From NCBI GenBank assembly GCA_965197745.1, contig CBDANS010000005.1, forward strand, positions 445,562 to 509,561: a stretch of DNA of 64,000 bases. The letters are read 5' to 3'. This document shows positions 1 to 64,000 of the stretch, piece after piece. Under the pieces are notes generated by a model. That model did not search any database. It worked only from the letters and a program-made list of their open reading frames with translations, and was not told the origin of the DNA. The DNA comes from Opitutales bacterium. GTDB lineage: Bacteria > Verrucomicrobiota > Verrucomicrobiia > Opitutales > PNEW01. Within the stretch, counting starts at the first letter, position 1, and each line of letters begins with the position of its first letter. The translations under genes were made by a program, and so were the position numbers.

Positions 1-4
1 GGGA

Positions 5-1819
5 GTGGGGAAGACGGCTATCGTCGAAGGCCTGGCCCAGGAAATTGCTTCCGGCATCGTCCCGGAACTCCTCGTCGATCGACGCGTGATAACCCTTGAT
101 CTTGCCCTGATGGTCGCGGGCACAAAATACCGCGGTCAATTTGAGGAGCGCATAAAAGCGGTGATGGATGAAATACGCCGCGCCAAAAACATTATTATAT
201 TTATCGATGAATTGCATACTATTGTCGGTGCGGGAGCTGCCGAGGGGGCAATGGATGCCTCAAATATATTTAAGCCGGCGCTTTCCCGTGGCGAACTGCA
301 GTGTATCGGGGCAACCACTTTATCCGAATATCGCAAGTACATTGAAAAAGACAGTGCCCTTGACCGTCGTTTTCAAAGTGTGATGGTGGAGGCGCCATCA
401 GTTGATGAAACAATCCAGATTCTCAATGGATTGAGGTCGAGGTACGAGGAGCACCATAAAGTTGTCTACACGGAAAAAGCTATCGTGTCATCGGCAAAAC
501 TATCGGATCGGTATATCACCGGGCGTTATCTCCCTGATAAAGCTATCGATGTTCTAGACGAATCGGGAGCGCGAGCGCGTATAGATTCATTGAACAGACC
601 ACCGGAGGTGGAAGAATTAGCGAAAAAAATCGACGAGATCTGTGCGAAGAAAGAGGACTCCATAAGCAAGCAGCATTTTGAAGAAGCGGCCAAGTACCGT
701 GACAATGAAAAACAGCTTCGGGCCGAACGCGATCAGTTGATTGAAAACTGGAAAAAGACCCGTGAGGAGACAACGATCACCGTCGACGAAGACGATATGC
801 TTCAGGTCGTGTCGGGCTGGACCGGGATACCTTTGAGCCGCATGGAAGAAAAAGAAACGGAAAAGCTTCTCAAACTCGAACAGGAGTTGCAGGAAGATGT
901 TATCGGGCAGGATTCAGCGACCGAAGTGATCGCCAAAGCGCTGCGCCGTTCACGGGCGGACTTGAAAGATCCACGCCGTCCCATCGGCTCCTTTATGTTC
1001 CTGGGACCGACGGGGGTGGGGAAAACCCATTTGGCGAAAATATTAGCTGAGAAGATGTTTGGCGACCAGGACTCGATTGTGCAGATCGATATGTCCGAGT
1101 ACATGGAAAAATTTTCCGTCTCAAGACTTATAGGTTCACCTCCAGGTTATGTTGGGTATGAAGAGGGCGGTCAGTTGACTGAAACCGTCCGCCGTAAACC
1201 TTATTCTGTCGTTCTCTTTGACGAGATCGAAAAGGCTCATCCCGATGTTGTTCAACTTCTCCTGCAGGTATTTGAGGACGGGAGATTGACTGACAGCCTG
1301 GGCCGATCTGTAGATTTTCGCAATACGATCATCATCATGACCTCAAATGTTGGCGCACAGCAGATCCAGAAAGGGAGTTCGCTCGGCTTTGGCGTGGATG
1401 ATAAAAGTGGAAAAAGTGACTACGAAAAAATCAAGGACAAGATCCTTGAGGAGTCCAAGCGCATTTTTAAGCCGGAATTTCTCAATCGGATAAATGACAT
1501 GGTGATTTTCAGAAACCTGAACCGCGACGATCTGATGAAGATTACCGATCTCGAGTTGGTGAAAGTGGCCAGGCGATTGAGTGAACATGACATAGTGCTT
1601 GAGGTAAGCCAGGAGGCCAAAGATTTTCTGATCGATAATGGCTATGATGAGAAATACGGAGCGCGTCCCTTGCGCCGTGCGGTAGAACGTCATCTTGAAG
1701 ACCCCTTGGCGGAAAGTATCTTAAAGGGTGACCTCAAGAAAAACAAACCGATCAAGGTTATCGTGGAAGATGATCATTTAGATTTCACGCAGGACCAGCC
1801 TATTTCCAGCGTGTCCTGA
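5..1819 (+). CDS. clpC: ATP-dependent Clp protease ATPase subunit (ClpC type), 5'-truncated by the window edge
   Basis: Two AAA+ modules (GKT...[17 protein letters not shown]...[11 protein letters not shown]), a UVR-like middle domain (FEEAAKYRD) and a C-terminal YGARPLRR motif. Confidence 0.93.
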
Positions 1820-1842
1820 TATAACGCTTACTTTTATATTCT

Positions 1843-1879
1843 TTAACCGCGCTTTACATCTGAAGCGCGGTTAATTTTT
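1843..1879 (+). terminator. Rho-independent terminator after clpC
   Basis: Perfect stem TTAACCGCGCTT/AAGCGCGGTTAA with an 8-nt loop, followed by a T run. Confidence 0.8.
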
Positions 1880-1995
1880 GGGGATGAGGACAGTTATATT
1901 CCCGTTAGAGAATCAATATAATTTAAGAATGAGGGATTTATGGCAATGGGGAACAAAAATCATAAGCCGCTTTCAACGGGTAGATTAACTTATAA

Positions 1996-3765
1996 ATGAT
2001 ACAGCGAATAGCGATAGTGTGCCTTTTGATCGGGGCTTCATTTTTATCAGCTGAGGCGAAGATAACTTTCGATACACCCTATGGCTCAGGTATCGATAAT
2101 ATTCTTGATACAGTTAAAGATGAAGGGTGGGAAAGTGTCTCTCTGGCTTTAACCGATAGAGCATTGGAAAGTTATGAAAACGGTGAACAGGCCGCTGAAA
2201 ATTGGTATTACCTTTCACGGTGGGCACGACTTTTTTCCTCCAACGAAGCGGATATCATAAATAATTGGATCGATGCGATCGATAAAGCTAAATTGGGACA
2301 TACAAATATGGCCCAGCGTTACACTCTTTACCAGCGGCCCCTGGGAGAACATCTTCCCCTTTCATTAAAGAGGAATTTACTCCATGATATTGAATTTTCG
2401 CGCGAGTTTTTCGATTTACTCTCTCCCTATGAATTTCTTCCTGGAGTCCTGGATAATTTGAGTGAACTGCACAAGGAAAACCGAAAATTTTTTAATGAAT
2501 ATCGAAATTTAGCGATCGCCATCGCGGTTGTTTACGATGTGCCCCCGCCACCGGGTTGGCCCCATTACCAGGTGCCTCAAAATGTGCTTCCTCGCGAACT
2601 GCCCAAGGTGAACGTCTCCTTCGACTACTGGGTAAGACTCAATGAAAAAAAGCAATGTGCTTTCGATATTACAGAGATGTCAGCAGAAGCGCTCAAATTT
2701 CTCGTCGATACCACGGCCATGGAAGATTTCCGGTGGGTGCAGTCAAACATCCACAATGACCCCAAAGATTTCGCATCAGTGTATGACAGGATTGACTACC
2801 GATTCGATCGAATAGCCAATAATCAATTTAATTGGAAAAGAAAAGATTATCGACTTGAGACCATTCTTAATTATGGCGGGATTTGTGTCGATCAAGCTTA
2901 CTTTGCCGCTCAAACTGGCAAAGCAAAGGGGATACCGACGCTTGTCTTCAGGGGAGCCGGCATGGATGGACGACATGCTTGGTTTGGATTTATGCTAAAA
3001 GAAGGGGTATGGGAATTTAATGGTGGAAGGCAGGGCGAGAATCGCTACGTGACCGGCTACGCGCATGATCCACAAACCTGGGGAAACATCACCGATCATC
3101 AACTCAGGTTCCTGGGCGAAGGGTTTCGCCGAAGCCACTACTACCGGCAATCATTAATTCACTCAAACTTTGCCTTGGATTATTTCAAAAGAAAGGATGA
3201 AGACGCTGCCATAAAGGCCAGTGAAACGGCGTTACGCTATGAAAAACGTAACCAGTCAGCATGGGAGATACTCGTATCAGCGACGAAAATAGTCAGTGAC
3301 GATGCTCGCGAAGTGGAAGCCTTACTGCGACTTGCGGCTCTCGCTTTCCGCGAATATCCTGACTTGGAATCGCAATACCTGAATCGCGTTATAAAAAGTT
3401 TGGAAAATCGAGGGGAGCTTAGTCGCGCTCAACGCGAGAAATATTTTTTGACGATCAAGCATAAAAGCAATCGCGCAGATATCAGCATACAACAGGCAGC
3501 TGAACGGCTTTTAGAGAGCATGGCCGAAGATCCTCTGTCACTCCGCCTGCGTTATTATCGAGTAATAATTAGGCAATTGGGGAAACTGGGGAGTATGGAT
3601 GTATATGATCGTATCGTCCTGCCATTTGTTCGACAATTGAGTGATGCAGGCAATCAGCGTGATGCCTACAAAATGCTCATATTTGCCCGTGACAACCTTG
3701 AGGCTGTTTCGGGAAGCATGCTGGATCAAGAGCTCAAGCGTCAGATCGATAAATATAAGCCATGA
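1996..3765 (+). CDS. Secreted transglutaminase-like (Cys-His) protein with a helical C-terminus
   Basis: Signal peptide; GGICVDQA and GRHAW motifs typical of transglutaminase-like folds. Confidence 0.6.
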   Translation: MIQRIAIVCLLIGASFLSAEAKITFDTPYGSGIDNILDTVKDEGWESVSLALTDRALESYENGEQAAENWYYLSRWARLFSSNEADIINNWIDAIDKAKLGHTNMAQRYTLYQRPLGEHLPLSLKRNLLHDIEFSREFFDLLSPYEFLPGVLDNLSELHKENRKFFNEYRNLAIAIAVVYDVPPPPGWPHYQVPQNVLPRELPKVNVSFDYWVRLNEKKQCAFDITEMSAEALKFLVDTTAMEDFRWVQSNIHNDPKDFASVYDRIDYRFDRIANNQFNWKRKDYRLETILNYGGICVDQAYFAAQTGKAKGIPTLVFRGAGMDGRHAWFGFMLKEGVWEFNGGRQGENRYVTGYAHDPQTWGNITDHQLRFLGEGFRRSHYYRQSLIHSNFALDYFKRKDEDAAIKASETALRYEKRNQSAWEILVSATKIVSDDAREVEALLRLAALAFREYPDLESQYLNRVIKSLENRGELSRAQREKYFLTIKHKSNRADISIQQAAERLLESMAEDPLSLRLRYYRVIIRQLGKLGSMDVYDRIVLPFVRQLSDAGNQRDAYKMLIFARDNLEAVSGSMLDQELKRQIDKYKP

Positions 3766-3866
3766 TGAGAAGGTGAAATTCAGGTTAATCTGAATTTTTT
3801 TATAATTTATCTTGTCAATTGGTAACAGGACTGTAATTACCCCGTTTTTCTTATTTCCCAAAAGCA

Positions 3867-4283
3867 ATGGAAAAAACCCTCATAATATTTAAGCCTGATT
3901 GTATTGATAATAAAAATACTGGAAAAGTGTTACAGCGTTTTGAACATGAAGGATTTGAAATTTGTGCCTGTAAGATGGTCAAACTGTCCAATGATATTCT
4001 TAACGAGCACTATGCCCACCTTCATGAAGTTCCCAATTTTGAAGCGATTAAGGCTTTCATGGGAAAACGTCCGGTTATTATTATGGTGTTAGAGGCTGAA
4101 AATGCGGTGGACAGAATGCGAGCGCTGATTGGACCGACCGACTCACAAAAAGCTGAGAAAGGCACAATACGGGGAGATATGGGAACGGACAAAATGCGCA
4201 ATGTGGTACACGCCTCCGATAGCCGGGATAATGCCACAAAAGAGATTAATAGGTTTTTTTCACGAGATGAGCTATTTAGCTAA
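3867..4283 (+). CDS. ndk: Nucleoside diphosphate kinase
   Basis: EKTLIIFKPD, GTIRGD and NVVHASDS motifs. Confidence 0.97.
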   Translation: MEKTLIIFKPDCIDNKNTGKVLQRFEHEGFEICACKMVKLSNDILNEHYAHLHEVPNFEAIKAFMGKRPVIIMVLEAENAVDRMRALIGPTDSQKAEKGTIRGDMGTDKMRNVVHASDSRDNATKEINRFFSRDELFS

Positions 4284-4411
4284 GTGGAGTAGGCGTTAAT
4301 TGTTCTTATTCTATTGGGCCAGGTTCCGTCGCAGCCGCTAGTAGTAATAAATAATCCCAACAGTAGATAGAATAAGATTAAAGATAACGGTTATTTTAAG
4401 GTAATAAGATA

Positions 4412-4737
4412 ACGAAGACGAAGAGGTATACGGAAATTGACAACTATTATTTGCCATTGGAATAAAATTGAGATTATCGCACATACTTCTTAACGGCCAC
4501 GACGGAGCGTGGCCCTCCAGAATAATAAAAAATTGAGGACAATGCATCTTGGCTGTTGTTGTAATATATAAAACAGAAGAATAAAATGGAGGGACGTGAT
4601 CCATCGCGTCCGTTGAGAGGAACGAGTTCAAATGTCCCTAAATAATTACTCGATCTTCGTCTTCGTCTACGTCCGCGTTTTCGTCCCCGGGTGTTCACAG
4701 AAAGAGGCAATTCAAGGATAATTGGACGAAGACGAAG
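4412..4737. repeat. Composite REP-like repeat unit (about 330 bp), left of the IS110
   Basis: High identity with 5985-6262 and 19752-20155. Contains ACGGCCACGACGGAGCGTGGCCCTCCA, TGGAGGGACG..CGTCCG palindromes and (GACGAA)n/(TTCGTC)n arms. Confidence 0.9.
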
Positions 4738-4745
4738 CAATTGTG

Positions 4746-5678
4746 TCATGAAGCAAGAGCTAATTGATGTTTTTTAAGAAGGGACTGCAGATGAATAAGG
4801 AGTTTTCTCATGGCCGCAACGAGAGCACATTTGTAAGGCATTCCCCGATCGACTAACCTCTGCACATAAGGTTTGATCACGGGGTTATGTTGAGCCGCGG
4901 TGCGAGCAGCCATATAGAGACATTTTCTGACTTTGGCACGACCTCCTTTTATCGATCGCTTAGAATGGGTCTTGCCACTGTCACGATTATAGGGAGCCAG
5001 ACCGGCAAGAGCGACCAACTGATTGCGGCCCAGATGAGTCATTTCGCTCATATAAGCCAGGAGGGTCCAAGTCGTCACTTCACCGACTCCTTTGACTGAA
5101 GCGATAAGTTCGGCTTTCGCACGCAGTGGATCATTCTCGTTGATGAGCAATCGCAGCTGTTTGTCGATGCGATCGATTTCGTTCTCAACGAAACGGATCA
5201 TGCGTTGGATGGAAAGGTGGATGCTCTTGGGACTGTTCTGCAAGCGGTTCTTCTCGCGGCCAAGCTGTTCGCTCAGATGATGGCGTCGATCCAGTAAAGC
5301 AGTCATCTGTTGCTGTTCGGGTGTCGGGGGAGCTGTTGGGGACAACTGCTTTTGCTGAGCAAAGCGCAGCAATACCTTGGCATCGATCTTATCGGTCTTT
5401 GCACGGATGCCATCGCTCGTGGCGAAGGCCCGTACGCGCGCAGGATTAATCAGGCACACCACAATCTGCGCTTCATGCAAAGCGCTCAACAAGGCGCGCT
5501 CGTAGCCTCCTGTGGCTTCGCACACCACAAAGGGGGCATCCATCTTTCCTATGGCTTTGAGCAGTTCTTTGAGTCCCGACTTGTCGTTGCTTAGAGCGTA
5601 ACTTTGCTCTGCACTTTGCACTTGCAAGGTGTTTTTGGCTATATCTATGGCGATGAGGGTGTGTTTTTTTTCATTCAT
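4746..5678 (-). CDS. IS110-family DEDD transposase/bridge recombinase, intact ORF
   Basis: RuvC-like DEDD residues (IAIDIAK, CEATG, KTDKIDA) and a Tnp-domain catalytic Ser motif (GLAP..RDSG); 310 aa. Confidence 0.96.
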   Translation of the reverse strand: MNEKKHTLIAIDIAKNTLQVQSAEQSYALSNDKSGLKELLKAIGKMDAPFVVCEATGGYERALLSALHEAQIVVCLINPARVRAFATSDGIRAKTDKIDAKVLLRFAQQKQLSPTAPPTPEQQQMTALLDRRHHLSEQLGREKNRLQNSPKSIHLSIQRMIRFVENEIDRIDKQLRLLINENDPLRAKAELIASVKGVGEVTTWTLLAYMSEMTHLGRNQLVALAGLAPYNRDSGKTHSKRSIKGGRAKVRKCLYMAARTAAQHNPVIKPYVQRLVDRGMPYKCALVAAMRKLLIHLQSLLKKHQLALAS

Positions 5679-5970
5679 GGCTATCTCGGTCTTGTCAAGA
5701 TGAGCTCGCGGGGGTATAATCCGGGCTCTTTCAATTGTTTGAGATTAGCCAGGTTAGATCGGAGGTTCCCAGGCTTCGTCTTGAACTCCGCTAACGCGGG
5801 TTCCAGAGGCAGAATGAACTCTTCCGATTTGCTCCCGGCTCCTCTTATTAGGAGTCGGGAGTTCCTGGCACTCTCAACCGTAGACACTGTTGAAAGCTTT
5901 TTCCAGTCCTTCCTCCGACGTGTTACGATGACCCATTCTCGGAAGGACTCAAAAGGTTGTCTTATCATCG
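5679..5970 (-). ncRNA. Predicted bridge RNA of the IS110 element
   Basis: 5' hairpin 5832-5861. Target-binding loop 5758-5828 with guides UCUGCCUCU and AAGACGAAG. Donor-binding loop 5679-5750 with ACAAUUG and ACAAG. The 5' end is inferred from the junction promoter. Confidence 0.88.
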
Positions 5971-5984
5971 CGGGGTAACCTACA

Positions 5985-6262
5985 AGAGGCAGACGCAGAC
6001 GAAGAGGTATACGGGAAATGACATATATTAATTGCCACGGGAATAAAATTGAGATTTTCGATCAAAATTCTTAACGGCCACGACGGAGCGTGGCCCTCCA
6101 GAATAATAAAAAATTGAGGACAATGCATCTTGTCCGTTGTTGTAATATATAAAACAGAAGAATAAAATGGAGGGACGTGCTCCGTCACGTCCGCTGAGGA
6201 GGGTCAAGTTCAAATGTCCCCTTATAAGTACTCAATCTTCGTTTTCGTCTTCGTCTGCCTCT
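5985..6262. repeat. Second tandem unit of the composite REP-like repeat, right of the IS110
   Basis: Near-identical to the unit at 4412 onward and in the same orientation. Confidence 0.9.
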
Positions 6263-6290
6263 TTGTGTGATCACCGACAAAGGTCGATGC

Positions 6291-6782
6291 TTATTTCTCT
6301 TGAGCCATGATGAGGCAGACTGCATGTGTCGCGATCCCATCACCCCTTCCGATTTCACCGATCTTTTCGTTGGTCGTCGCCTTTATCCCGAGAGCCGATT
6401 CATCTACCCCCAAGGTATTTGAGAGTTTTGTTTTCATCTTCTTGATATAAGGAGTTATTTGGGGGTTTTCGGCAATTACCGTTATATCAGCATTAGCAAG
6501 ATAGTAACCATGTGCCTTAATCTCTTCTATCGCTTTATTTAATATCTTCTGCGAATCAATATCCTTAATGCCTGAATCGGTATTGGGAAAATAATAACCG
6601 ATATCAGGAAGACCCGCGGCACCCAGTATGGCATCAGCGAGAGCATGGGTTAGACAGTCTGCGTCAGAATGCCCGTCGAGGCCTTTCTCAAAAGGGATTT
6701 TTATTCCTCCAAGGATGAGTTTTCTTCCCGAAACGAGTGGGTGAATATCGTAACCGCAACCGATGCGAAAGGGTAAAGTCAT
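6291..6782 (-). CDS. ispF: 2-C-methyl-D-erythritol 2,4-cyclodiphosphate synthase
   Basis: RIGCGYDIH, GHSDAD and KATTNE motifs. Confidence 0.96.
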   Translation of the reverse strand: MTLPFRIGCGYDIHPLVSGRKLILGGIKIPFEKGLDGHSDADCLTHALADAILGAAGLPDIGYYFPNTDSGIKDIDSQKILNKAIEEIKAHGYYLANADITVIAENPQITPYIKKMKTKLSNTLGVDESALGIKATTNEKIGEIGRGDGIATHAVCLIMAQEK

Positions 6783-6837
6783 AGTTGCTGATAAATGCTT
6801 ATAATCTTCAAGGGATCAGAAAGATGAATAGTAGAGC

Positions 6838-7554
6838 TTAAGACTTATGTGGAAAATCAAGCAGGTTTTCGATAATGGCAATATCTTCCGGGGTCGTTAG
6901 TTTATGATTAGATTGTGTGTTTTCCAGCAGACTGACAGGGTGTCCATATTCTATGATAGCTGTTGTGTCATCAGTCGCTTCAATAGCGTTCTCATGCATA
7001 TGGCGGTAGGCCGCGGTAATAAGTTCTCGTTCAAATACTTGAGGTGTTTCCATGGCCCAGAGTCTACTGCGATCGATATTATTTAATTGAAGTTTTCTAA
7101 AATCATGGGTGTCTGCATTGATTTCTTTGATCGTATCCGTTACCTGATGGGCGAGGGTAACTGCTTTATCTATTTCAACCATTTCCTGAAGGGTAATGAG
7201 GGAATGGCTGTCGATAAGGGGGCGGGCACAATCATGAATAAATACATATTCGATATTTTCCGGAAGCTGTAAGAGGGCATTGTAAACCGAGTGCTGCCGT
7301 TCGTTGCCCCCTTGAACCCATAAAATATTCAATGCCGCGATGGGATCATTTTCTATGGCCTGTGAGATGCCGACACGTTGAACCTGGTCACGATAAGCGA
7401 TGATATAAACATCTATGGTCCCACTTCTGGCAAAAGCGGCCAGGGAATAATTGACGACCGGCTTTCCGAGGAGAGGAACCAGGATTTTATCCGTAACCTG
7501 ATCACGCATGCGCGCGCTTTTACCCGCACACAATAAAATCACCGCGTTAGCCAT
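6838..7554 (-). CDS. ispD: 2-C-methyl-D-erythritol 4-phosphate cytidylyltransferase
   Basis: LCAGKSARM, IHDCARP, ETPQVF, TDD and KLTTPED motifs; adjacent to ispF. Confidence 0.94.
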   Translation of the reverse strand: MANAVILLCAGKSARMRDQVTDKILVPLLGKPVVNYSLAAFARSGTIDVYIIAYRDQVQRVGISQAIENDPIAALNILWVQGGNERQHSVYNALLQLPENIEYVFIHDCARPLIDSHSLITLQEMVEIDKAVTLAHQVTDTIKEINADTHDFRKLQLNNIDRSRLWAMETPQVFERELITAAYRHMHENAIEATDDTTAIIEYGHPVSLLENTQSNHKLTTPEDIAIIENLLDFPHKS

Positions 7555-7717
7555 AATGCATTTAAGAATGGATTAATCTTAGATAGCCAGAAAAAATCGT
7601 TTATTGTTACCTGCACCCCTCCGGGGCTTTTGGAATGCGTGCATCTAATACCCGCTTGCTGATGGAATGGTCCAAATATATTTTGCCCCTCCCAAGCCCG
7701 ACTATTTAGAACAGGGT

Positions 7718-8815
7718 TTATTGTGGCGGGCTGTTATTAAAATGTTCCCATTTGGCTATTATTTCGTTGATGACTTTACTTCCAGCTCGCTGAAGAGACT
7801 GTAAGCTGGCCAGGTATCCCGGGAACAGGCTTTCACCGCTGCCATCTTCCCCACGGAGGCTTTGAGAAGGAGTCATTCTCTCGGGGGCCTGCATTGAAAA
7901 GTTGCTCGCGGAGCGTAATAAAAGAATACGCTTCCAATCAACTCTTCCTGTCCTGGCAAGTTGGACAAGTGCTCGGAGAGTGCCGGCATCCTCCATGGAT
8001 GCGGTCACAAATTTACCCTTACCCTCGGTCCAGAAATCAACCCAGCGTTCGGCCCATTCATTTTTCATTTTCCCGTGCCAGTAACGGGTTGCTGATAGAT
8101 TGTCCCCTTTGAGAACAAATGGAGGGCGTTGAGCTTCGGGAAAACCACGGTAGCGGGTGCGATAGCTTTCCAACTCTGGATTATCAAGGTCTGAAAGATC
8201 CAGTTGTTGTGTCGTCGTGTAGGCCCAATCGCTGAGTTTACGATTGAGACCATACATTTCATCATTGTGAAAAAGATCCCCGGCTTCCTTCGATCGCCGG
8301 TGATAGGGGGCAAATGTTCCCAGGGGAAAAATCCCTGTTGACCAGTCCTCGGGAATTTCCCGCGCATCAATTTCATGGGCGAGGTCTCCATCAATGCAAT
8401 AATCAGCCCAGGCTACACTGGCAAGTGAACCAAAGCGTGGATTAATACCCGCAATTCCCGCAATCAGGAAGTAGCTTTGACTTAAGTCAAAGCGCGGGTC
8501 TAATCCGAATGCCATAGTCGTAGCGGCAGCTTTGGCTGCCCCAATGCCAATGGTGAGAGCAAAGAGACCGGCGTCATTCGACCATATATCGTTTTGGCCG
8601 AGAGGAAATTCATGGGTTTTGCGCAAACGCTCGGCTTTGCGGAAAAATTGAAATTCACCCGGTTTATCGGAGTCGAATTCATACATCGAAATGAGAACAC
8701 ATTTTACCTTAATGCCTCCACTGGGTCTTATCTCGGTATTTGCCATAAGCAGGATTGGAAGTAGAATAAAGAAATTTAAAAAAGCAAGATCCAGCCTTTT
8801 ACAGGGACCTGTCAT
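7718..8815 (-). CDS. Purine nucleoside permease (NUP)-like protein
   Basis: GLDPRFDLSQSYFLIAGIAGINP, HEIDAREIP and LRSASNF motifs. Confidence 0.8.
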   Translation of the reverse strand: MTGPCKRLDLAFLNFFILLPILLMANTEIRPSGGIKVKCVLISMYEFDSDKPGEFQFFRKAERLRKTHEFPLGQNDIWSNDAGLFALTIGIGAAKAAATTMAFGLDPRFDLSQSYFLIAGIAGINPRFGSLASVAWADYCIDGDLAHEIDAREIPEDWSTGIFPLGTFAPYHRRSKEAGDLFHNDEMYGLNRKLSDWAYTTTQQLDLSDLDNPELESYRTRYRGFPEAQRPPFVLKGDNLSATRYWHGKMKNEWAERWVDFWTEGKGKFVTASMEDAGTLRALVQLARTGRVDWKRILLLRSASNFSMQAPERMTPSQSLRGEDGSGESLFPGYLASLQSLQRAGSKVINEIIAKWEHFNNSPPQ

Positions 8816-8951
8816 GTCGGCTTGCCTGATTACTGATTATAGATAAATTAGTGAAAGCCATATTAGCCCCTGGAATCATTCGGTAATCACTCCTTCAATT
8901 GGTAATATTTGGTTGGGTAAATTTTAAATTGGGAATTAATATATAAAGTGA

Positions 8952-9593
8952 ATGGATTATGACAAGCAACGAGCAACTTTAGTAAAAAGGTTGACCCGAT
9001 TCCGGACGGGAGGGTTGCGTGATATCAGCGTTATCGATGCTTTAAAAAAAGTACCTCGACATCTGTTTATTGAACCTGACCTGCAAGCGTATGCCTATGA
9101 AGATCGTGCTATGCCCATTGCCTGTGAGCAAACCATATCACAACCCTACATTGTTGGCTGGATGTCAGAGGCCTTAACCCTTCAACCTGATCATCGTGTT
9201 CTGGAAATTGGAACGGGAAGTGGATACCAGACCGCGATCCTCGCGGAAATCGTCAAAGAAGTTTTTACGATCGAGTACTACGATGATCTGGCTCAACAGG
9301 CACAATCAACCCTCGATGCTATGGGGTATAAAAATATTCATTACCTGGCGGATGATGGTTATAATGGCTGGGCGGAAGCAGCCCCTTTCAACGGGATCCT
9401 TGTCGCTTGCAGGGTTGAAACAGTACCCCCGGCTTTAATAGACCAACTTAAAGAAGGGGGTAGCATGGTTATCCCCATCGGTCCGGTGCGCAGACAAATT
9501 CTACATGGTTACATGAAGCGTAAAGGACAATTGCAAAGCTTGAATGCAATAGAAGTACGATTTGTCCCATTGTTAAGAAAGGGAAAAGATTAA
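8952..9593 (+). CDS. pcm: Protein-L-isoaspartate O-methyltransferase
   Basis: QTISQPYIV, VLEIGTGSGYQ and VRFVPL motifs. Confidence 0.95.
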   Translation: MDYDKQRATLVKRLTRFRTGGLRDISVIDALKKVPRHLFIEPDLQAYAYEDRAMPIACEQTISQPYIVGWMSEALTLQPDHRVLEIGTGSGYQTAILAEIVKEVFTIEYYDDLAQQAQSTLDAMGYKNIHYLADDGYNGWAEAAPFNGILVACRVETVPPALIDQLKEGGSMVIPIGPVRRQILHGYMKRKGQLQSLNAIEVRFVPLLRKGKD

Positions 9594-9691
9594 TTAACAA
9601 TTAACGGCTGATCGTTAAAGCGATAGATCATCAGCGAGTGTCGGGAAGAGATAATTATGGAATGATTGGACCCCGTTTTTCGTACCAATTA

Positions 9692-10688
9692 TTAAGTGAG
9701 AGAGTTCCCGGGTATTAATGGTTTTAGGATTGATGTATATGAGAGATCTTGGCGAAGTGAGGGCGTAGCCCGAACGCGGCCAAGATCTGAAAGGAATGTG
9801 ACAAACTCTTGTGGGCTTTGAAAGCCTAAACGACTGTGGGGATGATCATGGTTATAGGTCTGGCGCCATTGTTCGATTACAACTTGTGCTTCAGCCACGC
9901 TGAGCAACACTTCACGGTTCAAACACTCATCGCGTAAGCGGTTGTGAAACGACTCGATGAAACCGTTTTGCCAGGGACTGCCCGGATCGATATATATCGC
10001 CTTGATCTTTTTGTCGGACAACGACTGCTGCACTTGATGAGCAATGAATGGCTTCGCATGTCGTCGCTTCGCTCCTCGGAACACTGCCGTTGTCACTACG
10101 GATATAGCTGGGAGCTCCCTCCTTTTCAATGGCCTCGCTAAGCACAGAGAGGACATCCGATGAGGGGAGTTCACGAGCGACCCGGATATCCAGACATTCA
10201 CGCGTATATGTCTTCGCTTCGCTTGAGTGTCGTCGCTTTCAGCTCCTCGGTACATCGATCAGAGTCATCATCTTTAATGGACCGCCATGGTCTGTGCGAT
10301 CATGGACAAAGTCCCAGGACCAAAGGTGATTGCGACCGGTTGCTTTAGTAGGCGACCCCGTAGAGACCCCTTGACGGTGTCTACGCTTTTTAGGTGGCTT
10401 TACCTGCAACCCTTCTGAACGTCGTACTGCCTGAACAAACTTCCTGTTTGTTGTCCAGCCTTCCTTTACGAGCAAGGCACGGATGCGCCGGTAACCGTAG
10501 CAGGGATGTTCCCAGGACAGGGTTATAATCCGCTCGGCCAACCGCTGAGCTTTCTTACTGGCCTGCTTGGGCTGGTAGCTGAAAGTTGACCAACTGAGGC
10601 TGAGGTAGGAACAAGCCCTTCGCAACGAGCACAGCCCTCTCTCAGCCGCATCTTTTACTACTCGCTTCTTCTGCTTGGGGCTCACCAC
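9692..10688 (-). pseudogene. IS3 OrfB DDE integrase, interrupted at 10210-10252 and 10050-10081
   Basis: WSWDF, LID|YTRECL, SDNGS|FI and PGSPWQNGFIESF all join into one frame if each insert is replaced by a single nucleotide. Confidence 0.85.
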
Positions 10689-10948
10689 TTTTTTGACAGC
10701 GTTTCCTCCATTACCTGATTCTTAAGCATTTGATCAGCGAGCATCTTCTTCAACTCGGTGTTTTCTTTTTCCAGCTCTTTAAATCGCTTCGCATCGGCTA
10801 GTTCCAAATTGCCATACTTTTTACCCCAGCGATAGAAGGTCTGTTCACTCACGTTGTTGCCTCGGCAGATTTCCTCTACCGTTTTTCCGGTATCGGCTTG
10901 CCGCAGTATTGCGATGATCTGTTCTGTTGTGTATCTTTTTCTTTTCAT
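10682..10948 (-). CDS. IS3 OrfA (HTH)
   Basis: MKRKRYTTEQII...VSEQTFYRW...LEKEN..LKKMLAD. Confidence 0.93.
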   Translation of the reverse strand: MKRKRYTTEQIIAILRQADTGKTVEEICRGNNVSEQTFYRWGKKYGNLELADAKRFKELEKENTELKKMLADQMLKNQVMEETLSKKW

Positions 10949-11274
10949 GAGGTTATCTGTTTATCCCGATAACCTCTCTCTGTTAATGATACCATTTTTG
11001 GGGGTCACTCCAGGAAAGAGGAGCGACAAACGGGGACTAATATGATGTTCCTTTATTTTTTTTTAAAAATTAAATGTCATTCAAAAAATTTAAGTATTCT
11101 GAACTGTATTATTATCAAAAACCTGTAAAAAAAATAAGGTTTAAATTTCATGCTGGTATTATATGTAAAAATAAGTATAAACTATGGTATATTTAGATAT
11201 TATTTTTATTTTTAATCCTACGATTAATAGTTGAATTAAACTTTATTAAACAGGTATAGGATAAAAAAAACCGT

Positions 11275-11736
11275 ATGATACCAAAACCGGTTAGAAAAGT
11301 AGCGTATTTAATCATCTTTATTGCGCTGGGTTACTATGCTTTCAATGTTATCAGATTGCATACCCGTCAGGAAGTAATTGCCTTTAAAAATTATTCAGGC
11401 GCGCTCATTGACGGTAATGTTAATGTTGGCCGCAAGTTAGTAGCAACCAGGGAGGCATTGGACCCCTTTAAAAAACGTAAGAAGCGCAACGAAGCATTAC
11501 GAGGAGAAGTACGATTTACCTGGTATAAAATTAGAAGCATCCGACGCGGGAAAAATGGTAAAACAGCCAATCTGGAAATTCGTCAAATCATTCGTATTGA
11601 TCCCCCGGGCAGTGACACCCTTTTCGGAACAGATAAGATAATGAATAATCAAAGAGTTGCTATGATTCAAAAAGAATCCAATTGGAAAATAGAAAAGTAT
11701 AGTGACTCTTATTATACTCCAGGGATGAAAGAATAG
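11275..11736 (+). CDS. Hypothetical membrane-anchored protein (possibly NTF2-like; C-terminal WKI motif)
   Basis: 153-aa ORF with an N-terminal transmembrane helix. Confidence 0.6.
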   Translation: MIPKPVRKVAYLIIFIALGYYAFNVIRLHTRQEVIAFKNYSGALIDGNVNVGRKLVATREALDPFKKRKKRNEALRGEVRFTWYKIRSIRRGKNGKTANLEIRQIIRIDPPGSDTLFGTDKIMNNQRVAMIQKESNWKIEKYSDSYYTPGMKE

Positions 11737-11930
11737 GTCGATGGCAATGCCCTGTATTTAAAACAGGGGTGAGTACTCAGCAGTCCGACCTTTGATATTT
11801 TTCATGGATTAATTTTCGATTTTATAGAATCGGCAAATAGCATACAGGGGTATTTGTTGACATCGATTTGGGGTGATGGTTCATTGATCGCCATAAGAAT
11901 CTCAGCGAAGTTGCCCATTTAAAATAGGGT

Positions 11931-12452
11931 GTGTATCCCCTGTTCCATTTCATGACATTCTCTATTAAATATGTCATTATAGTGATATTACTCGTTTGCG
12001 TCTTGGGATTTGTAATCTTGTCAGGGACGCGGAGTGAAGAGCGAAAAATTACTAAAAGATTAGGCGCGCTTCTTGAGTTGAATGAAAAAACCGGGTCGGA
12101 GAATAATCTCAATGCCCTGGTCAAAGCACGGAAAGCGGCGAATTTTTTTTTGGAAGATTGCGCTGTTGATCTCCCTTTCGGAAGTAAAATGGTGGCGGGG
12201 CGCGATCTTCTTACGGGGTCCATTGTTTAGCTGCGGTCCTAATCGAATACAATATCATTTTCAATAAGAGAACGTACATTCACTCTTGCCTCGAACGAAG
12301 TGTCGGCCGAAATGGGCGTTAAAGTTAAAGTGACGGGAAATTATATAAACGGTGATTATAATGACTTGATAAAATTCTATCTCGAATGGGAAAAAGTTGA
12401 TGGGGAATGGTATATTGAGCGCGTCTCGATACCTGAATATCAGCAAAGGTAG
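11931..12452 (+). pseudogene. Hypothetical membrane-anchored protein with two in-frame stops
   Basis: The same frame continues past TAG (12228) and TAA (12240) to ...LEWEKVDGEWYIERV..* at 12452. Confidence 0.65.
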
Positions 12453-12529
12453 GGATGGGTAAATTGACTATCCCGACTTTTTTAATTCAATTCTTGATTA
12501 TCGTGAAATCCCTTTTAGATTTTTCATAA

Positions 12530-13294
12530 ATGAAATCACCAATGCTCGATCAAGATCAAATTCAACATTTTAAAAATAACGGTTATCTCACGGGAATCCC
12601 TATTGTTGATGAAGCCGGATCCGGCCGTTATCGACAGCAATTCGATGAATTAGAAAAGGTCGAGGGAAAGGAGAATAGTCAGATTGGATTACAGGGAAGA
12701 CACGGTGATGTAGAATTCATTTGGGACCTTGCTTCGAACCCGAAAATCCTTGATTGCATTGAAGCGTTGCTTGGTCCGGACATTCTGCTTCTGGCATCAC
12801 ATTGTTTTTGTAAATACGGGGATGGGGAAAAGTCATCCAAGTTTGTCGCCTGGCACCAGGATGCCACCTATTGGGGGTTAAAACCACCGGTTACGATAAC
12901 GGCCTGGTATGCCATTGATGATAGCAATCAGGAGAATGGCTGCATGCGGTGCATCCCCGGTAGTCATAAAGCAGGTCTGCGTTCGCATGGGAAGTCATTG
13001 CAGAAAGGTAATTTATTAAGTATCAATCAAGAAGTAGAAGTGAGTGAAGCGGAGGAAGAAAAAGCCGTAGATCTGGTCCTGAAAGCGGGGGAAATATCAC
13101 TGCATGATGGCATTATTATTCACGGCAGCCTTCCCAATCAATCTTCTCATCGCCGTTGCGGTTTGACTCTGCGCTATGTCCCTTCCTTTGTCCGGAATGT
13201 TGCCAAAAATTCTCTTGGAAAGAAATGGGGAGCAGTCTTGATGAGAGGTGAAGCGAGGGAAGATCATTTTAAGATTAAAGAGAACCCATTTTAG
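12530..13294 (+). CDS. Phytanoyl-CoA dioxygenase (PhyH) family Fe(II)/2OG dioxygenase
   Basis: WHQD, NGCMRCIPGSH, HGS.PN.S..RR motifs. Confidence 0.9.
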   Translation: MKSPMLDQDQIQHFKNNGYLTGIPIVDEAGSGRYRQQFDELEKVEGKENSQIGLQGRHGDVEFIWDLASNPKILDCIEALLGPDILLLASHCFCKYGDGEKSSKFVAWHQDATYWGLKPPVTITAWYAIDDSNQENGCMRCIPGSHKAGLRSHGKSLQKGNLLSINQEVEVSEAEEEKAVDLVLKAGEISLHDGIIIHGSLPNQSSHRRCGLTLRYVPSFVRNVAKNSLGKKWGAVLMRGEAREDHFKIKENPF

Positions 13295-13375
13295 GGAGGA
13301 AGATAAGACATTCCCAGGTTTATTAATCCGGAATATCTATTTATTGAATTGGGCGAAGGGGATAGATAGAGTTTA

Positions 13376-14265
13376 TTATCGCGAGATATAGTAGACTCTT
13401 TCTGCTGAGAGATCATACCCACCGGAAATATTTATTAAATTGTTTGGGGTTGAGTAATCAAACGAATATCCCTCAACAATGGTTGCTTTGGTCATCGCTT
13501 CCCATTTTATAAACTGTTCTTCCTCGCTGAGTTTATCCATGCCTTCGATGGGGGTATCGGTGTAGAATAGATAACGCGTAATGGTCAGGGGTTTCTTATC
13601 TAATTCTTCAATTTGCAGGTCATTTTCTTTAGCCCAAATTATGAAGTCGTTTTTGGATATGGAAAACTCATATACATAAAACCGCTGATCTATATAAAAA
13701 GAAACGTTTGAAGCAGTCTTAGGCAGCCAATCCACGGAATCTAAATTCTCACCGAATTCAAAATCAGATCCACTATAGATAATGATATTTACGACTATTA
13801 TTAAAATAATCAGGGTGCTTAGAATTGCCAGTTTTCGAATGTCACCAAACGCTTCGCCGAAATTTTGTGAGAAAGTTTCTGCTTTGGGGGAGCGGGACGG
13901 TCCCTTTTGGCTTCTATTTTATATGATTTATATTCAATCTCTTCCTCTGGCTTTTCGGTCCCAACTTCGGTTTTCTTATCAATCGTCAATCGTTCTATAA
14001 ATCCGTCTTTTCCTATATCATTTTCGGCGTCGTAAATATTGAAGTAATATCCGGCAATATCACTCGAGCCGTCTTCACTCTTTTTATGAGCGGCATACAT
14101 CATCACCGTGCTGAAAGTGGCTCCGCTGGGGACTTCGTATGAATCAATTTTTATACTCTTCGACTCCGATTCACTTTTAAATTCCTCAGCTTTTCTCATG
14201 CTGCTAAATGCAGCGACCGCTTTTTGCGAGCCATTGGAATGGTCAATAATGATGTAAAAAGTCAT
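13376..14265 (-). CDS. Hypothetical membrane protein, two ORFs joined by a one-base frameshift
   Basis: Adding one base to the G5 run at 13886-13890 joins 13819-14265 to a frame with a transmembrane helix (IRKLAILSTLIILIIVVNIII) that runs into 13376-13735. Confidence 0.6.
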
Positions 14266-14454
14266 TTGAGAAATATTACTTTATGCTTTGTTAGATATGC
14301 TAACCAATCATCTGCAAGAATTTAAAGATAAAACTATATCTTGGAGCAATATAGTCAATAAATGAGATCAGCTAAGGGGACAACACTTCTTGGAAATTGA
14401 GGGAAGAAAGTCAAGGCGCGGGAAGAAGCTCAAAGCAAGTGAATTATGGAATAC

Positions 14455-15588
14455 TTAAGCCGACTCAGGGGTCAGACATTCATTGAAGAAAGATATAATA
14501 ACTGCGCATTCCAGACCAAAAGGTAAATAGCCAAGGTAACCGGCCAACGGCATTTCAAAGATATGAAAAGCTTGAAAATAAGGTATCGTATAGACCCATT
14601 TCGCGAAGCTGAAGAAGTTCCACATTTCCCAGCAAAAACCACAAATTAAAGCAGCGAAAGCCCAGGTTAATGTGTAGGAGCAGGTCCCCCGGGTTATCCC
14701 ACCAAGGTTAATGGGGCGACCCGATATCCGGTTAATAGATAACCAGCATAATAATGGGCCCGCCCAGAGAAGGGGGTAAACGATGTGAGGATAAAGCCCA
14801 ATGAAAACAAAGGCTAGAGAAAGAGCAAAAAGAATAATTATGGCCAACTCTTTTTCCCAGGGTAATACCACGGGAGGACAATGGTCCAGATAGCTCTGTA
14901 AGGAGGGGTAGGTTTGTAGCAATTGTTGCGTACTGAATACAGCTGGGAGCACCGTGGAGAATGACAATGAAGCGTGAATAAAGTACTCACCTACGCTTAC
15001 TTCATCGAGGCCCAGGTACCGCCAATTATAGACAAAACGGTTTAAATATTCAAAGCCCCACCAAAATACCGAACTAAGAGGAAAGTATAAAAAGAATAGT
15101 TTCGGACGCTCAAACATGGGAGAGGATTCGATTCGCCAGTGAATCAATGCGTTGATTACTATAATATAGGCAAGCCAGAGGGGGGTAAAAGTATACAATT
15201 GAAATGCCGAGAACCAGGAATAGCGACTCCATGCTAAAATCCAAAATGTGACAAGAGCGGCAATTCCTATCCACCCCCAACGGGGAAATGGCTGTTTTTT
15301 ACGATTGTGTTCCTGAGATAGGACAGGGCTTGATTTTCTCAAGCCCAGGTATATTCCAATAATCGCTGAAACCAAAACGACAAGGAGGCAAAACAGATAG
15401 GGAGAAAAATGCGGGTAGTCAGATGGTGCTGCAGGAGGAGGAAATCGAAAGTAAGGTTTGAGAGAATTTCCCGTCAGAGACACTCCGATCAGGGGTAATC
15501 CAAGGCAAATAAAAGCAAGTAATAATATTTTAATAAACCTGAGACTAATAGGTCTCTTATCTCCGCTGATATTTTTATCCCACTCCAT
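14455..15588 (-). CDS. Polytopic membrane protein
   Basis: Many transmembrane helices; WEMWN..S.AKW.Y and FEMP..GY.GY.PFGLE motifs. Start placed at the ATG just after the HDAC stop. Confidence 0.75.
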   Translation of the reverse strand: MEWDKNISGDKRPISLRFIKILLLAFICLGLPLIGVSLTGNSLKPYFRFPPPAAPSDYPHFSPYLFCLLVVLVSAIIGIYLGLRKSSPVLSQEHNRKKQPFPRWGWIGIAALVTFWILAWSRYSWFSAFQLYTFTPLWLAYIIVINALIHWRIESSPMFERPKLFFLYFPLSSVFWWGFEYLNRFVYNWRYLGLDEVSVGEYFIHASLSFSTVLPAVFSTQQLLQTYPSLQSYLDHCPPVVLPWEKELAIIILFALSLAFVFIGLYPHIVYPLLWAGPLLCWLSINRISGRPINLGGITRGTCSYTLTWAFAALICGFCWEMWNFFSFAKWVYTIPYFQAFHIFEMPLAGYLGYLPFGLECAVIISFFNECLTPESA

Positions 15589-15590
15589 AT

Positions 15591-16541
15591 TCAGGGTGTC
15601 GACCCATTGAGGACACGCAAGTGTTGGTAGACAGAGCGGGGAAGCGCTTCTAAATCGTATCCTCCTTCTAAAATTGAAACAAGACGACCTTGACAATACT
15701 TGGCCGCAATCTCCTGGACCATAGCAGATAATTCGCCATAGTCTTCATCTTCCAGGTTGATGGCCGCGAGCGGATCATTGTGATGCGCGTCGAAACCTGC
15801 GGAAATGAGAATTAAATCCGGTTTGAATAATTCCGCTGCCGGCTTAAGTTTATTAATAAACGCATCTTTATAACGCTCAATTCCCGCACCGGCGGAGATG
15901 GGAGCGTTCAGCGTGAATCCTGTTCCCGATCCGGATCCGATTTCACTTGCGGCACCCGATCCGGGGTAAAAGGGGAATTGGTGGGTGCTGAAAAAAAAGA
16001 CGGTGGAATCCCCATAGAAGCTGTCCTGAGTGCCGTTGCCATGATGCACATCCCAATCGATGATAAGAATATTTTTCAGACCATATTCGATTTGGGCATA
16101 ACGGGCGGCAATTGCTATATTATTAAAAAAACAAAATCCCATAGCCGCACTGTGGAGTGCGTGATGCCCCGGAGGGCGACTACAGCAGAATGCATTATGG
16201 TGCCCATCCTTGAGGACGGAATCCACACCCTTGAGGGCCGCTCCTGCAGCGAGGCGGGCAATCAGGTAGGATTCTGGACAAGACCGGGTATCACCCTGAT
16301 CTATTATAAGTTCACCCGATGCGCATGCATTTTTGACATATTTTCTGTATGCAACACTATGATTAGTCTCGATCCAGCGCACTTCAGCCGGTTCCGGCTC
16401 AATCCATGCGATCGCATTGGAGAGATCTGAATTCTTAATGAACTCATAGACAATCCGGGCACGTGTTTTCGTTTCGGGATGTGAAATTCCCGTATCGTGC
16501 AATTCGAAATCGGGATGATAGATAAATGCGGTCTGCGCCAT
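15591..16541 (-). CDS. Histone deacetylase family protein
   Basis: HPE, RPPGHHA, GFCFFNN, DWDVHHGNGTQ, SAGFD and LEGGY motifs. Confidence 0.95.
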   Translation of the reverse strand: MAQTAFIYHPDFELHDTGISHPETKTRARIVYEFIKNSDLSNAIAWIEPEPAEVRWIETNHSVAYRKYVKNACASGELIIDQGDTRSCPESYLIARLAAGAALKGVDSVLKDGHHNAFCCSRPPGHHALHSAAMGFCFFNNIAIAARYAQIEYGLKNILIIDWDVHHGNGTQDSFYGDSTVFFFSTHQFPFYPGSGAASEIGSGSGTGFTLNAPISAGAGIERYKDAFINKLKPAAELFKPDLILISAGFDAHHNDPLAAINLEDEDYGELSAMVQEIAAKYCQGRLVSILEGGYDLEALPRSVYQHLRVLNGSTP

Positions 16542-16609
16542 TTAGTTGAAGAGTAGGGGATAGCGCTAATGCTAACAGCTAAATTGGGTTAATATTAATG
16601 AGGTGTGCG

Positions 16610-17374
16610 TTAGGCGACCTTGGCCGGGCAGCGTCCCAAAGCCATGATTTTATTTGAGAGCAATTTTATTCGGCGGTCATGAGCAATGGCGCGGGTATCG
16701 TAATGGCGAAGAAGATTCCAAAAAAGATGAGAGTGATCGAGATGAATTAAATGAGCTAATTCGTGAAGGATAATGTAATCATGTAATTCAGGTTCTAAGA
16801 GAATCAGCCTCCAGTTCAGGGAGACGTGAGCATCTTCCGTACAGGTTCCCCAAACCGTTGACTGATCGCGCACCGTAACCTGTTTTACATTTATGTCGTG
16901 ACGGTCAGCCAAATTTAAAGCATGCTTTTTTATAAGGTCTCGGGAAAAGGGATAAAGGACTTGTTTAATAGGTTCTTCACGATCGTGACCCGGATCGAAA
17001 CGAATGGTTACCGCACCTGCGGAGTCGTCGTATAAAAGAGTGGGACCCCCTTTAATAAAACCGATGTTAAGGCTGAGTTTTTGAGAAGCAGAGGATATAA
17101 ACTTATTCTTATGAAGATATTCAAACAGTGTCACATGGCGCGTTGATTTCTTGTAATGTTCATCGATCCAGTCTCCGTGACTCTTCAGAAATTGAATAGC
17201 TTCTTTTTCTGAAGCGCGCCAGGGAATGGTGACAATGACAGTATTGATGGGGTCTATATTCAATCTGAAATGCCTGGATTTTTTCGAGCGCCGGATTTCA
17301 AAATAGACCAGCATTTTCCCCCCTGCGGTATCGACTTCGCAGAAGTTATTTGAGCTTTCTTTGACGCTGTACAT
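16610..17374 (-). CDS. YgjP/DUF45-like M48 metallopeptidase
   Basis: WGTC, LNWRL and YIILHELAHL..DHS..FW motifs. Confidence 0.88.
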   Translation of the reverse strand: MYSVKESSNNFCEVDTAGGKMLVYFEIRRSKKSRHFRLNIDPINTVIVTIPWRASEKEAIQFLKSHGDWIDEHYKKSTRHVTLFEYLHKNKFISSASQKLSLNIGFIKGGPTLLYDDSAGAVTIRFDPGHDREEPIKQVLYPFSRDLIKKHALNLADRHDINVKQVTVRDQSTVWGTCTEDAHVSLNWRLILLEPELHDYIILHELAHLIHLDHSHLFWNLLRHYDTRAIAHDRRIKLLSNKIMALGRCPAKVA

Positions 17375-18017
17375 CCTTAATTTTATCTATCAAATTACTC
17401 GAGTAGCGTCGGAGCGCTGATTCAGGATCGATAGCTGCCAACCTGCAGGCAGCTGCTATTTCGAAAAGAAGAGCTCCGGCTTCTTCTTCATTCAAACTTT
17501 TACTTAATTCAGTTAACTTTTCTTCATCGAGTTCACTCCCGGTATCGAGCTTACCCTTCTGGATTTGTTTGTATACGTCTTTTGCATATAAAAGCGCCGG
17601 CAGGCTGGATGGTAATTCCTTAAATAAATTCGAAGAATCAGGGGTATTTTTTCTTTCACTTGCTTTAATTTCCTCCCATTGGGCCAAGACTTCATCGGGT
17701 TCACTTAAGCGCTTGTCCCCAAAAACATGGGGGTGCCTGCGAATGAGCTTCTCGTTGATTTTTGCGGCCACGGTTTGCAGGTCAAATCCGCTGGCTTCTT
17801 CAGCTAATTGCGCATGCATGACCACTTGCAGGAGAACATCACCGAGTTCTTCACACATATTTTCCATATTATTTTGATCAATGGAATCGAGAAGTTCGGC
17901 GCACTCTTCTATGAGGCAATGGGCAAGAGACTGGTGAGACTGCTTTTGATCCCAGGGGCAGCCATTGGGTCCACGCAAGTGAGCGACCGTATTTTTTAAT
18001 TCTCGTATCTGATCCAT
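17346..18017 (-). CDS. mazG: MazG nucleotide pyrophosphohydrolase
   Basis: LR.PNGCPWD, EELGDVLLQV and KLIRRHPHVFG motifs. Confidence 0.92.
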   Translation of the reverse strand: MDQIRELKNTVAHLRGPNGCPWDQKQSHQSLAHCLIEECAELLDSIDQNNMENMCEELGDVLLQVVMHAQLAEEASGFDLQTVAAKINEKLIRRHPHVFGDKRLSEPDEVLAQWEEIKASERKNTPDSSNLFKELPSSLPALLYAKDVYKQIQKGKLDTGSELDEEKLTELSKSLNEEEAGALLFEIAAACRLAAIDPESALRRYSSNLIDKIKDVQRQRKLK

Positions 18018-18101
18018 GTTTGCAGTTTCTTAAATTTTTCTTTCTTTATCTAATTATAATATCATATTTGGCAACCGGTAATAACTAAACTTGCTTTAAG
18101 G

Positions 18102-18896
18102 GTGGATAGACTAAATGAAATTATGGAGTGGAAACGACTGGAAATTGCCAGCCGCATCCGCCCGGTAGGGAATGATGAATTATCGCGTTTATCGGTAAGA
18201 GATAAACCGGGATTAACTTTCCAGAACGCCTTAACGGCATCCGATGGGCTCAGTATAGTCGCCGAGATAAAACGTTCATCGCCCAGTGCCGGTGAAATTG
18301 CCCTTGACGCTGGTGCTGCTGAACAGGCGCGTAAGTATTACAATGCGGGTGTTGAGGCTATTTCCGTGCTTACGGATGAAAAATATTTTTCGGGGCACTT
18401 ACGCGATCTCTGGGAGGTGACTGATTTTTTAGGATTACGAGATGATCCGGTTCCCTGTTTGCGCAAGGATTTTTTTATTCACCCCATTCAAGTAATTGAG
18501 GCAGCCGAAGCAGGGGCAAGAGCAATACTCCTGATCGTACGCGCGCTGGCTGATGATGAAATAAAGGCTCTTTTCGATGCAGCTGAACTGGCGGGGCTTG
18601 ATTCTTTATTCGAAATTCATAATGAACGGGAAATGGAGCGAGCGATCCAGAGCGGTGCGAGCATCGTTGGCGTGAATAATCGGGATCTCTCAATTTTTGT
18701 CACGGACTTGAAAATTTCAGAAGAACTCATTCCGCAACTGCCTGAAGATATTATCGCAATCAGTGAAAGCGGTATTTTAAGTGTCGATGATGCCGCGAGA
18801 GTGCGCGAGGTGGGAGCCGACGCCGTAATTATTGGCGAAGCCCTTATGCGGTTGGATGAGCCGGGGGAATTAATTACCGCGATACATGATCTATGA
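18102..18896 (+). CDS. trpC: Indole-3-glycerol phosphate synthase
   Basis: AEIKRSSPSAG, SVLTD, LRKDF, GVNNRDL and ISESGI motifs. Confidence 0.96.
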   Translation: MDRLNEIMEWKRLEIASRIRPVGNDELSRLSVRDKPGLTFQNALTASDGLSIVAEIKRSSPSAGEIALDAGAAEQARKYYNAGVEAISVLTDEKYFSGHLRDLWEVTDFLGLRDDPVPCLRKDFFIHPIQVIEAAEAGARAILLIVRALADDEIKALFDAAELAGLDSLFEIHNEREMERAIQSGASIVGVNNRDLSIFVTDLKISEELIPQLPEDIIAISESGILSVDDAARVREVGADAVIIGEALMRLDEPGELITAIHDL

Positions 18897-18906
18897 TTGA
18901 GTAATT

Positions 18907-19740
18907 ATGGTTGGCGGTATTCTTACACCCTCACAAACCCGTATTCTGGTTGAGCGGCTTGGAATAAAACCGCGTAAAACCCTCGGGCAAAATTTTCTTA
19001 TTGATGGAAATATTGTTCGTAAATCCCTGCAACTTTCCAATCTGCGTAAAGGTGATACGATCATTGAAATCGGCCCGGGTCTTGGGACATTGACACACGC
19101 CCTGCTGGCGGCAGGCGCGAAGGTTCACACCATCGAGAGAGACGCCACCTTGGCCGAGTATCTGGAGTCTACGCTGATCCCTGAATATGAATCGCAGTTT
19201 TTTCTCGTTCGGGGCGATGCCCTTTCAAATCCACTTGCCGGATATGAACCGGAACCCGAGAAAAGCTTTAAAATAGTCTCAAACCTTCCCTATGCCATCG
19301 TTACTCCCTGGCTTGATGCCATCCTTGATGGCCCCCTTCCCGTCTGTATGGTCCTGATGTTGCAAAAGGAAGCCGCCGATCGATTGATAGCCGTTCCAGG
19401 AGGTAAAAACTACGGAGCTGCCTCTATTTTTCTTCAATCTGCCTATGCATCAAAACCTGGACATAAAGTTTCGCAACGGTGCTTTTATCCTGTTCCGGCC
19501 GTCGATTCCGTATTGTTAAATCTCGTTCGGCGAAAAATCCCTTTTGTCTTTAAGAAAAAGACGAAGCTGATAATCCGAGGATTTTTCACACAGAGACGTA
19601 AACAAATAGGCACCCTGCTCAGAGATTTTTCCGAACTGGAACCCTGGATAAATAATCTCAGGACAGTGGGAATTGCCACTCAATCCCGGGCAGAAGCGAT
19701 CCCGCTTCAACATTGGCAAAAACTGGATGAGTATTTTTAA
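18907..19740 (+). CDS. rsmA: 16S rRNA m6,2A dimethyltransferase
   Basis: LGQNFLID, EIGPGLG, SNLPY and MLQKE.A.R motifs. Confidence 0.95.
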   Translation: MVGGILTPSQTRILVERLGIKPRKTLGQNFLIDGNIVRKSLQLSNLRKGDTIIEIGPGLGTLTHALLAAGAKVHTIERDATLAEYLESTLIPEYESQFFLVRGDALSNPLAGYEPEPEKSFKIVSNLPYAIVTPWLDAILDGPLPVCMVLMLQKEAADRLIAVPGGKNYGAASIFLQSAYASKPGHKVSQRCFYPVPAVDSVLLNLVRRKIPFVFKKKTKLIIRGFFTQRRKQIGTLLRDFSELEPWINNLRTVGIATQSRAEAIPLQHWQKLDEYF

Positions 19741-19751
19741 GCGGTATGGGG

Positions 19752-20155
19752 GATAAATCTAAGATTATCGCTCAAACTTCATAACGGCCACGACAACGCG
19801 TGGCCCTCCAGGATAAAAAAATGGAGGGCCACGCGTTGTCGTGGCCGTCGTTGTAATATATAAAACAGGAGAATAAAATGGAGGGACGCGCATAGCCTTG
19901 ACGATAGCTGATCGCGTCCGTTGAGATGGTCGAGTTCAAAGAGTCCCAAATAATTACTCGATCTTCGTCTACGTCCGAGTCTTCGTCCCCGGGTGATCGC
20001 AGATAGAGGCAAATCAAGGGTAATTGGACGAAGACGAAGAGGCAGACGAAGACGAAGAAGTATACGGGAAATGACAAATTTTTGCTATGAGAATAAAATT
20101 GAGATTATCGATCAAACTTCCTAGCGGCCACGACGGAGCGTGGCCCTCCAGGAAA
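19752..20155. repeat. IS-free copy of the composite REP-like repeat (about 1.2 units)
   Basis: Homologous to the 4412-6262 array. Includes the perfect inverted pair ACGGCCACGACAACGCGTGGCCCTCCA / TGGAGGGCCACGCGTTGTCGTGGCCGT. Lies between convergent genes. Confidence 0.9.
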
Positions 20156-20162
20156 ATAAACC

Positions 20163-21860
20163 TTACCACCCCAACATGGCATTGAGACGGGCGAGCATCA
20201 TATTACCTACAGCGTCAAAGGAGAACTTTTCTTTAATAGTGTCAGCGGCATTGAGAGCAAGTTTTCGATATAGATTTTCATCTTCAAATAATTTTTTCAA
20301 TTGGTAGGCGGCATGATCCGTATCCGCATTGGCCCATACCTGGCCGGCACGGTAATGTCCCGCATCGTTTTCAAGTTTCACCAATTCATAGTTCACGGGA
20401 CATCCATTATTCTCATCAATGAATTCAGCAGGAGCAGACCAGTTGGTACTCACTACCGGTTTTTGAAGATACATCGCTTCCGCAAGTCCCAGACCGAATC
20501 CCTCAGATCGATGCAGGGATACAAAAACGTCGCAACATTTTATCAATTCATAGATTTGTTGACGTTCTAAAGTTACATTCAAGATAGAGATATTCGACAT
20601 AGTTGATACCTGCTCTTTTAAATTAATAAAATCCGGAAATTCATCTTTTGCGTTGTGCACTTTAATCAGGAGGTGAACGGAGCTATTATCGGAAAATTCC
20701 TTGAGAAATGAATTTATAGCGGCATGCGGATTTTTGCGATCCTGATTGGATCCATAATCATACATGCACAGGAAAATAAAGGTCTTTTCTGGAATATTAA
20801 AGTCACTCCTCTCGGTCTTACCCTCAATTTCGAATTGAACAGGGTGCGGCATAGTGAGAACGGGCACCGGTGATTTCATCATGATCGCATCCCGCGCGAA
20901 ATCTGAGGGAGTCCATATCTCTTCTACGTAATCGAAATTCCTAATATATTCATCAGGGAATTCGCTCAATTCCCAGGCCCAATAGCCAATATTAAGTTTC
21001 TTTTCGAATATCTTGTGGCCGTGAACTCGTGAGATGTTATCCATGGATCCGGGATCAATATGAAATATATTAACGGGATACGAATTGTCCGTTGTTAATT
21101 GATCCGATAAAATATTTTTATCGTAAGGTGAGGCGCAGTAAGTCCTTAATTCGTTGAGATTGGTTGCGATGCCCACTTTGCGGGCAGCTTTCGCGGCGAG
21201 ACGAGCTCCCTCCGTAATTCCGTTCTGATGCTTGAAATGAGAGGCAATATTAATCCCCAATGTCCTATGGTGATCGAGAAATGAAGTTGCCGGCAAAAAA
21301 ACTTTCGTCGCGTTGAAATCAATTAAACCGAAATCGCCAATTGATATTTTAGATATTTTTAAACGTCTCTTCCCTGTTTCGTTAATATATTTATTAAGGA
21401 ATTTGCGTATCACTTCAGGCATTATAAAATAAAAATAGCTTCTCCCGAGACTGGCGAAGAAGGATCTCAATCTGACTTTATTTAAGCGTATTTTAATTTG
21501 ATTATTATTTTTCTTCAGAATCCTACCGGGATAGCTGAGTTTATACGAAAATTTACCGTAATTGAATAAAGTACAAGTTTTTAACCGTTTATGATTTAAA
21601 TATACGGAAAAAGAAAAAGACTTTGCTTTTTTACCGGAGAGAAGCTCTGAAGTTAAGCCGTAGAATCCTTCTATCGTAATGTCGCCGTCCAGGCCTGGAG
21701 GGATAAAGACCACAGCTATATTATCGGGAATCCACCGTCCTTTAAAGAGATCTCCGGTATCTGTTTTAAAACCCAGGTAGAGCGGTGCTTTAGACTCTAT
21801 CTTTCGAGTCGTGATATTTATATGGCGATATCCATCCAGGTATGAATTTTTAAGTTTCAT
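20163..21860 (-). CDS. GT4-family glycosyltransferase
   Basis: GYWAWEL, RKNP and [16 protein letters not shown] motifs; AT-rich. Confidence 0.88.
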
Positions 21861-22032
21861 CGACGAAAAAAAGAACGCATCAATATTGAAACGTCAACTT
21901 GTCAAATTCAATTCCTATTACAAGTGTAATCTCTCAGTGTTCCCGGCTGAAAAAGCAAGGCGAACCGATAATAAATGGGAATATAGGTTGTTTTTTACTT
22001 TTCGCATTTGGATTTTAATCTATAAGGAAACT

Positions 22033-22407
22033 ATGAGTAATAGAATGCATAAAATTGCCTGTGCCTTCGGCGTCGATAAAGTTAAACGACATATATTTCT
22101 CTGTTGTGATCAAACTAAGCCCGAGTGTTGCGACAAAGAGGTGGGATTAAAGTCCTGGGAATTTCTTAAAGCGCGGCTCAGTGAACTTAAATTATCGGAA
22201 AAAGGTGGTATCTACCGCACGAAAGCAAACTGTTTGCGTATATGCGAGAACGGTCCCATCGCCGTGATTTACCCTGAAGGTACATGGTACCGGTCCTGTA
22301 CCCCGGAAGTGTTAGAGAGAATAATTCAGGAACATCTTATTGGTGGGCAGCCGGTAAAAGAGTATATGTTTATAGAAAAACCACTGAAAATAGAGAGTGA
22401 AATTTGA
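22033..22407 (+). CDS. Thioredoxin-like [2Fe-2S] ferredoxin
   Basis: HIFLC...CC...[25 protein letters not shown] ribosome-binding site before the ATG at 22033. Confidence 0.88.
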
Positions 22408-22531
22408 GATATTCGCTCCTCATTAAGTCGGGATTGCAATTAGGATGGGTGGTTCAATTCTTTATGTCAGGGAAGACAAGAAGGTTCTACTGGTATTAAA
22501 GGGTAGTATGGAAAATACTGATACCCAATAA

Positions 22532-23389
22532 TTGATGATTCCCTCCATGGCTTTACCCCAAGCGTTATCCTTCGAATCGGGGGAAATAAAGCATCGCATC
22601 TGGCATTGGCCATCCCGTCAACCTGAGATATCAACGATCGTTGCGCTTCACGGTTTTACAGGAAGTGGTCAGGATTTTGCAGCAGTAGCGGATAAAAGGA
22701 ACGAGATGACGGCCTGGTATGCGCCCGATTTTCTTGGCCACGGACAGTCCGATTCACCTCATGATATCAAGCATTACACGATAGAATCGTTTGCTGATTA
22801 TTTTGACGCTATGCTGGCTGTTTTAAATATTACCCGGCCGATAATTTTAGGGTATTCAATGGGGGGCAGGGCGGCTATCCATTACACAATAACAAAGCCT
22901 GATGATGTCCGCGCCCTCGTTCTTATCGGAGCAACAGCGGGAATTGCTGACAGCAGTGTAAGGGAGATACGCCGCAAAGAAGACGATAAACTTGCTCACC
23001 ATATATTGTCTGATGACATCGAATTATTTGCCAGGAAATGGGAGACTAAACCTATTATTGCTACACAAAAATATATCCCGGAACCCTATCGAAAAGCGGT
23101 GATGGAACGGCGCCGAAAAAATAAACGGTCAGGGCTGGCCAAGAATTTACGCGCAATGGGGACAGGGGCGATGAACCCTGTTTGGGATAACCTGAAAATG
23201 ATAACCTGCCCGACGCTTTTAATTACCGGTGAAACCGATCATAAATTTACACGCATTGCCGTGGAGATGGAGAAACAAATAGCGTCAGCGGAGCATTCTG
23301 TGATACCCGACACGGGTCATGCCGCGCATCTTGAGTCACCTGAAATAGTTGCGGAAAAGCTGCATGCTTTTTTGAATGAAGCACCTTGA
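22532..23389 (+). CDS. Alpha/beta hydrolase, MenH-like
   Basis: LHGFTGS, GYSMGGR, GE.D.KF and GHAAHLE motifs. Confidence 0.85.
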   Translation: MMIPSMALPQALSFESGEIKHRIWHWPSRQPEISTIVALHGFTGSGQDFAAVADKRNEMTAWYAPDFLGHGQSDSPHDIKHYTIESFADYFDAMLAVLNITRPIILGYSMGGRAAIHYTITKPDDVRALVLIGATAGIADSSVREIRRKEDDKLAHHILSDDIELFARKWETKPIIATQKYIPEPYRKAVMERRRKNKRSGLAKNLRAMGTGAMNPVWDNLKMITCPTLLITGETDHKFTRIAVEMEKQIASAEHSVIPDTGHAAHLESPEIVAEKLHAFLNEAP

Positions 23390-23418
23390 GCTGCAAGCAG
23401 AGGACTCCTGTTTGATCA

Positions 23419-25152
23419 TTACTTGGAAATCGGCGACTGGTAATTATCTGTTATCAGGGGTAACCAGAGTTTCATCTTAGTGCCTTGAGGTGAACTTTCG
23501 ACTAACTCAATATCCCCCCGATGACTTAAAAGAATACGCTTAACAATAGACAACCCCAGGCCTGAACCCTCGCTGCGCCCACTGAGAAAAAATGTGAATA
23601 TATCCTCTTGAATTTCCCGCGGTATGCCGGTTCCTCTATCCGAGATTTCGACAAAAGCGACAGGGATGTTCTCACGATCACCCCTGGACAATTCGATATG
23701 AATCTCACCACCACTCGGCATAGCTTGAGTTGCATTTATAATTAAATTCAGGAATGTCTGCTGAAGCTGGCCTTTATCACCCTCTACTGGGAGGGATAGA
23801 TCGTCGTTACTATAGTGCAGGTTAATTTTACTCTGTTGAAGCTTGAGGCGCACGAGATGAAGCGTGTCTTGGATTATATCATTCAGCATTAAAGGTGAGT
23901 GGATGCCCTCGTTAGACTTCGCGAAACTTAGGACACGGGAAACGATGCCATCGAGTTGAACGAGTTTTTCACCAATAATGGAACTATCTTTATGGCGAAT
24001 ATCGTCAGGGTTATAATTTAGATTGAGCGACTCAAAGAGCAGTTTGATGACCATAAGTGGATTGCGTATTTCATGGGCAATTTCGGCAGCAAGGAGCCCG
24101 AGAGTGGTGAGGCGCTCATTTTTACGGAGTGATTCTTCGCTGCTGAAGACACGTGAATAAAGGCGAGAATTCTGTATGGCGACAGCACTTAAACTGGCAA
24201 GCGTGCTGAATATTTTCTTTTCGTCATCGTTAAAACGATATGGCTGATCGGTATAGGCGTTGAGCACACCGATGACTTCGTTTTCATAAATAATGGGAGA
24301 AGCGAGTAATGATATGAGTCCTTCTGTTTTTGCGAGTGGGATAAAATGATGTTCTTCTGTCTTGCGTAAATCAGCGACTTCGACCTGTTTTTTACGCATG
24401 ATGGAAGTTCCAATTGCGCTATCCTCGAGATTCAAACTCTCCTTATAATCCGACAGCGTCGATACCCCGGTCATTGAGCGCAGGGTGAGAACATTACTCT
24501 CTTTTCCCAACATAAACAGGGCACAGACTTTACATCCCATTATTTTCAGCGCTTCTTGAGTGATGTTATCGAGGAGCTCATCGAGTTCGAGTTTGGAAAC
24601 CAGTTTCTGCCCCATATTGATCAGCAATTCGAGCTGTTTTGCTTTAATGGTCAGCTGCCTGATGAGCCAGAGTTTGCTTACTACACGGGTGGCATCATTA
24701 GTAAGCAAAGTAAGCATTTTGAGATCAGCCTCGTCAAAGGCATTGAGTTTTTCGCTGTCGACATTAACGACACCTATAACAATTCCCTGATCTTCCATCG
24801 GAACTGCCATCTCGGATTGAATCGTTTCTTTTACCGGATAATACCGCGGATCTTTCGATACATCGCTGACCAGAAGCGGCTCTCCATGAAGCGCCACCCA
24901 ACCAGTAACCCCTTGGCCCAGACGCAATTGTAACTCTTTTGAGAATTCCGGCAAACCCCGATAAACTTCAATTTCCAGATTTTTATTTTCTGGATTAATC
25001 AGGGCAATTGAGGCGCTCGTGGCATGGAGGACTTGAACAATTTCATCTAATATAAATTCAAGGGCTTCCTGGGGGTCATCGGTATGACTGACCAGGCTGC
25101 TTATGCGATAGAGCGAGTCATGTGCGGCAAAGCCTTTTTCAGTATTTTTCAT
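23419..25152 (-). CDS. Double-GAF sensor histidine kinase
   Basis: Two GAF domains, AHEIRNPL, NLIINA, D.G.GI and GSGLGL. Confidence 0.92.
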   Translation of the reverse strand: MKNTEKGFAAHDSLYRISSLVSHTDDPQEALEFILDEIVQVLHATSASIALINPENKNLEIEVYRGLPEFSKELQLRLGQGVTGWVALHGEPLLVSDVSKDPRYYPVKETIQSEMAVPMEDQGIVIGVVNVDSEKLNAFDEADLKMLTLLTNDATRVVSKLWLIRQLTIKAKQLELLINMGQKLVSKLELDELLDNITQEALKIMGCKVCALFMLGKESNVLTLRSMTGVSTLSDYKESLNLEDSAIGTSIMRKKQVEVADLRKTEEHHFIPLAKTEGLISLLASPIIYENEVIGVLNAYTDQPYRFNDDEKKIFSTLASLSAVAIQNSRLYSRVFSSEESLRKNERLTTLGLLAAEIAHEIRNPLMVIKLLFESLNLNYNPDDIRHKDSSIIGEKLVQLDGIVSRVLSFAKSNEGIHSPLMLNDIIQDTLHLVRLKLQQSKINLHYSNDDLSLPVEGDKGQLQQTFLNLIINATQAMPSGGEIHIELSRGDRENIPVAFVEISDRGTGIPREIQEDIFTFFLSGRSEGSGLGLSIVKRILLSHRGDIELVESSPQGTKMKLWLPLITDNYQSPISK

Positions 25153-25309
25153 ATCGAGCTGTGAGGGGACGAACCGCGGTCGTCACGGGGAAACGAAAAT
25201 AATATTACTTAAGATAGAATGAGGAGACCGCTTCCTTTAATTTGATCATTAGCAATATTATCCTATTAATTCAATAACTCCAAATTCCTGAATGACTAAG
25301 GCCCTGGTC

Positions 25310-28144
25310 TTATACCTTAATTTTTTCTGTCAAACGCGAAACGATATTATTGAGGGATTCCCTCAACGCCAGGAGTTGTGCTGTATCGTCGGGCCTGGAC
25401 TGGTCGATATTCTCAATATAAAAGGTGTCAACGGCAATACTGTGTTCAGTAGAGACACGGACAAAAGTTATATTGAAACCGTGATCAAAAATTGATTTGG
25501 CAAGACGGTAAAGAAGGCCAATTTCATCGTTCGAATGCACTTCAATAATAGTTCTTTGTAGCGAACTTTCATGATAGACATCGACGTTTGGTGGGATAGG
25601 AACCTGTAATTTACCCTCATTATTTATAAGTGAAGGTTTAGTATATTTTTTCCTCTGGCTGATAATATGGGGCATGAGATTCTTATTGTGCAAGAGTGCA
25701 TCATCGAGGTGTTTTTGGAACAGTATTTTTACTCGGTCGTTTTCTACAATTCCACCACCTGGTTCACAGACATAAAAGGTGTCGATTGAAATATGGTCAT
25801 CGCGCGACAAGGCTTTACTGCTTAAAATATTGAGACCCGCTACGCTGAAAGCCCCGGCTATTTTATAAAATAGACCAGAGCGATCCCAGGTAACAAAGTG
25901 CACTACGGTCATACTCAAATTAAGATCGTCCTGCCATTCCACGATGGGGGAGAGGGACTCGATGGAATCTGCTTCTGAGATATGTTTCAAAAGACTGTTA
26001 ATCATTTTCAGATGAAGAGCGATTTCTTCCGCATTATTGTGCTTAAAATAATGATCGGGAAGAAGGTTATAGTGAGCTTCAATCTCTTCGTCTGAGATAT
26101 CGGTTACAATCTCTTTTATTTTGTCATTATTGATTAATTCATTCCTCAGGGCTTTTCTCGATCGATCCGTTTCAGTCCCACTGAGAATCTCAAGGGTGTT
26201 ATTAAAAAGAGCGGTATGGAGCATATCCTTGTAACTGTTCCATAAATTTATGGATGTCCCGCGCGCATCACAGAAAGTATGAACATAGAGATGACGCAGC
26301 CGATCAGGATCACCTATTTTCTCGGCAAAGACCTGCGCGGTTTGAGGATCGTCAATATCATAATGCCGCGAATAACGCGCCATTTCCAAATGGTTATCTA
26401 TTACGAATAATATAAGCTCGCGGTGGTCGGGAATAATTCCCAGACGATCGAGCATACTTTCAGCCATTTCGGCACTGCGATTCGCGTGCCCGGATATTCC
26501 TTTCCCCTTTCCAATATCATGAAGGAGCAGAATAAGGTAGAGGAGGCCTGGCGTATCCGTATCGTGAATTTGGTTGTGGTATTTTTCAACGACCGGATTA
26601 TCGATTTTAAAAACCTGATCGAGCTCACTAATGGTATTGAGGGTGTGAATATCAGCGGTATATCGATGGTAATACTCATGCTGAACGAGACAGGTCAGCC
26701 CTGCGAATTCGGGCATAAAACGTTCTAATACACCCAGTTCATGCATTTTACTCAGGGCCGGGAATACTTCACCGACGCTTTGCAGAATGGAACGGAAACT
26801 ACGGTTAGCGGAGGGGGAATTTATTACATTGTTCGTTATTAAATTCAATGATGAACGAATGAGGTTTTCGAGTTCAAAGTCTAATTCTGCGTGAAATTGC
26901 TGGCTGTGACGAAATATTCTTATCAGGCGCTCCGCATTCTCTTCAAAGATAGTATCATCATCATAGGACAGGGTTTTTACGGTCAGGACAAAGCCATCGA
27001 TATGTTTTTTCCGTTTATATTGATGCGCTTCGATCAATGACTTAAAACTGACCTTGTAATTTCGAGTTAAGGTTAAGCGTCTCTCTAATATCTTAGAGCA
27101 ATGGAATATAGTTTGGGCATGACTGTAATAGTCTCTCATAAACTCTTCCACCCGTAGAAATATATCTTCCTGATGGTAGCCTAGATTCCATGCAACCAGG
27201 GGTTGTTTTTCCAGGTCCATTACGTCCGTACTTCGATTGCTTTGAAAATGCAGTTCATGGCGGACTCTCAGGAGAAAATTATAGGCGCTGCTAAATTTCA
27301 GCAGTTCATTCTCATGCAGGTATTGATGCGTGCCGAGTTCTTCGATACTATTGACGTCTAACTTTATGAATGCCATCCAGAGGATGCTTTGGTAATCGCG
27401 CAGACCTCCTACACCGTTCTTTATATCGGGTTCCTGGATGAAAACAGTATTGCCATAACGGCTGCGGCGTTTCTTCTGTTCCTCGAGGCGGATATGAATA
27501 TATTCTTGAGGTGAGTCTTTAAGACAGTAATTTCTATAGGTTTGCTTGAATTTCTGGTAGAGTTGATCGGAACCGATAATCAATCTGGATTCCAGCTGGG
27601 AATTTTTGGTTTCAATACTATTCCTCGCTTCTCTTATTGTATCTTTGATGGTACGCGTAGAATGGCCCACCTTTAAGCCAATGTCCCATAAAATGTAGAG
27701 TATCATATCGGTTAATGTCTTTTTAAAAAGAGTAAGATTCTGAGAGCGTACCCGATCGGGATAAACGAACATAATATCAACGTCGCTGAACGGACATAAC
27801 TCAGCGCGACCATAGCCCCCCAGGGCTGTTACCGCGACGGGACAGGGAGGCTCTCCATGTTGTGCTTTAAAGGACGCGATGGCCTGCTCATAAAGGTTTT
27901 CAATCAGGACATCGATTACAATGGATCGTGCTTGTGCGACTCGTAATCCACTATCCCCTTTTCGATGATAGCGCAAAATCATCTCATTTTCCAATCGCAG
28001 GAAGGTCTTATAGTGATCGAGCAAATCATCCCGACTTGCGTCACCAGGATGATTGAGCTTTTGGCTGGTGTGTTGCCTGATGCGTCTAAATAGGGGGTCT
28101 TCCATGGATAAAGATGGTGTAGGGGAAAAATCGTCACCTAACAA
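25310..28144 (-). CDS. glnD: [Protein-PII] uridylyltransferase (true start may be the ATG near 28105)
   Basis: ALGGYGR.EL.PFSDVD, GGLRD, HD domain (LLHDIGKG) and two ACT domains. Confidence 0.95.
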   Translation of the reverse strand: MLGDDFSPTPSLSMEDPLFRRIRQHTSQKLNHPGDASRDDLLDHYKTFLRLENEMILRYHRKGDSGLRVAQARSIVIDVLIENLYEQAIASFKAQHGEPPCPVAVTALGGYGRAELCPFSDVDIMFVYPDRVRSQNLTLFKKTLTDMILYILWDIGLKVGHSTRTIKDTIREARNSIETKNSQLESRLIIGSDQLYQKFKQTYRNYCLKDSPQEYIHIRLEEQKKRRSRYGNTVFIQEPDIKNGVGGLRDYQSILWMAFIKLDVNSIEELGTHQYLHENELLKFSSAYNFLLRVRHELHFQSNRSTDVMDLEKQPLVAWNLGYHQEDIFLRVEEFMRDYYSHAQTIFHCSKILERRLTLTRNYKVSFKSLIEAHQYKRKKHIDGFVLTVKTLSYDDDTIFEENAERLIRIFRHSQQFHAELDFELENLIRSSLNLITNNVINSPSANRSFRSILQSVGEVFPALSKMHELGVLERFMPEFAGLTCLVQHEYYHRYTADIHTLNTISELDQVFKIDNPVVEKYHNQIHDTDTPGLLYLILLLHDIGKGKGISGHANRSAEMAESMLDRLGIIPDHRELILFVIDNHLEMARYSRHYDIDDPQTAQVFAEKIGDPDRLRHLYVHTFCDARGTSINLWNSYKDMLHTALFNNTLEILSGTETDRSRKALRNELINNDKIKEIVTDISDEEIEAHYNLLPDHYFKHNNAEEIALHLKMINSLLKHISEADSIESLSPIVEWQDDLNLSMTVVHFVTWDRSGLFYKIAGAFSVAGLNILSSKALSRDDHISIDTFYVCEPGGGIVENDRVKILFQKHLDDALLHNKNLMPHIISQRKKYTKPSLINNEGKLQVPIPPNVDVYHESSLQRTIIEVHSNDEIGLLYRLAKSIFDHGFNITFVRVSTEHSIAVDTFYIENIDQSRPDDTAQLLALRESLNNIVSRLTEKIKV

Positions 28145-28293
28145 TATATTATTAAAGTAAATTAAAACAGGGTATTAGTAATTGTCATCAAATCAAAGAG
28201 TGCTCTTATATAATGAAAGAAGCTTACCCTATTATTCTTTTGACACCTTGTGATATCATCTTTCGCTGATATCCCTTACTAACATACTCACCC

Positions 28294-31026
28294 ATGACAG
28301 AAATTGCAAAAGCTTATGATCCCGAGCTGGTTGAACTGAAATGGTCCCGGGCCTGGATCGATGCGGATGCTTTCCGTGGTTTACCCGACGAAAGCAATGA
28401 GGCATTTTGTATTGTTCTCCCGCCGCCGAATGTAACAGGAGTGCTACACATGGGTCATGTATTGAACGGTACGATCCAGGATATCCTCGTGCGACGCGCG
28501 CGCCAGGAGGGTAAAAAAGTACTATGGCTGCCGGGAACAGATCATGCAAGTATCGCCACCCACGCCCGAATTGAAAGGGAATTAAGGAAAGAAGGAAAAA
28601 CACGCTATGATTTAGGGCGCGAAGCTTTTCTCAAGCGAGCCTGGCAATGGAGCGATGAGCATCGTGGTATTATTCTAAACCAGCTGAAAAAGCTGGGCGC
28701 ATCGTGTGACTGGAGCCGTACCGTATTCACCATGGACGAAGCTTACAGCCGCGCGGTTTTAACCGCTTTTGTCCTGCTCTATGAGCGGGGCTACATTTAC
28801 CGGGGTAATTATATGGGCAAATGGTGCCCCGTGAGCCTTACCGCGTTAAGTGATGAAGAGGTCATTATGAAACCGCAAAAAGGACTCCTCTATAAAATGC
28901 GCTATGAGCTCGTTGAAGATCCCGGTAAATTTCTCGAAATATCCACAACGCGTCCTGAAACATTAATGGGTGACACAGCCGTAGCCGTTCACCCTGAGGA
29001 TTCGCGTTACCAGCACCTGATTGGAAAACACGCATGGCGACCATTTCCCCGTGCGGAACTTCCCATTATTGGTGACGCAGCGGTTGATCGCGAGTTTGGC
29101 ACTGGGGTGCTTAAGGTCACCCCAGCACATGATGAAATGGATTTTCAAATCGGACAGCGTCACAACCTGCCGGTAATCGATGTCTTTAATCCCGACGCTT
29201 CGCTCAATGAACTCGCGGGGGAAGATTTTATTGGCGTTGACCGATTCGAAGCGCGAAAAATCGCGGTTGAGAAACTAAAAGCAATGGACCTTTATGTGGG
29301 GGATGAGCAGTACGAAAATAATATAGGATTTTCCGAACGGGCTGATGTCCCGATCGAACCCCGTATTTCTGATCAATGGTGGATGCGCTACCCTAAAGTT
29401 GAGGAGGCTATTACCGCCTATAAAGAGAGAATTATACAATTTCATCCCGATCGATGGGGAAAAGTCTATCTTCACTGGCTGGAAAATATCAGGGACTGGT
29501 GTATTTCACGACAGCTATGGTGGGGGCATCGTATCCCGGTCTGGTATAAAAAAGAGACGGATCGGAATAATCCTGAGAACTGGCACGTTTCAGTCGATGG
29601 CCCTCCCGATCCTGAAAACTGGGAACAGGAAGAGGATATGCTGGATACCTGGCTCTCCTCCTGGCTGTGGCCATTCGCCACGATGGGATGGCCCGATCCC
29701 AATAATAATGAAAGCGATGATCTTAATTTCTTTTATCCGACCTATGCGCTCGTCACGGGGCCTGACATCATCTTTTTCTGGGTCAGCCGGATGATTATGG
29801 CGGGGCTTGAATTTATGGGGCCAAAAAAGAAAAAGCTGACTCCTGAAGAGATAAAAAAGCGTATTCCATTTCAGAATGTTTATTTTACGGGTATGATACG
29901 TGACCTTCAGGGTCGCAAGATGTCAAAGTCTCTGGGCAACTCCCCTGACCCGCTCGATCTGATTGATAAATTCGGAGCTGATGGACTTCGCTATGGGATC
30001 ATGAGCATTGCTCCGAAAGGGCAGGACATCCTCTTCAGTGAAGAGCGCATAGAACAGGGGCGTAATTATTGCAATAAACTCTGGAATGCCTGCCGCTTCC
30101 GGCAGCTATCCGGCAAGCTCGAGGATAACGCGTCACCGGATAAAATCCTTTCTCGTTTTGAACCGGATAAGTTTGACGAGTACGATCACTGGATCGTCAA
30201 TCAGCTTATAAAAACAGTTCATCAGATAGAAAAATGTTTTGATAATTATGATTTTTATTTAATGGCACAAAGCCTCTACAGCTTATTTTGGAGTGATTAT
30301 TGTGATTGGTATCTTGAGGTATCGAAATCAAAATTAAAAAATGAATCCCTCCGGGATAATTGCCTGACCATTCAGGATTTCATTTTACGCCAGGTTTTAC
30401 TCACTATTCATCCATTTATTCCCTTCATTACGGAGGAACTTTGGCATGAGCTCGGGTATGGAGACAATGAATTATTTATTGAGGATCACCGATTAGAAAG
30501 CAGCTCTCAATTACAAAAACAAATAGCTGAATATGGAATTGATGAAGAAGCCCATTTGATCGCGGCAAATAAAATTGATGAACTTCAGCTGTTTGTCATG
30601 CATGCACGCTATCTCAAGGCCGAGTATAACGTCGCCAATAAGCGTGATGTTAAATTTTATTACACGGTGGATGAAGAGCACCGTGAGCTAGTTGCTTCAC
30701 ACAATGACAATATAAAACATCTCGTTGGCGCTTCTGAAATTAATCCTTGTAATGCTCAGCCGCAAGGAGCGCCGGCAAAAATTACCCCAATGGGCACCAT
30801 TTACCTCGACCTCGCCTCAGCGGTTGACGTCGCGACTGAAAAAGAAAGGCTGAATAAAGAACTCATGCGACTGGAAAAGCAGATCGCAGGATCAGAGGCC
30901 CGTCTAGCAGATGAAAATTTTCTTAAAAAAGCCCCGGAAAAAGTAATCCAGGGAGCGAGAGATCAACTTGCAACTAATAAGACGAAAAGAGAGGAATTTC
31001 AAAAACTCATAAACAATCTGGGTTAA
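28294..31026 (+). CDS. valS: Valine--tRNA ligase
   Basis: PPPNVTGVLHMGH, DWCISRQLWWGH, KMSKS and a C-terminal coiled coil. Confidence 0.97.
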   Translation: MTEIAKAYDPELVELKWSRAWIDADAFRGLPDESNEAFCIVLPPPNVTGVLHMGHVLNGTIQDILVRRARQEGKKVLWLPGTDHASIATHARIERELRKEGKTRYDLGREAFLKRAWQWSDEHRGIILNQLKKLGASCDWSRTVFTMDEAYSRAVLTAFVLLYERGYIYRGNYMGKWCPVSLTALSDEEVIMKPQKGLLYKMRYELVEDPGKFLEISTTRPETLMGDTAVAVHPEDSRYQHLIGKHAWRPFPRAELPIIGDAAVDREFGTGVLKVTPAHDEMDFQIGQRHNLPVIDVFNPDASLNELAGEDFIGVDRFEARKIAVEKLKAMDLYVGDEQYENNIGFSERADVPIEPRISDQWWMRYPKVEEAITAYKERIIQFHPDRWGKVYLHWLENIRDWCISRQLWWGHRIPVWYKKETDRNNPENWHVSVDGPPDPENWEQEEDMLDTWLSSWLWPFATMGWPDPNNNESDDLNFFYPTYALVTGPDIIFFWVSRMIMAGLEFMGPKKKKLTPEEIKKRIPFQNVYFTGMIRDLQGRKMSKSLGNSPDPLDLIDKFGADGLRYGIMSIAPKGQDILFSEERIEQGRNYCNKLWNACRFRQLSGKLEDNASPDKILSRFEPDKFDEYDHWIVNQLIKTVHQIEKCFDNYDFYLMAQSLYSLFWSDYCDWYLEVSKSKLKNESLRDNCLTIQDFILRQVLLTIHPFIPFITEELWHELGYGDNELFIEDHRLESSSQLQKQIAEYGIDEEAHLIAANKIDELQLFVMHARYLKAEYNVANKRDVKFYYTVDEEHRELVASHNDNIKHLVGASEINPCNAQPQGAPAKITPMGTIYLDLASAVDVATEKERLNKELMRLEKQIAGSEARLADENFLKKAPEKVIQGARDQLATNKTKREEFQKLINNLG

Positions 31027-31090
31027 GTGTTTAACCGCGGGTAATAACCCTTTCCACCTGAAATAAATATTAACGATAAAATAAACGAAA

Positions 31091-31564
31091 ATGATATTAG
31101 ACACGATTGATAATATAGAGAAGATCAAGTATATAAAACGCTCGCCGGCACTCCAAGAGGCATTCGATTGGTTTAGGAACACTTCTCAAGACATTGAGGA
31201 GGGGACTTATGAGTTACGCGGAAAAGATTTATATGTAATGGTTGTGGGTTTTGATACCCAACCGAGAAGCGATTGTATTTTTGAATCCCATCGCGCTTAT
31301 GTCGATTTGCAATATATGGTAGAAGGAGGGGAAATTATTGATTGGAGCCCTATTAAAAACCTGACCCCACAGGGAGAATATAACGCGGAAGGCGATTTCC
31401 TGCTATATCCAGCGCCGGAGGGAACACCTACAAGTCTACGGATGACACCCGGGACGTTTGCCATTTTTTTCCCTGAAGACGGTCATAGTGTCAAAATCAA
31501 TGATGGCGTCAATACACGGGCAAAAAAGTGGGTCGCGAAAATAGCCCTGGATCTCCTGGATTAG
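31091..31564 (+). CDS. YhcH/YjgK/YiaL family protein
   Basis: FESHRAYVDLQY and FAIFFPEDGH motifs. Confidence 0.9.
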   Translation: MILDTIDNIEKIKYIKRSPALQEAFDWFRNTSQDIEEGTYELRGKDLYVMVVGFDTQPRSDCIFESHRAYVDLQYMVEGGEIIDWSPIKNLTPQGEYNAEGDFLLYPAPEGTPTSLRMTPGTFAIFFPEDGHSVKINDGVNTRAKKWVAKIALDLLD

Positions 31565-31645
31565 AAGCGAATATTAACAATCCTATTAATTGATAAAGTG
31601 TGGGGACAGCAATTTATCAATCATATCTATAATATCTGAAACCCG

Positions 31646-32602
31646 ATGAATGTTTTTATTTACTCAGAAGATATACATGATAAGGAAAAACGGATTTTTG
31701 AGGAAGCACTCAAAGATGATGAATTGGTATTTGGCTGGGACCTGAATGATGAGGTGAAAGCTAAAGAATTATTTTTAAAAGCTGATGTGGCGTTTAGCGG
31801 TTCTCTCCCTGGAGAGTGGCTTACCCAGACAGAGCGATTACAATGGCTCCAATTGGAGTCGGTCGGCTTTGAACCCTATCAGGAATTTGGGAAAGCTATA
31901 TTATCAAAAGGGATATCGATTACTAATCTCAAAGGATTTTTCAGCATCCCGGTGGCGGAAACAGTTTTGGGGGGAATCTTAAGTCTTTATCGCAGCCTGG
32001 ATAAATTAAGCGAACTGAAAAAGATGAGATCGTGGGAAAAACTGGATATTCGGGCAGTCAGTAAAGTATTGCATGGGTCTCAAGTTATGATCTTGGGGAG
32101 TGGGTCCATTGCCCTTGAAATTAAAAAATTACTCCAGGCATTTGAATGCACAGTGACGGTCTTTGGAAAAAGCCTGAAAAAAGCAGATATTGTTGATGGG
32201 GAGGAATTGGATAACAGACTGCCCAATGTGGATATTGTCGTTTGCTGTCTTCCCCAGACTGATGAAACGATAGGGTTATTTAATGCGAAGAAACTTTCTA
32301 TCTTAAATAGCGACGCGCTGTTTGTAAATGTTGGCCGTGGAACAGTAGTCGATGAAGAAGCCCTGGCTGATGCGTTGTCGAAGGAGCGTTTAGGGGGTGC
32401 CGTTATCGATGTAACAAATGAAGAACCTATTCCCACCGAACATCCTTTCTGGGATTGCCCGAATATGATAGTTACCCAGCACACGGGTGGAGGTTCCACC
32501 GATGAAGTAGAGGGAAAAATTAATATTTTCCTATCCAATTTCAAGCGTTTTAAAAATAAACAGGAACTCCTCAACATTGTAGACTTTGATAAAGGATATT
32601 AA
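31646..32602 (+). CDS. D-2-hydroxyacid dehydrogenase family
   Basis: ILGSGSI, VNVGRG, DV...EP and TQHTGG motifs. Confidence 0.9.
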   Translation: MNVFIYSEDIHDKEKRIFEEALKDDELVFGWDLNDEVKAKELFLKADVAFSGSLPGEWLTQTERLQWLQLESVGFEPYQEFGKAILSKGISITNLKGFFSIPVAETVLGGILSLYRSLDKLSELKKMRSWEKLDIRAVSKVLHGSQVMILGSGSIALEIKKLLQAFECTVTVFGKSLKKADIVDGEELDNRLPNVDIVVCCLPQTDETIGLFNAKKLSILNSDALFVNVGRGTVVDEEALADALSKERLGGAVIDVTNEEPIPTEHPFWDCPNMIVTQHTGGGSTDEVEGKINIFLSNFKRFKNKQELLNIVDFDKGY

Positions 32603-32604
32603 TC

Positions 32605-33804
32605 ATGCCCAAAATTACAAAAGTTCGTCCGGTAATACTTAGCTCACCTTACGCAGATCATGAACACGATACCGAAGTTCACTGTCACTTGAAACAGGGT
32701 TATCGCAGTTGCGGGATGGTAGAAATCACGCTTGATGATGGAACAACAGGATTGGGTGAAGGGTATGTCGCTGTATTCGCTCCGTATATCTTCAAGGAAT
32801 TAGTAGCCCTCTATAACCCGGCGTTATTAGGTCGGGAGATCATGGACTTTAATAACATTTACCGTGATTTGTGGAAAACATCCGGTTACTGGAGTTACCA
32901 GGGGGCAGCCAGACATGCACTCAGCGCCGTAGAAATCGCGATGCACGACTGCAGAGCCAAGCATTTAGGGATTCCTGTCTATGAACTTTTTGGAGGAGCA
33001 TTCAGTAATTCAATAAAAGTCTACGGTAGTGGTGGAGATTCTGGAACGCCGGCCGGGGGCATTATTGAATTTGATTATCTGGAAAAATTGAAAATTACTG
33101 CTTTTAAAATTCGGGCCCAGACGAACCAGGTGAACAAGGCGGTGTGGTACTTAAAAGAAGGCAGGAGAAGGGGTATAGAGATCGCGATTGATATGGTGCA
33201 AAGCATGTCCATCCCCTCAAATTCAGTTTCTGAAGTGGTTCAGTTTTTAAATGAAGTAAGATCGCAGGCGGACGGAAAAATTCTCTTTCTCGAAGAGGCA
33301 TTGGGCCCGACAGATGGGGATGGATTTAAAATGCTCCGCATGAAAGTTGACACTAAGGTTGCCGGTGGTGAAATCATCACGACAGCTTCTGAATTGAGTA
33401 ACCAAATCCAAAAGGGGGCTTACGATATCGCACAACCGGATGGAACCGTGATTGGCGGCATCAGTGAAGTATTAGAAGTCTTTTCTACCGCGAATCGTTT
33501 TGGATGCCAGGTAATTGTTCACTGTTGGGGTGGCCCGGTGGGAATGATGGCTAACTTTCATGCCGCGTTAGTGGGTGGAGGAACAATGGCCGAATGGCCG
33601 ATGAAGCCGTTTCCTCTGCGAGAAGCGATGGTGGTGGAACCCTGGGATATTAAAAATGGAATTCTAACCATAGGGAAGACACCCGGTCTCGGCGTCACCC
33701 TGACTGATGAAATAGAAAAAGAATTTTCATTCCGAGAAGATGCAGTCTATGATTGTGCCGCGGACATGTCTATTGTCCCTCCCGATTCTGTCTGGGCTGT
33801 ATAA
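32605..33804 (+). CDS. Mandelate racemase/muconate-lactonising enzyme family enolase
   Basis: G.TGLGE, SAVEIA.HD, G.PVYELFGG, EE, GE and PGLGV motifs. Confidence 0.88.
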   Translation: MPKITKVRPVILSSPYADHEHDTEVHCHLKQGYRSCGMVEITLDDGTTGLGEGYVAVFAPYIFKELVALYNPALLGREIMDFNNIYRDLWKTSGYWSYQGAARHALSAVEIAMHDCRAKHLGIPVYELFGGAFSNSIKVYGSGGDSGTPAGGIIEFDYLEKLKITAFKIRAQTNQVNKAVWYLKEGRRRGIEIAIDMVQSMSIPSNSVSEVVQFLNEVRSQADGKILFLEEALGPTDGDGFKMLRMKVDTKVAGGEIITTASELSNQIQKGAYDIAQPDGTVIGGISEVLEVFSTANRFGCQVIVHCWGGPVGMMANFHAALVGGGTMAEWPMKPFPLREAMVVEPWDIKNGILTIGKTPGLGVTLTDEIEKEFSFREDAVYDCAADMSIVPPDSVWAV

Positions 33805-33838
33805 CGTTTTCGGATTACCTTACTAAAGATACAGGAAA

Positions 33839-35236
33839 TTATAATTCAGGGTCAGAGAGAAGTTTTCTAATTTCACCTAATGTTCTTTCTGTTGCGCCCT
33901 GATTGTCCTGGTACCACTGTTTCGCATTCTCGGCCATCTCAATAAGTTCATTATTTGACTTTAATAAAGCGACGGTAACTTTTCTTAGTTCGTCTACATC
34001 GTTGACACGCTTTGCCGCTCCCGTTTCTTCCAGGTTGTTACATATCAGTCTGAAATTACTCGTTTGGGGACCGAAGAGGATGGGTTTGCCCAGGGCCGCG
34101 GATTCAATAGGAGTCTGACCTCCATCATGGGGTGGCAATGATTTACCGATAAATACGAGATCAGCAGGTTGCGTCAGCATGACTAACTCGCCAGTGGTAT
34201 CGGCAACATAAATCATTACAGAATGGGGGACTTTTTTATTCATGGTGCGGAAATGAAAGGGGAGGGATTGTCGTTCGAGAAGGGATTTGATTTCTTTACG
34301 GCGTTCAGCATGGCGGGGAACAATGATCAGGCGACAATCGATTCCTTCATTAAGAACATCTTCAAATGCATGTAGTATAGCCAATTCTTCACCGGGCCAG
34401 GTAGAAGATCCCAGGAGTATCAACGGCTTATATTTTGAATCGGGTTTCTTTTTCTCATGGTTAGTAAATCCTAACTCTTCAGTTAAAGAAAGTATCGCTT
34501 CCTCCTTTAATCTCGGTTGAATTTCTATATCCAATTTCAAATTGCCGCTCATAATCATCTTCTCAGGGTTGACTCCAAGGGTAATTAATCTGTCATAGTC
34601 CTGCTCCGTAGCCGCGAGAATAAGATTGAGAGGATAGAGTAAATACTCGCAGACAAGAGAGTAGGTATAATAACGGGCAAACGATCGGTCAGAGATTCGT
34701 GCGTTGATTAATGCTATGGGAACGCCACGAGACCGAGCTTGATAGATGTGTTCAGGCCATCGCTCTCCTTCCATAAGGATGGCCATATCGGGCTTTATTC
34801 GTTTCCAGGCAAGAACACTGAATAACCAGAAGTCGAGGGGGAATATCCCGATCGCCGCCGCGATTGAGGAGTATCGTTCAAGCGCTAAGGTGAACCCGGT
34901 ACTGGTTGTTGTCGTCAATACCACTTCATAACGCTCGTCCTTGGATAACAATCTTAGAAGGGGGTCGATAGCGAGCAATTCCCCAACACTCACGGCTTGA
35001 ATCCAGATACGTTTGACACCGTTACGCCGGAGTGGTACTCCGCTCATTAAACCAAAGCGGTGATGAAAACTTTTACCATACCCACCTCGCTTGAGCATGC
35101 GTCTCAAATAGTAAGGACTCGATAGAAGCAGGAGGGGTAAAAATAAAGCGCGATAGAGCCAAATCATTATTAAGGTGATCCGGTTAAAACTGAAGTTGAA
35201 CATTATAGTATCTAAGGGGCGAACTTTTTTGAACAT
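33839..35236 (-). CDS. waaA: Kdo transferase
   Basis: WIQAVSVGE, TTTTSTG, NARISDRS, GNLKLD and VPRHAER motifs. Confidence 0.94.
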   Translation of the reverse strand: MFKKVRPLDTIMFNFSFNRITLIMIWLYRALFLPLLLLSSPYYLRRMLKRGGYGKSFHHRFGLMSGVPLRRNGVKRIWIQAVSVGELLAIDPLLRLLSKDERYEVVLTTTTSTGFTLALERYSSIAAAIGIFPLDFWLFSVLAWKRIKPDMAILMEGERWPEHIYQARSRGVPIALINARISDRSFARYYTYSLVCEYLLYPLNLILAATEQDYDRLITLGVNPEKMIMSGNLKLDIEIQPRLKEEAILSLTEELGFTNHEKKKPDSKYKPLILLGSSTWPGEELAILHAFEDVLNEGIDCRLIIVPRHAERRKEIKSLLERQSLPFHFRTMNKKVPHSVMIYVADTTGELVMLTQPADLVFIGKSLPPHDGGQTPIESAALGKPILFGPQTSNFRLICNNLEETGAAKRVNDVDELRKVTVALLKSNNELIEMAENAKQWYQDNQGATERTLGEIRKLLSDPEL

Positions 35237-35277
35237 TTATCTAAAATACGTTTCAATAGGGGTTTAATATATTAATT

Positions 35278-38130
35278 ATGATAAAAACGCAGACTATACA
35301 CTGGATTATCACCACTTTTATTCTATTCCTTGCTCTGTGCTGGGATTGCTCACCGCTACGCGCTGAAGAGAATGATACCTGGTATAAGAAGAACGACCTG
35401 ATCCCGGATTCGACGGTTACCTGGGGTAAACTAGAGAATGGTTTTCGCTACGCTATTATGCCAAACATTGAGCCGCCCGATCGAGTCAGCCTGCGTTTAC
35501 TCGTAAACGCAGGGTCTCTGATGGAAAATGATGATCAATTGGGGTTGGCTCATTTTCTCGAACATATGGCTTTTAACGGAACTATAAATTTTCCCGCCGG
35601 TGAATTAGTTGAATATTTTCAGCGATTAGGAATGGGGTTTGGCGCCGATACCAATGCCTACACCAGTTTTGATAAAACGGTTTATATGCTCGAATTGCCC
35701 CGAAATGACGAACTCATGCTGGATGACGGTTTAAAACTGTTACGCGATTATGCTGATGGCATATTGCTGAAAGACGAAGAGATAGATAAAGAACGCGGTG
35801 TTATTCTCAGTGAAAAACGCGCGCGTGATTCTGTAGAGTACAGAATCTATAAGGCGGAGATGACCTTTGTTATGCCTGAGTCATTAGCGGTAAGACGTTT
35901 TCCCATCGGGGAGGAGGCAGTGATTGAAGCATCCGGACGTGATCGGTTTTTCGATTATTACCAACGATGGTACCGTCCTGATCGGATGGCTCTAATCGCC
36001 GTAGGCACTGTCGATCCTGCAGCGTTGGAAAAGGGCATCAAAAAATATTTTTCGGGTATTAATCTACCGAGTTTAGATCAACCCGACCCCTATTTGGGCA
36101 ATATAACAGAATCCGGAATTGTTGCCATGCTTCAGAGTGAACCTGAGGCGGCAGCGACGACTGTTTCTATCCAAACGATATCACCCTCATCTCAAAAAAC
36201 AGACAGTCGGGAAAAACGGTCGGAGAATTTATATCGAAGCTTGATTAATCAGATGATGAACAGACGCCTGGAAATCCTGGCCAAGGAAAAAGATTCACCA
36301 TTTAGAGAAGGACAGGTCTACACCTTCGAATGGTTAAACTGGATATTTAATAGTGGAATTGAACTGAGCTGTCAGCCAGAACAGTGGGAGGCAGCGCTAA
36401 ATACAGCCGAACAGGAGTTGAGACGGGCTTTGACTTATGGATTTACGCAGAGCGAACTCGAAGAAGCTAAAGCAAAGGTAATAAAAAATTATGAACAGTT
36501 GGCTAAAGCTGCGCCCACGCGGAAATCTCGCAACCTGGCCAGAGGGTTAGTCCAAAGCATCGGCAAAGATGAGGTCTTTACGACTCCAGCCGATGATCTT
36601 GCCTTAGTCATGAGCGTTCTTGAAAACATTGATCGGGAGCATTGTCAGGATCTATTAAATAAGGACTGGAATACAGGAAGCAGAAATATATTTGTCAGCG
36701 GCAACCTTGAAATAGATAATTCAGATTCTGCGATCCTCGCCGTATTCGAAGCGAGTAGTAAATATGCTGTCGAGCAACCGAAGGAAGCAGAAACAGCGGC
36801 TTTCGCCTATACCCAGTTTGGTCTGCCCGGGGAGGTGTCTCAACGCGTCTATGACGAAGATCTCGATATTACCCAGATTTCGTTCAAAAACAAAATACGC
36901 CTTAATCTCAAACCCACCAATTTTGAAAAAAATACGATCCATGTTGGCGCACGTTTTGGAGGTGGATTGTTAACTTTACCGAAGGGCAAACGGGGATTGT
37001 CCTTTGTCACTGATTCTACTTTTATTGCCGGAGGATTAATCAAACATAGCGCCGATGATCTCGAGCGTATATTTTCCGGAAAGACGCTTGATCTGCATTT
37101 TTCTGTCGCAAGTGATGCCTTTGTTTTATCAGGCAAAACTACCCCGGAAGATCTCGAGAGCCAGCTCCAGTTTCTTGCCGCCTATCTCATCGCTCCGGGA
37201 TATCGCGAAGAAGCTTTACGTCTGGCGCACAAGAGCTATGACCAGGTTTATCTACAACTCATGCATACACCACAGGGTGTCATGCGAAACGAAGTCAGTC
37301 ATTATATCGCGGGCAACGATTATCGCTTTGGATTTCCCCCTAAGGAAGACCTCCTCACCTACACTTTAAATGAAGTGCGCGACTGGCTTGCAGAACCATT
37401 AGTCATTGAGCCTATGGAAGTATCTATTGTCGGTGATTTAAGTCTGGAAGAGACGATCGAACTGGCCCGCTTAACATTGGGTGCGCTGCCGTCAAGGAAG
37501 TCAGCCAAACCAGACTATGAGAGCGCAAGGTCCATTCGGTTTCCTCAAACCGTAGATTCGCAATTTTTTCAATATTCAAGTGATATTCCTAAAGCAGTGG
37601 GCGCGGTGTATTGGCCTACAGATGACATGTGGGATATCAGTCGAACGCGTCGGCTCAGTGTTCTTTCAGCAATCATTGATGATCGGATGCGCGTGAAAAT
37701 ACGTGAAGAGACGGGTCAGGCATACAGCCCTTTCTCTATCAGCCGCCCCAGTGATACCTATAAGGGATATGGTTATTTACTCGGTGTGGTCATGGCCGCT
37801 CCGGAGCATGCTGAAAACATTGCGAAACTGATCCTCGAGATTGGAAATGAATTATATGAAAAGGGCATTGATGAAGATGAGCTGAATCGTGCCCTGGAAC
37901 CATTGTTAAGCAGCATTCGCGTCCAGATAAGAAATAATGGCTATTGGCTTAATACCGTCTTACTCAGCTCACAAGAATACCCGCAGCGATTGGATTGGGC
38001 ACGTAATATGACTGAAGATTATGCTTCTATTACGGTTGAAGACATTAATCACCTGGCCCAAATTTATCTTCAGAAAGATAAAGCGCTACAAGTGATGATC
38101 GTTCCGGAAGAACTTGAAAAAGGCCTTTAA
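35278..38130 (+). CDS. M16 family zinc protease (PqqL-like)
   Basis: Signal peptide and HFLEHMAFNG inverted zincin motif. Confidence 0.92.
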   Translation: MIKTQTIHWIITTFILFLALCWDCSPLRAEENDTWYKKNDLIPDSTVTWGKLENGFRYAIMPNIEPPDRVSLRLLVNAGSLMENDDQLGLAHFLEHMAFNGTINFPAGELVEYFQRLGMGFGADTNAYTSFDKTVYMLELPRNDELMLDDGLKLLRDYADGILLKDEEIDKERGVILSEKRARDSVEYRIYKAEMTFVMPESLAVRRFPIGEEAVIEASGRDRFFDYYQRWYRPDRMALIAVGTVDPAALEKGIKKYFSGINLPSLDQPDPYLGNITESGIVAMLQSEPEAAATTVSIQTISPSSQKTDSREKRSENLYRSLINQMMNRRLEILAKEKDSPFREGQVYTFEWLNWIFNSGIELSCQPEQWEAALNTAEQELRRALTYGFTQSELEEAKAKVIKNYEQLAKAAPTRKSRNLARGLVQSIGKDEVFTTPADDLALVMSVLENIDREHCQDLLNKDWNTGSRNIFVSGNLEIDNSDSAILAVFEASSKYAVEQPKEAETAAFAYTQFGLPGEVSQRVYDEDLDITQISFKNKIRLNLKPTNFEKNTIHVGARFGGGLLTLPKGKRGLSFVTDSTFIAGGLIKHSADDLERIFSGKTLDLHFSVASDAFVLSGKTTPEDLESQLQFLAAYLIAPGYREEALRLAHKSYDQVYLQLMHTPQGVMRNEVSHYIAGNDYRFGFPPKEDLLTYTLNEVRDWLAEPLVIEPMEVSIVGDLSLEETIELARLTLGALPSRKSAKPDYESARSIRFPQTVDSQFFQYSSDIPKAVGAVYWPTDDMWDISRTRRLSVLSAIIDDRMRVKIREETGQAYSPFSISRPSDTYKGYGYLLGVVMAAPEHAENIAKLILEIGNELYEKGIDEDELNRALEPLLSSIRVQIRNNGYWLNTVLLSSQEYPQRLDWARNMTEDYASITVEDINHLAQIYLQKDKALQVMIVPEELEKGL

Positions 38131-38166
38131 CCCATAAACTGAAAACCCTCTTAAGGGGTGTATTTT

Positions 38167-38663
38167 TTACCGGTAGGCATAGGCAGGGATATTTTTTTTA
38201 GAATAAAAATGGTGGTTACCTATTGTCACTAGATAATGATATTAATTTGCCCAATAGGGTTTTGCCCCATTAACACCGTGATAGTAAGTCGCGCCAGAGG
38301 TGTTATCAAATAGCTTCCCGCGCTCCAATAAGACTACCAGTTTAACTGCGGAGGGATACATGCGATCTCTCTGCGCCCGTCTGAGGATGGGGCTGTAATC
38401 AGGGTTCGCTGACCCCAGATACTATGCATGCTGCTGAATTGACCCCGTTTTATCGTCTCTCTCACAACACGTTCCGTCCGATGGTCTGAGCGATTGTATA
38501 TAACGTTAAGGACCGCTCTCATCCCCTCAACACCATCTGAAGCGGCCTCCAAAACCAAACAGGAAGCGACTATCTGTCTTTCGTAATTAGAGATCCTAGC
38601 GGAATAGGCAATATGGCAAGATATTCCGATGACTGCTAATGTATAAAAAAATAATTTACTCAC
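38167..38663 (-). pseudogene. Cell-wall hydrolase (SleB/Hydrolase_2-like) with a frameshift and an in-frame stop
   Basis: EA..DG..GM.AV..VI.NR...QFS, then after a shift near 38410 GATYYH...PYWAN*...IGNHHFY. Confidence 0.7.
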
Positions 38664-38994
38664 GGACTTAATATTGGCTTTATCTATTATCGGTTTAACA
38701 TTTCCACTGCTTAATGTATGCCGGTTAAACCTTGCCTTATTTTTCTGGGTCTTATTATATTGAGATAAATAGTACTTAAAAACAGGTATGATTCTAAAAT
38801 ATGCAATCTCCCTATAACGGTCAAATAAATAACCGGTTTGTGGGTGTAAATACTTGATCCCCAGCAGCTAATATTCAGTTTTTTCTTTCCTGCCAAAAGG
38901 CAGATTATACCTTCTCCTGCCTCCTTGTCTTTTAAGTGTTTATCGCTTTAAATCTATCATCTAAAAAAATATAACTTCTTAACATTAAAATAAT

Positions 38995-39894
38995 ATGATG
39001 CCTAAATATGCATGGCCCCTAATCGTCCTCGCAATCGTCCTCGGATTGCTTCTGATGTTTGGCAGTCGGATTATCGTTACCGTGCCTGCTGGCCACGTAG
39101 CGGTGGCTGCTTTGTTTGGACAAGTTGAACCTGAATCATACCAGGAAGGATTACATTTTCCGGTAAATCCCCTTCTTAAATGGTACTTTTTTGATGCTCG
39201 CCAGAAAACCCTTAAGGACCAGGCCAACGTTCCTTCCCAGGACCAGCTTCAGACTAAAATCGACGTTAGCGTTCAGTTTCGTCTTATCGGAGGTATGGCG
39301 GGGTCAATATTAAAAGAGACGGGTTCTTTTCAGGATGCGGTAAATGTCCACTTAGTGCCGAAATTACGTTCACTTTTGCGCGAACAGGGCAAATCAGTGG
39401 CACGCGCCGAAGATTTTTTTGCCGAAGAGACCCAGGAAAAGCTTCAAATAGGCATCGAGGCAGGATTACGGCTGTATCTTCAGGATAAGGGCATAGAAGC
39501 TCAAGCGGTCCTTATTCGCGATATTACCCTTCCACCCTTTATTACTCGAGCCATTGAGTCGAAAAAGGAGCGTGAGCAGGAAGTAGAAAAACAAAGAGCG
39601 GAACTGGAGCGGTATCGGACGGAACAACAACAATTGATCGCCCAGGCTGAAGCACAACGGGAAGCGGCAGAACAAGAAGCTCAGAAACGCAGGTTGCTAG
39701 CCGACGCCCAAGCCTATGAGATTAATAAAATCAATGAAGCCATCTCATCTAATCCTGCTTACCTTCAACTCCAGGCGCTTGAAGCGCTGAAAAGCATTTC
39801 CAAGGATCCATCTTCCAAGATATATTTCATTAATGGGGATAGCCCACAGCCATTACCGTTAATGAATATCGGGGATGCCCTGAGGGGGAAATAA
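38995..39894 (+). CDS. SPFH/prohibitin family protein
   Basis: Transmembrane anchor, EGLHF, VLIRDITLP..AIE.K and a coiled coil. Confidence 0.9.
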   Translation: MMPKYAWPLIVLAIVLGLLLMFGSRIIVTVPAGHVAVAALFGQVEPESYQEGLHFPVNPLLKWYFFDARQKTLKDQANVPSQDQLQTKIDVSVQFRLIGGMAGSILKETGSFQDAVNVHLVPKLRSLLREQGKSVARAEDFFAEETQEKLQIGIEAGLRLYLQDKGIEAQAVLIRDITLPPFITRAIESKKEREQEVEKQRAELERYRTEQQQLIAQAEAQREAAEQEAQKRRLLADAQAYEINKINEAISSNPAYLQLQALEALKSISKDPSSKIYFINGDSPQPLPLMNIGDALRGK

Positions 39895-40098
39895 TGTTTT
39901 TTTGTCCCCACAGAGGCATACAGCACTTAATCCAGTAACACACTATTTCATTCACAACAGACCTGGTAGCAAAGGTCATTGAAGTAAATGTTATAACCGG
40001 GTAATTATACTCATACCTGGTTGTAGCCTGTTTAAATACAACATGGCTATTTTATTTCCCCTGTTTTGTGTTACATTCTTTAAATTACTTTTCATTTT

Positions 40099-41367
40099 AT
40101 GTCCACTGATATAGCAAATCGTTCGGAATCGACTCATCGCAGTAACGATTTTAATGTTGAGGAAATAAGGCGGGATTTCCCTATTCTCTCATTGCCCATA
40201 GGCGATCATCCGCTTGTCTATTTGGATAATGCTTCGACCTCGCAAAAACCGCGCGTTGTCATTGATACCATTAGCCGTTTTTATGCCGAACAGAACGCGA
40301 ATATTCATCGGGGCGTCCATTATCTTAGTGAACAGGCTACCGATGCCTACGAAAAATCCCGTGTGATTATTGCCGATTTTATTAAAGCGCCCGACACACG
40401 AGAAATAATATATGTCCGGGGCGCTACCGAGGCGATTAATCTGATCGCGCAGTCTTACAGTCAGCGTTTTATACAGAGAGATGACGAAATAATTATCTCT
40501 ATTCTCGAACATCATGCGAATATTGTTCCCTGGCAGATTATTTGTGAGCAGACAGGAGCAAAGCTGAGGGTAATCCCCATGGATGACCATGGGGAACTGG
40601 ATATGGATGCCTACGCGGATTTGTTAAATAAGAAAACCCGAATGGTTGCGGTTACCCATATATCTAATGCCATAGGGACCGTGAATCCTGTTAAAGATAT
40701 AATTGATAAGGCACACCAATTTGATGTTCCCGTCTTGATTGATGGCGCGCAATCCGTGCCCCATTATCCTATTGATGTCAGTGCCTTGGACTGTGACTTT
40801 TTTGTTTTTTCGGGACATAAACTATTTGGGCCTACAGGTATCGGAATACTTTATGGCAAAGAAAAATGGCTTCATGAGATGCCTCCTTACCAGGGGGGTG
40901 GTGATATGATACAGTCTGTCACGATGGAGAAAACCACCTATAAGGACATTCCCGAGAAATTTGAAGCAGGCACGCCCAATATAAGTGGCGTTATTGGCTT
41001 AGGTGCAGCCATCAATTATTTCGAGGGACTGGATAGAGACAAAGTAGAAGGCCATGAAAGGGAGCTCTTGAAATATGCTACAGATACTTTAAGCCAGGTA
41101 AGCGGTCTTAAAATCATAGGCAATGCGCCTGAAAAATCAAACGTCCTGTCATTTGTTCTTAACGACATTCACCCCCACGACATTGGAACTTTTCTTGACA
41201 GTGAAGGGATCGCTATTCGCGCCGGGCATCATTGCGCACAACCTTTAATGAAACGCCTTGGTGTTTCCTCAACCGCGAGGGCCTCATTCAGTTTTTATAA
41301 CACCAGGGAAGAGATTGATAAATTAGCAAAGTCGGTGCAAAAGATCATCAAATTTTTCAAATCATGA
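40099..41367 (+). CDS. sufS: Cysteine desulfurase
   Basis: [21 protein letters not shown] and RAGHHCAQP motifs. Confidence 0.96.
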
Positions 41368-41813
41368 ATGAATTAACAGAGCTATATCAGGAGATCATAC
41401 TCGATCATAATAAGCGCCCGCGTAATTATCATTCGTTGGAAAATGCGACCCATTCGGCGCAAGGGTACAATCCTCTTTGTGGCGATGAGATTACCGTTTC
41501 CCTGCGCTTGAACGGAGAGATGATCGAGGATATTTCCTTTGAAGGAGAAGGCTGTGCCATTTCAAAGGCTTCTGCATCGCTGATGACAGCCTTGCTTAAG
41601 GGTAAAACACTGCAAAAGGCAAAAGATGACTACCTGATTGTCAGACAAATGCTGACATCAACCGATGATCTTAATACCCCCCTGGAAGAAATAGGGGACA
41701 TCGCCGCGTTGTCCGGGGTACGTCGTTTTCCCGTGCGCATTAAATGTGCGACGCTAGCCTGGCATACCATGGAGGCTGCGCTTGAGGGCCAAGCGGAAGC
41801 GACTACTGAGTAA
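41364..41813 (+). CDS. sufU: SUF system NifU-type protein
   Basis: [16 protein letters not shown] and RIKCATL motifs. Confidence 0.95.
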
Positions 41814-41846
41814 TCCCGTTTCTTAAATCAGTCGTTAATCCCGTAG

Positions 41847-44167
41847 CTATTGCAGGTATTCCTCTATCTGCTTTAAAAGTTTGGGGTCAGATTCCAGGTT
41901 GTGAGCCTGTTCGAGCAGGCTGGCGTACTGGCGATGACTTTTTCCCAAAGCATAGCCGGCAACTTTGTATGTGAATTGACGCGTTTGCAGATTAGGATGT
42001 TTCGCTCCGGCATAAAGAATATTCTCCATTTCCTGTTGGTCCCAATTCCAACCATCACGTATGCGGTGATATTGCTGAAGAGCGAGAAGAGCATTATGAA
42101 GAAAATCATGATCCGTGGGATTTTCTATAATAATTTCAGCCAGAGAAGCTACCCACTCATCTTTCTGGCCGTCCATTCCGATAAGTTTGCCAATGGCCTC
42201 TCTTAGCAAAGCATCTGCTTGATTTGAAGGCACTTCTTTAACCGCAGATTGAAGCCTTTTTATCTCAGCCATCAAATAAAGTTTAGCCCCATTCGGGTTT
42301 CCGCGGTCGACAGAATAAATAAGCTCTCTTTCAATTTTACTCTTTTCCTTTGATGAAAGAGAGGCCGTCTTCAATTCATTTAATGACCACCATACTCCGG
42401 GTAGATAAGGCGCATTAAGTAATGAGTTGAGAGCGTTAGTGCGGATGCGCGCGCTTTCAGTTTGCAAAACGGCATTTTTAAGAAGGGCGATTTCCTTGGG
42501 ATCAGCTCCTTCGTATCTGAAGGTAAAATGTGATAGCATCTTTTCTTTAAGTTCGGGACTGACTTCAGCGTAATATTCTACAACCAGTTTTCGTGTTAAA
42601 TCCTGGTCTTTTCTCTTTATTCTTTGAAAGGTTTCGGCTGCAAATTTATGATCGCTGTCTTTTATCCAATGGGTGTAAAGATGGAGGTCTTCTTTTGGGC
42701 TTTCATTTAATATGAAGTTGGCGAATTCTATGCGGCGTGGGTCACCTGGGTTATTGGCTATGGCCTTTAAGGTTTTTTTGACTTTAGCGTGATGAAGCTG
42801 TCCACGGAGCGTATAGAGTGCTTGCGTTCTCACAGAATCATGTCCGCGCCGGGTGAGAACAAGAATGGGTCCATAACCCCACGTCCAGGGCTTGTTTTCC
42901 AATGCCCTTAATGCTTTTTTCTGACTGTTGATGTCAGCTTCTTTTAAGGTCTGTGCGAGCCATTTGGCATGCGCATCCTGTTCAAGTTTGATCACAAGAT
43001 ACTGTAAATCACCCAGTGTCTCAGGGGTTACTGATTGTATAGCTTCACCTAATTGTGATTTAAACAGCTTCGGCGATTTAAAGGCCAAGGCCATCGCTGA
43101 TTTTGTGTGTCGACTCCCCCTTCAGTCGTTAACAGTGTTAAACGATCTGTATCTTGTCCGGGGAAAAATTCAAAAGGTGGCAATTGATTTAATTTCAGCT
43201 GAATGTCTCTTTCCAGTATCCCCCTGTTTTCGATTACGAGCTTATCCGCTTCGTCGAGACTGCCAGATTTTTTTTCTTTCACCCACAGGGTATCAGGAGC
43301 GGGGGCTTCGGCTTCCAATGAATATAAATTATCCCAACCCGTTATAAATTCCTCATCTCCTTCCATACTGAAAGAAACGGTGACTTTGATGGGAATGACA
43401 GGTCGCGCTCGATTAATAAATATATTATTTTCGAATTCGTATTGGGCGTCCTCTTCTTCGACCTTAACCGTTAAGGTTTTCAATGTGGCATTGTTTTCAA
43501 ATTGTCCCATGCTACGAGCGAAAACGAGGGTATATCCGCGGTCATCTATCCATTTGCTTCGCAGCGCATTTTCCACAATTCCCCCATATTTAAACTGATA
43601 GCCTTTTATATAATCGGAAATTATAACGCGTATCCATTTTGAAGCATGGACGGCGCGCGCTTTTTCAATTTCCGATTTGCGATTGTTGTATTCACTTTCC
43701 AAATCGCGAAAGGCAAAATCATTGAATCCTCGAAAAAAAGATTCTACGTCATTCGGGTTCACCTCCCCGGATTTAAGTTTATCCATGAGAATTCTCAGTT
43801 CCGTTTGGAGCGCTTCCAGTAAAACTGTATCCTGTTCTTTTTTCCAATCGCTAAGGGTAAGGCCAGGTTTCATTTCCTGGTAACCATGCTGGCTTAAATG
43901 AAAATTTATTTTTTCTCGGCCCGCTTTATATAGGTCCCGGGCTTCTTCAAGCTTGTGTTCATTCAAGGCAACAACTGTTTGTTTCCAGATGACGTCGGCT
44001 TCCTCCATAGCCTTACGGACATTCTCTTCGGTCTTCTCCTCATATTGTTGTGAGATTCTTTCAAATCTATTGTCCTCCTTGTCCTTAACAAAATAGAAGT
44101 AGTATAAATTAATGGCGATGAGTAATATGATTGCCGCGTTAACCGCTTTTTTATTTAGTAAATCCAT
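41847..44167 (-). CDS. Membrane-anchored hypothetical protein with a HEAT-like helical C-terminus, probably one gene split near 43100
   Basis: ORFs 43049-44167 and 41847-43094 overlap in different frames, and the upstream ORF tail looks out of frame. Confidence 0.55.
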
Positions 44168-44421
44168 CCTTATATTTCCTGAGTGTAATGTGAAACGAAC
44201 CTGATCGTTAGCAGGATTTCTAGCATTATCTTCAAGTCTACCGCAAGCTTTGCCATAATTTCCATGGTAACGGCAAATTCATCCCTCTAATTGGATATAA
44301 CCTATATGATCAAAGCAGAGGGACTTACTCTATAAACTGTAGATTATTTTATTGTAATATATTCTCTGAACGGTAAAAAAATATTATCGACCCGAGAGAA
44401 TTATTTCCACGCGTTCCCATT

Positions 44422-44838
44422 TTGACGGGGCTCAATGACGAAGCCCTCAGTTCTCTCATTGAACGGGTGCGCACCTTCGATTATTCACCGGATAATATTG
44501 TCATCACTGAGGGTACATTGGGCGATACCCTCTATATTATTTCTGAAGGCTCTGTCGAGGTAGTGAAACACCTCGACATGCCTCATGAAACGGTTCTAAC
44601 GACATTGAAGGAGAAAGAAACATTTGGGGAAATGTGCATTATCGAACCGGTAGCCAGATCTGCTTCTGTTCGGGCCCTGGAGGAACCCACAGAGCTTTTT
44701 GCCCTACATAGTTCTGATCTGCACCGCCTTTATAAAATACATCCTGAACAATTCGCCATTCTCATCCTGAATATTTCACGGGAACTCTGTCGACGATTGA
44801 GGCAAGTTGACGAGATGTATTCCGCAAAAGCGAATTAA
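44422..44838 (+). CDS. Cyclic nucleotide-binding domain protein
   Basis: EG..GD.LYII.EGSVEV, FGEM and RSASVRA motifs. Confidence 0.9.
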   Translation: MTGLNDEALSSLIERVRTFDYSPDNIVITEGTLGDTLYIISEGSVEVVKHLDMPHETVLTTLKEKETFGEMCIIEPVARSASVRALEEPTELFALHSSDLHRLYKIHPEQFAILILNISRELCRRLRQVDEMYSAKAN

Positions 44839-44991
44839 GCCCGTTTTGCGACGGATAGAAAATTGCTTACAGGGTAATTCATTGCCCGTATTTCTGAAAG
44901 AGAGGGCAACGCCATAAATTTAAATGATCTCATCGGCTCTCACTTTCATTTCAGCTAGCTTCAGGAGCGAAACCTGCTTATAATTTCATTA

Positions 44992-45525
44992 ATGGTCGTC
45001 GTTTGGCTTTTTTATGTTTTATTGAGTATTCTCGGTTTCGGGTTAATTATTTGGCGGAGAAGCGAGGCCTTTCTATATGACCCCCTCATTTTACTAGCAG
45101 GCAATTGGCTGTTGTATTTAGGAGCATGTATTGCGCTGATTGTCGCTGTGCATTTATTTTCCCTCTGGGCTGTTAAAAGGTGGGTCTCACTCCAGGAAAG
45201 CGCAAAAGAGCTGAATCGCTGGCTTGGTAATAGAGCGGCGAGTCAAATAATTGTTTTGGTTATTGTTGGTGGAATAGGGGAGGAGTTATTTTTTCGCGGT
45301 TGGTTATTAAATGAATCAGGTCTTTTCTTTTCTTCATTCATATTCGGAATCGTGCATTGGCCCCCGAATAAGAATTGGCGTTTCTGGCCGATTTTTGCCT
45401 TTGTTATGGGGCTCATTCTCGGAGCCCTTTGTCTGTGGACAAAGACATTGATTTACGCGGTCATTGTCCATGCAGGTATCAATTATTTAAATCTGCGTCT
45501 TTTACCAGGAATGATCAAAGGGTAA
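44992..45525 (+). CDS. CPBP family intramembrane metalloprotease
   Basis: EELFFRG, FG.VH and HA..N motifs. Confidence 0.9.
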   Translation: MVVVWLFYVLLSILGFGLIIWRRSEAFLYDPLILLAGNWLLYLGACIALIVAVHLFSLWAVKRWVSLQESAKELNRWLGNRAASQIIVLVIVGGIGEELFFRGWLLNESGLFFSSFIFGIVHWPPNKNWRFWPIFAFVMGLILGALCLWTKTLIYAVIVHAGINYLNLRLLPGMIKG

Positions 45526-45535
45526 AAATGTTAAG

Positions 45536-46903
45536 CTATGGATTACCTTCCTTATTGAGGCGGGCAATTTTTCGCTGCGGGTTGATCATCCAAAAACCAC
45601 CAAAAGCAATAAAGGTGGGTATGATTGCGGAAAAAATATATATGGCATCATAATTCCCCAGATATTGCTTGGATACACTGAATAAAATGGGGCCCAGTGA
45701 GCTGCTAATCACGATGATGGAGGCGCCGAAACCGGATATGACTCCTAAATGTAATCGACCAAAATAGCGGGGCCATGAAACGCCACTTAAAACTTGCCAG
45801 CAGCCATTGGGAATACCGAGCCCAAGGATCATCATAATTATTCCGACCTCACTCCGCATTAAAAGCATTCCCGCCGGGGCCACAGCGGTCGATGCCGCCA
45901 TTAGAATGAGAACATAAGTTAATCGTGTTTTGTCGGCTATCCAGCCGGCAACAAAATTTGTAAACGCTCCCACTACGGCAATGGGGATGAATAAATTCAG
46001 TATCGATTCTTTATTTAAGCCCAATTCATCACCTATGGATATAACATGAAATGTATACCCTGTGGTAAACATCGCGCCGAATGAAAGTGTTAAATTAATT
46101 AACCAGAATGAGTATGTTTTAAAGGCTTGCTTTAATGTGAAATCACGGACGATGAGCATATCAGAGTTATTTGAATCCTCACTTTCAGGGGAGTCCTGCC
46201 CGTCCATTTTGAGATCGCATTCTTCAGGATTATCGCGAAAAAATATCCATGCGATCAAACTCAAGCAGAGGATCATAAATATCCCCATTAATATCCAAGT
46301 GCCCCGCCACCCCCACCATTGGATGAAAGCATCGAATACTTTAGGGGTTATAGAAAATACAAGAGTTGCGATGACGCCAGTGATGGCCATAACCAAACCC
46401 CTCTTTTTATTGAACCACTTGCCCATCATGTTTTGGCTCATCATCCAAAAAAAACCCTGGCCAATGATCCTGATTAAAAAGAAACCAGTGAAGATCGTAA
46501 AGAAGGCAGCAATCCCGCGGTTAAAGTGTATTAAATCAAAACTGATAAGCTCCGCAAAACGATCCGATTGACTTAATAATATTAGTGTCAGCCCCATCCC
46601 TACGGATGCGATAACGGTACATTTTCTTGCCCCGTACCGATCGTAAAGTCTGCCCGTCCAGGGTAGGAGTAAACCTGCAAACAAGGTGCCCAAAGAGTAT
46701 GCCAGGCTTAACTGGACGCGGCTCAAATTGAGATTAATTATCAGGTATTCAATAAAAACACTGACTCCAGAAGTCTGACCGGGCATGGATGCAATAAAGA
46801 CAAGAGTTCCTGCACCCATAATAATCCACCCATAAAAAAAGGAGAAGCGAGCGGGCGATATCGGAAAATCAGGAGCCCACATTTTTGAATTCTTTTCATT
46901 CAT
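45536..46903 (-). CDS. MFS transporter
   Basis: About 12 transmembrane helices; GRLYDRYGAR and GWIADK motifs. Confidence 0.9.
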   Translation of the reverse strand: MNEKNSKMWAPDFPISPARFSFFYGWIIMGAGTLVFIASMPGQTSGVSVFIEYLIINLNLSRVQLSLAYSLGTLFAGLLLPWTGRLYDRYGARKCTVIASVGMGLTLILLSQSDRFAELISFDLIHFNRGIAAFFTIFTGFFLIRIIGQGFFWMMSQNMMGKWFNKKRGLVMAITGVIATLVFSITPKVFDAFIQWWGWRGTWILMGIFMILCLSLIAWIFFRDNPEECDLKMDGQDSPESEDSNNSDMLIVRDFTLKQAFKTYSFWLINLTLSFGAMFTTGYTFHVISIGDELGLNKESILNLFIPIAVVGAFTNFVAGWIADKTRLTYVLILMAASTAVAPAGMLLMRSEVGIIMMILGLGIPNGCWQVLSGVSWPRYFGRLHLGVISGFGASIIVISSSLGPILFSVSKQYLGNYDAIYIFSAIIPTFIAFGGFWMINPQRKIARLNKEGNP

Positions 46904-47061
46904 ACAAAGAAGATAGGTATATTTATAGCAGGGTAGTTGCTGCTGATTGGTATTGCCTGAAGATAAAATTTTTGAATAGATAATGCTTTACGATGTAATC
47001 CTGTTGATACCTCACATGGATCGCTTACCATTAAACTTTCAATTTAACAGTCAAATTTATT

Positions 47062-47544
47062 ATGAACGAAATTCTTAAAACCTTGCTCGAAGGTGAAAGT
47101 CTCACCACCACTCAAATTGGGGAGATTTTAGGCATGGATGAATCTTCCGTTGAAAAGGAGCTGAAAAAACTTAGAGACGAAAATATTCTTCTCGGATGGC
47201 GCCCTATTTTAAACCCTCAAGCGGTAGAATCCGATCGCGTACGCGCAGTCATTGAAGTAAAGATAAGACCTGAACGAGAAGGAGGGTTTGATCGCACCTC
47301 AGAACGCATCAGCCGATTCTCTGAAGTAGAATCCTGCTACCTGATGTCGGGTGGCTATGATCTTCTCGTGATTGTAAAGGGAGATAATCTTCACGAGGTG
47401 GCTGCTTTCGTATCGGAAAAATTAGCCACCCTCACCGGCGTCCTGTCTACGGCAACCCATTTCCTATTACGGGCCTACAAAGAACAGGGTTATACCCTTG
47501 GCTCTGAAAGACAAGATTCTGATAAACCTGTCATCAGTCCGTAA
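47062..47544 (+). CDS. Lrp/AsnC family regulator
   Basis: HTH plus RAM domain (YLMSGGYDL). Confidence 0.9.
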   Translation: MNEILKTLLEGESLTTTQIGEILGMDESSVEKELKKLRDENILLGWRPILNPQAVESDRVRAVIEVKIRPEREGGFDRTSERISRFSEVESCYLMSGGYDLLVIVKGDNLHEVAAFVSEKLATLTGVLSTATHFLLRAYKEQGYTLGSERQDSDKPVISP

Positions 47545-48725
47545 TGAATCAAAATAGTTCAAAGTATGTGGCTAACCATGTCGAAGGGTTGCCGCGTTCC
47601 GGAATTCGCGATTTCTTCGCCATTGTCTCCCAATTGCCGGATGCGATTTCGCTGGGTATTGGCGAACCGGATTTCATCACACCCTGGCAGATTCGTGAAG
47701 CGGCAATATTTGCTCTTGAACGGGGTAAAACGAGCTATACCGATAATCTCGGGCTCATCGAATTGAGAAAAGTGATCGCAAACTATCTGGAGTCCCATTT
47801 TGGGTTAAGTTATAATCCTGAAAATGAAATTCTCATAACGACCGGTGTTTCTGAAGCTTTAGACATTACTTTGCGCGCAATTATCAATCCGGGAGATAAA
47901 GTTTTATATCACGAACCCTGTTATGTATCCTATCATCCTGGGGTAACTTTAGCGCACGGCGAAGCTATAGCGATTCCGACATACAAGAAAGATGATTTCT
48001 CACTTGATCCTGAGGCAGTGGTCAACTCCTGGCAGCCGGGATGCAAAGCGCTTCTTCTCAATTTTCCTACTAACCCTACTGGGGGAGTAATGGAGAGCGA
48101 AAAGTTAGAGAAAATTGCCCGTTTTGCTGTAGACAAAGATCTTCTTGTGATCAGCGACGAAATTTACGCTGAACTGACTTTTGAAGGGAAACATGTGAGC
48201 ATTGCCGCCCTTCCAGGAATGAAAGATCGAACTATTTTTCTTCATGGAGTCTCCAAAGCTTTTGCCATGACAGGATTTCGACTCGGATATGCCTGCGCTT
48301 CTTTAGCGCTTATTGAAGCGATGATGAAAGTGCATCAGTATAGTATGATGTGTGCGCCGATTATCAGTCAGGAAGCGGCCATTGAGGCCCTCAAGCACGG
48401 TGATGTCAGTGTCCGTAAGATGTTTGAACAATACCTGAAACGCCGTAATTATATCGTGCGTCGTTTTAATGAATCCGGTTTATCATGCCATATCCCCAAA
48501 GGCACTTTTTACGCCTTTCCCTGTATTGAATCGACAGGGTTAAATGAAATTGAATTTGCCCATCGCCTCCTTCATGAGGATAAAGTTGCGGTTGTGCCCG
48601 GCACCGCTTTTGGTAAACAGGGAAGAGGATTTGTGCGGGCCAGTTTCTCCACCAGTTATGAGCGGCTTATTGAAGCAACAGGCCGTATAGAACGTTTCGT
48701 TGATAGTCTCTCCCATGGAAAGTAA
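47544..48725 (+). CDS. Class I/II PLP-dependent aminotransferase
   Basis: LGIGEPDF, NPTG, SDEIY and SKAFAMTGFRLG motifs. Confidence 0.93.
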   Translation: MNQNSSKYVANHVEGLPRSGIRDFFAIVSQLPDAISLGIGEPDFITPWQIREAAIFALERGKTSYTDNLGLIELRKVIANYLESHFGLSYNPENEILITTGVSEALDITLRAIINPGDKVLYHEPCYVSYHPGVTLAHGEAIAIPTYKKDDFSLDPEAVVNSWQPGCKALLLNFPTNPTGGVMESEKLEKIARFAVDKDLLVISDEIYAELTFEGKHVSIAALPGMKDRTIFLHGVSKAFAMTGFRLGYACASLALIEAMMKVHQYSMMCAPIISQEAAIEALKHGDVSVRKMFEQYLKRRNYIVRRFNESGLSCHIPKGTFYAFPCIESTGLNEIEFAHRLLHEDKVAVVPGTAFGKQGRGFVRASFSTSYERLIEATGRIERFVDSLSHGK

Positions 48726-50133
48726 TCGTCATGTTGCTATTATTGGCCGGCCCAATGTGGGCAAGAGCCGGCTCTTCAACCGCCTGGGCAATACGCGTGT
48801 TGCCATTGTGCACGACCAGGCAGGGGTGACGCGAGATGTCAATAGTATTATGGTCGATGATAAATACATGCTCCTTGACACGGGGGGGATTGGTCTGGCC
48901 GTAGATGATGATAATCAGGATTTAAAAAGAGCGGTAGATGAACAGGTGAATTTCGCGATTCAAGCATCTGATTTAATTTTATTACTGGTGGATGGTCGCG
49001 AGGGACTTACGACCCTTGACGAATTTATCGTGGATATGCTCCGTGCTGATGGAAAGAGACCTTTATTAGTGATTAATAAAATAGATTCACCAGGGCTTGA
49101 GTTAGAAGCGGGGGAGTTTGCCCGCCTTGGTTTTGGTGAAGGGATTATGATTTCCGCCGAGCATGGTCGTGGCATAGATAATCTTCGGTCTCAGATTGAT
49201 TCCTTTTTAGGTCCAAAAGCTTCCACTTCGAGAGATGAAGAAAATCCGCGAATTACTCTTTCTTTTCTGGGGAGGCCTAATGTGGGCAAATCATCACTTT
49301 GCAATAGTTTAATCCATTCGGAAAGGTTAATTGTAAATGAAACTCCAGGGACGACTAGAGATGCTATAGAAATCGAATTTGACTACCATAAATCTGAAAA
49401 TACGTGCTGGCCCTTCAGCCTTATCGATACCGCCGGTCTTCGAAAAAAAAATAAAGTTAATACTTCGATTGAATTTTTTTCATCGGTTAGATCCCATCAT
49501 GCTATTGAGCGGTCCGATGTCGTCTTTTTAGTCCTGGACGCAAAAACGGGAGTGACAAAGCAGGATAAATTACTGGCCGGTAAAATCGTAGATTCGGGGA
49601 GTAGTATTGCTGTCTTAGTTAATAAATGGGATTATGCGCTGGAAGCCTTTGTGCGAAATCCTATTCGGGGTTATGATAATGAAGAGAAGTTTCGCCATGA
49701 TTTTACGAGGGCCGTAAAAAAAGAACTCTTTTTCCTTCCAGGGAGCCCGGTGCTCTTTGTCTCCGCAAAGACCGGATATGCTCTGGAAGAAATATTTGAG
49801 ACCGCGCGATCTTTAGACCAGACATCACGCCGTGTCCTCGCTACACCCCAACTCAATCGGTTTCTCGCAACTATTCTAAAGCGTAGGGAGCCTAGAGTAA
49901 TAAAGGGGCGGAGATTTAAAGTTTATTACGCGGTGCAAACTGGCAATCACCCGCATCGTATTCGCCTCTATTGCAACCAGGCAGCAAAATTAGATGACAG
50001 TTATCGGCGATTTTTACAATCCAGCATTTTAGCCGAGTATAAATTGCAAGGCTGTCCAGTGAAGATTGAGCTCGTCGGCAAGTCCACCCGTGATAAATCG
50101 GCAGGCAATTTAAAATTAGCACATAAAGGTTAG
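48715..50133 (+). CDS. der: Ribosome biogenesis GTPase Der
   Basis: Tandem GRPNVGKS GTPase domains and a KH-like tail. Confidence 0.95.
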   Translation: MESNRHVAIIGRPNVGKSRLFNRLGNTRVAIVHDQAGVTRDVNSIMVDDKYMLLDTGGIGLAVDDDNQDLKRAVDEQVNFAIQASDLILLLVDGREGLTTLDEFIVDMLRADGKRPLLVINKIDSPGLELEAGEFARLGFGEGIMISAEHGRGIDNLRSQIDSFLGPKASTSRDEENPRITLSFLGRPNVGKSSLCNSLIHSERLIVNETPGTTRDAIEIEFDYHKSENTCWPFSLIDTAGLRKKNKVNTSIEFFSSVRSHHAIERSDVVFLVLDAKTGVTKQDKLLAGKIVDSGSSIAVLVNKWDYALEAFVRNPIRGYDNEEKFRHDFTRAVKKELFFLPGSPVLFVSAKTGYALEEIFETARSLDQTSRRVLATPQLNRFLATILKRREPRVIKGRRFKVYYAVQTGNHPHRIRLYCNQAAKLDDSYRRFLQSSILAEYKLQGCPVKIELVGKSTRDKSAGNLKLAHKG

Positions 50134-50146
50134 AGAGCGAGGTGTC

Positions 50147-51160
50147 GTGAATACAGTTTTTATGGGTTCTGATGCAATCGCTATACCTATTTTGGAGGAC
50201 TTGGTAGGGCATCTCAGGGATAAAGTAATTTTAAAGGGTGTAATTACACAACCTGACAGGCGATCTGGCCGGGGAATGAAAAAACAGGTCAATCCAATTA
50301 AGGATTGGGCTGAAGAAAATAAAATCACGGTGTTGCAGCCTGTGAAATTGGGAAGTGATATCTGCGAGTGGTTACGGAAAGAGGACTGTGATCTTGTCAT
50401 CGTAATGGCGTATGGCCGTATCCTCAGGGCTGATCTTTTAAATACGCCACCCCTGGGAGTGCTAAATTTACACGCGTCCATCTTACCTGCCTACCGTGGA
50501 GCATCACCCATCCCGGCAGCCATTGCCTCAGGAGATTCAGTTACCGGCATCACTCTCATGCGGGTAGTTCCCGAACTCGATGCCGGACCGATGATGGATA
50601 ATGAAAAGGTAAATATAGAATTGAACGATGATGTATTGTCTTTAAGTGATAAAATTGCAGCAGCGTCTGTTCCCCTGATACGAAGAAATTTACGAGGTCT
50701 AATTGAAAGAAATACGGGATTAATTCCGCAAAATCCTAAGGAAGCCACTTATACCCGTTTATTAAAAAAGGAAGATGGGGCGCTCAATTTTCATGTCTCG
50801 GCTCTCGAATTGGTTAATCGTATCCGGGCGCTGAAAATTTGGCCGGGCTGTTTTTTTAAATTCAACAATCAGCGAATCAAAATCGGACGTGCCGAAGCTG
50901 ACAGTGACAATTACGCATCCGGCGCGGGCATCGTGTTGGGAGAAGATAAGGGAGCCTTCTGTGTGAGTGCACAATCTGGCATACTGCGGATGCTTGAATT
51001 ACAACGCCCGGGGGGTCGCATGGTATCGGCTCCCGCATTTCTGAGAGGGCTGAAGATAGAGAGGGGCACCGTTTTGCCGCATACGAAGATGCTGCCTCTC
51101 GTTTCAGCAACACCATTTCCGAAAATAAAAAAAGCCACTACAGAACCCCGTGGGAATTAG
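50147..51160 (+). CDS. fmt: Methionyl-tRNA formyltransferase
   Basis: FMGS, TQPDR..GRG, NLHASILP.YRGASP and LDAG motifs. Confidence 0.95.
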   Translation: MNTVFMGSDAIAIPILEDLVGHLRDKVILKGVITQPDRRSGRGMKKQVNPIKDWAEENKITVLQPVKLGSDICEWLRKEDCDLVIVMAYGRILRADLLNTPPLGVLNLHASILPAYRGASPIPAAIASGDSVTGITLMRVVPELDAGPMMDNEKVNIELNDDVLSLSDKIAAASVPLIRRNLRGLIERNTGLIPQNPKEATYTRLLKKEDGALNFHVSALELVNRIRALKIWPGCFFKFNNQRIKIGRAEADSDNYASGAGIVLGEDKGAFCVSAQSGILRMLELQRPGGRMVSAPAFLRGLKIERGTVLPHTKMLPLVSATPFPKIKKATTEPRGN

Positions 51161-51256
51161 AATCTCACACTAAATCTTGAATATTTTTAACTTTTCTTTG
51201 AATCATTGAGACTTATTTTCTGTCCAAGAGGAATGGTTAGGTATTATTTATATTTT

Positions 51257-51925
51257 ATGAACTTACCCTTTTTAGCAATTACCGGTAAAATAAGTATAGT
51301 GGTATCCTTATTGTTCGTTCTGCTGGTTTTTCCCAAAGCATTATTAGAGGGGAAAGAGAGCGGAGCATCGTCAGGGAAATACCCGAGTCCGTCGACTGAT
51401 ATTTCTCAAATTAAGTTGGCAAATCTCAGTTCAGATATAAATATGCTTCAAGCCAAAGTCGCGCGTCTTGAGATGCTGGTTGAGCAGCTTAACCGGGAAA
51501 ATGCTGAACTTCGGGTGGAGCTGGGAGAGAAAGCAGATAAAGATAATCAATACGTAACTAAGTCTGAGCTCTCTGGAGCGCTTAATGAACTCAGTCAGGA
51601 TCTCATCAATAATGATACAAAACAAAAGAATTCCATCATCAGCGAGGTCAGTCAATTGATGGAGCGATTGGCGATACAGACGGAGAGTGCACTGAAAGCC
51701 CTGGCTGAGTCGATTGAAGCGCAACCGGTTGTCGATCCCACAATCCAGTTTTCTGATGACTATTCCAAAGAGGGTGTAGCTTATACGGTACAAAGCGGTG
51801 ACACCCTTTCAGAAATTGCGCGACGCTTCAATTCCACCGTGAGTGATATTCAAAATGCCAACCGCATTACCGATCCCAGCAAATTACAGGTAGGGCGTAC
51901 AATTTTTGTGCCAAAATCAGAGTAA
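51257..51925 (+). CDS. Coiled-coil LysM-domain protein
   Basis: C-terminal YTVQSGDTLSEIA..F LysM domain. Confidence 0.88.
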   Translation: MNLPFLAITGKISIVVSLLFVLLVFPKALLEGKESGASSGKYPSPSTDISQIKLANLSSDINMLQAKVARLEMLVEQLNRENAELRVELGEKADKDNQYVTKSELSGALNELSQDLINNDTKQKNSIISEVSQLMERLAIQTESALKALAESIEAQPVVDPTIQFSDDYSKEGVAYTVQSGDTLSEIARRFNSTVSDIQNANRITDPSKLQVGRTIFVPKSE

Positions 51926-51932
51926 CAATTCA

Positions 51933-52946
51933 ATGGCTAAATCAAAGAAGAGACTGGGCCGCGGGTTAGACAGCCTTATCAGTCGAGGGATAAGCAAATC
52001 TAAGAAAAAAGTAAAGAAGAGGAAGACTATCCCTAAAGCGACAAAGAAGAAATCCGTAAAAAAGGCCGGGATCGTAAAAGGGGCACGTTCACAATCCAAT
52101 AATACAAAGGGACAAAGAATATCCGAAAAAAAAGACCATCGGACTGTCAGCGAAAATGGTTTTTTAGAAATCCCTCTATCTAAGATTCAAACAAATCCTT
52201 ATCAGCCGCGGCGAGTGATCAATCTCGAGCAAATCAGTGAGCTTGCCGACAGTATACGTTCAGAAGGATTACTGCAGCCAATCGTTGTTAGAAATAAGGG
52301 TGACGGCTTCGAGATTATTGCCGGGGAAAGGCGATTTCGTGCCTGTAAAGAACTTAACCTTAGAACGATCCCCGCGCGTGTGATGAAAGCAAGCGACTCA
52401 TCATCCGCGGTAATGACCATGATTGAGAACCTGCAGCGTGAGGGGCTAAATCCAGTTGACGAGGCATTAGGTTATGCGAGTTTAATTCGCGATTTTGATC
52501 TTACCCAGGAAAGAGTATCTGAGCGAGTGGGAAAGGGTAGGGCAACCGTGGCAAATTCGCTGCGGTTGTTGCAACTGGAAGAAGAAATCCAGGGATTTCT
52601 CAGCATGGGGCTAATGTCAGCGGGGCAGGCAAAAGCGCTTCTCGGAATTGATGATCAGGAACAGCGTCTAATTCTCGCGCGGCGTATAATTGAAGAGGGC
52701 TTAAGTGTGAGAGAGACGGAGAGACTCACTAAGAAGGTGAAAAGCAGCAAGGTAGTATCTATTTCAACGCGCCCCATGACGGAATCCGAAAGTGTCGCCG
52801 TTCAAGATTTAGAAAAGAAAATCTCTTCTCAGCTGAATACGAAAGTTCTCGTGCGGCATACATCGAAAAAAGGGAAAATTGTTATAGAATATTATGGCAA
52901 TGAAGATCTGCAAAGAATATTGGAGAAACTTCAATTAGCCCAGTGA
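51933..52946 (+). CDS. parB: ParB/Spo0J partition protein
   Basis: LGRGLDSLI, NPYQPR, IIAGERR, ENLQRE and an HTH. Confidence 0.94.
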   Translation: MAKSKKRLGRGLDSLISRGISKSKKKVKKRKTIPKATKKKSVKKAGIVKGARSQSNNTKGQRISEKKDHRTVSENGFLEIPLSKIQTNPYQPRRVINLEQISELADSIRSEGLLQPIVVRNKGDGFEIIAGERRFRACKELNLRTIPARVMKASDSSSAVMTMIENLQREGLNPVDEALGYASLIRDFDLTQERVSERVGKGRATVANSLRLLQLEEEIQGFLSMGLMSAGQAKALLGIDDQEQRLILARRIIEEGLSVRETERLTKKVKSSKVVSISTRPMTESESVAVQDLEKKISSQLNTKVLVRHTSKKGKIVIEYYGNEDLQRILEKLQLAQ

Positions 52947-52975
52947 TTGAATAATTGCCGTTACCTTTAAGGTTT

Positions 52976-54293
52976 TGGTCGTGACCACGAAAACTGGTCC
53001 ACTTGAAAAGTTAGTCTGGGTAACCTAGAAAGGACTCAGACAATGAAAGGCAAAAGATACACAACTGAAGAGAAAATACGGATGCTGCGGCAGGCGGACA
53101 AAGGGAAAACGATCCTGGAAGCATGCCGCGAGAACAACATTAGCGAACAGACTTTCCACCGCTGGAAGCGTGAGTTTGGGATGATTGATGTCGACCAGGC
53201 CAAGCGGATGAAGGAACTCTTTGAAGGAGAACGCGCGGTTAAAACGGATGCTGGCGGACAAGCTGCTGGGGATAGAGATCCTGCAGGAGACCCTCGAAAA
53301 AAAACTGTAAGCCCTGGGCACAAGCGGCAAGTGGCAGAGAGACTTGTGGCTCGGGGCCAGTGTTCGATGCGAGCGGGGTGCCGGTACTTTCGGCTGCACC
53401 GTTCCACCTATGCGTATAAGGCGAAGCATCCGGATGCTTGGTTAATGAAACTGAAGGCGGCAGTAAGGCGGTTATCACGGCAATATGCCAGGTGGGGCTA
53501 TCCGAAGATCACGAAGCTGTTGAAAGACGAAGGCTGGGAGGTGGGTAAACGTCTCGTGCAAGGTCTACGACGCGAACTGGGCTTGGCGATCCCCCAACGC
53601 AAGCCAAGACGTCGGGGCAGGGGTGTTTCCACCGGGCTGCCGACCAAGGCCGAACATCCCGGCCATGTTTGGACCTGGGATTTTATCCACGATAAGACGG
53701 TCCGCGGTGGCAGTTTAAAAATGTTGACCGTGCTCGATGAGTACACCCGCGAGTGCCGGGTGATCCATGTTGATCGCCATATCAATGCGGAAACGGTGCG
53801 CGGTATCATGCAAAAACTGCTTGCCCGTCATGGGCCGCCACAATATATTCGCAGTGACAACGGTTCCGTTCCGAGGAGCGAAGCGACGACATGCGAAGCC
53901 ATTCATTGAAAAGGAATTGAGAGCCTGGCTAACTGCGATGAAAATCAAAACCCTCTATATCGAACCAGGAAGCCCTTGGCAGAACGGATACATCGAATCG
54001 TTGCATGCCCGTTTTCGCGAGGAGTGTTTAAACCGTGAACAGCTATGGACTTTGACCGAAGCCCGCGTGGTGATCGAGGACTGGCGCTGGCTTTACAATA
54101 ATGTCCGACCCCACCGCAGCCTCGGCAATATCACCCCACGGTGCTTCGCTGAAGACATTAATACCGAAGGCTTGGGCTCCATTCGGGCTACGCCCTCATT
54201 GCGCCCAAGCCTTGACTTCCTCTACCAACTTAACTTCAACATTAACCTCTCCAGACTAACTCTCTCGGTGGACCAGTTTACGTAACCCGATCA
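52976..54293 (+). mobile_element. IS3-family element 2, orfB interrupted by the 32-nt insert
   Basis: Inverted repeats TGGTCGTGACCACGAAAACTGGTCCAC / TGATCGGGTTACGTAAACTGGTCCAC; no flanking target duplication. Confidence 0.9.
53043..54285 (+). pseudogene. IS3 OrfA/OrfB transposase with an extra T near 53220 and an insert at 53869-53900
   Basis: OrfA HTH, WTWDF, VLDEYTREC, SDNGS|FI and PGSPWQNGYIES motifs. Confidence 0.85.
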
Positions 54294-54639
54294 GGGGTCT
54301 GGCACACCCCGTTTCCATTACACCCCAAGGTGTCATACCGAAGCTGATCCAATCCTATCCAAAGAATATTCGGTCTCATTTCGTAATGCCGCACATCAGC
54401 GCGTTTTAAGTGTTGGGTAAGAAGGGTTCAGGGTGGAAGATGTCGGGCTACGCCCTCGGTACAGGGTTCAGGGTTGTAAGAGGTTTTTTCCGTTAGGATA
54501 AATCCGAATTCCGATATCGGCAATCATTATAATCCGCAATTGACAGACTCCATTTGCCATATCACATCGAGGTTGGATAAAGTTGATTACGAGAAAACAT
54601 CCCCGCCAAATGTTCTCGAATAAATACGATCTGTGTGCT

Positions 54640-55803
54640 TTACGACAACGCATCTTCGCCATCGGTCAACCACTCAAGGTTAAAACGCGCAAACACGGTG
54701 TCTCCGCTGTACGCATTTATCCCACCTTCTCCTCCTTTTTCATACAGGCAGCAGATCGTCCCGTCTTGAGCGATGCAGAGGTCGGAGTATGAAGCGCCTT
54801 TTTTGTAGATGACTTTGGAAATGGGCCAGGTGCGGCACTCGTCGTAGCTTAGACGAACAGTGAGGTGATGCCGTTCTCCCTCTTTTTCATTTCCCGGATT
54901 TGAAAAGAGAACGCGATTCCTCCCCCTCCCTTTAGGACTGTCAGACTCGAGCGTATAACGACACACGCTTGCCTGGCAGATTGGTTCCGGCAGGCCGCCA
55001 TCCCGGACGAGTGATGAAAACCATTCCCCGTTATCGTGGCTCCACCCGATTCGTCGGTGGTAGCTGAATCCTGGACCGAAAGCCTTCCGAGCCGGCCCCT
55101 CCGCCTCTCTGAAAAACTGATTACGGGAATTGATATAGAGCCATCCGTCGGCAGTCTCCAGAATCATTGACTCGTTGGCGCCCCTGTCGGTGCTGCCGCC
55201 GATTTTCCAATGAGCCCCGTGATCATCGCTGTAGATGACATGTGAATAGTCCCAATCTATCTTTGAATCTTCATGCACCATTTCGGTGTGATCGCATGCG
55301 ACTATCAATCGGCCAGATTTCAGTTGTATGCCGTGACCGGGTCCGGTTGCGTACCACGACCACTTATCGCGTTTCACGTCTCCTGTGATCTCCTTCGGCT
55401 TCGCCCAGATTGCACCGTCATCGTCACTCGACGTCACCCAGATCTGTCGAGGCGCTTTGCCCTGCAAGATAAGATCCTGTCCTCGAGGTGATCCAGCTTT
55501 ATCCTGCAGGTTCCTGCAAAAGAGCAGCCAGACAATCCCAGTATTTCTATCCTGAACCGGAGAGGGATTGCCGCTCACCCACCCATCCAGGGAAGCGATA
55601 ACCTGGACATCTTCAAAGCTCTTACCGTCATCGAAACTCCGACGAAGAAAGAGATCAATCTGATCCGAATCTCGTCCCGTAAACTTTCGTGCTTCGTTGA
55701 AGGCGAGGATCGTCCCTTTGTTGGTCGTAATTAAGGCAGGGATTCTACACTCTTGATAGCCTCGGTCGCCGGCAGTATACAGGTTGTTTTCTTCAAAAAA
55801 CAC
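54640..55803 (-). CDS. Sialidase-family (BNR/Asp-box) protein
   Basis: RIP motif; Asp boxes S.DDG..F/W and SYDECRTW; YSDL. Confidence 0.9.
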   Translation of the reverse strand: MFFEENNLYTAGDRGYQECRIPALITTNKGTILAFNEARKFTGRDSDQIDLFLRRSFDDGKSFEDVQVIASLDGWVSGNPSPVQDRNTGIVWLLFCRNLQDKAGSPRGQDLILQGKAPRQIWVTSSDDDGAIWAKPKEITGDVKRDKWSWYATGPGHGIQLKSGRLIVACDHTEMVHEDSKIDWDYSHVIYSDDHGAHWKIGGSTDRGANESMILETADGWLYINSRNQFFREAEGPARKAFGPGFSYHRRIGWSHDNGEWFSSLVRDGGLPEPICQASVCRYTLESDSPKGRGRNRVLFSNPGNEKEGERHHLTVRLSYDECRTWPISKVIYKKGASYSDLCIAQDGTICCLYEKGGEGGINAYSGDTVFARFNLEWLTDGEDALS

Positions 55804-55899
55804 GTCTTCTCCTCAACGGTGTAATTTAGCGTCAATCCCATAATTGACTTTCCGACTTGATTAACAAGTAAATAATCCATTTGAATATTAAGGTCCTGA

Positions 55900-56040
55900 A
55901 TGGCACATCCGAATTTTCTTTGGCTTAATACCCACGATGTAAGCGCTGATAGCCTGGGGTGCTACGGGAATACATACGCGACAACACCTCACATTGATAA
56001 GCTTGCGAGGGAAGGGATTCGATACACCAGCGCGTTCGCT
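55900..56040 (+). pseudogene. N-terminal fragment of a sulfatase
   Basis: PNFLW...D....LGCYG....[16 protein letters not shown], ending just before the expected CxPxR motif. Confidence 0.8.
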
Positions 56041-57035
56041 TGTGCGATCTCATCCTGGATTGCGAAGACGTTCTTTAGCTCTCGATCGTATTTCTTGGAC
56101 CAAAGATGAATATCATCGGCAACATCGATAAGCTGAGCTGTGATCCTGATGGTATTTCCCAATTTTCGCACACTCCCTTCGAGCACAGTGCCAACGTTGA
56201 GTTGTTCGCCAATCGTGGTTATAGCCGCATCCCTAAAACGGAACGAAGAGGTACGCGAGGCTACACGCAACCCTTCGATTTGGGCGAGAGCGTTCAGGAT
56301 TTCTTCAGCTATCCCCTCACAAAAGTATTCCTGATCTTTTTCCGGACTCATGTCGCGGAAGGGGAGCACTGCGATAGAGGGGATTTCTGTAGGAGGCAAG
56401 GATATCGATTCCTGAAAAAACTGACGCCATACGATAAATGCGATTGCTGCGACAACCAACACTACGAAAGATGTCCATACCAATCGCTTGGATGGTTTAT
56501 CTTTTACCGTGGAAGTTTTCTCCTCATCCCAACGCACCGCGTAAACGCGGACGGGTTCGGCAATATTTTTAACGCTGTGTTCACCTTGATTGTCAAAAGA
56601 ATATGGGAGCTTGTTAACTACATGGTCATAGACCGTGCCTGAGACACAGATACCTCCACCTTCAGCGAGACTCTCTACTCGTGCCGCCACATTGACCCCG
56701 TCACCGTATATGCGATCGCCATCAACGATCACATCACCGAGATTAATACCGATGCGGTAGTGCATCCGGCGATCCTCCGGAATTCCCGCATTGCGAGCCA
56801 TTAGCTCTCCCTGTATCACAACCGCACATCTGATCGCGCTCACCGCACTGGTAAATTCAGCGAGAAGATTGTCGCCGGGAGAATCAATCACCCGACCCTG
56901 ATGCTCTTCAATATGCCGACTCATCGCTTCACGATAAGTGTTGAGAGTCTTCACCGTCGCCTCCTCGTCCTCACCCATGAGACGGCTGTAACCCTCGACG
57001 TCAGCACTGAGAATGGCCGTTAGCTTGCGTTCCAT
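55989..57035 (-). pseudogene. Class III adenylate/guanylate cyclase with transmembrane and TolB-like domains, C-terminally truncated
   Basis: [32 protein letters not shown] and FAIQDEIA; the last residues are the antisense of the sulfatase fragment. Confidence 0.8.
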
Positions 57036-57183
57036 GACTGATTGTTTCCGCTTAGTGTGCTATCTGCACGATTCAGATCAGACTATTACTTCATCGTTTT
57101 ATCTTTCAATCAGCATTAAATGAGGGATGTCAGGCTATGCCCTTGTATGTTACTCCGTGATTTGTTTAAGGGTAAAAGAAGGT

Positions 57184-57244
57184 GGGGGTATAAAAATACA
57201 CATCCCATTCAATCGATAATCCATTAATCTGTATGTGGCGGAGG
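57184..57244. repeat. Direct repeat of about 60 bp, copy 1
   Basis: GGGGGTATAAAAATA(A)CACATCCCATTCAATCGATA.TCCATTAATCTGTATG..GCGGAGG, also at 59740-59801. Confidence 0.85.
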
Positions 57245-57282
57245 TGATTTTTCCGCGAGGGAACACAATACCCCTTGAAGGA

Positions 57283-59605
57283 TTACTCTATCGTCATCTC
57301 TTCAGTGTCGACAATGATTTCATCACCATCTTCGTTAGCGAAGGTTGCAACAATACTCCGCGTGGGTTGAGGGGTGTTGTCTGACTTGAAGTTATTCTGC
57401 GTGGTCAGCATTTCAAATCCGGGGGTCGTCGATCCACTCTCCGCGACTACAATCGATGCTCCGTTCGTCTGTGCCAGGTCTCCTCCGGTGATCCGCAACC
57501 CAGGGTTACCGGCTGCTACCGTAAAGGACCCTTCACCAAATAACAGGTGCGGCACTGCATCGCCATCAGCATCAATGTCACCTACAGTTAAGCGTACCGC
57601 TATCGGTACCCCCCGTGCATCAATCCCTATGTTCCCTGTACTCCTACTAAAGACGGCGTTTGATAACTGCATTCCTCCCATCCCCGTGGAGTTGATCACC
57701 TGTACCAGGGTCACATCTGCCTGCGCACCGTACTCTTGTCCCTCAGGGAACAAGGCCTGGTTCACCGCATTGATCTTTCCTACCGTGAAGATACTAAAAT
57801 AGGTCGTTTCATCGGCTCCCTCGATCACCACGCTCGGTTTGCCTGTAACATACGCTACCCCTGACTGATTATACCGTGGGGGAGCCTTCGCTGCTAAATA
57901 TGTACTCGAATCCAAGGTCACCGTAAAGGTCCCAGCTCCAGAGTACTCCACTTGTACGATGTCTTCATCTTCGTCCATAAACGATACCCGGGTGATGTGC
58001 CCAGTCTTCGCCTGTAACTTGATGCTCTCTCCCGTTAATAATACTTGATCAAATATATTTCCATTGGGGTGTTGAATGTCCTCCCCAGCTATCGAGCCTG
58101 AACCCGTTAGGACTAACGGTACTGTGACCGTGACCGCCGCGGTGTCACTATCTGCTGTACCTCCGTCATTAGTCACTTGTACCCAGAAGTTAGTAATCGC
58201 CCCTAATCCCCCCGTGGTCATCGTACTCTCAGTTGCTCCCTCGACCGGCCAATTGGTGTCGGGATGTATCCCTCCATACCACTGGTAGGTTAGATCATCT
58301 CCACTCGCCTCGACGCTTAATGTTACCGGGTGACCCGTTGCTACTGACTGACTTACCGGTTGCGTCGTGATCTCAGGGGCTGGGACTGCCGGGGTCGTTG
58401 GAGTCGCAGTCGACCCCGTACCAGGTGCTCCAATCGGGGTGAAACCAAAATCATCGATACCGTTACGGGTATAAATATTAGCGTTCACATCTTCTTCATC
58501 ACTATAAACAATCTTCCCAATGCCTCCGGGTGCTCCCAATTCATCTGCGTTAAAGGTAAGAAAAGCAGGTTTATATAGTGGATCAACAGTCGACTCTAAA
58601 TTTGTTACGGTCACGAGCAGGTTATCATTAGTATCGAAGACTTCAACTGTGCAATCGATATCTGTCTGATCCCTTATAGGTTGACAATTTGCATAAAAAT
58701 CCACCTCATAAGCCGGAGTTTCAAAGGTGATGGTGAATCCCCCCCCTCCAGCCTCTACAATAAAAGATTGGTTAAAAGAATGGTTTGATGGGCCGGATGC
58801 TTCAGCTATTTGGGCACTAGATGGGCCGCCACCACTAGCCCTAATACCACCTCCAGTACCACCAGTACTGGTAAAAGTAGCGGTATTAGGAGAAACCCCA
58901 ATAGAAAAAGGTTCCAGTCTACTATCACCTACCCCAAATCCTTCATCCGACTCAAAGCGGGTATAGACCGTATTATTGACAGGCTTATCGGTGGGTGTGT
59001 AGCCAAGATCATCTATGGACAATTTACCTGTAACATTTGAAAATCTTTACTTCTTTTATACCTTCAATGAATTCCAGATCAGTTCCATCAAGAAAATTGC
59101 CACTGTCAGCAATAAAGCTTTGTAAGGCCGAGTTGATGTTAGCCGGTAGTCCGGTAACTTCGCCATGATCTCCTATCACTGTTATAACTTCACCAAATCC
59201 GCCGGCGGCTTCTCCCCCGATGTTTTTATCTCCTTTGACCTCGATTTTGCCACCCCCTGTTGATTCGGCCGCGTAAAATTCTAAGGTATGAATCCCGCGG
59301 GGGCTTATTATTTTTCCCTCTTGACCAGGCCCAAGTGTTAACGCTTTCGTTCCGGAGTGTAAGAGCGCAGGATCATCGAGAGTTTCTACCGTGAATCCGA
59401 TGAGTGTTACCACGTTTGGCTCTTGACCGATATAGATCGTACCTTCTCCACTAACACTTTCAAAGTCAGTGAATATTTCCAGGTCTTGCGGAAGAGCCAA
59501 CAGGTGCACCGGTAAATAGAGAAAAAGAATCAGAATCGAAATTAATTCTATAGGCTGTCTTTTCACGCTGTTATAACAATTAAAGCAATGCCAGAGATTT
59601 TTCAA
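57283..59605 (-). CDS. Large secreted protein with an Ig-like domain and a beta-rich C-terminal domain, split by one extra base near 59040
   Basis: Signal-like N-terminus; removing one A gives KIFNVTGKLSIDDLG; PEITTQP...YQWY Ig motif. Confidence 0.7.
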
Positions 59606-59739
59606 AACAACTTATTATTTATAAGAGTTTATAAAGCATAATTGTTTTGAAATATACTAAAAGACAACATATCCATCGATATCCAAGGATAACGCTGACT
59701 GAAATTAATTACTTTTCCCCTGATAATTTAGGGGGCGGG

Positions 59740-59801
59740 GGGGGTATAAAAATAACACATCCCATTCAATCGATATTCCATTAATCTGTATGCAGCGGAG
59801 G
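59740..59801. repeat. Direct repeat of about 60 bp, copy 2
   Basis: Matches 57184-57244. Confidence 0.85.
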
Positions 59802-60196
59802 GGGGGTTCCCCACACAGATTAATTAGATATTCTAAAGATCAAGCCTTATTAAATCTTCGACGCTTTCGTTTTTGTTTAGTAGTGGGAAGCATCGGTGTT
59901 AATAAATTCTCATAAAGCTGGAAGAGATATTCGATGCGCTGACGTTCGCTTGTGAATGGGTTACGTCGATAACAGGCGGTCGGTTGCACGGTCAAGATTG
60001 TGGTGAGCCCTAAGAAGACCGGAAAACCAGAAAGCCAGACATCCAGAAGGCTGGTAATCTAGAAGGCCAGAGAGCCTGAAAGTCTGCCTGCCCTGAGCTT
60101 AGTCGAAGGGAACCTTCTTCCCCTTTTTACCTTTTGACTTTTTGACTTTTTGACTCTAATCAATCCGCAATCGACAATCTGAAATCTGAAATCGAT

Positions 60197-61051
60197 ATGT
60201 CTCAGCGTTTTGAATCCAACTACCCACTCGATCCCGAACAGATTAAGGAATGGGTGGACACCTTTAACCGCCAGGGGGTTCTTTTCCTGGAAAATGTTCT
60301 GACCGAGGATCATGTAGCCCAGTTGAAAGCTGATCTCGACTGGTCAATTGACAATATCACTTCAGTCGACGACGACCCCTATGGCAAACTCAGCAGTCGA
60401 AATTCAGTAAAAAATATCTTGCCTCTGCCATCGAATGTTTTGAACATAGTCCGGCCAACCTTAACCCTCTTCGACCTCGAGCCTATTGTCAGCTTTGCTG
60501 AAGCCTTGGTTGCTACCAACAGCCATGTCATTCACAACAACTCATGCCATGTCATTAACAACAACTCATTTGTCACATATCCGGGTGGTGGTATCACAAG
60601 CTGGCACCAGGATGATCCTCCACATATGATCGTTACCGATGGAGAACCGCCAACGAATATTCAGCTGCCTGTTCTCGCTTTTACCTGCAATTACTATTTA
60701 ACAGATGTCACTGAAGTTGAACAAGGCGGGACTGAAGTCATTCCCGGTTCTCACCTCTTTGGCGCTGATGCGCGCAAGGCTGATTTCAATGGAGAATGGA
60801 AGGACAAAATTCACTATAACTTGGGTAAAGCCGGAAGCGTGATCATGTTCAACAACCAGGTCTGGCACCGTGGAGGCCCCAATCGCACCAATAGAAAACG
60901 TTATATTACCCTAATTACATACGCCCGCCGCTTTATCGGACACAAATATTTTCCCTTCATGAATTACACTATGCCCGAGCATGTCTACAAGGACGCGAAT
61001 CCTCGGCTCAAACGCCTGCTCGGCTTCCTCGAACACGGCGCTTACGGGTAG
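60197..61051 (+). CDS. PhyH family dioxygenase
   Basis: WHQD, GGT.VIPGSH and WHRGGPN motifs. Confidence 0.9.
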   Translation: MSQRFESNYPLDPEQIKEWVDTFNRQGVLFLENVLTEDHVAQLKADLDWSIDNITSVDDDPYGKLSSRNSVKNILPLPSNVLNIVRPTLTLFDLEPIVSFAEALVATNSHVIHNNSCHVINNNSFVTYPGGGITSWHQDDPPHMIVTDGEPPTNIQLPVLAFTCNYYLTDVTEVEQGGTEVIPGSHLFGADARKADFNGEWKDKIHYNLGKAGSVIMFNNQVWHRGGPNRTNRKRYITLITYARRFIGHKYFPFMNYTMPEHVYKDANPRLKRLLGFLEHGAYG

Positions 61052-61497
61052 GGAGAGAAAGCCGGAAGACCGGAAAGCCAGAGCGTTGGAGTGAAAAAGG
61101 ATAACTGAGAGGACAAAGAAAATATTTTATTACGCATAAAAGTAGCATATTCCACCTATACACTAGCATAAAAGAATAGTGGTGGAGCGGGCTGACCCAG
61201 CACGCTTTTTCAATGATGACTATCTCAAACGCGCTAGGGACACGATACGATTATGCTCATCGCAGGACGCGTTCCACCATCTATTAAATAGTAATTCTTA
61301 TATTCCTCGATCGTGCCTTCAACCTTTTGACATTTTGACCTTTTGACATTTTGACTAAACACCGTGAAACGTGCTTTCAAATAATGCGGGTTAATATTTT
61401 CTTACGGGGTGTTGTTTTTTAGCATTTTTGTATTTCTGGAGTGATGTCTTAAAGCCGGAACTGGAAGAGGAACCCATTCGCTATAGCCCGGAAAAAA

Positions 61498-64000
61498 TTG
61501 ATTACATCGAAAAGTCAAGAGACGTTAGTTTCACTGAAGACGACCTTTTCAAAAATACAGCAGGATGTCGATTACCGCGGGGGTGAATCCGGCACATGGT
61601 ATCCTAAATCCGAATCACCCATCCTCAGCGAACTGGTAGAGGAGGGCAATCTTCCACCGGTGGCCGAACGTGTGGGATCCGAGCCGGTAGTGCTTAAAGG
61701 TGTGGACAGTATTGGTAGATACGGCGGCACCTGGTTTCAAGTGGTAGGATCACCACACCAGGCAGAATACGTCGGTAGCTTCTTTGCCGGATCTTCTCTT
61801 GTTCGCTGGTCGCCGCTCGGTTACCCGATCGTCCCTCATATCGCTAAGCGTTGGGATTCCAGTCCCGATAAGAGGGCATGGACATTTTACCTGCGAAGAG
61901 GCATGAAGTGGTCTGACGGCCACCCTTTTACTGCCGATGATATCCTGTACTGGTGGGAAAAAGAAATACCGCTTAATATCCCTGGGGTTGCTACTGCCGA
62001 ATGGATGGATATAGGCGGTAAGACAGGGGAGATAACTAAAATCGATGATCACACCGTAAAGTTCGTTTTCCCTCACCCCTATGGAGCATTTTTAGAAGCC
62101 TTGGCTAAATTTAATGATATTTGCTCGCCTCAACATTACCTGGAAATATACCACCCGGTATTTGGTGATGACGCCCTTATCGAAGCGAACATGGAAGAAA
62201 GGAGGCTACCTTCGCGTAGGAGCCTATATGCTTCATTGAAACTCTGGAACAACCCAGAACACCCGAGGATTTGGCCCTGGCTTTATCGCACTTTTAAAGC
62301 GAATCCACCCCAGGTGTTTGTCCGCAATCCCTTCTACTGGGCAGTTGATACCGAGGGCAATCAGCTCCCCTATGTGGACCAATTATTTACCGAGGCAAAA
62401 ACCTATAAGCTTATACCAATAACTGCGGCCAGTGGAGCCGTCACCTTTAAAATTTTTGGCAGTATGGATCTCTATTATACCCTGCTCATGTCACAACGCG
62501 GAAATAAACAATTACGAAGTGTATCACTGGTTTCCAGCTTCACGTTCACGCTACCTCATCCATCCAAATCTAAATTTATTGGTGGACCCTGACGATCCGG
62601 TTACCCAAATGAAACATGATCTCCTCAACAGCAAACGGTTTCCGCCAGGCACTTTCCCTCGCCATCAATCGACGCCAAATAATCAAAAATGTATACAATG
62701 GAGTGGGGAGAACCCGCACAGTTATCACCCGGGAGGGAGTCATATTTCCACCATGAAAAACTTTATAAAAGTTTCACCGAATATTCACCCGACAAGGCTA
62801 ACGCCTTACTCGACGAGCTCGGTCTAACCCGGAGGGATTCCAAGGGATACCGTACATTTGTGGACGGTACGCGTATGGTCTGGTATTATACCATTAAACA
62901 GGGAGAAGACGAAGGACCGACGGAGCTCATCATCGAAGACTGGAGCCGCATTGGCATTCGCGCCGTCCAGCGTCAGCCGCCATCGGCCCTCTTAGAGTAC
63001 AACTAAATTCGCGCAAAGTCGAATTTTCCATTTATCCTGGGAACGCAGAATACATTCCTGTTATAGGGGGTAAAAAAATTGCTGGAATATCAGCATATCA
63101 AGCCTATGGCTATCAGAATTGGTACAAGCGAGGGGGACTTTACGGAAATCCTGAAGCCACAGAGTTAGGCGGCATTGAACCACCGATAGATCACCCCATG
63201 CGACAGACAATGAAGCTGATCGATGAATCATACAGTGCAATTAATCGTGAAGATCAACGGTTAATTTTCAATAAGCTTTTCGACATCGCCGCAGAGAATG
63301 TCTGGTCAATCAATGTAACCCCTTCACCACCGTTCCCGGTAGTGGTCAAAACGATTTTTAAAAACGTTCCATACAATGCCGCATATAGTGGATTCTTCCT
63401 TACGCCATCTAACGCGGGAATGGAAACCTACTACTTTGAGAAGCCTTATAATTCGCCTGGAACCCTTGCGCAAATGAAAAAAGAATTGATAGAAATCACC
63501 CCTGCTTCTTACGGATCCAGCCAGGATGATCCAACATCAAGCAGTAATGAAACGCATGGCATGGCTTATAAAAAAACTGTTTTTAGGTGTTGCCGTTTGC
63601 GGAATAATATTGATCGGGATACGGCATCCTTATATCGGCAGGCGACTACTCATCATGGGTCCGACTCTTCTCATTATCTCGATGATCTCTTTTGTTATCA
63701 TTCAGCTGCCACCGGGAATTATATCGATACAAAATTATAGAATTACAGTTAAAAGGTAGTCAGGTAGACATCGATGAGATTGAAAAGCTGCGGGAGATCT
63801 TTCATCTCGATAAGTCTATTGCCGAACGTTATTTACTTTGGCTAGGTCTTAACTGGTTTACTTCCTTTGAAAAAAAAGACCAGGGTTTATTACAGGGTCA
63901 CTTGGGTTTATCCATGGAAAACCAGAGCACGGTCAATGCAGTGGTGGGCGATCGTATCCTTCTAACTTTGCTCATTTCGATGGGCACTATACTTTTTACC
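61498..64000 (+). pseudogene. Family-5 ABC substrate-binding protein fused to a DppB-like permease; multiple frameshifts; runs off the window
   Basis: LPPVAER, LR.GMKWSDGHPFTADD, GNQLPYVD, then RRLL...PTLLIIS..F.IIQLPPG and GLLQG.LG.S across shifting frames. Confidence 0.7.

Follow-up and report, generated by a model that had tools for sequence, protein, structure and literature searches.

The window, by which we mean the whole 64,000-nt stretch of DNA analysed here, very probably contains an intact IS110-group element with an IS621-type bridge RNA encoded in its left end (4736-5986, minus strand), as judged from its sequence. The anatomy of the element, the matches between its guides and its target and donor, the conserved structure of the RNA-equivalent region and the natural covariation of guide and target were all observed directly and are described below.

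The element and its recombinase

The element consists of a 306-nt non-coding left end, the gene for a 310-aa DEDD/Ser recombinase and an 8-nt right end. Its main features, with the host DNA on either side, are as follows.

4736..5986, minus strand: whole IS110-group element, CT core to CT core, 1251 bp (1249 bp with one core)
5985..5986, minus strand: left copy of the CT core (from the sequence, the other copies and the empty site)
4736..4737, minus strand: right copy of the CT core (same evidence)
4738..4744, minus strand: left donor (LD) ACAATTG, the element's right end, directly 3' of the stop codon
5987..5993, minus strand: left target (LT) TCTGCCT, host DNA, the same at 4/4 copies
4729..4735, minus strand: right target (RT) TCGTCTT, host DNA, with TCGTC in 4/4 copies and TT in 2/4
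4746..5678, minus strand: recombinase gene, 310 aa (Pfam, NCBIfam and PDB matches)

The borders were fixed because a paralogous site in the same window (array 20026-20055) lacks the element and reads ...GTCTGCCT-CT-TCGTCTTCGTCCAATTA..., with a single CT. The same span was found in 4/4 copies, the borders at the remaining three being those of the copy at 4736-5986, and a short-read unitig of run X1 covers 4731-5986. The element fits the IS110-group pattern of a long left end, a very short right end, no terminal inverted repeats and a core dinucleotide at both borders. IS1111-group elements share the protein family and carry their two-loop guide RNA (seekRNA or bridge RNA) downstream of the gene. 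We rejected assignment to that group: the stop codon is followed by merely 8 nt before the core, which places the element in the IS110 group, and the RNA model described below matches upstream of the gene.

The recombinase matched PF01548 (2.4e-23) and PF02371 (2.6e-19) in Pfam, and NCBIfam NF033542 ('IS110 family RNA-guided transposase') at 209.6 bits (cut-off 140). In the PDB, residues 8/9-300 matched ISCro4 (9t56, 2.7e-38) and IS621 (8wt6, 6.7e-38), and alignment to these two proteins showed that the DEDD and Ser-Gly positions D12, E54, D96, D99 and S234-G235 are kept. The protein has the N-terminal DEDD RuvC-like domain and the C-terminal Tnp domain with its catalytic Ser that define the IS110 family, and it is about one-third identical to the IS621 protein by our own count on the match line of the PDB search. 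The preliminary description had called the recombinase ORF intact, and this was borne out by the 310-aa ORF present in all four copies.

Fold of the left end and its guides

The region equivalent to a bridge RNA spans 183 nt on the 3' side of the left end (5861-5679). In the minimum free energy (MFE) fold it forms a 5' hairpin followed by two modules, each a stem, an internal loop and a stem-loop, which reproduces the 5' hairpin and two internal loops previously described. All the strings reported in the preliminary description were present on the minus strand where it had placed them. The features of the left end are listed below.

5862..5984, minus strand: segment of the left end on the 5' side of the bridge-RNA-equivalent region (MFE fold)
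5832..5861, minus strand: 5' stem-loop of the bridge RNA, RNA nt 1-30 (MFE fold)
5758..5828, minus strand: target-binding loop module, RNA nt 34-104 (MFE fold; RNAalifold helices 1 and 2, compensated)
5805..5813, minus strand: left target guide (LTG) UCUGCCUCU, RNA nt 49-57, 9/9 to LT plus core
5774..5782, minus strand: right target guide (RTG) AAGACGAAG, RNA nt 80-88, 9/9 at the window copy
5772..5773, minus strand: putative target-loop handshake positions CC, RNA nt 89-90 (sequence compared with the rule in PMC11208158)
5679..5750, minus strand: donor-binding loop module, RNA nt 112-183 (MFE fold; RNAalifold helices 3 and 4)
5732..5738, minus strand: left donor guide (LDG) ACAAUUG, RNA nt 124-130, 7/7 to the element's right end
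5691..5699, minus strand: probable right donor guide (RDG) CUUGACAAG, RNA nt 163-171 (pairing by the IS621 rule)
5689..5690, minus strand: putative donor-loop handshake positions AC, RNA nt 172-173 (sequence compared with the rule in PMC11208158)

The target-binding module is made up of a base stem, an internal loop and a top stem-loop, and the base stem of the donor loop runs up to the start codon of the recombinase. A MAFFT alignment of 10 sequences, fitted to no structure, was given to RNAalifold, and the consensus recovered both modules with 25 pairs, 19 of which were changed on both sides. When the alignment was scored against this consensus, which was derived from that very alignment, 84.8% of the cells were paired, compared to 69.1% in shuffles (0/500 reached the observed value) and 27-50% with the partners slid. 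The window structure projected on the same alignment slipped by one column in the base stem of the target loop, and the RNAalifold consensus was used instead.

With model R2, a covariance search located the RNA upstream of the gene in 111/150 relatives (36/70 genome loci and 75/80 metagenome loci, the metagenome scan covering relatives of 33-44% identity only; relatives of 55-90% identity also appeared in the protein search). All R2 matches were on the strand of the recombinase, and 97/109 ended between -5 and +40 nt from the inferred start codon. An earlier model built from the RNAs of the window and its sister element only (R1) was too narrow, with 6 matches among 70 loci, one of them weak and antisense, and the alignment derived from it (A3) was discarded for antisense partial matches of the 5' hairpin. 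Within 4300-6400, a copy of Rfam release 15 yielded no match even at an E-value limit of 1.

The LTG UCUGCCUCU (5813-5805) is identical to the left flank TCTGCCT (5993-5987) plus the core CT (5986-5985), and the RTG AAGACGAAG (5782-5774) is the reverse complement of the core CT (4737-4736) plus TCGTCTT (4735-4729). The right-target match had been described as long; it extends over 9 nt at the window copy and at one other, and over 7 nt generally, since RTG nt 82-88 (GACGAAG, 7/9 bases) are matched at 4/4 copies here and at 9/10 copies of the sister element. The LDG is followed by AA in the RNA where the DNA has the core CT and pairs neither core base. For the right donor, the string ACAAG (5695-5691) proposed previously is the reverse complement of CT+TGT as claimed; however, the guide is probably longer and discontiguous, and is better read as the 9-nt CUUGACAAG, in which C8-T12 and A13-G14 would be paired and two bases (UG) skipped, like in IS621. 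This arrangement has five contiguous and two discontiguous pairs, with CU pairing A13-G14, and its IS621 counterpart is AUUUGCAAG.

In IS621, the base adjoining the RTG or RDG is described as pairing with the non-cognate DNA at position 7 but not with the cognate DNA there (PMC11208158). The same relation is predicted in both loops here: C89 can pair with donor G7 and cannot pair with target T7, and A172 can pair with target T7 and cannot pair with donor G7. In either loop the other handshake base is mismatched.

As a control for the matches, the 306-nt left end was shuffled 20000 times with its dinucleotides preserved. Taken singly, the left-target 9-mer was found in 21 shuffles, the right-target 9-mer in 173, the right-target 7-mer in 1365, the left-donor 7-mer in 182 and ACAAG in 5417; all four guides together, with the right target scored as a 7-mer, were found in 0/20000.

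The remaining 123 nt on the 5' side (5984-5862) open with the right donor TGTAGG and fold into two hairpins, one of which carries CCGAGAAUGGGUC and CGUCGGAGG as invariant loop motifs (CCGAGAAUGGGUC...CGUCGGAGG). This motif recurs at the loci L006, L041 and L057 together with the outer stem, whose compensation between distant relatives is complete (UCCUUCC/GGAAGGA in the window element versus GCCGCC/GGCGGC in L057). There is perhaps some chance, although a rather small one, that 5984-5862 is a third functional module and not a spacer, specific to a subclade with both Opitutales and deltaproteobacterial elements. It could extend the bridge RNA by a further 5' domain, or could be a regulator gating expression, excision or loading of the recombinase.

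Insertion sites and covariation of guide and target

The four near-identical copies lie at four loci, and 4/4 are inserted at TCTGCCT-CT-TCGTC, where they fit the guides (LTG 9/9, RTG 7/7). The genome contains a further 16 empty TCTGCCT-CT-TCGTC 14-mers, compared to 0 for a reversed-pattern control, and all 16 fall within a dispersed, pyrimidine-rich host repeat of about 30 bp. Positions 15-16 are TT at seven of the 14-mer sites. One unoccupied copy is in the window.

20026..20055, minus strand: unoccupied copy of the 30-bp host repeat (paralogue of the occupied site); its 14-nt target is at 20033-20046

The repeat is hexamer-periodic over its 30 bp and has the target at its centre (consensus TCGTCTTCGTCTGCCTCTTCGTCTTCGTCC). 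The target had been taken for a REP; a host repeat is indeed targeted, but it is not palindromic, since a consensus without any A on one strand cannot be self-complementary, and we therefore rejected the REP assignment. REP-like hairpins, e.g. GGCCACG...CGTGGCC, do occur near the element and are distinct from the target.

A sister element is present in the Opitutales MAG OY829953.1 in 10 copies (loci L006-L015; 79-84% amino acid identity). Its RNA is 96% identical over the 183 nt, with unchanged donor ends, RTG, LDG and RDG and with an A·C mismatch within the top stem of the target loop. Its LTG, UCAUCGUCU, differs from that of the window element at 3/9 positions, and its left flanks are TCATCGT-CT (4 copies), TCATCGC-CT (5 copies, bottom strand pairing by a U·G wobble) and TCTTCGT-CT (1 copy), while the right flank is CT-TCGTC in 9/10 copies. 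The sister element targets the same family of host repeats one hexamer further along, at TCATCG(T/C)-CT. The sister genome has 10 occupied sites and a single empty one, compared to 4 occupied and 16 empty in the genome of the window. A relative from Babeliales is inserted at an unrelated target, GCTC-CT-CAGGA, and both its LTG and its RTG match that target.

Across the relatives, a fixed-rule test that tolerated one mismatch matched 18/53 distinct left ends to their own flank, compared to 48/2710 non-cognate pairs, and a test anchored on the covariance model gave 17/42 cognate matches versus 7/1718. The excess of cognate over non-cognate matches is 19-fold by the fixed rule and about 100-fold by the model-anchored test. 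The relatives that miss their own flank at this threshold (35/53 and 25/42, respectively) do so in part because the border-finding rule is crude. A preliminary comparison of 24 hand-picked elements (12/24 versus 25/550) was superseded by these tests. The claim that the guides are programmed against a host repeat is supported by the element's own sites and by guides and flanks that change together in relatives. The reading of the guide matches as chance, which the low complexity of the target and nothing further would favour, has practically no probability left, since the sequence statistics already refute it: the four guides did not recur jointly in any shuffle, the guide and flank of the sister changed together, and cognate matches are in the excess given above.

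Mobility, mechanism and comparison with known systems

The four copies differ by 0-2 SNPs, and every one carries the 310-aa ORF; the SNP common among the copies changes a G-C pair in the base stem of the target loop to G·U. Given four near-identical copies with intact ORFs, the element may be active, which the preliminary description had called probable. The alternative that survives best, although it is improbable, is that a genuine IS110 element with a bridge-RNA-like left end is now a silent or crippled passenger, possibly because no promoter works in this host, because LDG and core are mismatched or because of the long 5' extension. Several observations are in its favour. On the element strand of the linear left end we found no convincing sigma-70-type promoter, and the best candidate across the joined right and left ends is the weak TTGCTT-N17-TAGGTT (6/12 by eye), which is below the scan threshold; however, the consensus used is that of E. 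coli and need not fit the promoter rules of this host. The LDG is followed by AA and not by CU, but the sister element has the same AA and reached 10 copies. The circle-junction 14-mer (ACAATTG-CT-TGTAG) is absent from the assembly, and a contig of run X3 has a 7-nt deletion at 5610, within the recombinase gene. Against this stand the four copies at four loci, with 0-2 SNPs and the 310-aa ORF in all of them, and the full set of catalytic residues.

The consensus scan of the linear locus returned two promoter sites, both on the opposite strand. Logan contigs from four DNA runs contained no joint at the element borders and no circle junction, contigs being of a kind that cannot inform on excision, and the joints that occur among these contigs stem from flanking repeats. 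The sequencing-run look-up listed no RNA run with the element.

A role purely at the DNA level for the flank and end sequences repeated inside the element, either as sub-terminal repeats bound by a protein or as products of homology-driven events, is very improbable. The evidence on the element is DNA sequence throughout, and short matches are somewhat easier to obtain because the host repeat is low in complexity, as the 1365 shuffles with the right-target 7-mer illustrate. However, the matches occupy unpaired strands between helices with compensatory changes, a signature of RNA structure, and the two guides differ in polarity relative to the target, one being sense and one antisense, which is the arrangement of the RNA-DNA duplexes of IS621 as solved by cryo-EM (PMC11208158). 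In addition, the protein is about one-third identical to that of IS621, whose recombination is reported to require the bridge RNA (PMC11208160).

For an intact IS110-group element with an IS621-type bridge RNA, the left end would be transcribed (in IS621 this is from a promoter reconstituted across the circle junction), and the first internal loop would specify the 14-nt target TCTGCCT-CT-TCGTC. The second loop would specify the element ends joined in the presumed circle, ACAATTG-CT-TGTAG. By analogy with IS621, a recombinase tetramer would hold both loops, cut after the CT core via a phosphoserine intermediate and exchange strands, and the handshake bases C89 and A172 may aid the exchange. 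The element also marks the dispersed repeat family of about 30 bp in these Opitutales-like genomes as landing sites. The window element and its sister, in two related genomes, combine a shared scaffold with a three-base guide difference and correspondingly different positions in the same repeat; they are a ready-made orthogonal set for tests of the reprogramming rules with a recombinase about one-third identical to that of IS621. The RTG of 7-9 nt is naturally long, and a longer RTG is a feature that was engineered into IS621 with reported gains in specificity and efficiency (PMC11208160, PMC11208158).

Bridge recombinases of the ISCro4/IS622 type have been used in genome engineering (Perry et al. 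2025, 10.1101/2025.05.14.653916; PDB 9t56). ISCro4 was the best PDB match of the recombinase (2.7e-38, residues 8-300) and belongs to the same family; the window element, known here from its sequence, is a distant orthologue. The closest parallel in organization is IS621 of E. coli (Durrant et al. 2024, PMC11208160; Hiraizumi et al. 2024, PMC11208158), and the proposal that the window element has the IS621 bridge-RNA architecture with a CT core is upheld by the protein family, the compensated RNA fold, the guide matches and the natural covariation. The two share the recombinase domains and the DEDD and Ser residues, an RNA in the left end immediately 5' of the gene, and the order 5' hairpin, target loop, donor loop. 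The guides lie at nt 49-57, 80-88, 124-130 and 163-171 here and at nt 50-58, 77-80, 123-130 and 157-165 in IS621. Both elements have a CT core, a 9-nt LTG that includes the core and a discontiguous 9-nt RDG, and both target a dispersed intergenic host repeat. The full donor of IS621 is ACAGTAT-CT-TGTAT. Its right half, CT-TGTAT as given by the published pairings, resembles the corresponding part of ACAATTG-CT-TGTAG here.

The differences are ones of detail. The protein has 310 aa compared to 326 in IS621, the RTG has 7-9 nt compared to 4, and the left end has 306 nt, including the extra structured 123 nt, compared to 191. The LDG stops short of the core, whereas that of IS621 pairs C8, and just one of the two handshake bases per loop can pair, unlike in IS621. 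The target is a hexamer repeat with a pyrimidine strand, in contrast to the palindromic REP used by IS621. Thousands of IS110 bridge-RNA orthologues are known, and the element described here does not add a new kind to them; it illustrates a known type of RNA-guided recombinase with unusual neatness.

Element borders, copies and recombinase

A single mobile element occupies window positions 5986-4736, read on the minus strand, and runs from CT-TGTAGG at its start to ACAATTG-CT at its finish. A 306-nt non-coding left end lies upstream of its sole ORF:

5678-4746, minus strand: recombinase ORF, 310 aa

Only 8 nt separate the stop codon from the right CT, which excludes the IS1111 arrangement, and the IS1111 group was ruled out. 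The genome contains four full copies, each 1251 bp core to core, of which two are identical, one carries 1 SNP and one carries 2 SNPs. The recombinase ORF, which the preliminary description had called intact, is kept at 310 aa in all of them. The four copies share the left flank ...TCTGCCT-CT and the right flank CT-TCGTC..., the latter continuing as TTCGTCC at two copies and as CTCCCAGG at the other two. An empty paralogous repeat copy in the window (array 20026-20055) reads ...GTCTGCCT-CT-TCGTCTTCGTCCAATTA... without the element, and thus the borders are fixed to the base. In DNA sequencing run X1, the element formed one 1256-nt unitig (4731-5986) at a word depth of 73, with flanking contigs at 12-17; the pattern fits a multi-copy element bounded as above, with the tool's caution that depth does not equal copy number.

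Two copies on contig C7 of this genome (L003 and L004, C7:1406272-1407534 and C7:2015229-2016491) both have U in place of C at RNA nt 98, so that a G-C pair becomes G·U. Their right flanks are identical for ~115 bp (TCGTCCTCCCAGGTATTTACAAT...), either as another dispersed repeat or as DNA co-carried by duplication. A solitary fragment in the same genome (L005, G000:C7:1370745-1373809; match C7:1372245-1372309) matches the left end's initial 65 nt at 80% identity, includes the GAGAAUGGG motif and appears to be what is left of a related element. In X3, one of three whole-organism runs compared, the element contig lacks 7 nt at 5610, at the start of the recombinase gene, so the frame would shift in the copy or copies of that strain.

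The recombinase matched the Pfam families DEDD_Tnp_IS110 (2.4e-23) and Transposase_20 (2.6e-19) and passed the NCBIfam equivalog NF033542, 'IS110 family RNA-guided transposase', with 209.6 bits against a cut-off of 140. Residues 8/9-300 aligned with the solved structures of ISCro4 (9t56, 2.7e-38) and of the E. coli element IS621 (8wt6, 6.7e-38), with about one-third identity to the latter as counted on the printed match line. The IS621 catalytic positions D11, E60, D102, D105 and S241, as given in PMC11208158, aligned with D12, E54, D96, D99 and S234. Similarly sized relatives (306-317 aa) abound, with E <= 1e-30 in 5787 of 8000 candidates scored, and the closest among the matches listed is 90% identical.

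Bridge RNA guides and fold

The guide strings proposed in the preliminary description were all found at the positions given there; they are listed here together with a further left-end feature (RNA nt 1 = window 5861):

5813-5805, minus strand: left target guide (LTG), UCUGCCUCU, RNA nt 49-57; reads left flank plus core
5782-5774, minus strand: right target guide (RTG), AAGACGAAG, RNA nt 80-88; complement of core plus TCGTCTT
5738-5732, minus strand: left donor guide (LDG), ACAAUUG, RNA nt 124-130; reads the element's right end
5695-5691, minus strand: right donor guide (RDG), part first described, ACAAG, RNA nt 167-171; complement of CT+TGT
5862-5984, minus strand: left-end region with an extra hairpin, ~45-53 nt from the core (also sister locus L006:1195-1317 and relative loci L041, ~1255-1330, and L057, ~1250-1330)

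Among 20000 dinucleotide-preserving shuffles of the left end, the LTG string occurred in 21, the RTG in 173 (its 7-mer in 1365), the LDG in 182 and ACAAG in 5417; all four together occurred in none. The 183-nt stretch folded as proposed, with two modules downstream of a 5' hairpin (nt 1-30). The first (nt 34-104) consists of a base stem, an internal loop with the LTG on its 5' side and the RTG on its 3' side, and a top stem-loop; in the second (nt 112-183), the LDG is the 5' guide and the RDG the 3' one, and the base stem reaches the start codon. In addition, the 307-nt stretch comprising the left end and the core T folded better than 100 of 100 shuffles (z = -3.6).

The RDG is probably longer than first described. 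In IS621, the RDG AUUUGCAAG is described as pairing with donor C8-T12 and A13-T14 with two U's flipped out (PMC11208158), and CUUGACAAG (5699-5691) of the present element could pair likewise with CT-TGT and A13-G14. ACAAG would thus be part of a 9-nt discontiguous RDG that fits IS621-like pairing. Donor position 14 is T opposite RNA A in IS621, whereas here it is G opposite C, a change matched in the RNA. According to the same source, non-cognate handshake pairing aids strand exchange and cognate pairing blocks it. C89, 3' of the RTG, is able to pair donor G7 and unable to pair target T7, and for A172, 3' of the RDG, target T7 is a possible partner and donor G7 is not; judged by these bases, both follow the handshake rule. 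The second base of each handshake pair has no match. Since the RNA reads AA directly after ACAAUUG, the LDG stops short of the core, whereas that of IS621 pairs with C8.

In the extra hairpin, the element, its sister in another Opitutales genome and two deltaproteobacterial relatives share the motifs CCGAGAAUGGGUC and CGUCGGAGG and show compensatory changes in the outer stem. No other relative compared has the hairpin (L016-L165: 3 motif matches, one of them unrelated).

A consensus scan of the element strand found no sigma-70-like promoter, and the joined ends give at best TTGCTT-N17-TAGGTT, in both cases by the E. coli consensus, which may not be the host's. The joined ends of a Babeliales element, read by eye, have the same geometry (TTGACT-N17-TATGTT). 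No circle junction was found in the assembly or in the run contigs, and no excision product in the run contigs, the only run data searched for it. On the opposite strand, inside the donor-binding loop region, 5692-5720 (plus strand) carries the near-consensus sigma-70-like TTGTCA-17-TATAAT (11/12), which by its sequence would direct antisense transcripts through the bridge RNA; it may be a chance site because the scan gives ~1 such site per shuffle.

The window and sister RNAs and eight distant relatives were aligned by MAFFT with no structural input. RNAalifold recovered the base stem and the top stem of each module, 25 pairs in total, of which 19 changed on both sides in at least one sequence. 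Paired cells amounted to 84.8%, compared with 69.1% in column shuffles, which reached the observed value in 0 of 500; the scored structure was derived from the same alignment, somewhat in its favour. When partners were slid by 1-3 columns, paired cells fell to 27-50%, and these controls argue that the signal is real. Furthermore, a covariance model built from the ten sequences (R2), a search the preliminary description had called for, detected the RNA upstream of relatives' recombinase genes, matching 36 of 70 genome loci (10 of the 36 being seeds or seed-identical) and 75 of 80 metagenome loci (76 matches; no seeds among the loci). All matches lie on the recombinase strand, and 97 of 109 finish -5 to +40 nt from the inferred start codon. 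On one metagenome contig (L121:1171-1323), the best match lies downstream of the recombinase gene and could mark the left end of another element in tandem.

Host target repeat and guide-site covariation

TCTGCCT-CT-TCGTC occurs unoccupied 16 times in the genome (16 also in a second count), against 0 for the reversed pattern and 0.03 expected from length; 7 of these sites carry the whole 16-mer readable by the 9-nt RTG. The sites form the centre of a ~30-bp hexamer-periodic dispersed repeat (consensus TCGTCT TCGTCT GCCTCT TCGTCT TCGTCC), with instances in the window at 5985-6008 and 20026-20055 (both minus strand). Arrays of at least 4 units number 33 genome-wide and none in a shuffled genome. 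The stop-to-stop frame over arrays has a median of 66 aa and is <130 aa in 31 of 33, so the arrays are essentially non-coding. A common unit variant, GCCTCC (10 units), would place CC at the core position. The target had been called a REP; it is a dispersed host repeat, but neither a palindrome nor a strict REP because its strand has no A. An inverted partner array lies within 500 bp of 8 of the 33 arrays, and some inverted pairs bound ~250-280-bp repeat units. The element itself lies between two tandem ~280-bp units that are 88% identical (4440-4735 and 5987-6290; also ~19750-20350). Each of these units contains REP-like hairpins such as GGCCACGCTCCGTCGTGGCC; such hairpins occur at dozens of places in the genome and also in the flanks of the copies in the sister MAG.

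The closest genome relative, Opitutales MAG OY829953.1, has 10 element copies with 79-84% amino-acid identity and an RNA 96% identical to that of the window. The 14 differences fall in the 5' hairpin (8), at three scattered loop or bulge positions, at one broken pair of the target-loop top stem and at three LTG positions. The sister LTG is UCAUCGUCU, and its left flanks are TCATCGT-CT (4), TCATCGC-CT (5; here a guide U would stand opposite bottom-strand G) and TCTTCGT-CT (1). The RTG is the same, and the right flank starts CT-TCGTC in 9 of 10 copies. Thus, guide and site changed together while the rest remained unchanged. The sister target is empty once and occupied 10 times in the MAG, and empty 7 times in the window's genome; the MAG contains 2 copies of the window element's target. 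Similar TCGTCT arrays lie beside several MAG copies. The Babeliales element (33% identity, 3 copies) has the site GCTC-CT-CAGGA, and its loop holds (C)GCUC-CU and UCCUG-AG. The insertion-site comparison suggested earlier therefore favours the guides: all four own copies sit at one target, and the sister and Babeliales sites follow theirs.

Guide and site were also compared across loci by a fixed rule (CTTGTA farthest upstream within 180-340 nt of the start; 9-nt flank against own left end), usable at 56 of 150 loci (53 distinct left ends). With <=1 mismatch, 18 of 53 cognate pairs matched, compared with 48 of 2710 non-cognate pairs. When anchored on the loop columns of the model, 42 of 110 distinct matches were eligible (38 were without a CT-ending 9-mer in the columns and 30 without a usable junction), and 17 of 42 cognate pairs, including the window and sister elements, matched, compared with 7 of 1718 non-cognate pairs. 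Most misses are probably due to the crude border rule and contig ends.

Comparison with IS621

At the level of sequence, every defining feature of an IS110-group bridge-RNA system that was tested is present. According to PMC11208158, the 177-nt IS621 RNA has its target loop at 34-98, LTG at 50-58, RTG at 77-80, LDG at 123-130, RDG at 157-165 and handshake bases at 81-82 and 166-167; its layout is nearly superimposable on that of the element, as the preliminary description had recognized. Recombination would proceed as in IS621, by analogy with the mechanism set out in Durrant et al. 2024 (PMC11208160), Hiraizumi et al. 2024 (PMC11208158), Hiraizumi et al. 2026 (PMC13626964) and Xie et al. 2026 (preprint). 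Within the left end, 123 nt precede the RNA-equivalent region, whereas the IS621 RNA is placed ~14 nt inside a 191-bp left end (PMC11208160). The element differs from IS621 in its smaller protein, longer RTG, lack of LDG-core pairing and long structured 5' extension. A longer RTG in some orthologues was already noted by Durrant et al. (PMC11208160), and the differences are variation within the family.

Follow-up and report, generated by a model that had tools for sequence, protein, structure and literature searches.

Copies of a very small REP-like hairpin repeat inside IS3 transposase genes of an Opitutales bacterium

The IS3 transposase genes of an Opitutales bacterium (assembly GCA_965197745.1) are interrupted by a very small REP-like hairpin repeat, and a 43-nt insert in the 64,000-nt stretch analyzed here (the window; contig CBDANS010000005.1, positions 445,562 to 509,561) is a true copy of this repeat that disables the gene in which it resides. 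The family of IS3 inserts is a branch of a mostly extragenic REP-like superfamily (TACCGAG-hairpin-CGACA) of some Opitutales genomes. The analysis directly establishes that the family exists, exactly where the inserts begin and end, that their sites are polymorphic (filled or empty) and lose one base, that a single pair covaries, that the superfamily favors extragenic DNA, and that some empty copies are intact. The 43-nt block probably originated by insertion of a miniature REP-like element at the DNA level. The pertinent features of the window are:

10210..10252, minus strand: 43-nt insert at IS3 site 1 (L-I-D-E-Y-T-R-E), replacing the middle A of GAA; net +42, TGA in frame
10050..10081, minus strand: IS3 site 2 (D-N-G-S-E-F), filled by a 32-nt member of the family; net +31, frameshift
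9663..11012, minus strand: IS3-family element 1, subfamily E1a, ends TG...CA
9968..9970, minus strand: empty site 4 in element 1, CAA codon of P-W-Q-N-G
9926..9928, minus strand: empty site 3 in element 1, GAG codon of R-L-R-D-E-C-L
52976..54293, plus strand: IS3-family element 2, subfamily E2a
53869..53900, plus strand: site 2 of element 2, filled by exactly the same 32-nt insert as in element 1
53739..53744, plus strand: empty site 1 in element 2, GAG TAC
54441..54461, minus strand: intergenic member of the wider REP-like superfamily, TACCGAG-GGGC-GTA-GCCC-CGACA, about 150 nt past the right end of element 2

On the minus strand, site 1 of element 1 reads GAT G-TACCGAGGAGCTGAAAGCGACGACACTCAAGCGAAGCGAAGAC-A TAT ACG CGT GAA, where the insert comprises exactly 43 nt. 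A first-pass annotation had described this insert with the same boundaries and flanks, as in frame yet containing TGA, related to the 32-nt insert and replacing the middle base of GAA, and had found element 2 to be insert-free at the corresponding GAG TAC; all these observations hold on reading the sequence. The two inserts have the core CCGAGGA-hairpin-GACGACA in common, and the replacement of the middle A is evident from empty paralogues, namely, 8 of the 82 aligned IS3 copies of this genome, which read GATGAATA at site 1 (32 copies are filled), and two copies in G002, a related complete genome. Given the TGA contributed by the 43-nt insert and the frameshift caused by the 32-nt insert 130 nt downstream, this copy of element 1 is non-autonomous. 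The two sites that are empty in element 1 are occupied elsewhere in the genome: site 4 is filled in 7 other copies by a 43-nt short variant that replaces the middle A, in frame and stop-free, and site 3 holds a 36-nt variant in 9 of the 82 copies, being empty in 70 of the 79 aligned there (69 with GAG and one with GGA).

The pattern CCGAGGARC-N2-9-GYGAYGACA has 119 matches in this genome compared to none for the reversed pattern, so that the family cannot be attributed to chance, and a covariance model yields at least 121 matches at E<=1 (150 of the 2844 first-look candidates were scored). Of the 121 copies, 118 are inside IS3 genes; none was found in any other gene of this genome, all copies residing in IS copies, duplicated tRNA ends or other repeats. 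The family is also present in 5 of the 41 related genomes and at 80 metagenome loci. The superfamily pattern TACCGAG-S-N2-12-S-CGACAYC is matched 68 times in this genome (G000), 90 times in G001, 109 in G002, 22 in G015, 54 in G024 and 256 in G040, whereas its reversal has no match in any of the six. Outside IS elements, 10 of 60 superfamily copies of this genome lie in ORFs of at least 150 aa, against 83% of the genome that consists of such ORFs. Strand bias was not observed in G040 (77 copies, 38 forward and 39 reverse), nor was a replichore pattern discernible by eye. The matches listed in a wider scan of contigs were mostly chance ones from G+C-rich phyla; among the 13 for which the flanks were examined, the flank features of the family occur only in Opitutales, Puniceicoccaceae and Pelagicoccus. 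Our literature search found no published description of the insert family, although the supplementary lists of intragenic REPs and REPtrons in PMC3733652, which include those of Opitutus terrae, may contain related repeats. An assembly or library artefact, such as an adapter or a chimera, could be suspected from the small size of the inserts and the GAATTC context at one site, and from nothing more; with the same inserts in several independent assemblies and in contigs from four public runs of three studies, and with natural variation and covariation across the 80 metagenome loci, the probability of such an artefact is negligible.

The modules have the architecture 5'-TW-CCGAGGA-(short hairpin, variable loop)-GACGACA-linker-(GCGAAGC mini-hairpin)-tail-C-3'. 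Among 55 distinct sequences, pair 11-20 of the first hairpin is GC in 37, AU in 16 and GU in 2, and is never unpaired, which was matched by none of 500 shuffles; in the IS3 branch, this is the only pair that varies. In the superfamily, the stems vary among copies yet stay complementary (GGGC/GCCC, GGAC/GTCC, GC/GC). GCGNAGC, which includes GCGAAGC, and GCGNNAGC are presented in the pertinent part of PMC13037366 as DNA-specific mini-hairpins of extraordinary stability. By nearest-neighbour folding, the 43-nt and 32-nt inserts fare no better than shuffled sequences (z +1.57 and +1.25, respectively), which counts against the explanation that we favor. The first-pass annotation had proposed a family of structured inserts. 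The family is real, and the structured character of its members is weakly supported. We found no hallmarks of MITEs: T(A/T)CCGAG... at one end is not an inverted repeat of ...GCGAAGC(N)C at the other, and none of the filled/empty pairs shows a target duplication.

Comparison of filled and empty IS3 copies points to lesions at the DNA level. G002 contains about 38 insert-bearing copies beside two intact insert-free ones (L335 and L336) that read GATGAATATACG; each of the two has an intact 346-aa frame and differs from the filled main family of that genome by one mismatch and the insert gap across about 1347 alignment columns. Because these pairs differ by the insert and a single mismatch, the inserts look like lesions in non-autonomous IS copies. 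An initial impression that G002 had no insert-free E1 copy, based on 40 filled copies out of the 40 scored among 154 candidates, was abandoned when a protein search yielded the two intact empties; in total, the intact copies of G002 include at least 8 of the E2 type and 2 of the E1 type. The inserts are, moreover, the only lesions. After removal of the sole insert of element 2 and restoration of one A, a stop-free frame of 415 aa is obtained; removal of both inserts from element 1, with one A restored at each, reopens the 318-aa OrfB frame of E1a, and the same procedure gives 284 aa for E1b. Copies stripped of three inserts have frames of 298-310 aa, and, in G002, 29 of the 32 copies carrying the site-1 insert alone yield 346 aa, with two more yielding 345 or 337 aa. 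Of the four insert-free E2b copies in this genome, two have the 415-aa frame and two a frame of 354 aa. In three genomes, the inserts have inactivated most IS3 copies. No intact E1-type copy was found among the aligned IS3 copies of this genome, where E1a (about 10 near-identical copies) and E1b (about 16) are all filled, an observation that runs against our preferred explanation.

That dozens of copies have no lesions other than the inserts could also mean that the filled copies still make transposase, the insert being removed or skipped during expression, either as a tiny intron or by bypass as in T4 gene 60 or the mitochondrial byps. This possibility is compatible with the dN/dS of 0.125-0.169 between E1a and E1b, both of which bear inserts, with conservation of the inserts far above that of the flanking synonymous sites, and with the position of all four IS3 inserts behind the first codon base. 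At site 1, AGC-TGA within the first hairpin is followed by an in-frame AGC 21 nt on, and at site 2, CCG could re-pair at CCA, restoring the frame. However, plain removal leaves G+A, one base short, and causes a frameshift; the net lengths of 42, 31 and 35 nt each require a different correction; and at site 3 the take-off and landing triplets do not match, TCA being where landing would occur, so that no rule fits all sites. Contigs of two RNA libraries (X18, records 13 and 14; X19, record 18) cross both inserts, and no joint drops 10210-10252, although this evidence consists of contigs alone, in which DNA carry-over is possible and rare spliced forms could escape. An apparent splice product in X18, a contig with 8 nt in place of 10043-10081, reads GAG TTT ATC and was identified as the empty allele of another IS variant. 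There is no match to an Rfam ribozyme or intron family. CCGAGGA...GAC resembles the hammerhead core; this reading was dropped because Rfam 15 models, run on the region around the insert, on tRNA-linked units and on 20 loci from metagenomes, gave only tRNAs above threshold, along with noise such as RtT (23.7 bits, threshold 45) and sR23 (15.3 bits). Given also that the family is confined in this genome to dispensable DNA and that intact insert-free copies could act in trans, we consider removal or skipping during expression quite unlikely.

Each IS3 site always has its own insert variant, even across IS lineages 10-35% apart, which fits homologous copying or inheritance better than free sequence-specific transposition. 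Between IS subfamilies, the inserts are identical (0 differences), whereas the flanking codons have dS of 0.57-0.90; this disparity speaks against our preferred explanation and would call for conversion over very short tracts or for selection acting on the insert. The pairing of variants with sites would be accounted for by homing-type spread, in which an empty site is nicked or broken and a filled copy serves as the template for repair; such spread would inactivate IS3 copies progressively and thereby act as a brake on the IS, whether as a selfish hyper-parasite or as host defence. In E2b, four empty copies (GAG TTT) share 99.1-99.8% identity with the six compared out of at least nine filled ones (G-insert-A TTC); the two states differ consistently at two synonymous positions beside the site and nowhere else, and a 3-nt indel polymorphism is common to both. 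Furthermore, the empty sites mostly have GAG rather than GAA (69 of 70 at site 3 and 41 of 49 at site 1 in this genome). Nevertheless, no nuclease was identified; empty GAAT sites that look susceptible remain (8 at site 1 and one at site 2), one of them with flanks identical to those of filled copies; and most of the counts would be accounted for just as well if helpers had amplified one filled founder. Homing as the main explanation is therefore unlikely.

Inheritance would take a different form if the inserts were old, vertically transmitted cis-regulatory parts of IS3, keeping transposase levels low or producing a truncated inhibitor, and the empty copies were later precise losses. The presence of the same variant at the same site in deep IS3 lineages and three genera, as well as the extreme conservation of the insert sequence, would be expected under this scenario. 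We find it improbable because the G002 pairs differ by the insert alone, so that a loss must recreate the missing A exactly, because close relatives are mosaic for filled and empty states, and because the module also occurs in non-coding tRNA-linked units and intergenic repeats, to which IS3 regulation does not apply.

Where an empty site is available for comparison, the target appears to be S^A-A-W, with one A usually replaced. The first-pass annotation counted three occupied sites, raised G before and AT after every insert as a flank rule to be checked, and suggested targeting of GAAT. We detected four occupied IS3 codons (three GAA and one CAA), in which the insert always follows the first codon base, and several non-IS sites, so that neither the count nor the uniform flanks held. 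GAAT targeting is consistent with three IS3 sites (G^A-AT), but not with the fourth, C^A-AAAC, or with a repeat in G040, GTC^A-AACC. The 5' flanks differ as well (GATG, AGTG, TCCG, TTCG, TGGC, GGTC). The non-IS3 targets include units beside tRNA-Asn and tRNA-Gln, tRNA-linked tandem units in G035, the G040 repeat, a Pelagicoccus hairpin with an empty twin adjoining, and many tRNA-linked units in metagenomes; the T-loop-like target sites read TTCG^(A)ATCC. In the tRNA-linked units of this genome, the module is joined to exactly the last 18 nt of the tRNA, from position 59 to CCA. At filled/empty pairs, one A is lost without target duplication; this loss is seen at IS3 sites 1, 2 and 4, in the tRNA units of this genome and in the G040 repeat, whereas no base is lost in G035, and the junctions shift by +/-1 nt between genomes. 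For the tRNA-Gln unit, no orthologous empty site was found, the downstream DNA not being alignable between genomes. Interruption of tRNA genes was considered and rejected, as deletion of the insert in 19 tRNA-linked metagenome loci produced one doubtful tRNA.

A reverse transcriptase that placed cDNA of a small RNA, by template switching or target-primed synthesis, could explain both the small deletion and the link to tRNA 3' ends. The exact 18-nt tRNA segments, the G-U intermediates at the covarying pair and the variation of the junctions by +/-1 nt between genomes agree with such a route. However, among the 7 motif-rich genomes, 5 (G000, G001, G002, G024 and G035) gave no reverse transcriptase match (PF00078) at E<=1e-5, the hairpins are of the DNA mini-hairpin type, and there is no poly-A or other cDNA signature, which makes a cDNA origin very improbable.

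We infer that a RAYT-like Y1 transposase is the best candidate for the mobilizer. PF01797 was matched in all 7 motif-rich genomes, and none of the 19 genomes lacking PF01797 is rich in the motif; the genomes compared are related and thus not independent, and 15 relatives that contain Y1 without the motif count against the link. The Y1 proteins of about 330 aa score highest with the NCBIfam model of REP-associated tyrosine transposase, at 44-70 bits, short of the 80-bit cut-off. A Y1 element present in multiple copies in G040 has TACCGAGCGAAAGCGACA 55 nt behind the ORF in two of the three copies examined. The only Y1 gene of the present genome (C6:162763-163745) is split into two frames; its relative in G001 is an intact RAYT-like protein of 347 aa. 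No motif occurs within 30 kb of the split gene, and this genome yielded no RAYT gene with flanking copies of the repeat. Consistent linkage of Y1 and the motif was not found in G000, G001 or G002; in G001 (one contig) and G002 (two contigs), the motif lies 1.1 kb from one of the four RAYT-like genes examined. Insertion of the IS200/IS605 type is seamless and occurs 3' of a fixed tetra- or pentanucleotide. The pairing of IS3 sites with variants and the loss of one base with varied 5' flanks are points against free transposition and against transposition of this type.

Under the explanation we favor, insertion of a miniature REP-like element, a RAYT-like Y1 (HUH) tyrosine transposase acting on single-stranded DNA may have carried out the primary insertions, a step that we propose tentatively. 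The REP-like branch is found at S^A-A-W sites, including the four conserved IS3 codons, T-loop-like DNA in duplicates of tRNA 3' ends behind tRNA genes, and other repeats, usually with loss of one A and no target duplication. The insert-bearing majority could have been reached by two routes, acting alone or together: a few intact insert-free copies might move filled copies in trans, and short-tract, homing-like conversion might copy the inserts into empty homologues. Active, site-specific placement of the modules in S^A-A-W codons and T-loop DNA, by a RAYT-like enzyme or by homing, with the module as a REP-type hyper-parasite or a host-side silencer of IS, has a rather low probability in our judgement.

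Single-stranded DNA chemistry like that of IS200/IS605 is plausible; these elements and their miniature derivatives likewise lack target duplication and terminal inverted repeats and have small hairpins near both ends. Unlike in IS200/IS605, the 5' flanks vary here and one base is lost. The known functional ends of IS200/IS605 are also far larger than 32-43 nt. The resemblance to REP/REPIN elements and RAYTs, as characterized in the relevant passages of PMC3116915 and PMC3333891, lies in the short hairpins with invariant single-stranded flanks and variable, compensating stems, in the tens to hundreds of dispersed, mostly extragenic, lineage-specific copies, and in the RAYT-like Y1 genes of the carrier genomes. 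In contrast to REP/REPIN, the IS3 inserts lack the GTAG tag, are single units rather than inverted doublets, and lie inside a gene. The REP passages of PMC3116915 contain no comparable natural filled/empty pairs, whereas the pairs described here are exact, with one target base lost.

Intragenic REPs are covered by Di Nocera et al. 2013 (PMC3733652), whose pertinent sections report the GTAG type as most numerous in Opitutus terrae (Verrucomicrobium), CGTC tags that vary to TGTC, short unpaired tails, and TIRYTs, that is, Y1 genes between long inverted repeats. The Y1 element of G040, with inverted ends of about 30 nt, looks like a TIRYT as defined in those sections. The 5' end of the module is TACCGAG or TTCCGAG, and its complementary strand starts with TGTCG(TC), containing TGTC/CGTC, although the stem and loop sizes are unlike those given for the CGTC families (stems of 8-9 bp with A-T in the first two positions and loops of 4-5 nt; PMC3733652, same sections). 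In the present repeats, the stems have 2-5 bp, those of the IS3 branch contain tandem G-A, and a second mini-hairpin, GCGAAGC, lies behind; IS3 transposase codons or T-loop-like DNA do not appear as targets in those sections. The inserts also resemble translational bypass elements, such as T4 gene 60 as a mobile element (bioRxiv 10.1101/2022.08.31.505936) and the mitochondrial byps, in being 30-50 nt long and lying in coding sequence; at site 1, there is likewise a hairpin with a stop codon right behind a possible take-off codon. Unlike bypass elements, the inserts lack consistent take-off/landing pairing, and the frame would have to be corrected differently for each of the three; moreover, non-coding DNA often carries the module as well, and intact insert-free copies exist.

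The mobility of REPs and the role of RAYTs are treated as hypotheses still to be tested in the relevant parts of PMC3116915 and PMC3733652. Because the repeat resides inside multi-copy IS3 genes, the mobile unit can be delimited to the base by comparing filled copies with otherwise identical empty ones, and these pairs also define the target (S^A-A-W and T-loop-like DNA) and the one-A footprint, providing a substrate for the biochemistry of RAYT-like proteins. At the level of annotation, insert-bearing IS3 genes will be called as fragments. If the modules are indeed actively placed, the filled/empty pairs would be a natural record of REP-type movement, with an unusual replacement of one target base. 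Mobile DNA of one class here disables that of another, a finding relevant to the control of IS expansions in symbiont-type genomes.

The 43-nt sequence TACCGAGGAGCTGAAAGCGACGACACTCAAGCGAAGCGAAGAC interrupts the transposase gene of IS3 element 1 (subfamily E1a; window 9663-11012, minus strand) between GAT G and A TAT ACG CGT GAA, with a net gain of 42 nt that keeps the frame and introduces a TGA. The coordinates, sequence, frame and stop codon given in the first-pass annotation were all reproduced on re-reading, as was the insert-free GAG TAC in element 2. The relevant features of the window are as follows.

10210-10252, minus strand: 43-nt insert at site 1, IS3-family transposase gene of element 1
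10050-10081, minus strand: 32-nt relative at site 2 of element 1, inserted behind the initial base of the D-N-G-S-E-F Glu codon
52976-54293, plus strand: IS3 element 2 (subfamily E2a), GAG TAC without insert at 53739-53744
53869-53900, plus strand: 32-nt relative at site 2 of element 2, identical to the 10050-10081 copy and at the same D-N-G-S-E-F Glu position
54441-54461, minus strand: intergenic member of the wider superfamily, TACCGAGGGCGTAGCCCGACA and then TCTTCCA, ~150 nt past the right end of element 2

A frame change within the OrfA coiled-coil region of element 2 lets the start-codon frame (53043-53909, plus strand) pass from OrfA to OrfB without the A-AAA-AAA slip that is usual; with the insert removed, a single stop-free frame of 415 aa, apparently a fused OrfA-OrfB form, is obtained.

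The proposal that such inserts form a family was borne out in the 4.45-Mb genome (G000) that contains the window: an exact pattern detected 119 copies, against none for the same pattern read backwards, and a relaxed pattern detected 123. The suggested covariance model, built from 55 distinct module sequences, yielded at least 121 matches at E<=1 (150 of 2844 candidates scored); of 121 matches, 118 are held by IS3 copies and three adjoin tRNA genes. The family is thus not a product of chance and comprises more than three copies. The pattern is present in five of 41 related genomes (119 copies in G000, 18 in G001, 69 in G002, 5 in G035 and 77 in G040), and a stricter one in 80 metagenome loci. 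Among the matches listed in a wider contig scan, most were chance ones in G+C-rich phyla, and of the 13 inspected with their flanks, family features were found only in Opitutales, Puniceicoccaceae or Pelagicoccus records.

To compare filled and empty sites, 82 IS3 copies of G000, each of at least 700 nt, were aligned.

Occupancy of four transposase codons (sites 1-3 in the 82 aligned G000 copies)
Site 1: filled 32; empty 8 as GATGAATA and 41 as GAG (E2 type); not aligned 1
Site 2: filled 73; empty 8 (GAG 6, TAG 1, GAATTC 1); not aligned 1
Site 3 (R-L-R-D-E-C, 36-nt variant): filled 9; empty 70 (69 GAG, 1 GGA); not aligned 3
Site 4 (CAA codon of P-W-Q-N-G): filled in 7 copies by a short 43-nt variant, in frame and without a stop

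In each of the four codons, the insert comes after the first base and replaces the middle A, with net gains of 42, 31, 35 and 42 nt at sites 1 to 4, respectively. Related IS3 copies of G001 and G002 show every combination of filled and empty sites. In a G002 census that scored 40 of 154 candidates, all E1-type copies of a first set (35/35) and then of a second (5/5) carry at least one insert, and the identical 43-nt insert occupies site 1 in all 35 of the first set. A protein search recovered two further, stop-free G002 copies (L335 and L336) that read GATGAATATACG, have all four sites empty and retain a frame of 346 aa. Over ~1347 alignment columns, a single mismatch and a single gap separate them from a filled copy, with neither duplication nor flanking change; therefore, the mobile unit is the 43-nt T...C, accompanied by the loss of one A.

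One A is lost at most insertion sites. The proposed G|AT flank rule did not hold. In G040, the module lies within an intergenic repeat at GGGGTC^(A)AACC, and in Pelagicoccus, in a hairpin loop with an empty twin adjoining; the target therefore broadens to S^A-A-W, which also covers the CAA codon of site 4. In G000, the module follows tRNA-Asn (two tandem units; L001 733-905, contig C6) and tRNA-Gln (L002 726-810, contig C5) at a distance of 70-170 nt, where each unit repeats the last ~18 nt of the tRNA through CCA behind an inverted T-arm copy. Such a unit consists of a stem complementary to the 3' strand of the T-stem of the tRNA itself; a small hairpin GAAYC-loop-GRTTC, with a C-G versus T-A difference between tRNA-Asn and tRNA-Gln; a TTCG|insert|ATCC junction; and the last nucleotides of the tRNA through CCA. 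The sequence surrounding the insert, TTCG(A)ATCC, is thus T-loop-like. Both G001 and G002 conserve the tRNA-Asn unit; in neither was a counterpart of the tRNA-Gln unit found at the matching tRNA-Gln. G035 has tandem 110-nt units of this kind with no base lost, and many metagenome loci show a tRNA, in some cases a terminator, and then the unit. No interrupted complete tRNA was detected, one of the 19 loci tested giving a doubtful tRNA. In G040 (L189 466-632 and L192), tandem units of 140 nt combine a CCCGCGCGGG hairpin with the module, which, oppositely oriented, is fused there to a reverse-complemented tRNA-Leu 3' end, a layout common to many metagenome loci.

The description of the inserts as structured rests on one covarying pair and a known motif. 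Among the 55 modules, gathered by a pattern with no constraint on either position of the tested first-hairpin pair, this pair is GC in 37, AU in 16, GU in two and unpaired in none; no value as high was reached in 500 shuffles, slid controls collapse, and three different contexts contain the A-U form. The remaining pairs of this hairpin are invariant and hence uninformative. The loop spans 2-6 nt between flanks, CCGAGGA and GACGACA, that show no variation; GCGNAGC or GCGNNAGC describes many of the loops, and GCGAAGC forms the second hairpin. When folded as DNA under nearest-neighbour rules, the inserts scored no better than shuffles, consistent with the stability of GCGNAGC-type DNA mini-hairpins that, according to PMC13037366, standard thermodynamic models miss.

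These inserts are a branch, with tandem G-A pairs in the stem and a following second mini-hairpin, of a wider superfamily that is REP-like, that is, repetitive, extragenic and palindromic. A generalised pattern (TACCGAG, G/C-closed hairpin, CGACA) gave 86 matches in G000 versus 5 when reversed. In a typical copy, TACCGAG-GGGC-GAA-GCCC-CGACA-TCTTCCA, the stems vary between copies with complementarity kept. Across the 41 genomes, the counts were 68 (G000), 90 (G001), 109 (G002), 22 (G015), 54 (G024) and 256 (G040), with 0-1 in the others; reversed controls gave none in those six and at most two elsewhere. Only 10 of 60 non-IS copies in G000 lie in ORFs of at least 150 aa, which make up 83% of the genome. 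G000 also carries dozens of composite repeats, ATTGCGAGGAGC-AAC-GCGACG...TACCGAGCGCAGCGACATCTTCCATTCCAGG (e.g., C6:123756 and C6:507658), in which two superfamily hairpin modules are joined.

The inserts are the only lesions of these IS3 copies. Removing them and restoring one A reopens frames of 415 aa (E2 copies), 318 aa (E1a) and 284 aa (subfamily E1b); copies stripped of three inserts yield 298-310 aa, and G002 copies filled at site 1 only yield 346 aa in 29 of 32 cases, with another two giving 345 or 337 aa. Together with the dN/dS between E1a and E1b (0.125, 0.125 and 0.169 in three gene segments), both filled at sites 1 and 2, this by itself would suggest that the inserts might be tolerated during IS3 expression. 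However, insert-free intact copies occur in G000 (four E2b, two with the 415-aa frame) and G002 (at least eight E2-type and two E1-type); therefore, mobilisation of the broken copies in trans by intact helpers is possible. The E1 and E2 terminal repeats show some similarity; G000, 92% complete by marker genes, yielded no intact E1-type copy. Removal at the RNA level is further disfavoured in that excision alone would join G to A, one base short, and put the gene out of frame, and the frame-breaking inserts of sites 1-3 would each require a different correction; no take-off and landing rule fitting all three was found, and Rfam gave no ribozyme or intron match. Parts of element 1 are present in two metatranscriptome runs, kept as contigs only: X18 (records 13 and 14) and X19 (record 18) contigs traverse both inserts, and none has a joint removing 10210-10252, although rare forms or DNA carry-over are possible at the contig level. 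An X18 contig with 8 nt in place of 10043-10081 was considered as a splice product and rejected, as it reads GAG TTT ATC, the empty allele of another IS variant. One G002 copy (L327, C2:47151-48699) reads through the 32-nt insert in a 309-aa frame, restored by a +2 indel ~50 nt downstream after a scrambled segment of ~29 aa; it also carries an in-frame site-4 insert.

Filled sites may have become the majority through a homing-like process, through filled founders simply being amplified, or both. Each variant is strictly paired with its own site, and no substitution separates the inserts of lineages that have reached synonymous saturation in the flanking codons (E1a versus E1b: dS 0.57, 0.90 and 0.11 in three segments, no differences in the inserts). 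In E2b, four empty and six compared filled copies (of at least nine) are 99.1-99.8% identical, share a 3-nt indel polymorphism and differ constantly only at two synonymous positions adjoining the site (GAG TTT in empty copies, G[ins]A TTC in filled ones). This pattern would suggest, on more than one background, either that short tracts were copied in from a different filled lineage or that an immune allele was selected.

A candidate enzyme is the Y1 transposase (PF01797, Y1_Tnp), matched in 22 of the 41 genomes, including all seven motif-rich ones, with the many-copy motif in none of the 19 others; this association is only suggestive because related genomes are not independent. The ~330-aa Y1 proteins score best with the NCBIfam REP-associated tyrosine transposase (44-70 bits against a cut-off of 80), ahead of the IS200 transposase. 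Against a Y1 mobiliser, IS200/IS605 chemistry is seamless, and the only Y1 gene of G000 (C6:162763-163745, minus strand), intact in its 347-aa G001 relative, is split into overlapping frames of 199 and 175 aa with no motif nearby. G040, with 46 PF01797 matches, has a multi-copy Y1 element (L239-L241, C1, e.g., 1517000-1521500) of ~1.26 kb, with ~30-nt inverted ends, a ~330-aa RAYT-like protein and, in two of three copies inspected, TACCGAGCGAAAGCGACA 55 nt behind the ORF, similar to the TIRYT elements described in PMC3733652. An origin of the inserts from cDNA is weakened, as reverse transcriptase (PF00078) was not found in five of the seven motif-rich genomes.

REPs and REPINs, together with RAYTs, are established elements (PMC3116915 and PMC3333891), and Elhai's small dispersed repeats are mentioned in the former. 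In PMC3733652, Di Nocera et al. cover families tagged with GTAG or CGTC, TIR-flanked Y1 genes, intragenic REPs, with the GTAG type most numerous in Opitutus terrae, and RPEs in Rickettsia. Compared with the families in that text, the inserts lack the GTAG tag, differ from the CGTC families in stems and loops, and add the second mini-hairpin, the IS3-codon and T-loop-like targets and the loss of one target base; our literature searches returned no description of them. The insert family thus fits the REP kind while matching no described family. The original interpretation was accordingly right in part, the observation standing and the targets extending beyond G|AT: most likely, a REP-like miniature element broke this IS3 copy at the DNA level.

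Follow-up and report, generated by a model that had tools for sequence, protein, structure and literature searches.

A family of very small REP-like inserts at conserved codons of IS3 transposase genes in an Opitutales bacterium

Two IS3 elements carry an identical 32-nt insert

The window analyzed in this study is a stretch of 64,000 nucleotides from an Opitutales bacterium (assembly GCA_965197745.1, contig CBDANS010000005.1, positions 445,562 to 509,561 of the forward strand), where two interrupted IS3 elements were found. The first element, a member of family A (subfamily A1), spans positions 52976..54294 on the plus strand, with its ends determined by BLAST against other copies. Its transposase gene is truncated to an ORF of 288 amino acids (53043..53909, plus strand), which enters an insert, S1, and ends at a TGA stop just beyond it. 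The remainder of the catalytic domain (FIEKEL...PWQNGYIES...) continues in the +1 frame at 53902..54285 on the plus strand. The second element belongs to family B (subfamily B1) and occupies positions 9663..11012 on the minus strand, with orfA at 10682-10948 and with an orfB that is split by two inserts, S2 and S1. The Pfam domains HTH_Tnp_1, HTH_21, rve, and rve_3 were identified both in an intact transposase ORF of 403 amino acids and in the window fragments. The host elements start with TGACC..., and they have the OrfA HTH, the rve DDE domain, and the TG...CA ends of IS3 members.

The S1 micro-insert is 32 nt long. In the family-A copy, it is located at 53869..53900 on the plus strand and splits the former Glu codon in the motif SDNGS-E-FI, with the G at 53868 to its left and the A at 53901 to its right. 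In the family-B copy, the identical 32 nt are located at 10050..10081 on the minus strand, flanked by a G at 10082 and an A at 10049. The 32-mer (TTCCGAGG...GAAGCC) is therefore present twice in the window with 0 mismatches, and none of 100 dinucleotide shuffles of the window contained even one match. The left flank of both copies reads ...AGT GAC AAC GG(T TCC/C AGT) G and the right flank A TTC ATT, and copies of the same genome that are free of S1 read GGTTCC GAG TTT ATT or GGCAGT GAG/GAA TTC ATT. At both positions, the upstream frame reads SDNGS-VPRSEATTCEAIH-stop and the transposase resumes in the +1 frame. Since 34 nt occupy the place of three, a net shift of +31 is correct. An earlier note, made from the letters of this DNA alone, had claimed the complete identity of the two copies, their position between the G and A of the Glu codon, the shift of +31, and the divergence of the two host elements, which indeed align only partially by BLAST, at 73-76% identity; each of these claims was borne out. 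The note had also considered that reads might fail to support the insert. Instead, S1 was bridged by contigs from four public runs, and it is therefore no assembly artefact of this genome.

The family-B copy additionally carries the S2 micro-insert of 43 nt (TACCGAGGAGC-TGAAA-GCGACGACA-CTCAAGCGAAGCGAAGAC; 10210..10252, minus strand), which is flanked by GAT G and A TAT in the motif LID-E-YTREC. The same site is empty in the family-A copy (CTCGATG^AGTAC; 53739..53740, plus strand). Two further sites, S3 and S4, were recognized from other copies, and both are empty in the family-B copy: S4 in the motif PW-Q-NG (CCCTGGC^AAAACGG; 9969..9970, minus strand) and S3 in the motif RLRD-E-CLN (CGCGATG^AGTGT; 9927..9928, minus strand).

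Micro-inserts occupy four conserved codons across the genome

A scan of the genome (seven contigs, 4.45 Mb) identified 73 copies of the S1 32-mer, including 51 exact copies and 22 with one to three mismatches, and all 73 were located 3' of SDNGx codons in IS3 genes of several subfamilies. Strict matches to the head motif shared by the inserts (described below) numbered 117, where 71 were S1, 30 were S2, 13 were S3, three were linked to tRNAs, and none occurred elsewhere. All of the 114 matches in IS3 genes were in the sense orientation. Additionally, 13 copies of S4 were found. The random scatter of the motif that could have spoken against a site-specific element in the earlier note was thus not observed.

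Of the 76 near-full-length IS3 copies, 71 contained at least one of the inserts S1 to S3, with S1 in 68, S2 in 31, and S3 in nine. The combinations 1--, 12-, 123, 1-3, and --3 (in the order S1/S2/S3) were all present, and their distribution on a tree of the copies required four changes for S1, four for S2, and five for S3. The intact ORF of 403 amino acids was found in only two of the 76 copies, both insert-free (C4:136859 and C7:1901266); insert-free alleles of the same IS, a prospect raised in the earlier note, therefore exist. An intact family-B transposase was absent from the genome, although the subfamilies B1 (nine copies) and B2 (15 copies) resemble recent bursts.

The near-complete loss of intact ORFs, with 71 of 76 copies struck and two left whole, and the choice of the most conserved motifs of the catalytic domain could point to a directed anti-transposon process. 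This process would be either a host function that places the hairpin cassette in conserved IS3 codons or an aberrant strand transfer by the IS3 transposase itself, acting in cis on its own gene and joining small hairpin DNAs that end in CA-3'. Every element does end in CA, as do the ends on which DDE enzymes of the IS3 and retroviral types act. However, the inserts have no linked gene, their 5' end is not TG as in IS ends, and an action in cis would leave the tRNA-linked and Ssn-repeat copies described below unexplained. A directed process of this kind is considered very unlikely.

Structure and junctions of the inserts

The inserts constitute a family of 32-46 nt with a common head, T(T/A)CCGAGGA(G/A)C-loop-G(C/T)GACGACA, a GCGAAGC-type tail, and a ...CA end. 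In the general layout, a G or C of the target is followed by T(T/A)CCGAG(GA)(G/A)C, a loop of 2-6 nt, G(C/T)GAC(GACA), and a variable stretch, and then by (A)GCGAAGC(G) or another small hairpin before the terminal ...CA and a T of the flank. Insertion always took place after a G or C, with one or two target bases (A-purine) replaced, without target duplication, and in a single orientation. The target consensus, [G/C]^A-purine and often then T, is too short to account for the site specificity.

The three-base Glu or Gln codon is replaced by 34 nt at S1, 45 at S2, 38 at S3, and 45 at S4. The 43-nt S2, for which the empty site reads ATCGATGAATATACGCG, is in frame and contains a TGA; the 36-nt S3 lies inside its Glu codon; and the 43-nt S4, inside its Gln codon, is in frame and contains no stop. 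Because each of S1, S2, and S3 either disrupts the frame or introduces a stop, copies filled with them cannot encode a full transposase by normal translation.

The two-base stem beside the loop was found to covary. Among 331 matches from 20 genomes, the combination G..C occurred 293 times, A..T 34 times, G..T four times, and A..C never, and the 34 A..T variants included eight different loops. This covariation in the sequences argues for a folded single strand, and the asymmetry between G..T and A..C weakly indicates that the strand shown may be the folded one. The earlier note had also proposed that the GCGAAGC units form a stable hairpin. An extra-stable mini-hairpin of d(GCGAAGC) is documented (PMC13037366), and this together with the covariation supports the proposal, while a nearest-neighbour DNA fold predicted no unusual stability: the fold of S1 was weaker than that of shuffled sequences, with z of +1.4 for the top strand and +2.1 for the bottom strand. 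Because the folding model has no terms for GNA mini-hairpins, the weak fold counts neither for nor against the hairpin.

Distribution among IS3 copies and other genomes

Subfamilies B1 and B2 differ by a dS of 0.40 (omega 0.14), which is a mosaic along the element, ranging from 0.11 to 0.90. In the 126-nt interval between S2 and S1, the two subfamilies have 26 differences, while the 75 nt of S1 (32 nt) and S2 (43 nt) are identical, and this identity reaches just ~10-16 nt into the flanks of the inserts. Across IS lineages, identical inserts were found in flanks with a dS of 0.4-0.9, and the patches of identity extended over ~55-66 nt inside flanks that are 20% divergent.

Subfamily A2 includes 13 near-identical copies, nine with S1 and four without it, and each backbone haplotype is represented among the filled as well as the empty copies. 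In the filled copies, the patch that is identical to an A1-like copy spans only ~56 nt. An adjacent TTC/TTT difference travels together with the S1 allele. The pattern of filled and empty copies in A2 could also be explained by ordinary gene conversion, which is certainly at work among the IS3 copies as well, because one copy (C7:1673797) is a chimera in which a family-B front meets a family-A rear at S1 and another (C6:1393301) contains a deletion between S1 and S3.

Inserts were also found in other genomes. A sister genome contains at least eight copies with S2 alone, which was the state of 8/8 sampled copies of one type. Other variants at the same Glu codon occur in unrelated IS3 elements, namely those of genome G114 (VDNGP-E-F) and of a metagenome contig (SDNGP-E-F, 38 nt), and genome G143 has an insert site in an IS3 orfA. 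In a metagenome scan for any insert at the S1 site, one of seven matches was genuine. The head motif was present in 20 of the 151 genomes of the order, where a control with the reversed motif gave 0 matches. All informative public matches were from Opitutales or Puniceicoccaceae; among the public contig matches listed, most were chance hits on coding DNA of high GC content, and the Verrucomicrobial ones alone were informative.

The identity between B1 and B2 inserts, the split within A2, the number of changes on the copy tree, the sister genome with S2 alone, and the variants in unrelated IS3 elements favour repeated, site-selective insertion of short patches from a shared pool over simple inheritance. 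The recombination evident in the chimera and in the S1-S3 deletion, the mosaic dS between B1 and B2, and the occurrence of both A2 alleles on both haplotypes, with a neighbouring TTC/TTT position that moves with the allele, would also suit a passive spread. In such a history, a few old accidental insertions, or templated repair from tRNA-linked repeats, would have been distributed by recombination, gene conversion, and transposition, and the inserts would have neither mobility nor targeting of their own. This history is unlikely, given that the same codon is occupied by different variants in other genomes, whose IS3 lineages are too divergent for conversion, and that the identity patches are so short relative to their 20% divergent flanks. 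Similarly, it does not account for the absence of matches outside IS3 genes and tRNA repeats (0/117), or for the one junction rule shared by four sites per gene and by sites in T-loops, D-loops, and Ssn repeats.

Effects on expression of the transposase

The earlier note had offered, as an alternative to a site-specific element, an excisable or skippable switch that controls transposase expression. This alternative was unsupported, as the frame offsets differ among the sites, precise removal of the insert (G[...]A) leaves GA, which is one base short of GAG or GAA, and the insert-free forms proved to be alleles with an empty site. Specifically, insert-free joints in RNA and DNA contigs, one of them from a DNA run, carry AG or AGTTT, letters which the filled allele does not contain. 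The insert-free RNA contigs are therefore genuine empty-site alleles and give the skippable switch no support, as judged from contigs, which rare processed forms could escape. The search for a restored codon in RNA that the note had suggested thus recovered insert-free forms, all of which were empty-site alleles in the contigs seen. A self-splicing or enzyme-spliced intron would leave, in RNA and not in DNA, a joint that lacks precisely the insert.

A ribosome hop or a +1 frameshift was rejected, as the pairs of take-off and landing codons and the frames are inconsistent between sites. A bypass would have to move the ribosome by +1 at S1, 0 at S2, and +2 at S3, without the constant coding gap of bypass elements, and matching codons were AGC..AGC at S2, merely GCG..GCG at S1, and none in the required frame at S3. 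With spacings of 34, 45, 38, and 45 nt, and with both 34 and 38 nt at one and the same codon, no single recoding mechanism fits the inserts.

The same observations bear on a broader possibility, in which the IS itself retains the inserts as a device for recoding or attenuation, so that a hop, frameshift, readthrough, or removal would yield some full-length transposase. Several features of the inserts are suggestive of such a device: all of those in IS genes enter in one codon phase (GT(T/A) CCG AGG ...), they contain a Shine-Dalgarno-like run (GAGGAG), S2 preserves the frame and has just one TGA, and S4 preserves it with no stop at all. Additionally, S2-only copies multiplied in the sister genome, B1 and B2 multiplied in a genome without an intact B copy, and the omega of 0.14 reflects purifying selection in the history of the carriers. 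However, the variable spacings, the codon pairs that are usable at S2 and not at S3, and the AG of the insert-free RNA contigs, which could not arise from a filled allele by a removal that leaves GA, are all at odds with it. The module is also present outside coding sequence, in tRNA spacers and Ssn repeats, and filled copies coexist with intact empty ones. A device of this type is therefore regarded as highly improbable, and the missing intact family-B transposase, despite the bursts of B1 and B2, is the best remaining argument that inserts are tolerated to some degree.

Copies linked to tRNAs and to Ssn-type repeats

Besides the IS3 genes, the head motif was found downstream of tRNA-Asn and tRNA-Gln, where it directly follows GGTTCG and is itself followed by a tRNA 3' end that begins in the T-loop (ATCC...CCA), in tandem units. 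In other Opitutales genomes, the head follows the GGTTAG of tRNA-Met 5' fragments, within the D-loop, upstream of intact tRNA-Met genes. One additional type of module lies antisense beside tRNAs. A shorter module, TACCGAG-C-GCA-G-TGACATC..., was identified inside the Ssn-type repeats of the genome, between GCGGC and AATCCAG. These repeats (TGTCATT-GCGAGGAGC-AAC-GCGACGCGGC-AATCCAG) flank small GIY-YIG genes, and they have a GAGGAGC-loop-GCGACG core in common with the micro-insert.

The tRNA-linked units share their layout with the RtT repeats of E. coli tyrT-rttR: an intact tRNA and a spacer precede GGATGAGAA and a T-arm-like GGTTCG(A), and these are followed by a G/A-rich hairpin segment with GCGAAGCG and by a tRNA 3' end that begins in the T-loop. 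The E. coli unit also contains CTC-GA-GC-GCCA-GC-GA-GAG, a hairpin built like that of the micro-insert. Unlike the micro-insert, RtT is described as a processed RNA rather than a mobile insert, and we know of no RtT repeat in an IS gene. A tRNA-linked unit matched RtT RNA (RF00391) with 23.7 bits, which is below the gathering score of 45 (E = 0.015 on 293 nt). This sub-threshold match and the tRNAs were the sole Rfam matches; the IS inserts gave no match in the searches run.

Comparison with described systems

The statement of the earlier note that it knew of no described system like this was too strong, given that REP-like repeats of very small size have been reported to enter coding sequence (PMC3733652). 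CGTC-tagged REPs, dRS3, NTS, and Ssn-related motifs are short palindromes with unpaired tails, mostly CCA, that occur without a dedicated transposase and sometimes in coding regions, and Opitutus has been noted as REP-rich (PMC3733652 and PMC11893778 for the motifs, PMC3733652 for Opitutus). The micro-insert differs from these repeats in several respects. It has neither the TGTC/GTCWY head nor the AATCCAG tail, its stem has just two Watson-Crick pairs with G/A-rich flanks, and it occupies a few fixed IS3 codons and tRNA loops rather than extragenic clusters. Of the HGTCWY head and post-palindrome tail of Ssn-related motifs, neither was found in the micro-insert, which has G-T(T/A)CC and ...CA in their place and only the core in common with them. 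REPs and REPINs are extragenic, high-copy palindromes with a GTAG head, and the micro-insert has no GTAG head and lies within IS3 genes in 114 of 117 matches; a Y1 gene flanked by the micro-insert, in the way that the repeat flanks the RAYT gene of REP/RAYT systems, was not found either.

The IS200/IS605 elements, PATEs, and REP/RAYT share with the micro-insert the absence of target duplication, a fixed orientation, a short adjacent target sequence, small hairpins near both ends, and the existence of short non-autonomous forms. In contrast to the micro-insert, which totals 32-46 nt, replaces one or two bases, and has a target of approximately [G/C]^AR, elements of the IS200/IS605 type need hairpins of ~40 nt at each end, a conserved target of 4-5 nt, and precise insertion. 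The left flanks of the micro-inserts (TTCCG, CAGTG, CGATG, CTGGC, GTTCG, and GTTAG) do not identify them as IS200/IS605 miniatures. Similarly, they have no terminal inverted repeats, no target-site duplication, and no likeness to IS ends, which separates them from MITEs, and the junctions G-TTCC or G-TACC on the left and CA-T on the right, with no RYYYAAC partner, separate them from integron attC sites, which have R''/R' core sites (GTTRRRY) and a crossover at G|TT.

In cyanobacteria, the SDRs of Elhai and colleagues (2008) are said to be repeats of 21-27 nt with a predicted fold that interrupt conserved sequences, and their mobility was reportedly inferred from filled and empty copies. They belong to another phylum and have another sequence; to our knowledge, their enzyme has not been named, and we know of no report that restricts them to transposase catalytic codons or tRNA loops. 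Translational bypass elements, such as those of T4 gene 60 and the mitochondrial byps of Magnusiomyces, are likewise short inserts in coding sequence, and S2 and S3 resemble them in having a stop soon after entry. The micro-inserts differ from them in having no consistent take-off and landing codons or frame, and in occurring in non-coding DNA as well.

Among these systems, the micro-insert is best filed with the very small REP-like mobile repeats, where it is unusual in its strict choice of a few IS3 catalytic-domain codons and tRNA loops and in that an IS family has been silenced almost entirely. No description of inserts of this kind within IS3 genes emerged from the literature search; the supplement of intragenic REPs in PMC3733652 lay outside this search and may bear on prior art.

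Origin and significance of the micro-inserts

The explanation that we favour, at about even confidence, is that S1 belongs to a group of non-autonomous, non-coding, and site-selective REP-like micro-elements of Opitutales that inactivate IS3 transposases and are thus parasites of a parasite. This agrees with the site-specific micro-element proposed in the earlier note, and the proposal gains support from the four sites in conserved motifs of one gene, the 114 of 117 strict matches in IS3 genes, the use of one codon by different variants in unrelated IS3 elements, and the identical inserts in flanks with a dS of 0.4-0.9. Empty sites would be filled with short patches drawn from a shared pool of the micro-elements, and the inserting agent may be a putative trans-acting enzyme that works on folded single-stranded DNA. 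In this genome, the targets are four conserved IS3 codons and the T-loop positions of tRNA-fragment repeats, and those of other genomes extend to D-loop positions and one IS3 orfA. Filled IS copies would be non-autonomous and would continue to multiply by means of the few intact ones, which assumes that family-B copies are mobilised in trans. The net effect would be the disabling of nearly all IS3 copies. The absence of any de novo insertion event among the data seen counts against this explanation.

Candidate enzymes were sought among the genes of RAYT (Y1) and Ssn type. The single Y1_Tnp gene of the genome (C6:163380) is flanked by an unrelated inverted repeat of 25 nt and has no micro-insert motif. 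Across the order, 18 of the 20 genomes with the motif and 59 of the 131 without it had Y1_Tnp; genome size and kinship confound this comparison. Homologues of the Ssn-like GIY-YIG type, an example of which lies at C7:1545599-1545889 in this genome, were detected in five of the 20 motif-positive genomes, three of them from one family, and in six of the 131 motif-negative ones. With the query used, none was found in genome G038, which contains 77 motif copies. Across genomes, Ssn genes are only weakly tied to the motif, and neither association is convincing. No autonomous parent was found either, as 615 GCGAAGC sites without the head motif were IS coding sequence or singletons. Two other origins were rejected. 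The inserts are not scars of an integrase element, which sits at ATCGAATCG (the IES codon) with junctions that have no motif, and they are not derivatives of IS ends, as they show no likeness to the ends of their host IS.

If the favoured reading of S1 as a REP-like micro-element holds, it would connect three classes of repeat that have so far been treated apart, namely REPs of the CGTC/Ssn type, RtT tRNA-linked repeats, and very short inserts within genes. A more far-reaching scenario, which is quite unlikely, is that a new single-strand-directed machinery writes G/A-hairpin cassettes after G or C at loop-like DNA, including T-loops, D-loops, the tails of Ssn repeats, and the four IS3 codons. 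In Opitutales, it would be a hyperparasite or a host 'immune' process that has silenced ~97% of IS3 copies, and it would also be the origin of the RtT repeats known from E. coli since 1978.

If true, the REP-like reading would imply that high site selectivity is possible for micro-repeats of this type and that they can restrain insertion sequences, in a genome where only two of 76 IS3 copies still encode a whole transposase. As one genome contains both filled and empty alleles of a given site, a search for the enzyme becomes practical. For annotation, the micro-inserts explain why the IS3 genes of Opitutales seem 'frameshifted' at fixed places.

Micro-insert modules in tRNA-linked and REP-like repeats

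In the Opitutales genome (G000), the micro-insert module, a hairpin-type insert of 32-46 nt, was part of tandem units located 3' of tRNA-Asn and tRNA-Gln genes (C6:355480-355760, at about 680-960 of stretch L001; C5:236480-236640, stretch L002). These units resembled the tRNA-linked RtT repeats of the E. coli tyrT-rttR type, and they included, in order, the T-stem/acceptor strand of the tRNA as an inverted copy, GATGAGAA, a small hairpin, the micro-insert module, and the tRNA 3' end, which is the same layout as that of the E. coli rtT unit. The small hairpin covaried (GAACC-TG-GGTTC versus GAATC-GTA-GATTC). Tandem units were also found 5' of tRNA-Met genes in other Opitutales genomes (L149, 1500-1700; L158, about 1500; L134, about 1500), where each unit terminated in the 5'-most 22-24 nt of the tRNA, reaching as far as the D-loop GGTTAG, with the module directly after it. 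The tRNA-Met (D-loop) units are a mirror image of the T-loop type.

REP-like repeats of the Ssn type included nested inserts as well. Four small GIY-YIG (Ssn-like) genes were identified in G000 (C7:1545599-1545889, C7:1541995-1542282, C7:483586-483870, and C6:787861-788152), and inverted TGTCATT-GCGAGGAGC-AAC-GCGACGCGGC-AATCCAG repeats were present on both sides of such genes. Several of these repeats carried a TACCGAG... insert ahead of AATCCAG.

Inserts in IS3 transposase genes

The S4 insert (PW|Q|NG site), found at C5:25840, C7:161124, and 11 more positions of G000, added 14 in-frame codons to the IS3 gene (LPSEATPQRAKARIT in place of Q) immediately before the catalytic Glu, and its tail (CCTCAACGAGC..AGCGAGAATAACA) was shared with a 77-copy repeat in genome G038. 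In the sister-genus genome G060, at least eight near-identical family-B IS3 copies (L171-L178) carried S2 (LID|E|YTREC site) alone, with the S1, S3, and S4 sites empty. As this S2 insert was in frame with a single TGA, a low-level read-through would be conceivable.

In G000, the IS copy at C7:1673797 was a chimera in which S1 formed the junction of a family-B front with a family-A rear, and the copy at C6:1393301 was missing the segment between its S1 and S3 inserts, indicating that the inserts serve as recombination points.

An integrase-bearing element was also located inside IS3 genes of G000 (C7:1066385, C1:24256, C6:1180519, and C7:1693031), with its insertion point at ATCGAATCG, which resembles a T-loop and belongs to the catalytic IES codon. 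This element and the micro-inserts are separate phenomena.

The family-A transposase (copies at L005 4927-6138 and L006 5009-5932) was a single ORF of 403 amino acids without a -1 frameshift, and in a second A2 haplotype it was split by a 1-nt deletion. Tyrosine integrase genes were immediately upstream of two of the four insert-free copies. The family-A copy in the window was positioned between a ParB-like gene (51906-52946) and a BNR/sialidase-like gene (54640-55803), and no peculiarity of these surroundings was noted.
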